A DNA stretch of 64,000 nucleotides from Laetmonice hystrix (GCA_965235115.1 OZ249445.1:2604001-2668000); one strand, 5' to 3'; shown: positions 1 through 64,000, numbered from the stretch's first letter. Notes: a model not told the origin generated them from the sequence alone. Numbers and translations: made by a program.

Positions 1-1856
1 AGCGAATCACATACCGTATCTCCCAGACACCTGCGTCATGTTACCATGGTAACAAGGATTCTTCATGACGTCTGGGACTACTGGTCGTTTTTCTAATTGA
101 TGCATCATATCTGCACGTGTTGGCAGGGGATTTAATCTTTCCGAATCAATATTTCAGTCTGAAACAGGCCACACTACTAGTGAATAAATGCCATCCAGAC
201 TGGACCTTGAGACAGCGAAATCTTTCGAGAAACTGTCAGCAATTATTCATCCAGTCCTTCCTATTTTAACACATACAGGAGACGCGTACACAGATCAAGA
301 TAAGATAGAGTGTGCTAACCATGTTCTGATTTATATAAATCCTTAATACATCCAAAATCTGGTTTAGTGTACATGTATTTAAGGCCCAGCGAGTCTCGTA
401 TTCGCTAATACCGGTACTACTAGTAATCAGTTTGTAACGGGCGACCTAGAACGAGAGAATTACGGAAACTACCATTTTTCTACAATAGCATGGTACATCT
501 CTATTTTAACAGATACTCATTCGTATAGATACCGTAGTTCGAAACAGTTCCCCCCCCCCCCTATTATACTACTGTCTATCTACATCATAAGCGGTGTTAA
601 ATACTACATTTATCGAAAGGAAGGAAAAAAATAGCAATTATTTAAGAGCTCAAGTGGATGCATGAGCTACACAACAGCAGCGCGTTCCAAACGTGTGGAT
701 TTTAGCATGATAAATCGGCCAGGCACTGTGACATTGAGCCATTTCTCGTCCCTTTTTATCTGCCGCTGACAGATATATCTAAATAGATTTGGCACTCATG
801 TCACTTTCAACATTATTGATCTCACCCAAAATTATTATTTATCCATTAGGACCATCGCATGTGTCAGCAGAAATTCTTTTAACGTAACAGCGGGGATTCT
901 ATATCTGCCTTAAGTAGTGTTGATGAAATGCGAAGACTGGGAGGACTGCTGGGACTGGTTCTCCATACTGATTCCCAGTCAGTATTAAACCAGGCAGGTC
1001 GGACTGATCCGAGGTCAGGGGTGTCCACCAACCCTTCTGTAGGCGGAGGGGGGGGGGGGGATATATAAATCTACCCTCTCATGGTACGCTAGGGAATAAT
1101 TCTAATCCGACCAAGGACATCAAGGACAAACAACTCTTTGTGTTTAACATCACAGTAACCATAACAAAGCTCTTCAATATACTTCGCGTATTTTCCTTTC
1201 AGCGGCTTTTAAATGAATTTTTTCGCCATCCTGACAAGTAACTTAATAAAGCTGGTGAAATAATGAGTTGCTGGATAATGACCTTAGACTTAGTGAACAT
1301 GAACCGGTAACAAAGAGTTCCTGAGAGTTTTGATAATCTGTGAGGCCTTCAAGTGGATTACTCACATTCTACCTGCTGTTCAATATGAATAAACCATAAA
1401 TCACCCCAGGTTTGATGTGGAATCACGGATAAAGCTTTAAACAATTTATGGTACGTGTACCATTGTCTTAAAATGTTATCATGTATACTCTGCCATCAGT
1501 GCTCAGAGATGTGTCCCTGTGCCCGGAATACTTGATACCCTCCTCACCCCCCCCCCCCCCTTACCTCACCCCACCCCGGTCCTCTGTCACTAGAACTACG
1601 TGAACTCACCCCCCCCCCCCCGGTCCTCTGTCACTAACCACGGGAACTCGACAGAAGGAGTAAGATCAAAAACAAGATCACGATATCAAACCAGATGCAC
1701 ACATCCAAGTCTAGTGTTTGCCATTACCACCGGCTGCTGCTATATCGTGTACCTGAGCAAGGTCAACCACACTAGACCCTCCATTTTACATACACGGACC
1801 ATACTAACGAATATCGAATAAATACATTACACCAAGTGAACGGCACTGGTTCTTAA

Positions 1857-2196
1857 AGGTGCTATTCGTGAAAAAAAAGTTCAATTTTTTTATTTTTAAT
1901 TTGTTGATGTTTATGTGATCCCACCTATCATGGAAATAGATTCACAACAAAGGAAATCAAAATTTTTCATGGATAACTGCACAAATGGGGCTCTCCCAGA
2001 AGGCCTGTGGAGACCCTTACACGCCCCACCATAGGAAATGGCTCTATCTCGGTGCGCACCGAGATAGGTTTCAAATGCTGCACACAAACTAATAGAAGGT
2101 TTATCAGGCCAATGGTATCGGTAGGAATTTTTTCTAGTACTATGTGCACAATGTATGATAGGAGAAATGCCATTCTGTGCGAGACGAATAGCACCT
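1857..2196. mobile_element. Non-autonomous DNA transposon (MITE), Kolobok-type, copy 1
   Basis: 13-bp TIR AGGTGCTATTCGT...ACGAATAGCACCT flanked by TTAA (1853-1856, 2197-2200). A near-identical inverted copy lies at 31795-32131. TTAA target plus 5'-RR termini fits Kolobok rather than piggyBac (CC termini). Confidence 0.8.
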
Positions 2197-3605
2197 TTAA
2201 AGGTGCTCTATATCGATCGTCGTGTCCTCAGCCTCATGTGTCAGGTAATTATTGAATATGGAGCAGCGAGATGGCAGACCAGCCAAGGTGGTTTTTGTCA
2301 CGATTCGGAATGTTCATGACACAGTCTGTATTTTGGTAATATTTTAATTGACGGCATGTTTAACCGCCTGACAGCTGTCATGACGCTAAGATCCTTTAAC
2401 CATTGTGTCATACAGAACCTGGTACAAATAGTCATTTATAAAACTGCTCTGTTTTAATTTTATTGAAGAGGGGGCCGGTTTTTTATGGTTTTTTTTCTGT
2501 CGTTTTTTTTGGTTTACCTTCTTAACCCTTAACTTAAGAATATAGCTTCGAGAAGGCAGTGGAGGGGAGGGGGTCACGGCTGCTGCCAGCGTACGTCAGC
2601 ATCCTGCATGCCATTCACCCAGAGACAGCATGAGAGAGAAGAAAAAAGGCCGCTGCCACACCCCCGTCCTCTATGAATAAGGTAACCCTTGATGCCGCCC
2701 GGGCCCCTCGCCCCCTGAGGTCTGCCCGCCGGCTCTCTGAGGGTGACGGCGGCCACCTGAGGAACCCAATGAATGCCATTATTATACACCAGAGGGCGCT
2801 GGCGGTCGTCATGATGGATGGCAGGCGGTTACGGACCCTACAGTTTACCTTGACCGTCCGCCGGTACCTAAAAATACCGAAATCCAATTCATGGCCACCT
2901 CTCAACACCCACCCTCCCTGACCCCATCCACCACCTTTGTTGCTATGTGTAGCACTGAAAAATACATGGTGTTGAGAGACTGCCATATGCATGTTCTTGA
3001 GGCTAAAGTCTTTATTATTAATGCCCCTTTAAGAATATCAGGTTATTCACCGGGATCGAGTCACTATGGTTTCATCATCGAGGTTTTCGTGAATGGATAA
3101 ATAGGTCCAACACCTCAGCCCCAGGTCAGTTTTTGGCCTGTCTCAACATCTGATTTGATACTCCATCCACTCCCTCAGCGAACCATATATTTATAGCGGG
3201 GGGATTTGGCGTGCAATGCTGCTAATCCTCAGGGAAGCCAACAGCCAACAGTGTTAATTTGCCTGGATGTATATCCGCTGATACCACGCCGACTGATGGA
3301 GCTAATCGCGCTGACCCTAACCGGGGCACGGCCTTCCCTGGCCGGTCACACGGGTAGGACCCCCGCCTCCCACCTTCCCACTCAACTGACCCGGGCCAGG
3401 CTGGGGGCTACGTGTCTCCGATATATGGACCCTCATTGACTGATAACAGGCAAGGGGTCACACCTGTGACACTCGTTAATATCGTGAACAAATAGGGTGT
3501 ACAAACTCGGATATCATCTGGCCTTTTATAGAGATAATATATATCACATACTATATCTATCATCTTAACTTTAAGATATATCACACGACTCTTATTAATC
3601 ACCTA

Positions 3606-3847
3606 CACTGTAAAAAATATTCCAATAGACAAAATTTACAGATTTATTTGGTGTAAATTTATTTTACAGTAGAGTTACCTGTAAAATAATGTAGTAATCT
3701 TTACATTTACAAATAAAAATGCCATAAAATTACAAATATTTCTGTCAAATTTACGTATTTTGCCTGTTTAATTACAGTTATTATAACTGGCAGCTGGGAC
3801 GCCAGTGAAATTAACTGTAAAAATACGCAGCTGTTTTTTTTACAGTG
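3606..3847. mobile_element. MITE with CACTG termini (CACTA/EnSpm-like, non-autonomous)
   Basis: 12-bp TIR CACTGTAAAAAA...TTTTTTACAGTG with TA on both flanks; AT-rich non-coding interior. Confidence 0.7.
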
Positions 3848-4464
3848 TATATAATCTAATAAAGGATCAGTTTTATTATAATACACAAGGCAAACATAGA
3901 TGGAGTCCTGCTCTCTCAGAATTTGATCTCTATAACGATGAGATTATCTGAAGCTTTCGGCTGCTTACAATACACGGTAAAAGAAAGCCCAGCTCAGGGC
4001 GCTGTGCATGCCATATCAAACTGAATACGGTAGTCCTCATTACGTACTGTATGGAAAGTTGACTTGATGTGGCGGAGCCGTGCCACATTTTTAACTGATT
4101 CCTTACAGTATGAGACCTGGGCCGTTACTGCAGGATTCGTTCGTACATTCTTTAAAGAAATTAAAACGATAATAACGGTCAAGTGTTGCTCTAAATTATT
4201 TCGTATCGTGTCTTACCGTAGAAAAACGTGCAAATTCTTAATTCCTAATACAGCCTCAGGGGGCTGTCTTAAGAAGTAAGAGAGGATTTTTATCGTATCG
4301 TACCATAACAGGATAACTTAAAAGTTCTTCTAAATAGAATCGGTGGCGTGTATGCAAGTTATTAACCAAAACATGCCCCTCGGGGGTCACAACCACACAC
4401 TTCATTTGAAATGGATTTGGTAATAGGTAAGATTTATAAGATACGATATGATACGAGGGTCCTA

Positions 4465-4600
4465 GGCCCAGTTCGTAAAAACTTAAGATCTTGCTTAAGC
4501 TTAAGCTTAACGCTTCTGATTGGCTGATCTACTGAGGCCAGCCAATCAGAAGCCTTAAGCTTAAGCTTAAGCAAGAGCTTAAGTTTTTACGAACTGGGCC
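4465..4600. mobile_element. Fold-back (near-palindromic) MITE
   Basis: GGCCCAGTTCGTAAAAACTTAAG...CTTAAGTTTTTACGAACTGGGCC. The arms pair over about 60 bp, with internal AAGCTT/TTAAGC repeats and CTGATTGGCTG / CAGCCAATCAG. A related diverged copy lies at 16977-17190. Confidence 0.75.
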
Positions 4601-4958
4601 CAGGAGCAATGCACAAATTCTTTAATCATACAAAGCATTTTAGAAGGGCCTTAAAGAATAAGGTGTATGCTCGGACCCCGACCCCAATGGCTGCCCACAT
4701 CCCAGTATCAGATCACCAGGCCGGCAGACAGTGTCCGGACCTCCCGGATGATGTAAACCTTCCCACAGTGATCTTTACTGACACCTGTCCCCACCTGTCT
4801 GGTGGCAGGCGGGAGCCGCTCGTTAGGACACCAACAGTCAGGTGCCAGTATCGTTAACAGGTCGAGGTGAAGCCTTCCCTGGCACGTCCCGACTACTGAG
4901 GCTCAGTTCACCCCATAATAAACTCACTGCTGCCCTCACCAAGCACAGGGATACATTG

Positions 4959-5130
4959 CCCGTGGTAACTTGACCCCACGAAATATGGTCAAAAGTAAAG
5001 ATCCCTAGCCCTGACCTTATCCCTAACCCCGGTCTCTACTCCTCCCAAAAACATATATCCTATCCCTCTACCTATCCCTAACCTTAACCCGAACCCCTGC
5101 CCAAAAATGTTGTGGGGAAGTTACCATGGG
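4959..5130. mobile_element. Probable MITE with imperfect TIRs and TAACCC-like interior
   Basis: CCCGTGGTAACTTGACCCCAC pairs imperfectly with GTGGGGAAGTTACCATGGG; interior of degenerate CCCTAACC motifs. Confidence 0.45.
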
Positions 5131-5877
5131 GGAATAACCGGCACAGGACCACCGCTATAATACGTTTCAGTCTCTGTGCATGGGAAATCCTCTTACAATT
5201 AGGATCTTACCCGTCGGCAGACAGTGTGGACATGAAGTATTGCTGTATCAACAATTACCAAATGTTTCCACGTGTAAATACGAGCACTTTGTCTATGACG
5301 GCACTCTGCCTGATGAGACAGGAATCTGTTCAAGTCGACATCTTCAGACTCGTGTTCTGGATGACCTTGAGGAGATATTATCAGCAGAACATAACTCACG
5401 ATGAAGGCTACAATTTCAGCTTCCTTTCACCAAACCAGATCAACACATAAACATTGTAATTAGAACACCTAGCTGGGAACAGTTACTTAATATCCTGGCC
5501 GGCAGCTGTATCTTTTTTTAGGATATACCTGACTTTGGAACAAACTCTGTGCAGTGAAGAATTAAAGTTAAGTATCATTAAATAATGTTAAGAAAGTGTA
5601 GCTAATAATTGGAAGGTTGGCAAGGACCTTCGAATGATTATCATCTCCTTTTATATTCTTGGTACAATAGGTCAGCAAAAAGGCTGGTACTATCGGCTTC
5701 AGGCAAAGACAAGTAGTATATGAAATGTCAATTTGTAGCGGTATCTCATTGTCTGATATCGAACACGAAATCAACGCCTAGAATCATTTCATGACCAGAA
5801 TATTCAAGTTTTAATGACCAGTGGCCGGGATTCTGAGGTGGCCCTTAGGACGATCAGATCGTCGTGAAACGCTCGGG

Positions 5878-6110
5878 GGCCGCAGTCCCCTCACATCTAT
5901 CAGAGGGTTTACTGTGACCATCATGTCCGTACAGTTCACCAGGCTCGGGCTGGGGAGATAGAATGACCCCATATTCCCTATCCACAGGCACAGTGGCCGC
6001 AGTCCCCTCACATCTATCAGAGGGTGTACTGTGACCATCATGTCAGCACAGTTCACCAGGCTCGGGCTGGGGAGATAGAATGACCTCCATATTCACTATC
6101 CACAGGCACC
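5878..6110. repeat. Tandem duplication, 2 x ~117 bp
   Basis: GGCCGCAGTCCCCTCACATCTATCAGAGGG...TATCCACAGGCAC starts at 5878 and again at 5995, with few substitutions. Confidence 0.85.
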
Positions 6111-8640
6111 ACTCTGTCTGTAGTCTACTGGTCGGAATCGTCAAGATAATGTCTACCTGGATGCTTGGCCTTCGTTCCCTGGTGGTTTTACGACTCATGA
6201 CCTTATGGTCTGGTCTTACCGGCCAGACCCTGACCTTTAAAGGTCAACAATTTTGTTAGGCCTTTAACGGTCCACGCTTTGGACTTGGCTTACGAGTCGG
6301 TGTGGCATTAAGGTCCCACGGCGCTTTCGTCTGGATCAATTCTGAGTCTATTTTGTCATAACAATATGAAAGATAGACAGATAGAAAGAAAGATAGATTC
6401 CAGTCTTGGGACGGGTTTGTGTTTATTAAGACTATAATCTTAGCGTTCCCTTAGAAACAGCTTTCGGGCTGATATCAGTTGTTTTTACATGTCCTCAATT
6501 GTTCGGATGAAAATCCACAATGCAGTTGTGTGTTAGAGAATTCCCCACAGAACTCTGGTCTATAAGAATTGACCCGGGAATATGGGAAAGTAACCAAGAC
6601 AATTTCAGAGTCTCCACGTGGTACACTGTATGGAGTTTTTCTCATAAATGTACTGTTCCTAGATAAGATGCCATTGTTAAGGCAATCTCGCCCTACCATT
6701 CCACCCAGACTGACTTGTAACACTCCATAACTGTACTTGGTAACTGTGGGGACTACTTTTCTCTTCTGTGACAGACAAATCTCATTTCCTATGGCCGGGA
6801 TGCGGAGTGATATAAATGGAGACAATTTCCTGGGCTCTCCCATGGGGGATTGATTATTCAACATGTTTGTTGAGGAAAGTAATCGAAACTTTTCTGTAGC
6901 ACGAACTGGAGTAATGCGACGCTTAACTTCAATCAGTTCATAAAATGTCACGTTCTCCGTCTGGTTGGGATTTGTTTAAAGTTCCCCAACTGGGACACAC
7001 AGCCGACTCAGTATGCAATCATGAAGTCCCACCGTAACATGAAGGTAAGATTGTAATGTTATTGTCCTGGGTAATTGGCCCACAACTTGCCCACATTCTT
7101 GCTAAGACTCAGTTTCAATGATTACTACCATTTTGTGCTCCTGGTGCACGAAGGGTCCATTACACGCCTTGCGACGCTTGTTTCCATGGTAATCACCGTC
7201 ATGTCGCTCAGACTTTAATTGGTGGAAAAAGCCGGAATACTTCAAGAAAACCTGGAGCAGGAACACACGAATTGTATTTAACCATCAGTGGTCGGAACCA
7301 TTGTGATTACCGACAACACGGAGATACAACCCTCACCCCTCCCCTCCCTCCCAGCCCTGTAGAATTGGTATAATCCCCAGTGTACATGTATCACCTTTCT
7401 GGGTAGTTTCTAACGATATGTACTCTATCGATTTATCAAAAGATCGATTTATCAAAAGATATTCAGGAGAATTGATGGCAACTATGTGACACGAGGTGGC
7501 CCAAGCGGACTAGAGGCGACATCTTACAGTGAATTAGTGTGCGCGTGGCAGTAGGCCTAGAATCAGTTCCCTGCGCACGTCTTGGCTTTGGGCAAGTCGA
7601 TCGCCGAGTGCCAAGCTGCGAGTGATTTATGTCAGACGTGGATCATTACAGCAAGAGCCCTGCTCCTAATCTTCCCTCTAGTGGGGCCCTAATTACCGCC
7701 CTGACCTCTCAAGTGTGCAGACTCGCTCCCACGTACCCATTAACCCCACGACGGTAACAGACAATCTGTCATTTCCACCCCCCACCAAATCTAGCTTAAC
7801 AAATATGCAAACCTGGGGACAGATGGTCGAATGTTTTTTATGACAATATCTGTGCGCTGCGATGGACGTTTAAGGCATGGTCCATGATGTTTTAGTGCCG
7901 AGAACTGTGGCCGAGCCGGGGAGGAGAGCTACCTAGTACCTACTACAGCATGCCTGAGAGGGTGCTGGTGTGTGATAGAAATAGTCGATGGTATGACAAC
8001 ACGTGAAGAGAATCAACCTGGCCTTCCATCGTCTTGTGTTTTACGTCTGTGTGTTTCTGACGACAGAACACACGGTGTGGGCAGTAAAACTGTCATAGGA
8101 TCTCAAGTGATTGATCTGAACGTCCCTGAACAAAGTCTCCAATGGTAAGGATTGGCAGGGTCAGCATCGCTGAGCGGTCGGGCTACAAGGATCTGTTAAA
8201 AGGATGAAGTCTGAGAATATTTAGGATGACGTCAACACAATACATCAGGACAGTAAAGTCTACTTCAGGATGTCAACATGTGAACATAAATTCTTCTCTT
8301 TTCTTCCATTCTTTAGTCGGTTCTCGTGGAAACTTTGGATTGCTGGTCTTATTCTCTAAAGCTTTTTACATAAATGATCTGTCTTTTTACCAACAAGCTT
8401 CAATTTGATGGCATTAGCGCGTTTTCCGACGAAGACAAGATTAATGACTGGTCGACAACGGTCCGGGTAATATCCTCAGCCATTACACATCACTGTGTTC
8501 AACGAGCCCGCCACCATGAATATTTAAACTGTCTCCTCGGTCGATGATAGATCGAGTCTGGCCCGTGGATGTGGTAGAGAATGTATGAAATAATACAATC
8601 GTACATTAAGGATGGATCTCCGCCCTCTTCTATACGTGCC

Positions 8641-8821
8641 ATCCATCGGAGTCTCAGACAGGACAGTAGTTTCTAATAACATTTGTTCCTCACGGCCCAC
8701 GGGGGTAGAGAGGCAGAGAGAGAACGGCAGAGAGCCAGAGAGAGCCAGAGAGAGACAGACAGAGACAGACAGACAGAGACAGTGAGACACAGACAGTGAG
8801 ACGGGAGATAGAGAGAGAGAC

Positions 8822-8852
<31 letters not shown>

Positions 8853-8930
8853 CAGAGACAGAGAGATGCCATCCATCTGAGAGGACACCAGTTTCCAATA
8901 ACATTTGTTCCTCTCGGCCCCCGGGGGTAC
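8641..8930. repeat. Compound GA/GACA microsatellite between two diverged ~65-bp direct repeats
   Basis: ATCCATC...AATAACATTTGTTCCTC...GGGGGTA occurs on both sides of the (GA)n/(GAGACA)n tract. Confidence 0.8.
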
Positions 8931-9462
8931 CACTCCGACTTCACCATCTACACATTCAAACTCTATGGACCTGTAATTCTAAATCCAAATATCTTGTAAC
9001 TACAGCAATGTTACCCCCACGCCACTTATAAATTAATGCTGCTTGCTCCGGGCCTGCTCGACTTCCATTCTTATGTTAATCTTAGCAGCACTGACGCTTT
9101 TCATTCAACGCTTATTAAAATAATATCTTTCATTATGCAATATTTACTCAGATTTATTTGGGGACTGGCTTTCAGCATGATTAAGTTATAATGAAGAGTG
9201 ATTCAATGCAGAGGAATTCGATTTCATGTATTACCACTGTGACAACCACTTTGCTGTAAAGCACAGATTTGCATTTGTGAATCTCCGAATGAGCTTATAA
9301 CTGACTATACATGACATATTTCCCACGCTTCTCATACTTGCCATATTTTCTCAATGTTAAATTTTCATACATTTCAAATTCCTTCATTCATCTAGTGGCA
9401 GTGAGGAATATTGCAGGTATTTTGAGCTAGTTGAGCTGTGAAGCTATAGTTAGTGTGAGAAA

Positions 9463-10279
9463 GAGGGGTGGTAGTTGGGTGGAGGGGTGGTAGTTGGGTG
9501 GAGGGGTGGTAGTTGGGTGGAGGGGTGGTAGTTGGGTGGAGGGGTGGTAGTTGGGTGGAGGGGTGGTAGTTGGGTGGAGGGGTGGTAGTTGGGTGGAGGG
9601 GTGGTAGTTGGGTGGAGGGGTGGTAGTTGGGTGGAGGGGTGGTAGTTGGGTGGAGGGGTGGTAGTTGGGTGGAGGGGTGGTAGTTGGGTGGAGGGGTGGT
9701 AGTTGGGTGGAGGGGTGGTAGTTGGGTGGAGGGGTGGTAGTTGGGTGGAGGGGTGGTAGTTGGGTGGAGGGGTGGTAGTTGGGTGGAGGGGTGGTAGTTG
9801 GGTGGAGGGGTGGTAGTTGGGTGGAGGGGTGGTAGTTGGGTGGAGGGGTGGTAGTTGGGTGGAGGGGTGGTAGTTGGGTGGAGGGGTGGTAGTTGGGTGG
9901 AGGGGTGGTAGTTGGGTGGAGGGGTGGTAGTTGGGTGGAGGGGTGGTAGTTGGGTGGAGGGGTGGTAGTTGGGTGGAGGGGTGGTAGTTGGGTGGAGGGG
10001 TGGTAGTTGGGTGGAGGGGTGGTAGTTGGGTGGAGGGGTGGTAGTTGGGTGGAGGGGTGGTAGTTGGGTGGAGGGGTGGTAGTTGGGTGGAGGGGTGGTA
10101 GTTGGGTGGAGGGGTGGTAGTTGGGTGGAGGGGTGGTAGTTGGGTGGAGGGGTGGTAGTTGGGTGGAGGGGTGGTAGTTGGGTGGAGGGGTGGTAGTTGG
10201 GTGGAGGGGTGGTAGTTGGGTGGAGGGGTGGTAGTTGGGTGGAGGGGTGGTAGTTGGGTGGAGGGGTGGTAGTTGGGTG
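9463..10279 (+). repeat. G-rich minisatellite, 43 x 19 bp (GAGGGGTGGTAGTTGGGTG)
   Basis: 817 bp = 43 x 19, with no variant unit seen by eye; G4 and G3 runs in every unit. Confidence 0.97.
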
Positions 10280-11084
10280 TTACCTCCTGATGACACAGCA
10301 CCCCCTCCCTACCCCACCCCTCATGGAACCCCTGCCGCCAGATGTCGCTCCGTGAACTCTGCCCGAACACTGGGCTCATTAAAACCTCTCCCACTGCGAC
10401 GGTATCCGCCCGATAGAAAAACACAAAACAACCCGCTACATCGTGTTAGAAATTATTGATACAAAACGGTTTTCAAACATATTCATATTTCAGGATCAGG
10501 ACAACCACTGACAATAATTCAGACAGCAATATTCACGATAATACAGACAGCCATATTCTCCCTTATTCTCAGAAAAATTATTCTTCGAAAATTTAAACCA
10601 CAAGGCTGAACTGTCTTTGAGAAAAACGCTTGAACTATCTAGTCCCCACAGTTAGAACCCGATTGAAATACTAGAACTAGATCTACTTCTTCCAATACAA
10701 AGACCGCTAGGCACATTTGAAACCCCTCAGAGCGCAAGTATGCAAGTATGCTTTCACTCTCATCTTAGTAAATTTGGATTTCACCTTACACCCTGACTCA
10801 GATTCCAATCCTTTCAAGAATGGCTTGCTATAAGATGAGAGTGAAAGCTGTAATTGTTGCCAGCTGCTATACGCCCAGCTGTCCCCTCCGTTTCCCCCAG
10901 CTGACTGCAATATACCAGGAGCTCTACTCAACCCCTCACTCCATGCTAACCTCCACGAGGGCTGCGTATACACGGAGAAGCTACTGGAGGAGATCTGTCT
11001 ACAACTATGGGTACACCGCCAGGTGTTACGACCCCATCCCTTCCCCCTCCCTGATCACATCTGGTCTCACTGACATAGACCCAG

Positions 11085-11241
11085 CAGGGGCGGATCTAGG
11101 GTCTATAATCAAGGGGGTGGGGTGGGGGGTGGGGGGTGGGGTCCACATAAGAAGGGCAAAATTAAATCGAGATATATTCGGAGGGAGGGGGGTCCGTTGT
11201 AAAAAAAAAAGGGGGGGGGCGTCCCCTATGATCCGCTACTG
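11085..11241. mobile_element. Short MITE with CAG(G/T)(G/A)GCGGATC termini
   Basis: CAGGGGCGGATC at the left end and GATCCGCTACTG at the right end (10/12 match); poly-G interior. A similar left end occurs near 63020. Confidence 0.5.
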
Positions 11242-11749
11242 TCCAGTTTTGGTGGTACGCAAGGGACGGGGGGGGGGGGGGTCCGACCCTTCCCCCTTTT
11301 TGAACTACCTCCGGTATTTTTTCTAATAGATTTTCCTTGACTACTGGATCTCTGGTATTCCCCCGATTTGAGGTGAACCAACGTATTTGCCAGCCTTCCC
11401 GGACGGGACCCCCCTATTCAAAATCCTGGCTCGGCCAGGTGAGACTGGAGTCGGCAGACTCTGTCAAGCCCTGTCGCCTAACACCGTCTTCAGCTGAACG
11501 GTCCTCATGCGACAGCGCCTGCTGGCGGGAATTTTGCGAAACCGGAAATTGATGAGGCCTAACCGTGTTAGCAGCTGGCAACCTGTTTGTTATAGGCCTA
11601 CATAACACACATTGATCGCGAAACGTTTGGAGATTCATATTGTGTGACGGTAATTTACTTCTTTATATACGATATATATGTTTCTATCCCTCATTGTAGA
11701 TATTTGAAGTGCCATAGAAAAGCTTGATCGGGACGGTCCGTCATATGCT

Positions 11750-11862
11750 CATACAAAACCGCCAGATGGCAGTAGGTATTGGGATGACGGGGAACCTCGT
11801 GCTGCCATCTATCGTTTTAAGTTCAAACTAAAACTGCTGACTGCCATCTGGCGATTTATATG
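11750..11862. repeat. Inverted repeat / small hairpin element
   Basis: Perfect 14-bp arms CGCCAGATGGCAGT (11760-11773) and ACTGCCATCTGGCG (11840-11853), with imperfect outer extension. Confidence 0.6.
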
Positions 11863-12785
11863 GTACTAATCATTACTGGCCGCCAGTGGCGCTGTCGTCA
11901 AAGCCTCGACAATGGCTGCCGTCGAGCTTCGCTTCAGCAATTCAAATATTCCCAATGACGAATAGACGCCTAATAATCGCGTGTAAAGATGAGACAACAT
12001 CTCAAATACTGAGATAATCATTCAATTAACTTCTCAAATTGTAACAATCTTCAACCGCACCGCGATCGTGACGTGTCTTGTCAAGCCTAGGCCAAGGCCT
12101 TGCCTAGGTTAGGTTTCTCCAAATTCCCGCCAGCAGGCGCTGCCGCATTTTGACCGTGTGGCGTGCAGTTCCTCGGTTAGGAGAATAGGCCTTGGTATAG
12201 GGTCTTGATGATCAAAACTGTGTGATGTGGGGCACCAAGAGAACCTGATGACACTCCGGGGCAGTTTTCAAAAGACGCTTGTATAATCATATATGTGCAG
12301 ATCCAGGGAGGGAGAGAGAGGGAGGGACAGAGAGAGGCAGGGACAGAGAGAACGAGACAGGGAGAACAAGAGGAGATTTGCTGCCTCCTCCCATCTCTCG
12401 CGGTTCCTCCTCAATGCCTGCCAACAGCTCTCTGCTCCTGGCGCCCACCGAGCCAGGAGCCTCCAGCTGGTGAGCGGCGGCCGAGGTCATAACCTTCTCC
12501 AGGGGGATAATGACACGATCTCCCTCCAGCCTTCCTCCTGACTGCCTCCAGGTGGGGCCTTCCCACCTGGAGGACGCTACGCACGCCTTTGGTCATTAAA
12601 TCTACTCTAGGCAGTGCGCCACAGCACTTTCCTTCACCTTCCTCTCTCCGGGCGGAATGTGCCTAAAATAATGTTCTCCTGGAGTGAGCGCTCAACGGGA
12701 ATTTACGCTACGCTGACTGCATGAGTGTTGACCAGGCCTGAGAGAGGGTGTGAGAGAGCAGGATATAGAGAGACAGCCAGAGCCA

Positions 12786-12788
<3 letters not shown>

Positions 12789-12851
<63 letters not shown>

Positions 12852-13100
12852 AGCGAGAGAGGAGAGAGCCAGAGAGAGAGGCGGAGAGCCAGAGAGAGAG
12901 AGAGGCGGAGAGCCAGANNNNNNNNNNNNNNNNNNNNNNNNNNNNNNNNNNNNNNNNNNNNNNNNNNNNNNNNNNNNNNNNNNNNNNNNNNNNNNNNNNN
13001 NNNNNNNNNNNNNNNNNNNNNNNNNNNNNNNNNNNNNNNNNNNNNNNNNNNNNNNNNNNNNNCACAGCGAGAGACAGAGAGATAGATAGAGAGAGACATA
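12789..13100. repeat. (GA)n microsatellite spanning an assembly gap
   Basis: Pure and degenerate GA repeats; 145 N at 12918-13062. Confidence 0.95.
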
Positions 13101-14493
13101 GAAAGAGATGAGGAGGAGGTAACCCAGATCCTCCAGTTGATGGGTCCCTTCTAAAAGAGGTCATCGACCGAGAAATCATTTACATCTGGCGTCCTCCATC
13201 TTTACCTGAAGTCTGTTTTGGGTTAAAGAGTGTGGAAGACGAGGACGTACTCCTTTCATTACAGGACGCACAATCTATTGATTATATCCTTGAAGCCCAG
13301 AAACTTTCATCAAATGCACAGTATTGGCAGAAGATCAAATTACCCTAATTCTGAGAGTGCCCCACACAATATTTCAAATTCATTTACTGCGTTTTTTTAT
13401 GCTTTCAATTCGGTTGTAATTGCTGAGGAGGGGTTCACGAATCAAGGTTATAACAGACATTTACTGCCTCTTGCCTCCGTAATATCGTTCTCACCAACCA
13501 TCTAATGACTGATGATCAAATATTCTCGCAACACCCATGAATTTTTATGACTTCTAAACGTTGACGTCAACCACCTTTAGTCTCATGCTTGTCGTGTACA
13601 CTAAATTAAACAAGGAACTCTATAAGTATTTCTATGGGAGGATATCGACAGGTGAATAGAGAAATGAGGCTGTATGAGTGGTCATTTCATTTAGGAGTCT
13701 TCAAGTTTTGAATCCTGTTCACATCAATCTCATTGAGAAATACATATTGTCACATCGAGAAATAAACAGTGGTTCTCCCACAGAAATAAACAGTGGGGGC
13801 ACTGGCTGTGTTCCATGCAAAGAAAACATAATTATCCTGGAAGTCGGGCCTTATATGACACTAGTTTCTCTATAGAATATTCTTGTATTACTTCATTCAC
13901 TTCACTGTGTCTGACCGGCTACCTGTCAGTGCAGGAAGGCTATTGTTAAGGTACCAGACTCCCATTTATACCGTGGGTACAAAAACGGCGCTCAAGACCA
14001 GAGCTAGGAGGGCCTTGGCAGCCTGACAGGGAGAAGTGTGTAGGGGGTGCGACTTGAGATATAAAAAGATATCGATCAGCTGTTTACACCACTCAAACCA
14101 GAAAATATCCATGGCCAATTCGGGAGCCGTCTGAGTTATTTTTATCCCACCAAACCGGCCCGATCCCTTACCAACATTACACTGGCCAGTCCAGCCAATG
14201 CTGATCCGTCCATGTTCCTACTCTATTCATACTAGCTGCACTTCTTGACGGGCACTCATCCGTCTAACCAGACTGGGAAGCCAATATTGTTCCTTTCTAC
14301 GGATTTTCTTCTTTTTTTTTTAATTTACCAAATAACTATGTTGTGTGTGAACTGGGACCTAGAAGCACAACAGCAACTAGCAATGGTACGATAAGCCCAA
14401 GAGATGTAATATTGGACAAACAAATGAATCTCTTTGTTTATAAAAAAAAATAACCTAGGAGCTGAAATATATAGTGCATCACATCCGCGTTAA

Positions 14494-15021
14494 AGGGGCA
14501 TGCTATGGAACACGTTTTTTTAGATTTCCGGCAATTATCCAACATGACCGTGTACTAGGGATCCAAGTAAATAATCCTACCACAGCATTTTGTCCTCCGA
14601 CGTGTTTTCGCTGCGTAAGCAGCACAAGTAGGTTCTATACGACCAAACCTATAGATTTCTCCCGATAGCGCATCACCCGCCATAATTTGGCGGACAACCT
14701 CCCATCAACCCGTGTAATTGCATACTGTGTCACATCCTGTGTGTGCACTCTCTGCATGTGCTTAGTCACGTGCTTTGCTTAGTTGTAAACAATTCAGCAG
14801 TGGCACTCGATCGCCCGGCATCAGAATGCCACCCAAAAAATATTTTACGAAATCGGCAGAGAAGCGGGCAAGGGAGCTTAATAAACTTCGATTTCTCACG
14901 TAAAATGAAACTGATAAGTCTGTCTTTGTTTACCAAGCAATATTAATGAAGGATCTCTTAATGAAAACAGCACAAGTTCTATGAAATACCGATTTTTCAC
15001 GTTTCCTCATAATATGCCCCT
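14494..15021. mobile_element. Non-autonomous Kolobok-type transposon, second family
   Basis: TTAA|AGGGGCATGCTATG...CATAATATGCCCCT|TTAA; imperfect TIRs, TTAA at both ends, no ORF. Confidence 0.75.
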
Positions 15022-16893
15022 TTAACTGAGAAATATTTCAACATTATGCATCAGTTCAGCCTTCAATATGAAGGGCATACCGTCTTACTATATAGTATAA
15101 GCTGTGAACTCTTCCAGGTTAACTTTTTGCTCCATTATAATAGCTTTCCGCTGGGTGTGAAAATCGCCTAAGGCTACTTTTTCTTTCTTTCTCTGTCCTT
15201 TCTGTAGACAGGGTCGTTCCCTGGCGTGGTACAAGCGCCTTCTGTGACCGGGCGCGCTGACTTCCATGCCCAACACGAAACTTTCAGCATCACTTAACTG
15301 TCTTTGTGAGCTCACACGCGATCTGGTGAGTGGGTGTTTTAAAATGTTGCTGGCCCAACATGGCCGTGTTTCAATCAGTCTCACCCGGCTCTAACAGGTC
15401 AGGTTGAGCGGCGTCACTTGGTATCAGGCGACTGGTAATGGGAGAACCTTCCTTTCTATATCAAACGACAATCGTATTCTACCACTTTTCAATGCACATT
15501 TACCACTATCTTATTATGCTTTATCAGCAATACAAGATTTCTGAACGCCAATTTTCTTCCTATTCTATGGGGATATATTTCATTTTCCATGTTATCTTGT
15601 CAACCAAATTTGGGTGTATTGGAAGGTCGTTACTGCAACGAGATAATTTTTTTTTAACTTTCAAGTTATTCGCCAACCGTGGGTCGATTTATTATTTCTC
15701 TCCTTCTCTCTATGACATCAAAAATCTCTTAATTTTCACTCAAATATAAGCTTGAACCGCTCCACTTTTTTGGTTGGACTGCAGACATTCTGCCCGGAGA
15801 ATCAGAATACGGTAATCGAAACAATATCAGTTCTGTTCGAAACACAATCACTTTTCCAATCGGTATTCATTTCTATACATACCACACAAAGGTCACATGA
15901 AGTGTTAAATTAGTATAGTACTATCTAAATGGATAGAGTCTTAATTAAATGCATATTTATCACAGTGCAAAATGCAGCTTCTCCATTTGACACAAAGGGC
16001 AGGTTTACACTGAGGATCAGTAATACACGGGTCAGTGGTGGTGAGCTTTCTGTGAACATGCCAGCTCACCACCACTGGCCCAGGTATTACCCGGGGGAAA
16101 TCCTCAGTGTGAACCTGCCCCTAGTCTCCTTGAGATTTCCAGCTACTGACTGAGATGAGTCCCTTTACTTCATGACTCATTCGGTCTGGGCCTCACTAGG
16201 TCACTGAGCTGCCAAGGACAAAAAAGTAACTGTGACTTCCGACTTGTATATGTACACACAGATGTAATTTTTGTTGTTGCAGAGGTGTCGGGCAAAGTGT
16301 GGGAAATTACTGTGCTATTACCGGTACATGTACTCTCATTACATACATGTATAGGTCTAACAACTTTTGCCATTGGGCCGGCTCAGAAGTTTTCAATGAA
16401 AAACAACACTAGGCGACCACATCCATACAAAATGGCACGATTACACTGCCAATCAAAGCGGCAATTGACCAATTTCATTTGCCATAGTCATCTGTCTTCC
16501 AAGTTGATTCCCAGTGCCGTTGCCTAAACTACGTCTGTATCTGCTCTGTTCAAACAGTCCCTGGGCCTGGATCGATCCATCCTACCAACACCCTGGGCAC
16601 GGAGAGGTCCCATACGTTGTCAGGATCTCCAGTACCTGTACCATCTCATGGGTGACGGATAGGTCACACCTTGTGAAGGATGCCTTTACAACTCCTGCAC
16701 CAAGCCAATCAATTTTAAAGACAGCTTCTTTTTCTGATAAAAAGGTATATATACACAGTGGCTTGGGACCAGAAACCACTTTTCTCCCTATGTGTCCAAG
16801 TACCTAATGAAACGGCTAACACCTGCATAGTCCTCTTTCTGTACACAGTATCAAATGCACATCTGTTACGGTGTGACCTTAACACACCAGGGT

Positions 16894-16972
16894 CAGTTGC
16901 ATGGCTGTCCGTTCGTTAATTTCCCCATGTATTTTCAATGCGAATTTTAACGAACGGACAGTCATGCAACTG
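16894..16972. repeat. Hairpin / mini inverted-repeat element
   Basis: CAGTTGCATGGCTGTCCGTTCGTTAA pairs with TTAACGAACGGACAGTCATGCAACTG (one mismatch). Confidence 0.65.
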
Positions 16973-16976
16973 CCCC

Positions 16977-17190
16977 GGTCCAGTTCCTACAAACTTAAGA
17001 TATCTTGCTTTTAACGCTTCTGATTGGCAGGTCTCCTTAAAAGACCAGCCAATCAGAAAGATTAAGATCTTAAGTTAAGCTCTGCTTAGGGCCTCTCATT
17101 GGCTGGTTGAAGCTGAGCAGCAGAGGACCAGCCAATCAGAGGTCCTAAGTAAAGATCAAGTTAAGATACTAACCTTTCTGAAACCGGGCC
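16977..17190. mobile_element. Diverged copy of the 4465-4600 fold-back MITE family
   Basis: Shares CCAGTT..AAACTTAAGAT..CTTGCTT..TAACGCTTCTGATTGGC and CAGCCAATCAGA, and ends in GGGCC. Confidence 0.55.
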
Positions 17191-20100
17191 CTGGGCCCTG
17201 GGCCCTATACTGAACAGCTCTCAAGAAGGGTTCTAATCCACGGGGAAATCTCATGTTAGCGAGGCAAAATCAATACAACAGGACACTGCCTTTCACGGCG
17301 CTAGGCGTTTACACCGTTCCGATGATTTTTAAAGAGAGACTTTTTTTGTCCTGGCAGTCTGAAAGCGTCATACATCAGTGGAATATCACACCAGACGATC
17401 CTGCTGCCTGCTGTGCTTATGATACCAGTAGTTATGTGAAAATAGCTGCCAGGACAAAGTGAACATCAAACGATATGGAGAACAAATATGGGCTGAGTAT
17501 TGGCGTTGACATTGCGACGATCAAAGGACGTGTCTAAATGTGACCAATGAAGCCCAAACGAGGGAGGAAGACGGCGTATTGATGTCATTATGAACTGCCA
17601 GTCAGGGATATTGTCACCATACAATTTACACCATACAAATATTGCACGTTTCGATGTCCACTTCAGCACAGAGAACACCTCACAAAGGTTTCTCACTAAC
17701 ATTTGCTTCATTTCGTCGACAACAACCCATGAAACACTTGTGGCTCAAAAAGACAACATTTAATGACTGCATAAGGACGCTGCCTCCAAGGCATCCCCTG
17801 AAAGCAGTTGCTAATTCTGACCTGGTTGTATTTAATACCGCTCATTATGCAATCTTACACGGAGCCATATTATCCCTCTAGGGCCAAAGTCACCTTGTCA
17901 TTGCCATGGTTCTGCTCCTCTTTGTGATTCCCGCAGATTTAAGTTCTCTGTGAAAATATCACTCCGAGAAATGAAATCACACATGTAGGGACATTGAATA
18001 TCTCCCAAGCCTCCTGCTGCTAGACAAACAGAATACACAGAACCTAGGGGACTTTGAAACCAACAGAGCCGGGGCAGTAAATTCACCTTGAAGACACTCC
18101 GAGCAGTTCCCATTTTATATATGACTGCACAATCACAGAGGGCCCTTAATCGGTGCGATGGTCTGGCGGCAATATAAGCGGTGTTTGTTTAACATGGATA
18201 GAGCCAGAGGCGGATCAGTTAATATGGAAGAAATTGGTGAGAGGTTACGACCACAGCACACCATGAGGGCATTATGGGATGCTGCTGGTACCACGTGACA
18301 CACCGAGTGACATTTGTGACGTGACAAAAAGACATCAGTGACAGTTATCTCATTCTGAGCGGCTCCTCCACGTCATGTAACAACCACGTGTCTTCTTATC
18401 TTGTTCGCAAAAACCATTCAAATACCACTTTCACGCCAATCTTCACTGCAGTCCATGCTACAAATTCCCACGTTCTGATTTTAGACATGATTATTGCTTG
18501 AAGACGTTTCTGCCTAATAGGGCCTCCTTAGTTTTATTCTGGGTAAGTAACTGGACCTCAGGCAGCACAACGTTGCTCAATCACGTATTGATAAAGGTAA
18601 CTGCGTTTCGCAGTACATGTCATCTCATAAATTAATGTCCCAAACTCGGGCATTAAATAAAGAGGTTAATTAATGCAAATGCTAGCACTTAAAGGGCCGA
18701 CTGAGTAACTTATGCAAATTCTAATGGTAGTTCTTACATAACCGTGCAGCAACACACCTGAATACAGCAAGGTATTTTCAGAAGGAGAATTCCTGCCTTA
18801 ATTTAAACACCAGTGAAGCGCAGTGCAACGCTTGCAGCTGAAGACCACCCTCTCCAGCCTTGAGGTCTGTTCACACCAGGTCACAAGTCCACGTGCACTG
18901 TTATATATTCGATTGGGGCTACGATCATGAGCTTTCACCTACTATGTACTTTTAGTGTAAAGATGCTGCATATGGCAACTGCGCTTCAAGCCTGTTCCAT
19001 CTGGTGCATGTCCGCCATTGCCTGGCGGCATCTGTCAGCACATCTCACCACTTAGAGCCTCATCCACAAACGTTGCCGACTCGCGCAGATAAGAGAAGTC
19101 GCCGGCTACTGACAGCGCCATATGGCGGAGACTTGTGGAAACTTTAGAACTTGTACTGTGGTGACGTTACAAACAACAAACGGCTGGCTATGGGTGTTAA
19201 TGTCACTGACTGGGGTACATTCACTTGATGTATATACAACCAGGTAGTCACGTTCAATTACCAATGAGTCGCACTTTATGTTGGGTCTGTTTCACACAGC
19301 TCTACCTGGTGGTGACTTTACGGATCACACAGCATGTTCTCAATGTTATAACCATTCCTCAAGGCCATTCTACTCGATACCTGGTACATGTTACATTGGT
19401 ACATTCTGAGCTATGACTCAGGTGGACAACCAAGTACCCCTGGCATTCTCTGGCCCCTTCAAGATCCTCGCTGTCTGAAACCCGCGCCCCCCAAACCCTG
19501 CCCCGCTTTCATGTAATGCTCTCCGAGGTCAAGGGAGTATATATTTCAGGACTTCCAGTCCCTACGTCGATTCCAGAATCAAGTGTAAAGCAAAGTGTCC
19601 TCTTTATTCCACCCAGTCTGAGCGTCAGAAAGCGGTGCGACAGTTGGCCAGGTATGATATCCCGTGCCTACAGGCCAAGACTGATGACTCTATGGTCGGT
19701 CAGGTGATAGAGGCGAGCTGTAACCATGGAGATTGCCACCTTCTCCTGCCAACAACTCTCTGATACATCTCCCATTGGACCCACAGAAACGCCATATTTT
19801 GCTGATGATGAATTATTCCAGACACACCCAGAGGGTGACTGGGATGTTGTGTTCTCACGGCGTTGTCAGAACCCTGTTCAGACCAGTCACTTGCTCCTGG
19901 CCAGCTGCCACCGTGCTGTCCACTCTGCCCAGATGACCACAGGGCATGCTCCTGTCCACTGCCCTTGACCGGTCATCATGAAGCCAGCGCCGGGCGGCGT
20001 GATAAGCGGTGGGGGCCCCCAGAGGAGGCCCCCAGACTGCCCAGCGCCTCTGGACGTCTGGCCCGCCACTTATCGGGGGCGTGCAGCACCTCCTGGCCGC

Positions 20101-23100
20101 CCAAACACAACTCACCACACCCCTCCAGGGGGCACCAGAGTCATCTCCCCCTTTTTCTATCATGAAGCACCAACTCAGAAACCAGACAATACAAATAACG
20201 CAATTGTCCACGGTATTGTCCGTCCGTCAGACCAGACGGACAACAACCCTTGATATTTCAATGTTGATGAGAATTACTTTGCCGCCCAGTGAGTCACAGT
20301 GTCACTTTTTGTTAAAGTCAGCATCCGGCAAGGGTTTTCCAGCTCAAAATCTGGTCCACCTGAGCGACCCGATTACAGTGGATTGTGATTCTGACTGGGT
20401 TGACAAGTTGACATTGATGAATGCTGACCTGAAGCTGGGGATGTGTTTACCGCCGACATAGATCTGTTGAATTATCACCTGTCAACTCCCAGACGATCTC
20501 ATTGTGATTGGCTCTGTGCCCTGCATACTCAAACCATGAGGAAATGGCTGAGGCCTTATAAAACTTCAGGTCCGTCACACGAATGGTGCTGAAAACGTCC
20601 CGTGTAAACACAGAATCCAGGGGCTTAAGGGGGTTTAACACCCTCACCCCTGGCAACCAATTTTTCTATTTTCTTCATAGAATTTTCTTAATTGACCCTG
20701 CTGAACCTCTTAACAAAATTCCCCTTCTTAGTACCCCCCTCCCCCCTCCCCGCCTTATGAAATCCTGGATTTCTCCCTGATAACATAAGATATACGTACC
20801 TTTATAGGTGCACATTGGCAGCAGAAGGTCCTCAGTCCACTTGAACTTCCAGGCTGAAACGAAGAAAAGTTCAATGGTTACTACAGGTTTGACCGTCCTT
20901 TCCAATGCCTAGAGTTATAAAACAAACAACAAAATGCCGTCCGTTGAACGCATCACATAAACGTTACAGATGAAATCAGTTCACTACTGACAATCACAAA
21001 CAACTGAAGAAGTAGGACTCACTTTCAAAAGTAAATTACAGCATGAGTTAACAGGTAGTTACGATGTAGACATGCATGCTGGGGTACCATTAAGTTATGT
21101 AATTGCCCCTAATTTCACGGTAATTCATATGTAGGTTACATGTTTTACATCGTTGGTAAAGTATACTATTATGGTGTAGAATGATTTGTGACTTCCATGC
21201 AAGAAGCACAGGGATGAGCTAACACGACGTGCTGGGCTTTGATTATGCAAATTAACTTGAAACATTTCATATTTCAGTTACTAGCATCGCCCTACAATAA
21301 CAGGCGATACGTAATCGGAAACAAAAGGTCCAGAAATAAGACTTTGAAGTTCAGCTGTGGCCAAAGGGAGATAAATATCATCTAAGCCATGTAAACATGA
21401 AGTGGAGCAGAATGAGGCCATCAATCAGAGTCAGTCAGGAATGCCTTAATTATTCCTAATCACTCTCACTATAATTGATCGTAATTTCCAGATACATTAA
21501 AGATGTAACCAGACAAGCCGTTATTAAACCACATGAATTCCACAGCAGCCGAAGTCTTCCCTGGCTCAGTGGGGACAATTTCCCTGAACTGTTACCAATG
21601 AATGAACAAAGGCGCACATCTCTCACATATCTTACGGTTAATTTGGCAATTAGCTACAACCGCTACGTCCAATCAGATCAGACTGTCTAATCTAAATGTT
21701 AATTCCACCTTCTCTGTGAACTGTCGACCTACATGTACCATTTTTCATCTTTCCCTTTTCCTTTCCTGTGTCTAAGGAGGGATTTTTTGTACAAGAGCAA
21801 ACATTTAAAACAGAAGACAATGCCTGAGTGACGATATTGGTTTTTGAAGGCCGTGTGTGGTCTGTATTTATTAGATTCAGTGTGTCTGCACGTCCATGGT
21901 GTGTATAGGGAGTTCTAAAGGAGCACGGCGCCCGCTTGAATGGAGCTCACCGCTCCATGCCCCACTGACTGCGTGGAATGGGGCCGTGGCCTCCAGACAC
22001 CCGCCCCTACCCCATCCTATACACAAACCTCACGCATTTCTTTACCTCATAAGTTCAGACACTGGACCCCTGGGGTCAATTCATCATGGCCTCTGGGGTA
22101 GGGAGTGGAGGAGGCTAATAATTCTGATAGCGGCAATCATCAACTAAAGGAAAAATTACTGAGACACATATGTTTAGGATTTCCAAATAACGCCATATAA
22201 GGTCAGATTGAGCCGGCAATAGCTGGGCCCCATTCACTCACACGCACATAACATCAATGACTGTGACGACAAATGTAATTCCTAGCACTCAACCAATTTC
22301 AGTGTCGCCAGTTTCTACAGGAAAATCTAACGAGGTGCAATGTTTTTTCGCGACATTAAATGAGACGCTCACATATTCTGTGCATTCTCAGATTCATCTT
22401 AGATCTGAGAGACTTGAACTTCTAAAATATTTTACTTCTTGGCTAGGTCTTTCAATTACAGGTATGAGGCTTATTGCAGGTTGACTTAAAAAAATGGTCT
22501 TATTCTGGTTATTGATGGGCCTTTAATTTTATACCTTTTTTGAGGGCGTGCAGGTTCTCATATCTTGGCCCTATGCCTATGCAATAAGGACCCATAATGC
22601 CCCTCCTTGCCATACCGTGGCGCCATGTCAAAGTTCAACATGTGGTGTGAGTAGAGAATCCGTCATGGTTGTCCTAAATGTCACTTAGAGTACTGAAGTT
22701 CAAGATCGTAATTTAGACATGCGATCACGAAGGAAACACACTGATATTAAAACCTCTATTAGAGGCTCATCATCATCCACGTGTTTACCTAACGTCGGCT
22801 GGGGATTCAGACCAGTGTAGATAATCTAACTGGATCGGACGATCCTGCTACCGTTCGCTGGCCTGCCTCACCCGCCTGTTTATCGTGTCTACTGAAACCT
22901 TGAGCAGTGCCACCTGCTTCAGTCTGGCTTCAAAGGACCTCAAATTAACCCTGATGAAGGCGAGGCCTCTGGGGCCAGCTCTTCAATTAGTGAACTGACT
23001 CCTAACCAGGAGTCTAAGCTTCCTCAATCCTCTACTCCCAGTGGCCTCCTCGTTCATACATGATCTACGCCTTGAAGACTTGCCCTTCGGTTTCTGACCT

Positions 23101-25995
23101 AGCATTTATCAGGCGGTCTGTTGGCCAGCCTGTTACCCGGAACGTCGTTATATTTTTACATAAGAAAAACATCAATTTATCTTTACTTCTCTTACCTAAC
23201 AGAGAAATATAAAATATGTAAATTCTGTGCTGGTTTCCAATTACGAGCCTGTCATTTCCATGCCAACTGCTGCTATTACCTCACAGCAATTATGCTGCGC
23301 TAATCCTGCTTTTTATATGCATGGTCGTGAACTGGTATGGCCAACATAAAAAAAAATAGAGAGATGCCATCCTCAGATAGCCTGGACAGATATATCTACA
23401 TGAATCGAACCTGATAAAATATGATCAACTGAACTAGTTTGGTTCCAGTGCAGCCAGGCTTGTCTCCCTGTGAACCGCTTTAACCTGTCCAGTCAAGACT
23501 CCCGGTGATGGCAGACAGGGGACCGTGTAGCCATGTCCTATCTTTGTGTTAGGTTTTTCCCATGACAGTCCCAGCTCCTGCCTACTCCCCACAGACACCA
23601 ACCAGACATGGACATCACTAACACTGAGCCAGCAGTCACGGCATTCAGACACTGCTTGCAAATTGGAATTGGCCCACTGCTTATGAATCAGTTATTGGAC
23701 ATCAGATTGACATGGTCGTGACCCCTCACCTCTGGGACCAGAACCCACCCCAAAATGGCCTAATGGATAATAAACCTACAAAGTGGACAATTTCCATCAT
23801 CATACTAGCTGTCATGAATGGCAGGCCCTCAGCATGGTGTGTCATATTCTGGTTAGTGAAACGTTCTGTGATATCGCTATTTGTGACCACACATGATGGT
23901 TGCAGTACTGGACCTAAGCCCAGATCCACCAGACCCAATGGAATACTACTTCTTGTGATGAGCCCTGAATGTTTTTGCATACTGTATTGCAGGCTAGTCG
24001 GACTTCCGGCTAAATTTTTGAGAAAACAAAATCCGACTTCGGTAGAAAACTATTGGCATGACATCTGCCACCTAACGTCCTAAGTACATGCTGACATACC
24101 TGTGGTCCAGACATACGTATCCTTGCCAATGTACCTGTCATGACAGCCAAGTCTCCTCAAATATCCGTGAAGAGAAAGAAAAAGCGTCTGACCTTCAAAG
24201 TAGCACGATCAAACTGGTTGCATTTCAAAGCAAATATCTATACGTCTCCCGGTTCACATGACAATAGTAGTACAGACGGTAGGGAGTACTACTGCTACTA
24301 CTGCCACGACTTCTGCTCTAGTTGTTAGCCGTGAGCAGACTCCCTGATGTGCCTCAGGTCTACATTCATGAGGTCACGAGGCCTTATAATTAATCACATC
24401 CCCCAGCTTCACTCTTGGTGTAACGTTCCTCTTCCTTCATGTATAATATTCTGAGTTCCTGATTGATATCACTGTGAGGGCCAATGACTTCTGAAGTTCA
24501 ATTAAAGCCGCAAGGTTGGAACCCACTTTTTCACCTCTTGCCTAACCATTTCTTTAGCTACCCTTCTCCCCCTCCCCTGAACTAAAAAGAGAAAAGGTCA
24601 TGACCTTGAGGGCCCTACCCCCAGCCCACACCCGTGATCTTCCCCCTACAAAACATTATTTATTCTCTCCCCACACATAAAGGAGACCCCAATATGTCAA
24701 TTCAACCCCTTCCTTTGACTTCAAATTTTATGCCTGAATGTTACCAATGAAAGTACATAACAATAGCTAAAACATATACGCCTATTCACATCCGTTATGC
24801 ACGTGGATGAGCCACAAATCCTCCAATTGTCGGTGACGGTCCACCTGCGAGGTTGGTGACAACCACCTGCGAGGCGGTAATATAATCCGGGTCCAGCTTG
24901 TCACACAAACACAGATACGGGGTAGAAGAAAAAAAGGCCGATATTTCAGACAAGAGCCGTGCACCAGTTGCAGTCTGATGCATACAGTATATATGTACAG
25001 TCCCTGTCAGGCAAGTCCCAAGTGTACCCTCTGTAAACAGAGGAACATAAAAGGATATGATGTAGCCGGCCTTTTATGTGAGCACATTAGGGAAAGCCAT
25101 CAGTGTTACTCACCGCCGACTGGACCACATCAATGTCACTTTTCACATCACGGTAACATATCCCCGGTACCTTCTCCACACACCTTCAGGAATGACGCTA
25201 CATATAACATCTTGTTCACCCCGCTACGTTATTTCTCCCATGTAACATTCCAACGAAATTTGGGCACGGATTATAGGTTAACTGATTTGGGGAATATGGG
25301 TAGGGACAGAAGTCTTGGGTCTGGGGCTGGGAGTGTTGGGAAATAGATTTTGGGCTAGCAATATTAGTCATCAATGTAGTTTTTACCCCCAAATTTCAAT
25401 GCCGATATTACCAGATGGGATAGACACTCCTGCACCTTCCCCATCCAACATCCACTGTCCCCAGCACAAAGGTCTGGCACAGCTACCATCAGGAACCAAG
25501 AGCTGTCCCCATGTTCTTGCAAGCTTCCTGTCTAACCATATTATTAGCCCTCTACTGTCTGGACCTGCTGTAAAACAATCGTTGTTTCTGTGTCACAAGT
25601 CTGGAGGAGTCAAGGGTTATGTGGACTATCGTCCCCACATGCTGGTTGGTGTGTGGAGGTTGGATTCCGTGCAGCCATCAGTGTAGTCCTCAAGGCTTGG
25701 CCTTGTGTCGGCGATAACAAGACGGTAATCATTTTAAGGTGGAGGCTGACCGCTCGTCCTGACTGCACTACACGATGAATCTGCCAGGACTTCTAAACAA
25801 TTACTCCGGCTGGCTCTGCTGCTGCTCCGCTAAACAGGTCTACACCATAATCAGCAATGCTTTTTGCTGGAGAAAGTACGTGTACTACTTATGCCGTCAA
25901 CTGCCTACTGATGTCTGGGAAGGATTCATAAAATTTTCAACCAACACTTAAATAAAAAATCCTGTTTCTATTAGGACAGCACGCTAAGTAGGGTC

Positions 25996-26103
25996 GATAA
26001 AACAGCTGCTGTAGATAAAACAGCAGCTGTAGATAAAACAGCAGCTGTAGATAAAACAGCTGCTGTAGATAAAACAGCTGCTGTAGATAAAACAGCAGCT
26101 GTA
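25996..26103. repeat. Minisatellite, 6 x 18 bp (GATAAAACAGCWGCTGTA)
   Basis: Six contiguous units differing only at one A/T position. Confidence 0.9.
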
Positions 26104-28160
26104 GATCGTCTCCTGCGCCGACATAAGCCGCGCTCTTGCACCATGATCTCTTAATTCAACAGATTTAAGTGCGAGTTAATGTTGATCCTGACTATTGTGA
26201 CCCTGTACACACTGCAAAGTAGACCTAGGGCTACACCATTTATCCTTAACCATTAGTAATACTTTCTAAACACTGGAAGTTTATGATCTCCCAATTCCAA
26301 AATGCATTATCATTCTGGAAAGCCCACACCCTGATACCTCATTTTAACTTTATCAGGCAACCTAAGCGAATGAGGTTGACTTCAGCGGGTCTCTACCAAT
26401 GTGCCTGACCCCGTGACCTTAAATCTCACTTCTCACCTGGTAAATGACACAAGGTCACTTGTCCTCAGTGACCTTCAGTAGGAATTCCACTACCTGGTAA
26501 ACACAAAGACCACACCTGTAGATGTCCGTGGGTCATTGTCACACATAACGGTTAGCGCCTGTAGGGAGTCGGAACTTACCACCTCCAAGTCCAACGTGTG
26601 GTCAACGTTGTGATAGACCAGGGCCTGGTGTTTTAGTTGACCTTTGAGTTGAAATATTTACGGCTCAAGCTCATGAGCCGTAAGCCCTTCAAGCCTACAG
26701 ATGGCTTATGAGATTGAACAAAAAAACGGGCCCTGGAGCGCTACCTCCTATTTCACTGAGTTTTAGTTCTTGGCTTGACCTACAGCTGGATGATGAGACA
26801 GGGTTATATGACAATCTCTGCACTGATTCAACACACACCTGGGTATGTTCTGAACCGTAACGCCCCGATACAGAGGACAGACCACGGCGGTAGTAGGAGT
26901 ATCCCAGGACCCCAAGGAGGACGGTACTCTGTGTGGGTGTTAAATGATTCAGAGGTCCTACTGATTATATCCTTCAAACCTGAAGGGCAAAGCAATTAAA
27001 GAAGCTTCCTGGCAGCTCCCTTCCGAGTAATGTTGTTTGACCTTCCGTCCAAACTAAATTTTATACAAATTAAAAAAAACGCCTTACTGTCCTGGAAGAT
27101 CAAAACGATCAAATCTATTTCTCGTATTGTCAAATCTACTGACAAAATTGTTTTTTTAGATTTTTGTTTAATCTTCTCACCTTCCATGTGGTCGTTGTAA
27201 TCAGTCTACGGCCAGCTTCCAGACTTTAATATCACTGTCGGACGTCCAGGTAAGGCAGAGAGTATACCTGGCAGTTTTATGGCGTATAATAGAAGGCATC
27301 TCCACTGCCAGGAAATACTCCCCATGTGTCTGCGCGATATACACTTGGCACAACATCCTCCCGGGTATACGGAGTCGTCTGGCTCGGGACTCTGGTCGGA
27401 CCGGCATGACAGACAGATAGACCAAGCGTTCCTGTCTCGTCATTCAGTGATATATAGACAGACTGGAAGCCGCCACACGTGGCTGAGCTCTCTGAAGAGT
27501 CATATTCATTACAGATACTGGCACGCATATATATGTTCTCTGTATATACACCAGTCAACATATATATTTAATTATTCTCCTATATAACGTTGTCCTGGCT
27601 AACTGTTCCCTGCTCATAAAAAAACAGTTCACTCTTTATCGATGTTTCTCAGGTTAATTAAGATCGTGACTTCTCGACTTTTATTTACCCGTATGTAGAA
27701 CAGGGCTGGAAAATGTAAGAATATTACGTATCACTAAGAATCATTCTTCAAATCTTCCGGATTCCCGTTAAATCCCATTAGCTTAAAAAAAGCTGATCTT
27801 TTAGGATCAAAAGAACGAAATGGCATTTTTAAAAACTTTTCTATGCCCCATGTTGAAAAGACTGCGTGGTGTTGACTTGGTCTATGACATTTCGAAGTTA
27901 CACCCTGATCATGTATCATGCATCGGTCTGCATGTAACTCTACCATGCACCGGTATATGTATATCAAATTAACAGAACGACATATCGGCATGCTATCATA
28001 TATCTCCTCCTTATACAAACACGCACAGCTCAAACACCAATGCCTGGTGTTTGACCAACTGTGTTTTAAACTGTTCACTATCCCGACATTACACGATCTG
28101 TCATCACTGATCAATCAAAAACGTTCAGTACCCCCCCCCCCTCCCACACCACCACCACCA

Positions 28161-28250
28161 GTTCGAGTCCCACCTCCATGGTCATAGACATTACTGGACT
28201 GGACTGGACTTCTATCGTTCTCTTCTCGTGTCAATATACCACAGCGTTTA
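28161..28250 (+). mobile_element. Possible 5'-truncated tRNA-derived SINE fragment
   Basis: Pol III B-box-like GTTCGAGTCCC at 28161-28171; no A box or cloverleaf, followed by (ACTGG)n. Confidence 0.25.
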
Positions 28251-31200
28251 CAGGAATTTCAAACATAAAGTAGCAAGAAACAATTAGCAAACTGTAACAC
28301 ATACTGGAGGTTCTTTCTCCATCCCTGTTTCCCCTGGAAATTTTCTTAGCACGCTTTGTTCACACATGTACATCACACCAATGAAACGACGTCTGTTTCA
28401 CATAACCCACACATCAAAAAGTTGTTTAAAACTAAGGACGAAAAGAGTGATTTAAATTGATAAATTACCATCAGTATCACAATTATACTTCCTAATGTCG
28501 AAGCGATATGACAATATACAAAGAGTCACGATGAAGGATCCTGGTGATCGATGACCAAGACTTTCTCATATTATATTCTGAAATCTAATTACACAGAGAT
28601 TATGTATGCTTAGCACACAGAATCTGAACCTTAATAATGCTTTATGAGGGAATAAAGTCCCACAATGTATGCGGATTCCAAGACTGCTCGTCTACCCACG
28701 CCAATTTCCAATCGTCGCTTCTAAAGCTGCCATTGTGGGTTTGTGGTCTGTGTCGTACCAGCCACATAATCCGCCTAAACCCATCCATCAGCGGATAGCC
28801 AACCCGCCCGGCACGTGTGAAAGCTCATTACCGTGGTCAGACCTAACTTTAACTCCTACCCGGTCTACTCCATGGCGTGGGGGGGGGGGGGGGGGGCAGC
28901 ACGCGAGGATGTGATCCGCTCTGTTAGTTAGGGTGCTGTGTTTTACCCTTTACGTCTCTGGTTTTACCCCGCGTCCTCCTACCGCCGGCCAACATGCACG
29001 CACGCCCGGACTAATCTGGGTCTGCCCTTTTTATTCATGCATTCTACCATTATGGGTCACACATTACAAACGTCCTTTCCTGAGTAGTCTCATGTCTCAA
29101 CCAACTGTCAGTATCTAGGGGGCTGATGTGGGATTTTCAGTTTAGGGGGGGAGGGGTCTTTATGGCCGATCCCGCCGACAAAACATCATATATGTGAGCC
29201 GGGTCCCTTGGTGTGGCCCTAGCACTGGCCCTTTATTTTCTAAGGTCATGTCCTACACTAAATCAGACCCATTACATATCGATACTATGTATTTTAATAG
29301 AAGGAACAAGTGTTTTTGATTATACAAATGTACAGATATCCATATGTTGCCATGCTACTTTTGTGTGGGATGTCTATAGCAAATCCATGTCTTGGCTACT
29401 TTGAGTGCTTCTTACACTCATCTGGGGGCCTTCCAGATAAATTCAAGGTTTTGCACAGGCATACATTCCCTATGAACCCAGGCTTATTACAAAAAAATAA
29501 GCATTTGAGAGGTGTAGCACATGACCTTAACTTGCCATTTTAGACGGGGGCGAGACCACCTTTTCTGGCTGTACTAGTACGGGAATTCGGAAAGAGCTTG
29601 CTTGCCTTAATCTCAATCCCACATTCCTTCCTGTTCCCATGATGCAGCGCGAGAGATACCCACCCATTAGAAGGGTAGCTTTGTGAGACAGAATGTCATG
29701 TTCCATTTTCCTAGGACGATATCTTACAATATCTAATATAGCAGACAATGCTCTCATTACGGGTTGCCTGGCGACGGGGACAGCTGCACTGGCCAACATC
29801 TTTACATGCAGTGCCCGGACTGATCAGATTATCCTGCCTTGTGCTGGATCCATCTAACCACCCCCCCCCCCCTGCCATTCCTCACCGTCTCCTAGCTACA
29901 ATGGAGCGCTGCTCATACCGTAATCCCACTGACGGCGATTATCATTACAATGTCACCACGTCCATATATACCCGCAAGGTGGACAGTTCCATTTCCGCTG
30001 CGGGTTGACTTTACGCCACTTGGGGGTATGACGTGGAAGGTCACACCAACAGCAACATGCAACTCCGCTCAACATCCAGCTAACTGCTTAAAGAAGGACT
30101 TCCGACTGGAATGGACCAGTATGGCATCCTGTCTGTGCATCTATGAGGAAATTCAGTGTTAGCCCTGGCAGTTCGGGCTCACCCCTCCTGTCAAACAGAA
30201 ACCAATTTTCCTATGGACCATTAGTACTGGGGAGCACAAATTTAGTATCATTACCCTCTTAACTATCAGCAATATGGTGGCTTATTATCCCAAATATATT
30301 CTATTCAAATATTGGCAGTGGTGCTTCAAACCGGTCCTACACTACCGACCATATTAAAGAGACACACTGCTGCATGGTTAAACACTCATATTTTGTCAGG
30401 TACGACTTTACTCTGTATCTGAGCACCAAGGTTTGCTCAATATTGAACTGGAGGGTAAATTTGTCCCTCGGAGACGCCGGAGAAAATGTCAATACCCTTA
30501 TCTGTTGGGGATATATATAGTGACGCCAGTTGTGTAATGAGGGTTACAGCAATGACCCTGTCCTCTAGTCCCAGGGCATTGTGTCTGATTGCTTCACACA
30601 GCCAGGCTAACACTACTGTAGGCCTATACACGATCAAACTAAACAGAAAGGGAAAAACTGACGACTGGACTTCACTTATTATTATTTCGGAAGGAACCCC
30701 CACAACAAATGCCGACCTACCTTCACCCTAGACCATTCCTCCTGCTTGCTTCATTACAGCAAGAGAGAAAATATCTTCTCCTATATTAACCTAGGTCAAA
30801 AACATCCATTCCAAGAGGCGGAGATGGACCACCTAGGAGAGATGAGGGATCTTCATCCGTTCATCTTCTGTCAGAGAAATGATCTATCCTATTTGGCCAG
30901 CAGCATCTCCGATATAAACGCTCCGATATCAAGCTGAGATCATGTTATGTTGCCTCTTATCTGTACATCTTCCAGTAAATTGTGCAGGGCGGGGGGGGGG
31001 GGGGGGCACAGACGGACAGCAGTGGCTAGCTGCATGGAGTCAGCGCTGTGTGTCGAGGTGGTCGCCCGCCATAACGAACTGTCTGGCGATGACAGAGATC
31101 ACTCACGACGTACGCAAGGTGACATTTGGTGGCACACACACTTAATGGAGGTATAAAGTATTTTGTGCCCAGAAACGATGACCTTTACAACCAGCAACAG

Positions 31201-31794
31201 AGGTAACATTCAAAGGCTAAAAGTGTCCTGGCTGATTTCATACAGTTGGCGAACCAAGTACTAAAACGTACACGTACATAATATGAAGTCCAAGTATGTC
31301 TTATTGCCATCATTCTCTCTGGCCCCGTCCTTTAAATATACCTTTCTAATATTTAATCCATTACAACATCAAGATACGACACATGCAAATTATCGGATCA
31401 CATGTATACACTAGCATTACATAAAGCATGGAAAACACCCGAAAAGTTAACCGATGGAACTGTAATTCTAGCATTCACCCATAGCTCTGTCTGAATCGAC
31501 AATGGCTGTTGGACCATACGCGTCCTCCCATTAACCACCGTGATTGGGCCATTACCATGGAGCATGGAACTCGAGCTAAGCCGAGTCGAGGTCCGTGCTG
31601 GCCACCAGGCCCTCGTCTTACCACAGCAGGATGACGACTGCCGGGATCAACGGCTGGCACCGAATGAAGCGACATATTCACACCTCTCTCTCTCCATCAG
31701 ATTATAAACGACTCCGGATATACTTACCACACTGTTCCCGACTTGTGAGGCAAATTACACAACCAAGTCGCAGTACCCAATATATAACATTTAA

Positions 31795-32131
31795 AGGTGC
31801 TATTCGTCTCGCACAGAATGGCATTTCTCCTATCATACATTGTGCACATAGTACTAGAAAAAATTCCTACCGATACCATTGGCCTGATAAACCTTCTATT
31901 AGTTTGTGTGCAGCATTTGAAACCTATCTCGGTGCGCACCGAGATAGAGCCATTTCCTATGGTGAGGCGTGTCAGGGTCTCCACAGGCCTTCTGAGAGAG
32001 CCCCATTTGTGCCGTTATCCATGAAAAATTTTGATTTCCTTTGTTGTGAATCTATTTCCATGGGTGGGATCACATAAACGTCAACAAAATAAAAAATAAA
32101 AAAATTGAATTTTTGTTCACGAATAGCACCT
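31795..32131. mobile_element. Kolobok-type MITE, copy 2 (inverted relative to 1857-2196)
   Basis: Same 13-bp TIRs and TTAA flanks (31791-31794, 32132-32135); the interior is the reverse complement of copy 1, which explains the duplicated small ORFs in the track. Confidence 0.85.
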
Positions 32132-35100
32132 TTAACCATGTGCATCTGGAATGGTTTTAATCCTTCTTAGCATCAGGTGATGATGATATGTCATTTCTGT
32201 TTGCTTCATGAGCACTGAATTCTAAATTCGACGCTATGACATCATCTGAACTTACTTTGGAAGGTGCCATATATAAAATTATATAACTTCTCTACAGTGT
32301 ACTGTTATGTGGCTTTTTAAGAGTTTTAATTCAAAATATAGCCACTAACTGTAACATGTACATAGTTCTGTGCCCCACACATATCACAGGCTGTATTTAT
32401 TTCAAGGTGGTCCTGACTATAAAACTGTGTTCAAGGTACGCCCTACGACTCGTTGCCCAGACATTCCATTCAACATCTGTGGCACTGGTCTGAAACCAAT
32501 TTAGAACAGTGCAAAAAGAGATTTATTCCACTTAGCATTAATTCAGAATCTGTTTATATACACACACCAAACCTTTGTAAACAATGGTCCCTCTATTTCT
32601 TTGAGACCACATTTCCCCTTTATGTAATGTTAAGGGGCTCAAGGTTGTAAAAGCAATTGCCTGATGGTAGACCCGTCTCACCCCCAAAGTACTGAAGCAT
32701 TGTAGTGATTGCCCTGTTTCCGAGGAGATAACGTCACTGTTGCGCCATGATTATATCATTTCATCTAATCAGAAAAAAAATCTTGACGTCCATATCCTCT
32801 TAATCACGGAGGTCGTGATTATAAATACACTCCAGGGGTGGTCAGATACACCTCCTAGATCAAAGTGTTTTATCTGGGACAGGCATGCACCCCCTCACCC
32901 CACCCCTATCAAAGTATCCATTGAAACCACACATACATGCATCTAATTAGGCGACCATAAAATGACAGAGTAAATTGTCCAGACTACATACTTACATCAA
33001 ACGAGTTATGATTTCTCTCTCTTTCTCTTTCTTTTAATTTTATCAGAAAAGTACAGCAGTATTGCCCAGTAGCGATGTAAAAGTTCCACGGAAAACTAAC
33101 CTAGTACATGTAGTTGTGGTCACCGGTAGGGCTTGGTCAATCCCAATCCAAGCGTACCTGCCTAGCTTTGTTTTACAAAGTGCAGTCTCAGGGGTCCAGT
33201 CTTAGGGAGATATCCTGTCTGCCTTCATGAATAGTAGAGCACAAGGGAGAATAATTTTCTATGCATCTGTTTCCCAGACACATTTCCTTCTGAATTACAT
33301 GTATAGTAACTGGCCTGACAACAGTAACAATGGGCACCAGGCAGCTCGGGGGGGGGGGGGGTCACAGAAAGACAGCGTCAGTGGCATGTCAAAGACAGCA
33401 TCCCTCAAGCGTGAACGCCGGTTGAAGGCGGGCGGGGGGGGGGGGGGGGAGAGTCAGTGAGTGTGTGAACCAATGAAAAGCTGTCAATCAAGGTTTTGAT
33501 GTACATATGTGCCCTCATTTCAATTCAAGGCCAATCACAAATCAGTTACGTAAGAGCGGTGTCAAAGCTACACTGGGGAGCAACTCTTGCAGCCTCTTGT
33601 ACTGGACAGACTGTGTTTTATAAGGCTGCTGACGGGTCCGAGGTCAGCCAGTGTCCAACCTGACTTCAGTGTTCACACATCCAAGACAACAAGAAATCTT
33701 CACCTTCTACGACAGTACCAGTCTCCCGGTAAATATACATTACAAAACTTTACATCGAATGTTTGGGAACTTGACTTGAATGTGAACGAGGGGTATTGCC
33801 TGCCACGTGCTGAAGAGACAGAGAAGAAACTGGACTATCATAAAAGTTCTTTAGTTGTCCTTGAGGAACCATCCTTGATGGCGTAAAAGGTCGCAAACTG
33901 CTCATATCGCAGGCCACATTATTTATCATTCAGCTGGAATGGACTCGGAGAGTAAAAGGGGATTATAAATGTTGCTTTCTGTATAATGCTAGGGCAGCAT
34001 TGAAGAGTGCAACTGTGAGGGATACCAGACAAATGTATTGTACGGTACCTCATATTGACCAGTATCAATATTTGGTGTATTGATACTAAAAGCCCCCACT
34101 ACTGACTGAATGTGAGGGCCATACACATGAAAAAATCTATGCAAAATGTTTTGATCAAAAGATTGGAGCATCCAGACATCAGAATATTTAGAGAGCTATA
34201 GAAAAATGGGAATGACCAACTGGTAGGTACATCGAGACAGGTTATCATATGAGAAAGACTCAACGGTGAACCCATCTGAATTTTAAAACCTAGAGCTGTC
34301 GATGGTTTAAAATTAAATATGACTAGTCTGTACCTTTTGCATGATAATATTACACCAAATAGCAAACCCCTACCCCCCAGGTCTGGGTTGAACGTCACTG
34401 TACTGGGCGAGGAAAGGAAAACCCAGCAATTCTTGTCAGACTGGATCACCATCCTGACTGACCTGCAAGATGAGGTCAGGGGGTCAAAGGCTAAATGTCA
34501 AAGTTCAGGTGTTTGTTGATCTGGAGCAACCTGGTTATAAACACCAGTAGTATCAGGTGCCAGAGATCATGTTTATTTGGATGTTAGCGACAGCCCGCAG
34601 TCCACGAGTGGCATGCAGATGGAAAGACAATGCAGCATGGCCAATCTCATAGAGTACATATTGGACGCACACACCTCCACACAAAGTCTGAAATGATATC
34701 AGTAGGGCTTCCATAGTCCTTGCAGTGCCTATCAAAACAGGTACAAGATAAAGCCGCGAATGGACCAAGTGAAAGCTGAAAAAGATCAGGTGTGCTAGCT
34801 TTTTTTCAAGTGTGTTTTATCAAACTGATAAGTGAGGAGACCGGCGACAAAAGGCCAAAATAATTACTGACAAGCGGCATTTATTTGCAAATAAGGGAAA
34901 AAAGGCAAACTGCGGGCCTGTACTCCTGCTGAATATATATTCATGCATAGGCCTAAAACTACATGCCGAATGTTAATGGTGATGGAACAGGAAGAGTTGT
35001 TCACGCTCTCTGGTCTATGATCGACATATAACCACAGGAGATGGGATACTTACCAAGCAAAACGGGTGGACGTAAAAATAAAACTTTAATTAAGCCAAGG

Positions 35101-35930
35101 CCATCATATCAGTCAGTTATTAAACATGCATCTGCTAGACTGCTAAGCTAAGCCTAAGCTATAAGCCAAGGCTAAGGCCTAAGCCTAAGGTGCTTTGTGT
35201 TTGAAGACAAACTAAGTTTGGAAATCGTGCATGATGTTTCACAACATCTGGAGATAAAAATCACTCAACTCAGAATAATTATAGGTCCTAGATAGAGTTT
35301 AGGTCTAATGAAATATAGCCTAACTAACTTAATTATAGCATAATATAGGCCTAGGCTCTTAAGTCTGTGTGTGTGTGTGGGGGGGGGGACTAATGGCTAT
35401 TGCCCCCCCCCCCCCCCCTCACAGTCACACACACACATTTGAAAGATGGGGGCGGGGCGCCCTCTCCCCCTGTTCCGACATCACTCTAACTAAGCCTAAC
35501 TGTTAACGTTAAGGTTAGATGCACCTTGACAGAGTCAGTGGGATGCCCACAACCATCCCTGTCAAGTGACAGCTCCATCCGCGGCACGCGGGTGGGTTTG
35601 GCTGCGATACTGCTGGCATCTATGTTCTCGGACGCTGGTCGCCTGCTGCCCCGACGCTGACGGCTCAGACGGTCGAGCCTCCTCGGGCCTGCCCGACCCT
35701 CTCTCACAGACTGCACGCACTCAACCCCCTGCCGCAGCGTTCCCACATTATTCAACGCTCTAGTAAAAATGTCCGGTTGCAAACTACCTACCTGATATAC
35801 TTCTCGTAATAGATGCTTATCGCTCTATGGCCGAGGAGATGGGCATTGTCGGAAAACGTACAGATCCCAGGACAATGTTCAGGGTCTTCTACACACGGCA
35901 GTATCCCCTGACTCTCCGGAGGGGATCCCA

Positions 35931-36028
35931 AGCCAATCAGAACGCTGCGTGTACTACGTCATCACTTTGTGTGCATAGACAGGAAGTGATGACCTAGCAC
36001 TCGTCCATGTGGTTTGAGCAAGCTCAAA

Positions 36029-36034
<6 letters not shown>
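35931..36034 (+). promoter_or_regulatory. PRMT1 proximal promoter (housekeeping-type motifs)
   Basis: CCAAT box AGCCAATCAG 35931-35940, CRE-like TACGTCAT 35955-35962, ETS ACAGGAAGTG 35979-35988, YY1-like CAAAATGGCT 36025-36034 overlapping the ATG. These are motif matches only. Confidence 0.5.
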
Positions 36035-42499
<6,465 letters not shown>

Positions 42500-44763
42500 A
42501 CAAACAACAGTTTTACTGCAGAAACTTCTCCCGCAAGCAAGACACAGGCAGATGGTCCCAACAGCCGGCTGACACCATTGCCCAACTACTCTTTGAGACT
42601 CCCAGGTCTTGCACCGATGTGATACACTTTGAGAACAGAAAAAAATGTAAAATAATTATAAATATATTATATGGGTTCTATTATATGTATACGCCAGCAT
42701 CATATTGGGTGGGAAGAGGGGACAGTCTAGAGGTGTTTCTGATCAATTAGGTTAGGGTTTTTAATAAGTTCTACATGAGGGTTCATCCTGACCAACAAGA
42801 TTGCTAGAGGATACACACATGCGAATTGTATGTGTTGTTAAACCGTCCTGTTGTCAAAAGTGTCCACAAGGGTAGTTGGCACTTTGAGCTGGCAGGTGGC
42901 GCTAGTGTATTTACTGGGAACGGTGCGGCCAGCCGTCGCTAGACCAATTTATGTCCATTTATGGATGGAAGCTGGAATAATAGAGAGGGAGCCCCACGCA
43001 TGAAAGACAATGAGAACAAGTGGATAATGTAATTTATGGCAATCGGGTGTTTCAGTCCTACAAATCCTGACTGTAGCCCTTCTCATATTTTAGAGAAACT
43101 TTATTCCTTACGCAGTCCAAAATGTAGTATTTTCTGTTGTTCACTAGATAATTCTGTTCAGCGCTAAAGCATGTTGTCCAGTGATGCTCTAATAGATGGT
43201 ACACATTGCCACAGTACTCAGTTTTTCTAATATTCCAAAGGTCAAGTATAAGTACTAAGTGCAAATATTGATGTTAAATCTTAAAATTGTTTACTGAGGT
43301 TAGCTGGCAGTTGAAGTTTGAATGGTCTTGAGAAGAAAAATGGGAGTAAACGTGACGCTTTCCTTTTACTAAAGTAACATGAAGCTCGTAAAAAAAAATG
43401 CTTGTTCGACATGGTTTTCCACTATATCTGTTCACTAGATTAGCCGGGTTGTGGCCGCTCCATAGAGATCAGCCATTTTCTCCCTAGAGCTTTGTTTCCA
43501 CCTCTGCTGTGGCATAGAGTGCCAGCAAAAGGCCATCCCGGAATCCAGCCAGACCACCTCTGTGGCTGGACCAAAAAAAAGTATTTTAAGTTAACTAAAT
43601 ATTTTAAAATTTGAATTGCACGAGTGGTTAATTTTGTATGAAGCATGGTCAAGGCGTTTTTCTTGGTCCTTTCTCCTAGAAGACCTGATTGTGGGGACGC
43701 AGGTTTTATGGATAAATCGAGACTGCCGTTTGCATTTACTGAACCGATGGACAGCATGAGAGCGTAGATTCTCCCGGGACAGTAGAACAGGAAGGGCCAG
43801 CAAAGATAATCTCGTCACAAACTTACCCAGAGATTATCCAAGAAGGAAAAACATAGCTGAAGGTTTTAAAGTGCATATAAGAAAAATAAAAAGTATAAGG
43901 TATAACATACCATACGTTTGTTGTTTGTAAGAACTAAATTTGTGCGGCCTTTGTTTTTTATACAGGCGAGGAACAGCCAGAAAACGTTGCATATGATCTC
44001 TCCCTTTTTCCAATAACTGTTGCAGTATCGTCAAATGTGAGGTTCATGGTGGTACTATAATTTAGAAAAAGGTCCTTTAAGAAATACTACTATGGCTCAC
44101 CACACAGCAATGAATGTTTTATAAATAAAGTTGCCCCCATTATGAAGTAGCCCCCCCAAAAAAACGCATTTTTATTTTACGACCACTCTGCCCCGGTTAG
44201 TTTCGCTGACTATATTTGTATATCTGGCAGGTGGCTGCAAAGCGAAGGAATGAAGTTTATTATACCTTTGCACGAAATAACGAGCGCTGATTGGCTGAGC
44301 TACTAGTGTAATAAAAATATCTGTATTACCCCTGTCCACTGACCTAAAAATATTTCGACCCAGTTTTGTACCAATAGACATCCGGCATTTGTACCATGTG
44401 ACTCGTGTTTGGCCTACTTTAAATCCTGTATCACCACTGTTTACTGACCCAGATATGGTCCGACCGAATTTTTGCACCAATGAACGGAGAGTGTGTGTTT
44501 TGATACCTACGTCACAATTCATTTGTTCCACTGTTACCTTACGTCACAATCCTTTTGTTGAATTGTTACTATGAACGATGTCGTCAAAATGACCTGCGTC
44601 ATAATTCATCGTCATAGTTATGTCCCGGCGTCACATAAAATAGTCACCAATACAGCGCATTTTACTAAGTTAGAAACAATTAATCCAACTTAAATATATT
44701 ACCATTAATTAAATTATGAAAAAGGTATAATAAATACAGGAACAAACTCGTGTGTGATAACGG

Positions 44764-44857
44764 GATTCTGTATCAGACTCGGCGGCAAGCGCGGAGATTC
44801 ACATCAGCACTCCTGCTGATATTACTCCGCGCTTGCCGCCTCGTCTGATACAGAATC
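44764..44857. repeat. 94-nt near-perfect hairpin between the convergent 3' ends
   Basis: Arms 44764-44796 and 44825-44857 pair at 31/33 positions; inner 7-bp stem ATCAGCA / TGCTGAT with a 4-nt loop. Confidence 0.8.
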
Positions 44858-45818
44858 TGCATTACACAGTTAGCATAATATAAGCATCTGCATTACACAG
44901 TAAAAACAATAACAAAAGAAAATATTAAAATCACATATTTTTATTGACATATTCATCCAAGAAATGGAATGATTCCACACAGGAGCAGCTTCTGACAAGC
45001 GTCCATGTGAGAAGGCACAATTCTTTAAAAGTGAATGATTTCACCCCGTTTAAGTGAAACGAAAGGGAAAAACTACAGGAATGTAGCAGTTTCTAACGGA
45101 TTTTTCATGTTGTATACAAAATTGTAACTATATACATAAAAGTTCCATAAAAATGACACTACAAAGACTACATTACTACAAGATACAACTGAAGACTGAA
45201 AGAACACAAATGTTGTTTCTGATTCGTCTTGTTACAATGTATTTAAAATCAACTGTTACAATTTGTTTAAAAATCTGTCCAGTCCTTTGTACACATACAC
45301 ATACTCCATACCATAACTCACTGCACCATGGTTCATCTAGAGTAGGCCCAATGAAAATAGTTTCTGTATACTCATCCCTGGGGCAGCAGCTACCTGCTGA
45401 CCAGAGACTGAGGAGCACTTTGCAGAAGTCTAGAAAATGCTCCCCTGAAAGCTCATACAATGTCTATGGAATGGATGGATAAAAACCAGCTTATTAAATG
45501 TTTGACAGTTCTGTACAGTACCTGTCTTTATGTTCATGTACATAAGCTTTTGTAAAACGTTTTTCTGCCTTCTATCTACAGTATTGTGCATGGTTTTATG
45601 ACATATAATATGCACGTTCTGGCAGAACTGAACCTGTTAATTTCTCTGGCTACACCATATGGAAAAATAAACACCTTTCCGTGAACATTGTTCTCATACA
45701 TATTCTGCCATAAAGTAAAATTCAAAGTTCAAAGCACTGTCTCTGAATATTGGTAACGCCAGCAAGTTTATAATGGTCCTGATAAATGGGCAAGCTGTCA
45801 ACATACGGCTGACGGCTC

Positions 45819-45872
45819 TCACTGGTTGGGCATCTTTCTGATCAGGCAGATTGACCCGATAATTCCAGATAC
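45819..45872 (-). CDS. TspB terminal coding exon
   Basis: ctgctttcag|VSGIIGSICLIRKMPNQ*; aligns with TspA ISGMAFAIILY. Confidence 0.85.
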   Translation of the reverse strand, partial: VSGIIGSICLIRKMPNQ

Positions 45873-48800
45873 CTGAAAGCAGAAAATAATGGGTGAAATG
45901 AGGTGAATCCATTTGTATTACAAGTCATGACAACAGAGTGATGCAAGTACCTGCGGAAAGTTTTCCTTTAACTGTCTGTATTGAGAGGGCATGAAGCTGG
46001 TCGTTGTTACATGTATTCTCCTCTAGTATTCTCAAGGTTAGTGTAACAGACAAACACTTACCATTAGGATCATTAAGGTGAAGCCAAAACCCACAATGAG
46101 TGAAGAATTTTCAATGACGTAACGCTTCCCTGCATTATAACAACCCTGCAAACATAGCGAGCAGTGTGTTAGAATGGGATCTGATAAACTGCATCAAAGT
46201 AACAGTGACACCTAGCTCTTTGAATCCATGTCATCTGTTAAATATTGTAATAGCTAGTAGCTGACCAGATATTTTTAAAACAGTGCTCTTTACTTTCCTT
46301 TTGGATAATATCATTATAAATAGATGTGAAATCCTCATAAAATGACTTTGTAAGATACATTCCTCATTGACATTCGTTGCCTTTCAGTCACTGTAAAAAT
46401 ATTACGTGCAATCATTAAAATGAACATTGCATACTTACTCCATAGTAAAGCGCCCTGTTGATAGCCCCAGAATCCTGTGCTGGTGGGCCCAGCCGCCACT
46501 TCTGGCAGGTATAGCGGTCAACGTAACGGTAGAAACGATCCCTCACACAACAAGATCGTGGCACGTACGGCCGCTGATCCTCTGATCAACCAAAGGAAAA
46601 ACGATTATGCTCAGGAGCAGTGCTAGCATGCATAAAAGGAGCAAGTGGTAGTAGTAATACTAGTAGTAGTAGTAGTTGTAGTAGTAGCAGTAGTAGAGCA
46701 TATGTATTATTAGTTGTGCATAATGTAGAAGTAGGGGCCTGGTAGTTCTAAATATTAAATATTACAAACATATCATATTTCTGCCTTTGCCAAGTACAGT
46801 ACAAACTCTACTTGTCCTTGTTATAACATGACACAAAAATATACATACATATAGTAATATTGCATTTAATAATTTGAAAATCAAAGGTCTCTGGATAAGT
46901 TACTGTACTTGAACGTATAATAAGCAGATATTCTACTTTTACCCAAGAACCATTTAAACTAAATACTAAAACCTCGTACCTAAAGCTGTGAGGAGCAAAA
47001 GTATGAGAAAGGGACAAAATAAAGTTTTAACTAATTAAACGCTCCAGGCTTTTATAACTCCATTTTTGCAACAAGTTTAGTGGTGATGCAGTGGAGAATT
47101 GGGAGTTCAGTGAAGAACATTTCTCAAATTTGAGATACAAGACAGGTATTGGTGCGAGTCATTCAGTGCCTGGTCATGCCTTCCTCCGTGCCAACTGTTA
47201 GTACAAGGGCAGCCTCATTTTTTAGGCTGGTAGCCATACAGTTTGGACAGTCCATACCTTGTGTGGTTTTTACTTTTCAGTGAATTTTTTTTTAAATGTT
47301 CTTTTCCACCTTAGAGAAAATGTCAGGCACGGAAACGGAGCTGAACCCCAGGTAAAACATTAGATTTTCTCAGATTACACACAAATTTTGAGGCAAACTG
47401 CTGACACAAGGTATGTTCCACGATTCAATTAAACTAATAAAAATGCTAGCACTACAATCTATATTTATTCTGTAAATGAATAATAACATTGAAATGGTTA
47501 GCATGCAAATATATCGACTGTGTTTGTACCAGGCACAAGTATTGATTGAGACAATGCATCCTGAGCGCCGAACTGCTGGAACCATTTTGTTTCTCTGTAG
47601 CTCTTCCAGTCGTTGTCATCAACGCCACAACAGAATAACTGTAAAGAAATTTGGAAAATGATCAACACTTAAAAATTAAACTTAATCTTAGCCTATACTT
47701 CTGAGGTAGCTTCAGCAGTAATCAGGAACCAGTTGTTCAAATTGCTCTAAACTAATTTACAAATCCAGGTGGATATTTCCAATTGGTCAGTTTTCAGATT
47801 TCCTGTTTAACTGTGAACTACCTCAGAAAGTACAAGTAATGCTCTGGTGGGGGCAGCACCTAGAGGACTTTGGCGGCGCTTTGATAACGTTTACCTACCA
47901 GGATTCCAAGGCTGGAGTTCAAACCATCTTGACTCACTATAGATTCTCCAATTGTTGTCGTCAACAGCACAGCACTCAAGCTGAAAGCCTCAATCATTTA
48001 CTAACACCACAAAACAGATTCATTTAAATAACTTATTCTTTACAATTCCGGATGATAGAGGATGATATCAACCTCTACTTTCCAAGATCAGGTTTTATCT
48101 GGCAAATTATAAAAAAAAAAGTTATAGATGGTATCAGCTGACCTGTTCAGGTTGCGAAAAGCGAATTTAGTTTGGATATCAGAAAGATGATTTACCCTTT
48201 CTTGTGCCTTGTCCCACGCATACGTCACTGCACGGTTGTACCGATGGTGTTGATCAACGCCATACCGTTCCTTCAGTGTATCTCGCATTGTTTTTCGAAC
48301 ACCTTCACCAATCTAGAATGAACAATCAAAAGGAAAATCAAAAAACTAAATTTAAACCACACCATGTAGATCTTGGTGAGATATTCAGTAAACTTGAAGA
48401 TCAGATAACGTGAGCCTAAAGCATTTTGTCAATCATACCCTTACATAACACAAAGTCCCTGTCCAAATGAAACATTCAAAAATAGGTATTTAGGAGAAAT
48501 AGCATGAGGTATATGACTGCTGGTCTCCCAAAGAAAGTTCAAAAAAGGTTAAAGCACATTTTCATAAAAAGTATAATGCAGAAACTACTAACAAGTACAC
48601 ACTACTGTTAACTGTTCTTTCTCTCTGATTTTTACACTTCCCTCCTAAAACATATTTCGGCCACATACAATTCCAGCTGAACAGAGAAGTTTTTTTTATA
48701 CCAGTGGCTCAATTCATACTTCAACCCAGTCATGGTACTATAAGTAACAAATCACCACTGTCGCTGCTTTAAATAAGCTCATATAAACCATCTTTTAAAG

Positions 48801-51359
48801 CTTCGTATATGGTAGATGCATTTGTTAATAAAGCACTGATATAATCTCTAAAGCACTCGTAAAAAAAAGCATTATCTATAATATAGCATTAATGACCCAA
48901 AATGAAGCTATGTTATTTTACTCTCCATTCCTCCCCATAAAACTCCAAAGTAATCCTTAATTGCATTGATTAGAAATTTTCATTAGAAATTAGTAGTAGC
49001 ATCACCTGCTTTTTAATATATGCTACCTTGAGGTTACTCCATTTGTCCTCTGATATAGGCTCAAGTCTAAAGGCATGTTGTATTGCCTTGATTTTCTGAT
49101 CCACTACATTATTTTCCTAATATCAAATTCAATACCAAATAGCATAGTAAATACTGAATCAATCAAATAATGATAATAAGACAGAAAAAACTGCCAATTC
49201 TACTATGTGAGCTGTTTCTTTCTTACATGCAATCAATAAAAAGTCAAATGTGTTGATTTATTTTCTCAAATCATAAATGAATGCCACATTAGAACACCAA
49301 CTTCAGATCCTGCAGTACATTTTTAAATACATGTACCCTCAAAATCTCAGTATCAGGTATGTCTTTTGGTTGCCAAAATACATAGATTATAGTATACAAC
49401 ATGTATTATATAATACAATATACCAACTAGTGTCACCTCATACTGAATGCCATAGTTATAATGAAGCTGTAGCATGACCTTGCAGCACTTTTTTGTAGAG
49501 GCAGAACGATTCACCATAGTACATACAGTTGGCACAAAATAATTCACAATATGCAGGTCAAATATCATTGCTTTGTAAATTATAACTCAGAACAAGCTGT
49601 GGAGGGTATTTGGCTGTGTAGACCTCTTTACTTTAACTACCTCTCAAAATTTAATTCTCTCCTGTGCCACCTATCTTTGTGTTTGTGCTATTCTTCCTCA
49701 TACAGGCAGAATATCTGACTAGCTAAGGAATATTTTTCTGAACTGATTAGGGCCTACACCATCCTTTAATTTGGAATAGGATTATGTTGTGAATCATGTT
49801 GTGAATCCAATGTAATTGCATTATGACAATAGTTAGCATATCATTAGAAAATGTATCGTTCCACCCCTGTTTGCCACCTTTCCAAACCCACCCATGGTCA
49901 CCAGGCATGTACTACCCTGCTGCGCTCTGGACAACATTGAACATTCCGACTCAGCAAAACTCACCTTTGCATTTTGCCACTGAATGAAGGATATTGAGTG
50001 AAAGGGTAAGAAGGCAGGACATTGAATCAAGCATTGGGAATCATAGACATTGCAATCAGAAAATAAGAGAAAGGAAAGTTTGTTGCATTGGAAAAAGTAG
50101 AAATCAACCATACTGACAGATACAGTATAGCTTGTAGCGTACATACTCCCTACAAAGGCCTGTGGCAAATGGCAGACTAGCAACATTGTACACTATCAAG
50201 CATAAACGTTACGTTTCAATCTGAAATCTACAGACATGTATATTCAGCACTAACATACTTTATTTTCGGCCAACTACACAAAAAGTAACTTCCTTGAAAG
50301 GGTAATATCTATTACACAGACAGGTAAGCAAGCAGAGGATCGTAAATTTAAACGATGAAATCAGCCAAGAAAGGCACACTTCTGATTCCTTCTAATGGAA
50401 CCTGAAGGTCTACTATATATTCAGTCTAAAAATTTGGCTCTGAAGACAGAAGGCAATTAGACTTTCACAAGTTTACCGATAAATTATACACAATTAACTC
50501 ACCTGTGACCTAAACACAATGGCCAGAATTCCAGAAATGAGGAGGAGGAACATGATGAAACACAATGTTATCAGGTACTGCAACGAGACAAAGAAGAGAA
50601 ATAATCAATACATGTACATGTAATTAATATAGGCATGTGAGGACATACACTTAATTCTACATAGTTATAACCATGAGAGCAGTCAAATCGTCACAGATTA
50701 ACGGGTCTTTTCACAAGCGGCTGTTCCATTCAGATTAACTCTATCAATTTAATAAAATGTTGTCAGAATGTGTCTAGGAGGAGAGAGAGATTCACTTACC
50801 ACCCAGAGAAGGCACTTGTTTTCATTCACAGAACCACAACATCCAAAGAAGGTGATGATCATGATCAGGGCTCCACCCGCAATGAATATATAAGCTGCAA
50901 CCTCGATCAGCATTGAGCCCGAGATTGTTGCAATGAAGTTTCGATCCGCAGCCAGCCATATTCCAATGCCGACTATTATGCATCCAAGCAACTGCCATGA
51001 CAATTTTAAACACTGGTTTACTGCCAAGTACAATTGCTATTACAAAATGAATTTGCAATGAAATTATTTCAGTTGTTTTGAAAAAATTAAGCCTATTTGG
51101 AATATTATGTATTTAAATGTAATAAAAAAAATTGGAAAAATAACTATTCTGAATTTTCCTTCCAGAAATTTTGCATTCATATAAAAATGGTAGAAATCTT
51201 TCCATGAAAGACTTTCATTCTGACTGGATTACTTACAAAAAAGATGAGATTGAAGACAAACATGCAGTATTTAATCCACTGTATTTTGGTCTCCTCAGAA
51301 TCTGTGGGTCTCTGGCGGAAGTTATCCATGCCCGCTCCTTGACCTCCACCACCCTTCAT
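45819..51359 (-). CDS. Tetraspanin B (CD151/TSPAN11-like), 289 aa with exon 5a or 298 aa with exon 5b
   Basis: Coding exons (-): 51237-51359, 50800-50991, 50503-50577, 48196-48312, [47899-47980 or 47530-47638], 46439-46581, 46062-46145, 45819-45872, all GT-AG and in frame. Four TM segments, KYCMFVFNLIFF, FFGCCG, large loop with CC, PRSCC, C and GC cysteines. Subfamily assignment is tentative. Confidence 0.93.
46062..46145 (-). CDS. TspB exon 7 (GCY + TM4 start, 84 nt)
   Basis: GCYNAGKRYVIENSSLIVGFGFTLMILM|gtaagt. Confidence 0.92.
46439..46581 (-). CDS. TspB exon 6 (PxSCC half of the large loop, 143 nt)
   Basis: (E)DQRPYVPRSCCVRDRFYRYVDRYTCQKWRLGPPAQDSGAINRALYYG|gtaagt; starts in phase 1. 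Confidence 0.92.
47530..47638 (-). CDS. TspB exon 5b (CC-motif exon, 'CCG' version, 109 nt)
   Basis: ttctttacag|LFCCGVDDNDWKSYRETKWFQQFGAQDALSQSILVP+G|gtacaa; phase 0 to 1; ends in CCT-G like 5a. The donor is weak. Confidence 0.82.
47697..47831. other. Stem-loop in the TspB 5a-5b intron
   Basis: TTCTGAGGTAG (47699-47709) / CTACCTCAGAA (47818-47828) is a perfect 11-bp core, extended on both sides with bulges, plus inner CAGGAA / TTCCTG. Confidence 0.65.
47899..47980 (-). CDS. TspB exon 5a (CC-motif exon, 'CCA' version, 82 nt)
   Basis: ctttcag|LECCAVDDNNWRIYSESRWFELQPWNP+G|gtaggt; phase 0 to 1. Confidence 0.88.
48196..48312 (-). CDS. TspB exon 4 (large-loop helices, 117 nt)
   Basis: IGEGVRKTMRDTLKERYGVDQHHRYNRAVTYAWDKAQER; homologous to TspA exon 4 and the same length. 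Confidence 0.92.
49965..49979 (-). CDS. TspB candidate 15-nt microexon (WQNAK)
   Basis: ccttcattcag|TGGCAAAATGCAAAG|gtgagt; phase 0-0; about 130 nt upstream with no AG. Confidence 0.6.
50503..50577 (-). CDS. TspB exon 3 (TM3, 75 nt)
   Basis: YLITLCFIMFLLLISGILAIVFRSQ|gtgagt. Confidence 0.93.
50800..50991 (-). CDS. TspB exon 2 (192 nt)
   Basis: LLGCIIVGIGIWLAADRNF...FFGCCGSVNENKCLLWV|gtaagt. Confidence 0.95.
51237..51359 (-). CDS. TspB coding exon 1 (N-tail + TM1)
   Basis: GCCATG start; MKGGGGQGAG...KYCMFVFNLIFF|gtaagt; upstream acceptor at 51381-51382. Confidence 0.92.
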
Positions 51360-52236
51360 GGCCAAACCTTCAGTTGACCTCTGGAAATATAGCAAATAAT
51401 CAACCATAAAAGTTGTACAATTGGCATTCCCACAACTGGATGACTAAAAAGGAGATAATGTGTGGAATGAGTGAGCATTCATCTGTGAAGGCCTTTACCA
51501 GCTCTTACACTATATCATTAGTATACTGTACATTTGAAAAAAATGTATAAAATGTGTGCCCTATAACTAGATTAATATAATCAGACAGATACATTATGAA
51601 CTCCATGGTTAAATTAGTCTGAAAAGCATTTATAGTAGAAAAGTTAAAACTCCGAGCCTGCTATATACTCCTTATAGGGCAAGCTCCTGATGGACACAAC
51701 CATAGTGTAGAGCGGAGTCTGAGGTCAACTTCAAAACTTAATTTTGGGATGGCCCAGCATCCAATACAATTTCGATGAACTCAAATTATTTATCCGAATA
51801 TAATATTCCCTGAGCCTAAATAAGACATACAGTAAGACATCTGAAAAACTGAGCTAACACTGGGCTCCCAAGATGTCCACTGGGAATTCCCTGGTAAAGG
51901 TATTAGTGGGGAAATAACATGGTAAACATGTATTGTAGAAACTAGGTCAACTCAGTGTCATGCAATCTCTAGGTTACCACCTGTCCAAGTTATCTTTTGA
52001 ACATCATTCAGGGTAAAATATGGATTAATGTTTTACTTACATCAACCTGGAACGGTTCCGTCTCATAATAGTTGTAACTAGATGGGCGAGCGCTTCGCCT
52101 CTCAGAAACTCGCAGTTTATCCATCTTAATTTACCGGTCGAGTTCTACCAAACTCCAGTTAACAGTGGTTGCCCACCTGAGTTTCTTATCAGCAAAGTTC
52201 TTATCAAAACCAGGACAGGCTGATAAGGACACTTAC

Positions 52237-52330
52237 CTGTAAAATGACAACCTACGCTGCGCGCCACACTCTCGTGAGTTTCAGACATAGATCGACGTCG
52301 AAAATTGATCAATTCTGAGAGATTTTCTAC
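52237..52330 (-). other. Probable non-coding first exon of TspB (5' end uncertain)
   Basis: Strong donor ACAG|GTAAGT at 52236-52235 beside a CpG-enriched block (about 52250-52520); the matching acceptor is at 51381-51382. Confidence 0.45.
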
Positions 52331-55173
52331 CTAACGTTATTCGACCATGTCTCTGAAATTCCCCGCAACTTTCGTGACCTAGTTTTAATTGGGTCATCAT
52401 CACTGCACAGGTACGACACCTGGTAAAAGACAGAGCGCCCAGGTGTGTCGCATATGCCGGAACGGAATCACAGCTAGGTGGGTCACCTGTGACCGTCGAC
52501 AGGTGGCAGCCGATACATGTATAGGCCCTAGTTGTAAAGTCATCCACCACAAAACTTCAAAGAAATACAGAAATATATAAATAAAACCAGAATAATAGGC
52601 TAATGACGTAGGCTACGTAGGCCTATTATTTAATCAAAATTTGCCCTATATGGCTATGCAACAAACTGCACTCAGTAGTTCGTGAGTGGGGGTTTTCTTG
52701 CTAGGCCTGCCATATTGATGGTTCTGTTTTGTAGGTCTACAGGTTTTTACAGCGTGCCAAACCTATGGACCTTAATTGTAGGGGATATCTTTAAAATCTA
52801 GAGGTCCTGAAACAAAGTTTCGGCACTCTGAGACAACCTGTGTGAAAGATTGGGGAGAGTGCATGATCCTCATTAGGTTGGGACACTAGATCTATGCATG
52901 GCCAAAGCTCACGTTCATCGCCCAACGTACTCTTGGCCTTGGCCCCCTAGCGGACACTATACATTACTCATTATCGATGCAATGTGAGGGAACGCTGCAC
53001 GTCGACTGCCTTAACCCCCCCCCCCCCCCCCCCCCCCGACTGTCTTTTCGATTTCTATTGTAAGGCTTACAACACATGTACAGGCTTCCTAACGATTGAC
53101 ATATATTTGATCAACTACCATAAAAGGTGTTCCCTCATTATTAAAAGCCTGGATATTTTAATTCGTGCACAGGTCTATAATTATATAGAACCCTAATTGT
53201 ACCCGATTGTATTCAGGGAGTCCTTCTGGTCTGTAATTGGAAGACAACTCCGATGTGGTATACGATGTATCAAAAAATAAACACATATTAAGAAGTCTAT
53301 ACCGCAAGATTTTATTTGCGAAAGGTAGCGGTGCATAATCCATATCCCAACTGTACACAAATCAAAACTGGAAAATTAAAAAGCTATACAAGGAAAATGG
53401 ATCTTGAAAACTAAAACTAAACGCACTTTTTATAGGCCTATACCGCCTTTTACTAAACTTGTGTTTTTCCTGTCGATAAGATAAGTTTTTTCATTAACTA
53501 CATTATATACATTGTACACAGCTCATCGTACTTGATTTTTGTGGGCTCAAACATAACTCCTCTCGGCAATTTTAGGGCAATATCAGGGCAGGAACCACGA
53601 TAGTTCCGTGCGCCAGTTAATTGGATTTATTAACAGATCGCGTCTGGAAATGCTGGATAAATGTACTAAAGGCTAGAAGGACGTTCTGCAATGACCTTTC
53701 ACATCTCCAAACAGGAAGATCAAGATTACTTGATCTCTAATCTCTCTCACATTGGTCCTTTTTTTAAATTTGACTTCCATACAAAATATACAATTCATGT
53801 GATAATTCATGCTATCTTTATGAGAAAATAATCTCTTATTGTACCGTGATTACGAGTATAAGCGTCGACAGCGTGTATTAAAAACTCTGTACACAATATT
53901 ACTTTTACGCACGGTATCTTCATGGAATGACTGTAATTTGATGTTCACATAAAATCCTGGGAATTGTACATACACATGTTATATTCACTTTCCATGACTA
54001 CCCGAAGTGGGAAGAGCTGGATTCACACGGGACCGGGGCACATAAATGGGCCCACTTTGACCAGTACAATAATACATAATGGGTTCTTAATGTTCCAGAG
54101 GTGAGCATGTGTCCGCACTATCCCCCCTGGCGTCAACATTCCCAGTTCCGATACATCCATGTCGGCCTACGTCAAATTATTGCCATACCAATCTATGGAC
54201 GGTGAATATAGGTTCTAGGAATCTCACCTACTCTACCTCGACTAAAGCACGCCTAGGGCCTTTAACCTAATCAACCTTTCTCTTGCTACATCATTTAGTA
54301 AAATTTAAGCAGAAATTGCTGAAAAGTGCAGCAATGGTAGGAATGTATGGCGACAGACCAATAAGTATGGGCTAAGCAAAAAAAGGGTAAACAGTAACTG
54401 TTTGCAGTGTGAAATATCTTAATGTGTAAAGAGACCTGGCAGAGCTGATAACTTATCCCAAAAATTGATAAATTCTCGATTCTTCTATTTCGATACTTCA
54501 AAATTCTCTATTTACAGGTCCATGGAAGGAAAGGTTACAATGACCATGTTATCAGACAAGAATTTTCCAAATTTGAGCAATCTAGTAAATCTACAAATTA
54601 TCCTGTTACTATGTCCGTTGGTGTTTGATTATGGAAGTACAAGACTTCAATACAATGTTAAAATAGCTTTCTATAAAATGAACATCACATTTCTATGGTT
54701 TCATGAAACGTCTCTTCGGCTTTCAATGACAGGATTTGTTTAAAGACTGATCACCCCTAATCACGGGGCAGTGATGCACCAATGAATTATCTCCCTTATT
54801 CCGGACACCACACTGCTCTACACGGGCCGGGGTACTACAAGGCTCAACCTTTTATACACTTCCTCACACATGGCACCTTGAAATGTTTAATTCTCAAATG
54901 TACACGATAATCAGTTCCTGTTTAAAGTACCATATCGCTATCCTCAACATTTCTAAGCTACGTGTAGCTATAATTATAATCCCAGTAAATGTATGTCCTA
55001 AGATTATAATCTGCCAGGTTTCTGTGAAACTGCCTCGACATCTTTCTCATCAAACATTTATTTGATGACTTGACGAAGACCCCTCTCCAGCACACGAAAC
55101 AGACGTTTCCGCTGGAAACGCTCCATCAGTTTTGCATAAAATGGGACTTTATAAACTTTATAAACATTCAAGT

Positions 55174-55236
55174 TTAATCAACCCTTCTTCTTGAGAGTTG
55201 CATGTAAAGTATAATTGCGAAGGCCATTCCAGATAT
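55174..55236 (-). CDS. TspA terminal coding exon
   Basis: ttttttcag|ISGMAFAIILYMQLSRRRVD*. Confidence 0.9.
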   Translation of the reverse strand: MSGMAFAIILYMQLSRRRVD

Positions 55237-57633
55237 CTGAAAAAACAAGTAACAAAGCATTTATTCACTGGTCAATCAAGTCCACAAAACAATATGTACT
55301 CCTGATTCGTATACTCGTATAAAATTATATTAATAAAACTTACAAAATATACATATAATATCATTATCCATGTAAGGTCATTATATATTCATTATCCCTT
55401 CTGGTAAGCTCAGTATAGAAAATCACAAAACTCAGCTAATCAGCTCACTCACCAGACAGAGCCCAATACCTATGCCTATCCCTGCCAAGTATCCTGTAAA
55501 TCTCCACGCAAACTCCCTCCCAGCATTGTAGCAACCCTGGAATACGAGAACATACACATACAATATGATATTATATAGACACGTGTTATATATAGACAGG
55601 TGTTGCACTGACGTAATAACCTGCAAACTTAATGTATGTTCCACACAGTATAAATTGTCATTCAGTTTAACTTGGCTGTGCCTGATTATGTTGAGACGCT
55701 CACCCGAGAATGCACTGCCGGGTTGACCTCCCCAGACGGTCTGCCTGGAGGGCCCTGGTTGAACGTCTGGCATTTCTCCTTGTCGATGTATTCACCATAC
55801 GCGTTCAGCAAACAGCATGACGCAGGCACATACGGTTTGGAGTGCTCCACCACACCTGGCTGGATCTTGTACCACTCCGACTCTTTATACACACCCCAAC
55901 CATTGGCTTCCACGCTGCAGCAGTACAGCTAGTGCGGAGGAAAACAGTCCAGCACATAAACACAAGGTGGCTGCTACAAAACTATCATTGTCATACACAT
56001 AGTCATAGCCAAGGTTTTTAAAAAGGAGAATTCTGTATTCAGATTTGCCTGAATAAACACTGGACTCAACAAAACTTTATTATAAAATACATTCGCGCTA
56101 ATATCAGCAAAGATTTCCCAGAAAACAGATCAAGTGTCTTACCTCTACTTGTGCCATGTCCCAAGCCCGTGTGAGAGCCCTATTGTTGCCATTATCTAAA
56201 TTCACACCATACTCTTTCCTCAAAGTGTCAGCCATTTTTCCTCTGATTTCGTCTCCAATCTGCAAAAAGAGGCATTTCAGAAGTTATTAAAAATCTGATA
56301 GTGTAAATGAAATAAACACAGGCAATTACATAATGAACCAGGCCCAGCTTCCTTGCTACTGCAAATGCAGAATTAATCATTTGGTGTAGGAAAACCCCGG
56401 GCCCATTTAAAGAACTCCTTTTTACTAATTGACCACATGGTATACATGTAGTAAAAAGAGCAAGGAGAAAAATACCTGTAGATTTTAAGTTTGTGGCATA
56501 GATTCCCTTTGACCTACAGAAATTGTTTCATTCTGGAGTAAAACTGCTTACCTGAGAGCGAAATACGAGGGCCAGGATACCTCCAAGCAGGAGAATCACA
56601 AAAATGATGAGAACACTTACAAAGTACTGAAACAAAGTGAACACAGTGATCATTTCTTCTTCATAGTCTGCTTCATGTATACATGTATAAAATAAGATTT
56701 TAGTGTCACACTCTTGATCTACAAGTTGTCAGGCAAGTAAGCTACTGTAAATGCATTTGTTAAAAAAAAAGAATTAGGAGATCAATAAAAAATATTATCT
56801 AAATGTCAGAAAAAAGAATTGGTGCTTGAACTATACCGGTAAGTCAAAACATTAGTGTAGCTGCCCACTTAATGTTATATAAATATCAAACACAAATGCT
56901 TCATTTAAGCCTGTTGAAAATGAACTCTGAAAGAAAGACCTGTTTGAAAGCTTTATGTGCTCTTGTGGTACTGAGTGATGGTAAAACAACTTACTATGAG
57001 AATTAAGAGTTTACTCTCTCGTACAGCACCGAGACAACCACAGAAGGAGACGAATATGATGACTGCACTGCCGATGATGATGATATAAATGGCTGCTGTC
57101 ATGATATCTGATTCAAATATGGGGGACATGAAGTTTCTCTCCAGTAGCATCCAGATACACACTCCAACCATAGCACAACCCAGCAGCTGCAAAAATCAAC
57201 ATTCAAAGATATCTTAAAACGCAGACCTTTATGCTAAAAAGTAAAAACCCTGGCAATTGGTAAAACTTAGGTAAAACATTGTGACTGCATCCTTACAATA
57301 TCTTGGTGTATTTTTACTTCAACAAAAGCCAAGGCCATTTACAGAATTTTCTTGAATTATATTAATACATCATAAGTTATATGTGTATAAAACAATAAAA
57401 GAACCCCCCCCCCCCACTCCATTCATAAACAGCCCCTGCTGAACACAATTTGCATGAAAATAAAACCAGCACAAATTTATAAACCCCAATCCGCAATATT
57501 CAAAAAGGCAAGAACAACAGAGGGTACTGAATAAATCCTTAGAAATTATACTTACGAAGAACAGGAGGTTCATGATGAACAGGAGATACTTGGAAAACTG
57601 TCCACATGAGTTGAGGTCTTTTTGGATCCCCAT
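55174..57633 (-). CDS. Tetraspanin A (CD151/TSPAN11-like), 277 aa, tandem paralog of TspB
   Basis: Coding exons (-): 57556-57633, 56995-57186, 56552-56626, 56143-56259, 55704-55928, 55453-55536, 55174-55236, all phase 0, GT-AG. Exon sizes 192/75/117/225/84 match TspB. Large-loop cysteines CC, PASCC, C, GC. AATAAA at 55057-55062 (-). Confidence 0.95.
55453..55536 (-). CDS. TspA exon 6
   Basis: GCYNAGREFAWRFTGYLAGIGIGIGLCL|gtgagt. Confidence 0.93.
55704..55928 (-). CDS. TspA exon 5 (entire variable large-loop region, 225 nt)
   Basis: LYCCSVEANGW...PYVPASCC...KCQTFNQGPPG...VHSR|gtgagc. Confidence 0.94.
56143..56259 (-). CDS. TspA exon 4
   Basis: IGDEIRGKMADTLRKEYGVNLDNGNNRALTRAWDMAQVE|gtaaga. 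Confidence 0.93.
56552..56626 (-). CDS. TspA exon 3
   Basis: YFVSVLIIFVILLLGGILALVFRSQ|gtaagc. Confidence 0.93.
56995..57186 (-). CDS. TspA exon 2
   Basis: LLGCAMVGVCIWMLLERNF...FCGCLGAVRESKLLILI|gtaagt. Confidence 0.95.
57556..57633 (-). CDS. TspA coding exon 1
   Basis: MGIQKDLNSCGQFSKYLLFIMNLLFF|gtaagt; the exon extends 5' as UTR to an acceptor at 57807-57808. Confidence 0.92.
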
Positions 57634-58914
57634 CTTTTGATCCCAAGTAAAGCTTTCAATAGGCTGTAATGTAGAATGTAAGACGTATACAGGAGCTGCT
57701 GACGAGAACGGCTTCAGCAAACGGAATGCTCCGGCAGGAGAGCAGTTATCAATGACTGAGCTGCGCCTATCACATGACCTTTGCAACCAGTTATTTTGAG
57801 AATCCACTGTCAAAACAAATCAACACGTCACTCTGTGAAGTGCTAATTATCAGGACGGAAAACGTGATTCCCAACACACTAATGAGCACTGCCGGAATTC
57901 CCTCTTTCACAGACGTCAAACCACTTACATCACCAAATCTTAATATCAATACTACCTTTTATAGGCAGATGAGAGATCATCTAGAGAGGCAGTTAGAAGT
58001 GGACCATTGAATACCCAAGGACTATATGGTTTTTCTTCTTGAGAAAACTTTGAGCATGACATTACCGGTAATCAAACTTATGTTTTCAGTGTACAGAAAA
58101 CAAATATTTTGCTTATAAAAACAAAATTCATTATGGTTACTGGGACACCCCCCCCCCCCTTCCCTATGTATCTAATAGTCTGACCCTCAGCAACATCGAG
58201 ATAAATTTCAAGATTGTTGTACCCTACAAATGACCATACTGTTCTGTACCGCACCACTTTCCATCGGTCAGAACCATCCACATACAGATAAATTTGATAA
58301 ATGTCTGATGTTAAGACATTCTGAGGCCATTATTATTTCCTTACAACACTAAGGGATACATGCAGCCTTGAGTTATTAGTTATTTACGTTGAGATCATGG
58401 GCTTATACGATTTTGGGAGATGGGGGTCCTTGGGGAAAATGTGGTATGGTGGTACAACTCGTCAATTCAGGAAATCATTGAAAGAAGAATTGGGAGTTGG
58501 AGGTCTTATCCCTACTGACACGACTGCACAGTCCTAATACATTTTCTTATAAATAATGGAATTAACAGGGCATGGATCACTCATCTTTCATTCCACCTAC
58601 TACAAGCATGAAGCAAACTATAGTACAATGTTTTTTTCACCATTATGCACCATTACTGCTCGATGGGCAGAGAGGATGAATCAGATCAAGTATAGGCAAC
58701 AGTGTAAGCATCTCTAAGAAGTTAGCCACTTTAAAGGGGTAACTTTTGTTAGACAAGCATGTTCATACAGTGGCATGTACTACAGTTCCCCCAAACACAC
58801 TCCTTGCGAGTGCAAGTTTTATAAGTACATGTAGTGTTAACTTTAGCACTGCTCCCACTATTTTGTGTGATGCACTGATGTCATTGCAATATAGAGAACT
58901 TTCTGCAACTCTGG

Positions 58915-60012
58915 GAAAGATAAACCTCATCTCAAAAGTCTACCTTTTTTAAGTAGGCCTATCCGAAGAATCTTCTCCATAACAGATTGAAAAACTGACC
59001 TTACCTTCTAACAGATCACCGAGGATGACTAGAACATAGTCCAGAATGAACCAGCTACAGCACCCAAACTAGAGTTTATGATAGTTGAATTATCTACTTA
59101 CAAGTTACAGTGACAAGCAAATATTTTCTGGTGACCTGATTCCACCCATTTAACATGCAGTGTTCATTACAGGCCGCGCCTTTGTGTCATTCAGGCATAT
59201 TTTTTTCTACTGACGCTAATTTCATGGTGTGCCTGCGCCAATATGGCGCACTGCCCACAATACTGGCACAAACTATGTGATGTGAATGGGCCGCCATATA
59301 CAACTTAGTCAAAACTTACCATTTTAATTGTTTTAAAATACTTAAATGATCGTATTATATTTATCAAAGAAACCATCAGGATGAAGTTTATACATACAAT
59401 ATTTATTTTTAAAAAATGAACTTCATGCATGGTCAAGGTAAGATTGAATTTAACTCAGAATGTTCAGTAAACTTTGTTGACAACAGTTAAACAGCTGCTG
59501 TAAGACGGCTGCTCTACTGACTGATACTGTTCAATGCAGTGGCGCCCATAGCTTTTCCTGCCTATGAGGCAAAGGAAACATCCATGTCCATGACCTATGT
59601 AATTTCACTCATGACCCCCATTTCCAGAACCCTATGGGCCCTTGGCCCCCTCTCTCCAAAACCTGTAGTGAACACTGAACATGCGACTCAGAGCCTGCCA
59701 CTGTGCCACTGGCCAGGCATCAATACAAATGGGCCCTGGGACTTTATCTGAGAAAGATAAACCTCATCTCAAAAGTCTACCTTTTTAAGTAGGCCTATCC
59801 AAAGCATCTTCTGCATAATAGATTGAAAAAATGTCCTTACCTTCTAACACCACCGAGGATGGCTAGAACTTATATAGAGTCCAGAATGAACCAGCTCCAG
59901 CAACCCAAACTGGAGCTTGTGATCATAGTTCAATTATCCACTTTATATAATACATTTTGTACAGTGACAAACAAATATATTATGGTGACCTGATTCCACC
60001 CATTTAACATGC
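58915..60012. repeat. Diverged direct repeat, two ~250-bp copies (58915-59158, 59752-60012), upstream of the TspA CDS
   Basis: Both run from GAAAGATAAACCTCATCTCAAAAGTCTACC to GGTGACCTGATTCCACCCATTTAACATGC. Confidence 0.85.
59537..59703. mobile_element. Small CAGTGGC...GCCACTG MITE-like insertion
   Basis: 7-bp terminal inverted repeat; no clear TSD. Confidence 0.35.
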
Positions 60013-62878
60013 CACTCGGAGCCTGCCACTGTATCAGCCCGGGTTCTCCACCACTTATCAGGGAGGCCCCCATATGGTTCATATGGAGGGGCCTATGATA
60101 ATGAGAAGCTAGATCATTGTACAGAATTAATGGGGTAGCTATGTACTGGGATCCTTGCCACTGGCCAGGCATCAATACAGATGGGCCCTGGGCCTTGTGC
60201 AGAGGCTGGGGAATTCCCCACCTCATCATCCTCCACTGACGAATAGTTCCCACACAGAGACTTATGTTCCCTTACTGTCTAGGGAATTCCTATGAAGACT
60301 TTCTCCTTTTTTATTTGATTCTTAGCCCAGATAAAAATGTAGCCACTCATATCTGGTGATTTAGACTTTATCTTATACACAGGTATGCACCCACTACAGT
60401 TACTAACTACTACAACATCTGGATCTGTTTCTACATCAGTAATAGATTTGAGGTATCATGGCCAGGCAGCACATACATTTCAAAAGGAGAAACTTAAATA
60501 TTTCATCAACACTGCAGCTTTGTCAGATTCAAAGCAAGCCATAAGCACATGGGGTCCTTTGATTAAAGTGAAACAGGAAAATCTGCATTTATACAAGATT
60601 ATTATTAGGGTATCATAGGTTAGGTGTAGCCATGAATAACTGATACATCTATACGGTATCCAGCTATACTTCCCTTCTTCTCCCCTGGATAGTGCTGATT
60701 CATGATGGCTGTTCGTACTTTCTTTCCGATGAGCCTGTGTGATTACATTTAAGTGTGTAAGCCTCAATCTAAATGAAGACTTTCTGAACTTCTGACTGCA
60801 TCATGAGTTACCCTGTTACATGATTAGGCCTACATTGATTCAAGTATGTAAGCCTTATGAAATGAAGTTACATAATTTTCGCTTTCTCAGCTGAAAAAAA
60901 GGCAACATCTTCCCTACTGATAAAAACATAGCACTGTTCCCATGAAACTTCTTGACTTAATTTGATCCATATCAAACCTGTGCCCAAAGAGGCACTTCAG
61001 GCACACACAAAATTCAATTTCAAAGCAGCAGGAAAAAATGCAGCGTTAGAATTTCTAACTATATTAAAGATAAGAAGAAGAGGACTGTCACTTTTGTGTT
61101 CCGACGGTTGTGCACGATCGAGATGTCCAACACCTTTTTGTTTTATCTTTTCCACAATAACTCCCGCGACAACCTTCCATTACCGGTTATGGTTATATAA
61201 CCCCTTGTCCCCAGTTCACACCATATAAAAACACAGGACCCCGTTTCATGGGTATTTAAATTTTAGTACTACGTACAGTGGGAGGCCTAAAAAAGTACAG
61301 TATAATCTTCTTCCGTTAGCTTTAGATCTGTGTTACGTTTGTACAATCCTGTAAATTTGAGTGTGCCTTTATATAGGTTAATACCGATCCACAAGGTTTT
61401 ATATAACGCCATAATAATAGATCGACCCATTGTCTCGGCGGCTAGAACTCGCATGAAGTAGGCCTACCTCCACACCAGTGTGGGTCTGTCACAGTCACCC
61501 CTCATATCGACGCCCTCATGATATCGGGTGCACCTGTGCGGCACATCAAGTAATTCCCACCCACCAGAGGCCGTTTAAAGATATAACCTTTGCCACGAGG
61601 TACATTACAAATGTATGATATACCAATATCTCCAAATAAAGAAAGTCTCTCACCTGATATCAAAACGCAACCTCCCTGATGCGACTGTGTCAATCCAACC
61701 TGAATCGGACTGACCTACTTTCTTTTGAATAGCACACCTGAATCACCTCATTAACATAATAACGACAGCACCAGAACTCTCTCCGAAAGGAGGGGACAAT
61801 GAGTCATAGGTAAACGTAAAAGCTGAATTACACCTGAATTAAAGGCAGAAACGAAACCGGGCCCGGCATCAGCCCATGGTTCCTCGATATAGGCTATGTA
61901 TAGGCCAAATAAGCTAGGTCCTAGCGTTTCAAAGCTGCTTGGTTTACCTGGCGCATACTGTGGTAAAAGGCCAACGAGGTAGAAAATAATAATAATATAG
62001 GCCTACCACTCTATGTATAGGCGCCAAAAGCCTAGGCCTAGATCTACAGTCAGTAATATGGGATGCACACTCCCTAACTTTAACCCCCCCCCCCCCCCGC
62101 CTTCAGTTGCGCCACGCACGTCATGCCTGTAGGCCCATAGATAGGCCTATAGCATTATAGGCCTAGGCCTACATAGGCTAGGGCTAGTTTCATAACTAGA
62201 TAACAATGCCCAAATTTACATTTTCCATTTTTCCAAGGTCGATATGGATGGAAATTACCGTTTTTCAGTGTTAATTAGTGCTCTACTGATCAGGCCATGT
62301 ACTGTAGATAGCCTAAATGAAATAGGCATCCATGGGTGGATACGACCCTGCCGTTATTTGACGTATAGATAGGCCTATCTAGGTAGTACAGAAAGCTTAT
62401 TTGGCCGGGAGATAGGCCTACATGACTTGTGGTTCTTATTGGTGGTGGCTGGTGGTCAGACGGTTGGCGCCAACTGGCACGTGCGCAGTGCGACCTCTGT
62501 CCGCCTCTACGCTTCTAGGCGCTGATGGTCGCGACCATCAGCGCCAAGGAGCGTAGCGGCGGGCAGGGGAACCAGACTGGATGGCCCCCAGCAAAAAACT
62601 CAATATCCCATGAGACATTGCGCGTAGCAGTGACATCTTGCGGCGGAGTGCAAAGAACTACTATTGCTGCCATCTAGTGTTTCACGTTCGAACCAGTCAG
62701 AAAACTTCCTTATATTTACACCAGCTGGCGCTGTCAAAAAAAGCAGATCACGTGATTTCCACGCGTTTCTTGGAGAGACAAGGAACCGCGAAACAGATTT
62801 TGTTATCAAGTTGGCACGAAGCTAATCATCCATACTTCCAACGAGGCCTATTAAACTGTGAAAGCCCCCAAAAGCATA

Positions 62879-63544
62879 ATGGTACCTTCAACAAAGACCA
62901 GCGAGAGCGAGAGATTGCCAAGGTAGGCTAAGGATTTCGGCGCTGATGTCTTATCTAATCGACATTAGACTTAGAGCCAATAGAGGGGGTGAGGGGCGGG
63001 GCTTGGAAAGTGCAGGCAAGGGGCGGATCCAGGATTTTCGTGGTTAGGGGAAGAATTTGCTTTAGTGGGGTTCAACAATTCTAGATATCTATAATGACTA
63101 AGGTTGAGCCCAAATTGTTCAAACTCTTGTAACTCTCCTACGACGTAGGGCCCTATAGATCTAGATCTAGTCCTAGATCTTGTAACTCTCCTACGACGTA
63201 GGGCCCTATAGATCTAGATCTAGTCCTAGTCCTACCCTCCCTTCCGGTAGGTGCTGAAAGGGTTTCATATAAATAGACCGATGCCGATTTCGAGAGGGGT
63301 TCCAGGCCAATCTCTTCGAGCCGGATGTGAGAAGTTGTCCCCAGATATAGGCCTACTCCGCTTTCCTTCACCAGCATAGGCCTAAAATAGCCGAGATTAG
63401 AAAACATGGCATATATAGCCTAGTGTAAACTGACTATCTTGATTTTTCAGGCAGATACATCTGGTAACAAGTAGACGATCCACAAGGAAAAAGGGCCAGG
63501 ACATTTCACCAGAATTATTGTACAATATTTGGGCAAAAAGAGCG
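62879..63544 (+). CDS. Possible first two exons of a divergent gene running off the window (unknown product, may be UTR only)
   Basis: ATG 62879...AG|gtaggc (62922), then ttttcag|63451-63544|gtaagt. The spliced frame is open (MVPSTKTSESERLPRQIHLVTSRRSTRKKGQDISPELLYNIWAKRA). A CpG-rich block lies upstream. No recognisable domain. Confidence 0.3.
63126..63229. repeat. Tandem duplication, 2 x 51 bp (period 53)
   Basis: CTTGTAACTCTCCTACGACGTAGGGCCCTATAGATCTAGATCTAGTCCTAG at 63126 and 63179. Confidence 0.9.
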
Positions 63545-64000
63545 GTAAGTGATACAGGTACAATTACCTCTAAAAAATATTACCTAAAATTAGAAATAAA
63601 TCAATTCCATTCACAAGAGTTGACCCTTCATCCGAACCCCCCCCCCCCCCTTTACTTTTCTAACTGTGCCTCACACTTGTAGGCCTACTCCCTAGACTAG
63701 AGGTACATTTCAGAAATACATGTACTAACTGCTGGCTATAATGATCTACTTATATATATACTTACTATATAAATGCTCTTCATAATTTTAATAATTTTAT
63801 GTACTGTATACTGTATCCATACTTTTTGTATGTATATGGAAATAATAAGTGTATGGAAATAAATCAAAGAAGTGAATTTGGAATTGCCTAGATTTGGTCT
63901 CGGTGCCTAGAGTAGAAAACTGTCCCAAATAAAGTAGGCTACTGCTGGTAAGAGCATGTCAGTACTAGGCTACAGTAGTAGGCTACAAAATGTACCTTGT

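What the first reader, a model, noticed from the sequence alone, without database searches (positions are those of the whole stretch)
47530..47980. Tetraspanin with a switchable extracellular loop: mutually exclusive duplicated CC-motif exons
Seen: two homologous exons in tandem, 5a LECCAVDDNNWRIYSESRWFELQPWNP and 5b LFCCGVDDNDWKSYRETKWFQQFGAQDALSQSILVP (12/20 identical over the N-terminal part). Both enter in phase 0 and leave in phase 1 after CCT-G, so each joins exon 4 to exon 6 in frame. Including both, or skipping both, shifts the frame. Established: this region forms the disulfide-stabilised variable subdomain of the large extracellular loop, which determines tetraspanin partner binding. 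Inference: one gene makes two tetraspanins with different partner-binding faces, toggling a non-canonical CCA against the canonical CCG motif and adding 9 residues. I do not know of a described case, but cannot search.
Basis: partly seen in the sequence, partly recalled or inferred. Interest (0 to 1): 0.92.

Follow-up and report, generated by a model that had tools for sequence, protein, structure and literature searches.

The report
Tetraspanin with two alternative loop exons
A tetraspanin membrane-protein gene carries two tandem, related versions of one exon for its outer loop; related worms make mRNAs with either version but never both, although the only RNA data for this species show just the second version in use.

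Summary
On the minus strand, exon 5a (47980-47899, 82 nt) and exon 5b (47638-47530, 109 nt) are homologous. Both have AG/GT sites, enter in phase 0 and leave in phase 1. Only one-or-the-other inclusion keeps the frame, giving 294 or 303 aa.

RNA evidence in this species covers one form only. Run X4 proved to be RNA. Its contigs join exon 4 directly to 5b, and 5b to exon 6. Exon 5a appears only in a low-depth unspliced contig.

Comparative evidence shows the pair is an old, working mutually exclusive pair.
- Capitella teleta has the same short-then-long exon pair, with the same phases, in the syntenic gene next to PRMT. Its short exon is unannotated.
- Two marine metatranscriptomes each hold two transcripts that are 100% nucleotide-identical over 726 and 707 nt on either side. 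They differ only by an 82-nt versus a 109-nt exon.
- Short-type transcripts are scattered across the orthologue tree.
- Synonymous sites are saturated while pN is 0.19-0.36.

The CCA/CCG toggle is not the conserved difference. The tail is: Q[V/P]W[N/T]P versus [F/Y]G[A/S] plus about 10-12 residues. No described tetraspanin case was found in the literature searched. The effect on partner binding is inferred, not tested. I class it as a new member of a known kind, of moderate interest.

The parts
51237..51387 (-). Exon 1: 5' UTR plus the start of the CDS. The provisional ATG is at 51359-51357. The exon's upstream limit is not determined.
   Evidence: RNA contig record 27 of X4 covers 51237-51387 and is joined to exon 2. 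ORF built.
50800..50991 (-). Exon 2 (TM1, small loop, TM2).
   Evidence: RNA contig joints 50991>51237 and 50577>50800. Pfam PF00335 Tetraspanin, E 7e-11.
50503..50577 (-). Exon 3 (TM3).
   Evidence: RNA contig joints.
49965..49979 (-). 15-nt microexon encoding WQNAK, included in the assembled mRNA.
   Evidence: There are 13 letters between joint sides 48314 and 50503 in X4 record 27, plus 2 ambiguous letters. Together they equal the reverse complement of TGGCAAAATGCAAAG. Located with AG/GT flanks.
48196..48312 (-). Exon 4 (large-loop helices A and B). It ends in phase 0.
47899..47980 (-). Exon 5a, the short type: 82 nt, 27 codons plus 1. It is the alternative exon and was not seen spliced in this species' RNA run.
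   Evidence: It is 17/27 identical to the Capitella short exon (peptides) and 65.5% over 29 aa by tblastx. In X4 it appears only in unspliced contig 47743-48024 at depth 18. Its polypyrimidine tract is weak, 0.45.
47639..47898 (-). 260-nt intron between 5a and 5b. It is too long for steric exclusion and contains a stem-loop at about 47697-47831.
   Evidence: Fold z-score -3.4. There is no counterpart in the 264-nt Capitella intron, z +0.4.
47530..47638 (-). Exon 5b, the long type: 109 nt, 36 codons plus 1. It is the form used in the available RNA.
   Evidence: X4 contig record 27 (depth 124) joins 48196>47638. The loose end AGGCACAAGT at 46582 is the reverse complement of the 3' end of 5b..
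46439..46581 (-). Exon 6 (EDQRPYVPRSCC...). It enters in phase 1 and is shared by both forms.
46062..46145 (-). Exon 7 (GCYNAG..., start of TM4).
   Evidence: joints 46144>46438 and 45869>46059.
45450..45872 (-). Exon 8: the end of the CDS (stop TGA at 45821-45819) and the 3' UTR. The UTR continues beyond 45450.
   Evidence: X4 record 25 (1093 nt, depth 413) is.

Best explanation
This is a tetraspanin gene, the positional orthologue of Capitella teleta CAPTEDRAFT_21307, lying tail to tail with PRMT1. The exon that starts at the CC motif of the large extracellular loop exists as two tandem homologous copies, spliced in a mutually exclusive way.

The upstream copy, 5a, is the short and probably ancestral type, ending Q-P-W-N-P. 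The downstream copy, 5b, is the long type, with an F-G-A motif and nine more residues. Each copy is 3n+1 nt long. Taking both or neither therefore shifts the frame into an early stop, so only single-exon mRNAs encode a full protein. Such faulty mRNAs would presumably be removed by nonsense-mediated decay.

5b has the stronger polypyrimidine tract and is the default form. It is the one seen in this species' RNA. 5a has a weak acceptor in both this species and Capitella and is probably included only in some tissue or stage.

The swap changes the first part of the disulfide-braced variable subdomain of the loop. By analogy with other tetraspanins, that would alter which partner proteins are bound.

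What is shown:
- the exon anatomy and the frame logic;
- use of 5b here;
- use of both types from one gene in a relative;
- conservation, synteny and purifying selection.

What is inferred:
- use of 5a in this species;
- removal of faulty mRNAs by NMD;
- regulated choice between the exons;
- an effect on partner binding.
For: - Anatomy and frames.
- RNA in this species: X4 contig record 27 joins exons 1, 2, 3, the microexon, 4 and 5b. The loose end at exon 6 matches 5b.
- A relative makes both forms. P0206 (332 aa, long) and P0207 (323 aa, short) are identical outside exon 5. Their transcripts L006/L008 and L007/L009 occur together in two JGI samples. They are 100% nucleotide-identical for 726-728 nt before and 697-707 nt after a swapped segment of 109 versus 82 nt.
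- The Capitella genome has exon 4, then a short exon at 10904-10985 (82 nt, unannotated), a 264-nt intron, a long exon at 11250-11349, then exon 6. Phases and order are the same. The whole Tsp-PRMT region is colinear with the window.
- Tree of 47 proteins with exon 5 removed: short-type transcripts sit in at least 5 separate places next to long-type ones, and well-supported branches force 6 changes (flank identities).
- Selection: pN is 0.19-0.36 against pS 0.70-1.0, within and between species. Window 5a is 17/27 identical to Capitella 5a, while the rest of the protein is about 53% identical.
- Tetraspanin identity: Pfam PF00335; AF2 models with four TM helices; best PDB matches are UPK1B, UPK1A, Tspan15, CD53, CD9 and CD81.
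- Acceptor strength: polypyrimidine content 0.45 for 5a against 0.68-0.73 for 5b, in both species.
Against: - No 5a junction (48196>47980 or 47899>46581) appears in the single RNA run available for this species. There 5a is only part of an unspliced contig at depth 18, against 124-413 for the exons.
- That run is one sample of unknown tissue, kept as contigs, and contigs drop rare variants. Absence is therefore weak evidence, but use of 5a here is unproven.
- No experiment or model here tests partner binding.
- The AF2 models give only moderate confidence (pLDDT about 50-80) in the swapped segment.
- The source species of the metatranscriptome isoforms is unknown.
Confidence: 0.8

Rival explanations
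1. In this particular species 5a is an intact but no longer used relic. The gene now makes only the 5b protein, and the ancestral switch has been lost at the level of regulation.
For: Only 5b junctions appear in X4, and 5a is seen only unspliced at low depth. 5a has the weakest acceptor tract in the gene, 0.45.
Against: The 5a reading frame, AG acceptor and GTAGGT donor are intact. 5a is more similar to the Capitella short exon (17/27, 63%) than the rest of the protein is to Capitella's (about 53%). pN is 0.29-0.34 against saturated pS. The weak acceptor is shared with Capitella, so it looks like a regulatory feature rather than decay. One RNA sample kept as contigs cannot show absence.
Confidence: 0.13
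2. The short and long forms seen in relatives come from two recently duplicated genes, or from chimeric metatranscriptome assembly, and not from alternative splicing of one gene.
For: The transcripts come from assembled environmental metatranscriptomes of unknown species.
Against: The flanks are 100% identical at nucleotide level over about 1.4 kb, UTRs included, while the swapped segments differ at most synonymous sites. The same pair was assembled independently in two samples. The differing segments are exactly one exon each, 82 and 109 nt, the same sizes as in the window. Both the Capitella genome and this window show the two exons in tandem inside one gene.
Confidence: 0.03
3. The two exons are a chance resemblance, or independent recent duplications in each lineage, with no shared function.
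For: Within a species the N-terminal 21 residues of the two exons can be more alike than the same type is between species. Capitella is 17/21 (peptides).
Against: The type-specific tails (Q[V/P]W[N/T]P versus [F/Y]G[A/S]...) are shared across species. Order and phases are the same in Capitella. Synonymous sites between 5a and 5b within species are saturated, pS 0.74-1.0, so the duplication is old and there has been no recent conversion.
Confidence: 0.02

Closest known systems
Mutually exclusive exons that arose by tandem exon duplication. The general class is known from, for example, Dscam, 14-3-3 zeta, tropomyosin and ion-channel genes (named from my own knowledge).
   Same: There are two adjacent homologous exons of similar length with the same phases. 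One and only one appears in each mature mRNA. The length of 3n+1 makes double inclusion or double skipping out of frame.
   Different: The host gene family is the tetraspanins. The 260-nt intron rules out steric exclusion. I found no conserved docking/selector RNA pairing: the stem-loop in the window's intron has no counterpart in Capitella.
Alternative splicing of human tetraspanins (Hochheimer et al. 2019, PMC6773723).
   Same: Alternative splicing diversifies the products of tetraspanin genes.
   Different: [quoted passage not shown] The term 'mutually exclusive' does not occur in its text. Here both products are complete four-TM tetraspanins that differ only in part of the variable subdomain.
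Capitella teleta tetraspanin CAPTEDRAFT_21307 (P0154).
   Same: It is the positional orthologue: about 53% identical, next to PRMT in the same orientation, and with the same short and long exon pair.
   Different: The database record annotates only the long-exon protein, and the short exon at L005 10904-10985 is unannotated. Both Capitella exons carry CCA.
Solved tetraspanins: uroplakins UPK1B/UPK1A (8jj5), Tspan15 (8esv), CD53 (6wvg), CD9 (6k4j), CD81 (5tcx, 7jic).
   Same: The fold is the same: four TM helices and a helical large-loop stalk with a disulfide-braced variable head. In CD81 and Tspan15 the variable head is the partner-binding surface (from my own knowledge).
   Different: Sequence identity is only 13-23%. 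None of these is known to swap this segment by mutually exclusive exons. The nearest automatic names for non-annelid relatives are 'CD151 antigen-like', at about 30% identity.

Membership tests
Tetraspanin (Pfam PF00335) | Significant match to the family profile. | tested here: met
   The exon 2 piece alone scores 42.6 bits, E 7e-11, above the cutoff of 32.1. All orthologues carry precomputed PF00335. A profile of the orthologues hits CD53, CD81, CD9, Tspan7, Tspan15 and UPK1B at E 1e-27 to 1e-15.
Tetraspanin (Pfam PF00335) | Four transmembrane helices with a small and a large extracellular loop. | tested here: met
   AF2 models of the relative's two isoforms have long helices at 52-96, 99-128, 131-161 and 278/287-317/326. 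The top Foldseek PDB hits are all tetraspanins. This was tested on orthologues P0206 and P0207, not on the window protein itself.
Tetraspanin (Pfam PF00335) | CCG motif and further conserved cysteines (PxSC) in the large loop. | tested here: met
   CC is followed by G in 5b and by A in 5a. PRSCC, a later C and GC follow, giving 6 loop cysteines. C203, C204, C247, C248, C262 and C287 are invariant in the 37-sequence alignment. The third residue of the motif varies (A, G or S) in this orthogroup.
Mutually exclusive exon pair | Adjacent homologous exons with identical entry and exit phases and intact splice sites. | tested here: met
Mutually exclusive exon pair | Mature mRNAs each contain exactly one of the two exons, from one gene. 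| tested here: met
   Met in a relative: L006/L008 and L007/L009 have identical flanks and an 82- versus 109-nt swap. In this species it is met only for 5b.
Mutually exclusive exon pair | Both exons are used in THIS species. | tested here: inconclusive
   Exon 4>5b and 5b>6 are seen. No 5a junction appears in the one RNA run, which is kept as contigs from a single sample.
Mutually exclusive exon pair | A mechanism that enforces exclusivity. | tested here: inconclusive
   Frame incompatibility of double inclusion or double skipping is shown. NMD itself is not testable here. Steric hindrance is excluded by the 260-nt intron. No conserved competing RNA structure was found. All splice sites are GT-AG of ordinary type.

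The most novel reading that the evidence does not exclude
This is an ancient switch, at least as old as the common ancestor of this species and Capitella, in the partner-binding head of a tetraspanin. One gene makes two full-length tetraspanins. The short ancestral form is made in a restricted tissue or stage and the long 'FGA' form by default, and the two bind different partners. It would be the first mutually exclusive exon switch described in the tetraspanin large loop, and a natural domain-swap experiment.
Probability: 0.55. Interest if true: 0.65.

Novelty: new member of a known kind. Interest (0 to 1): 0.55.

Why it matters
Tetraspanins organise membrane partners largely through the variable head of the large loop. 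Specificity is usually studied by making chimeras between paralogues. Here evolution has kept, over a long time, two interchangeable versions of exactly that segment within one gene. That points to two distinct and selectable functions for an otherwise identical protein.

The finding gives a clean handle for asking what the segment after the CC motif contributes to partner choice. It shows that the 'CCG' glycine is dispensable in this orthogroup. It also corrects an annotation: the Capitella record lacks the short exon.

The mechanism, mutually exclusive exons from tandem duplication, is well known. The advance is therefore a new and well-supported instance, not a new principle.

Tried and rejected
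- RNA runs. Two searches, with a 2-kb genomic stretch and with the last exon plus 3' UTR, listed no run on record as RNA. Laying the four listed runs showed that X4 is RNA.
- Competing RNA structure as the exclusivity mechanism. The stem-loop in the 5a-5b intron folds better than shuffles (z -3.4). The equivalent Capitella intron does not (z +0.4), so it is not a conserved part of the switch.
- CCA/CCG as the functional toggle. Rejected: both exon types are mostly CCA across species.
- Rbfox-type UGCAUG. One copy lies 24 nt downstream of the 5b donor (47506). There is none at the equivalent place in Capitella, so I drew no conclusion.
- An older origin outside annelids. A profile search found only annelid-like orthologues (Capitella; Ridgeia for the paralogue clade), then relatives at about 30% identity. 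The Priapulus 'CD151-like' isoforms X1 and X2 differ in overall length (350 versus 275 aa), which does not fit a swap of one exon.
- Searching with the window's own spliced protein. Not done, because it has no reference and would have had to be typed. Orthologue P0023, and then an alignment, were used instead.
- The Schistosoma japonicum splicing paper mentions tetraspanins only in its reference list, not as a mutually exclusive exon case.
- A regex count of the [FY]G motif was off by one position and returned 0. The motif is plain in the printed list, and I did not use that count.

Full report
**1. What is in the sequence**

The finding lies in a minus-strand, intron-rich eukaryotic gene. Read on the minus strand:
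- Exon 4 (48312-48196) ends ...YAWDKAQER in phase 0, before GTAAAT.
- Exon 5a (47980-47899, 82 nt) follows an AG and encodes LECCAVDDNNWRIYSESRWFELQPWNP plus one G, before GTAGGT.
- After a 260-nt intron, exon 5b (47638-47530, 109 nt) follows an AG. It encodes LFCCGVDDNDWKSYRETKWFQQFGAQDALSQSILVP plus one G, before GTACAA.
- Exon 6 starts at 46581, where (G)AG GAT reads EDQRPYVPRSCC....

A six-frame search of the whole 627-Mb genome with 5b returns 5a as the best hit after 5b itself (E 0.002).

Splicing the exons in silico gives 294 aa with 5a and 303 aa with 5b. With both or with neither, the frame shifts into an early stop.

**2. The gene**

The exon 2 piece matches Pfam Tetraspanin (E 7e-11). 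The full model is eight coding exons plus a 15-nt microexon (see the parts list). The protein has four predicted TM segments and six cysteines in the large loop. Exon 5 begins exactly at the CC motif. It therefore encodes the first part of the variable, disulfide-braced head.

Two other family members exist in this genome. One lies 4 kb upstream in the window (57.2-55.4 kb, minus strand) and one at 19.57 Mb on the same chromosome. Both have a single short-type exon fused to exon 6 (...WY.[I/A]QPGV...P[YL]VP.SCC).

**3. RNA in this species**

Neither run search listed a run on record as RNA. When the four listed runs were laid on 45450-51440, X1-X3 behaved as DNA, with contiguous cover of the introns. 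X4 (59 M letters) carries spliced contigs.
- Record 27 (683 nt, depth 124) joins exon 1, exon 2, exon 3, 13 extra letters, exon 4 and exon 5b. The joint 47638>48196 skips 557 nt, which include 5a, and has GT..AG ends.
- At the 5' edge of exon 6, two contigs carry the loose letters AGGCACAAGT. Their reverse complement, ACTTGTGCCT, is the end of 5b. The end of 5a would read TTGGAATCCT.
- 5a is covered only by record 28 (47743-48024, depth 18), which runs unspliced through both of its splice sites. Other purely intronic contigs have depths of 4-11.

So 5b is the form used in this sample, and no 5a junction was retained. These are contigs of one sample of unknown tissue, and contigs drop rare variants. 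This shows that 5b is present and dominant. It does not show that 5a is absent.

**4. Relatives**

A search of 1.84 billion representatives with the exon 2 piece gave P0023 (read). This full-length orthologue has a 5a-like loop: LDCCAVDD...NPWTP, then EDQKPYVP.

Searching with P0023, and later with a 37-sequence profile, gave about 45 orthologues. Nearly all are transcript-derived (Logan or JGI). The named ones are Capitella teleta and, in the paralogue clade, Ridgeia piscesae. The orthogroup therefore looks annelid.

Aligned at exon 5, the orthologues fall into two classes:
- a short class of exactly 27 residues ending Q[V/P]W[N/T]P;
- a long class of 32-37 residues with [F/Y]G[A/S] at positions 23-25 and a variable acidic tail.

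The third residue of the 'CCG' motif does not separate the classes. The short class has 6 A, 2 G and 1 S. The long class has 35 A and 14 G.

**5. One gene, two mRNAs, shown in a relative**

P0206 (332 aa, long) and P0207 (323 aa, short) are identical outside exon 5. Their transcripts were each assembled in two JGI samples, 3300018747 and 3300018969.

At nucleotide level L006 and L008 are 100% identical for 726 nt upstream and 707 nt downstream, UTRs included. They differ only in a 109-nt versus an 82-nt segment. L007 and L009 behave the same way. These are exactly the exon sizes in the window. This is direct evidence for mutually exclusive use.

**6. The same arrangement in a second genome, with synteny**

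The Capitella gene for P0154 lies next to a PRMT gene on the opposite strand. Its genomic sequence shows:
- exon 4, ending AQER before GTGAGT;
- an unannotated exon at L005 10904-10985 (82 nt, LECCAVETNGWDVYQESKWIEDQVWNP plus G, flanked by cag and gtatca);
- a 264-nt intron;
- the annotated long exon at 11250-11349 (100 nt);
- exon 6.

tblastx shows the whole region is colinear with the window. This covers the tetraspanin exons including 5a (65.5% over 29 aa) and 5b, then PRMT. The window gene is therefore the positional orthologue, and the pair predates the split of the two lineages.

**7. Exon type is not a gene lineage**

In a maximum-likelihood tree of 47 proteins with exon 5 cut out, short-type transcripts sit beside long-type ones in at least five places. 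Examples are P0023 with P0151, and P0156 with P0168 and P0202, the latter pair having 92.7% identical flanks. Well-supported branches force six changes of the label.

A separate, well-supported outgroup clade is short-type only (Ridgeia P0215, P0188, P0211). Together with the short-type fused exons of the two paralogues in this genome, this suggests that the short form is ancestral. The long form would then have arisen by tandem duplication plus extension. This order of events is an inference.

**8. Selection**

By the Nei-Gojobori method, synonymous sites are saturated. pS is 0.74-1.0 between 5a and 5b within species, and 0.70-1.0 between species for each type. pN is 0.19-0.36. There is thus no recent gene conversion, and both copies have been under long purifying selection.

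Window 5a is 17/27 identical to Capitella 5a, while the rest of the protein is about 53% identical.

**9. How it most likely works**

Exclusivity:
- Both exons are 3n+1 nt long, so only single inclusion is in frame (shown).
- Removal of the faulty mRNAs by NMD is inferred.
- The 260-nt intron excludes steric hindrance, and all sites are ordinary GT-AG.
- A stem-loop in the intron (z -3.4) has no counterpart in Capitella (z +0.4).

Choice:
- 5a has the weakest polypyrimidine tract of the gene (0.45), and the value is the same in Capitella.
- 5b has 0.68-0.73.
- Long-type transcripts far outnumber short-type ones among the relatives, and 5b is the form in X4.
- I infer that 5b is the default and that 5a needs an activator in some tissue or stage.

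Consequence:
- AF2 models of P0206 and P0207 (pLDDT 75 and 77) give the tetraspanin fold. The best solved matches are UPK1B, UPK1A, Tspan15, CD53, CD9 and CD81.
- The swapped segment follows stalk helix B and forms short helices of moderate confidence.
- The long form has an extra short helix (227-230), followed by a low-confidence stretch (231-236).
- That this changes partner binding follows from what is known of CD81 and Tspan15, from my own knowledge. It is untested here.

**10. Comparison with what is known**

Mutually exclusive exons from tandem exon duplication are a well-known class. I ran six full-text searches combining tetraspanin with terms for mutually exclusive splicing, exon duplication and large-loop isoforms. 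None found a described case (one search checked one candidate).

[quoted passage not shown] It does not use the term 'mutually exclusive'. The Capitella record annotates only the long form.

I therefore class this as a new member of a known kind. The library does not cover subscription journals, so an earlier description cannot be excluded.

**11. Verdict**

That logic is now backed by direct transcript evidence in a relative and by conservation in a second genome.

It needs three corrections:
- In this species only 5b use is shown.
- The CCA/CCG difference is incidental, and the tail is the conserved difference.
- The functional claim remains an inference.

Interest is moderate (0.55).

Noticed in passing
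window 49965-49979 (minus strand): A 15-nt microexon encoding WQNAK, with AG/GT flanks, is included in the assembled mRNA of run X4 between exons 3 and 4. None of the orthologue proteins I looked at shows an insertion at that point (FR.Q | IG..). It may therefore be lineage-specific or alternative.
   Followed up: partly
In tblastx each Capitella copy matches both window copies. That pair is therefore old as well.
   Followed up: partly
window 55400-57200 (minus strand); G000 C11:19566820-19567038: There are two paralogous tetraspanins, one in tandem 4 kb upstream of the studied gene. In both, a short-type exon 5 is fused to exon 6 with no intron, and there is no second copy of the exon.
   Followed up: partly
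window 47697-47831 (minus strand): A stem of about 20 bp closes a loop of about 100 nt in the intron between 5a and 5b. It folds better than shuffles (z -3.4). The 264-nt Capitella intron has no such fold.
   Followed up: partly
window 47501-47507 (minus strand): UGCAUGC lies 24 nt downstream of the 5b donor, and another copy lies at 46631 in the 5b-6 intron. There is no equivalent in Capitella.
   Followed up: no
window 46641-46700: A CTA/CTG-type trinucleotide microsatellite sits in the intron just upstream of exon 6. The read-laying tool skipped it as a repeat.
   Followed up: no
run X4: X4 is listed with kind '?' and no library on record, but it is RNA: it holds spliced contigs with GT..AG joints. 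X1-X3, from the same sample, cover the introns contiguously. They differ from the window at roughly 1 site in 100, which suggests a heterozygous or different haplotype.
   Followed up: partly
L005 10904-10985 (Capitella teleta KB305005.1): The short alternative exon is not part of the annotated Capitella protein CAPTEDRAFT_21307. This is an annotation gap in the public record.
   Followed up: yes
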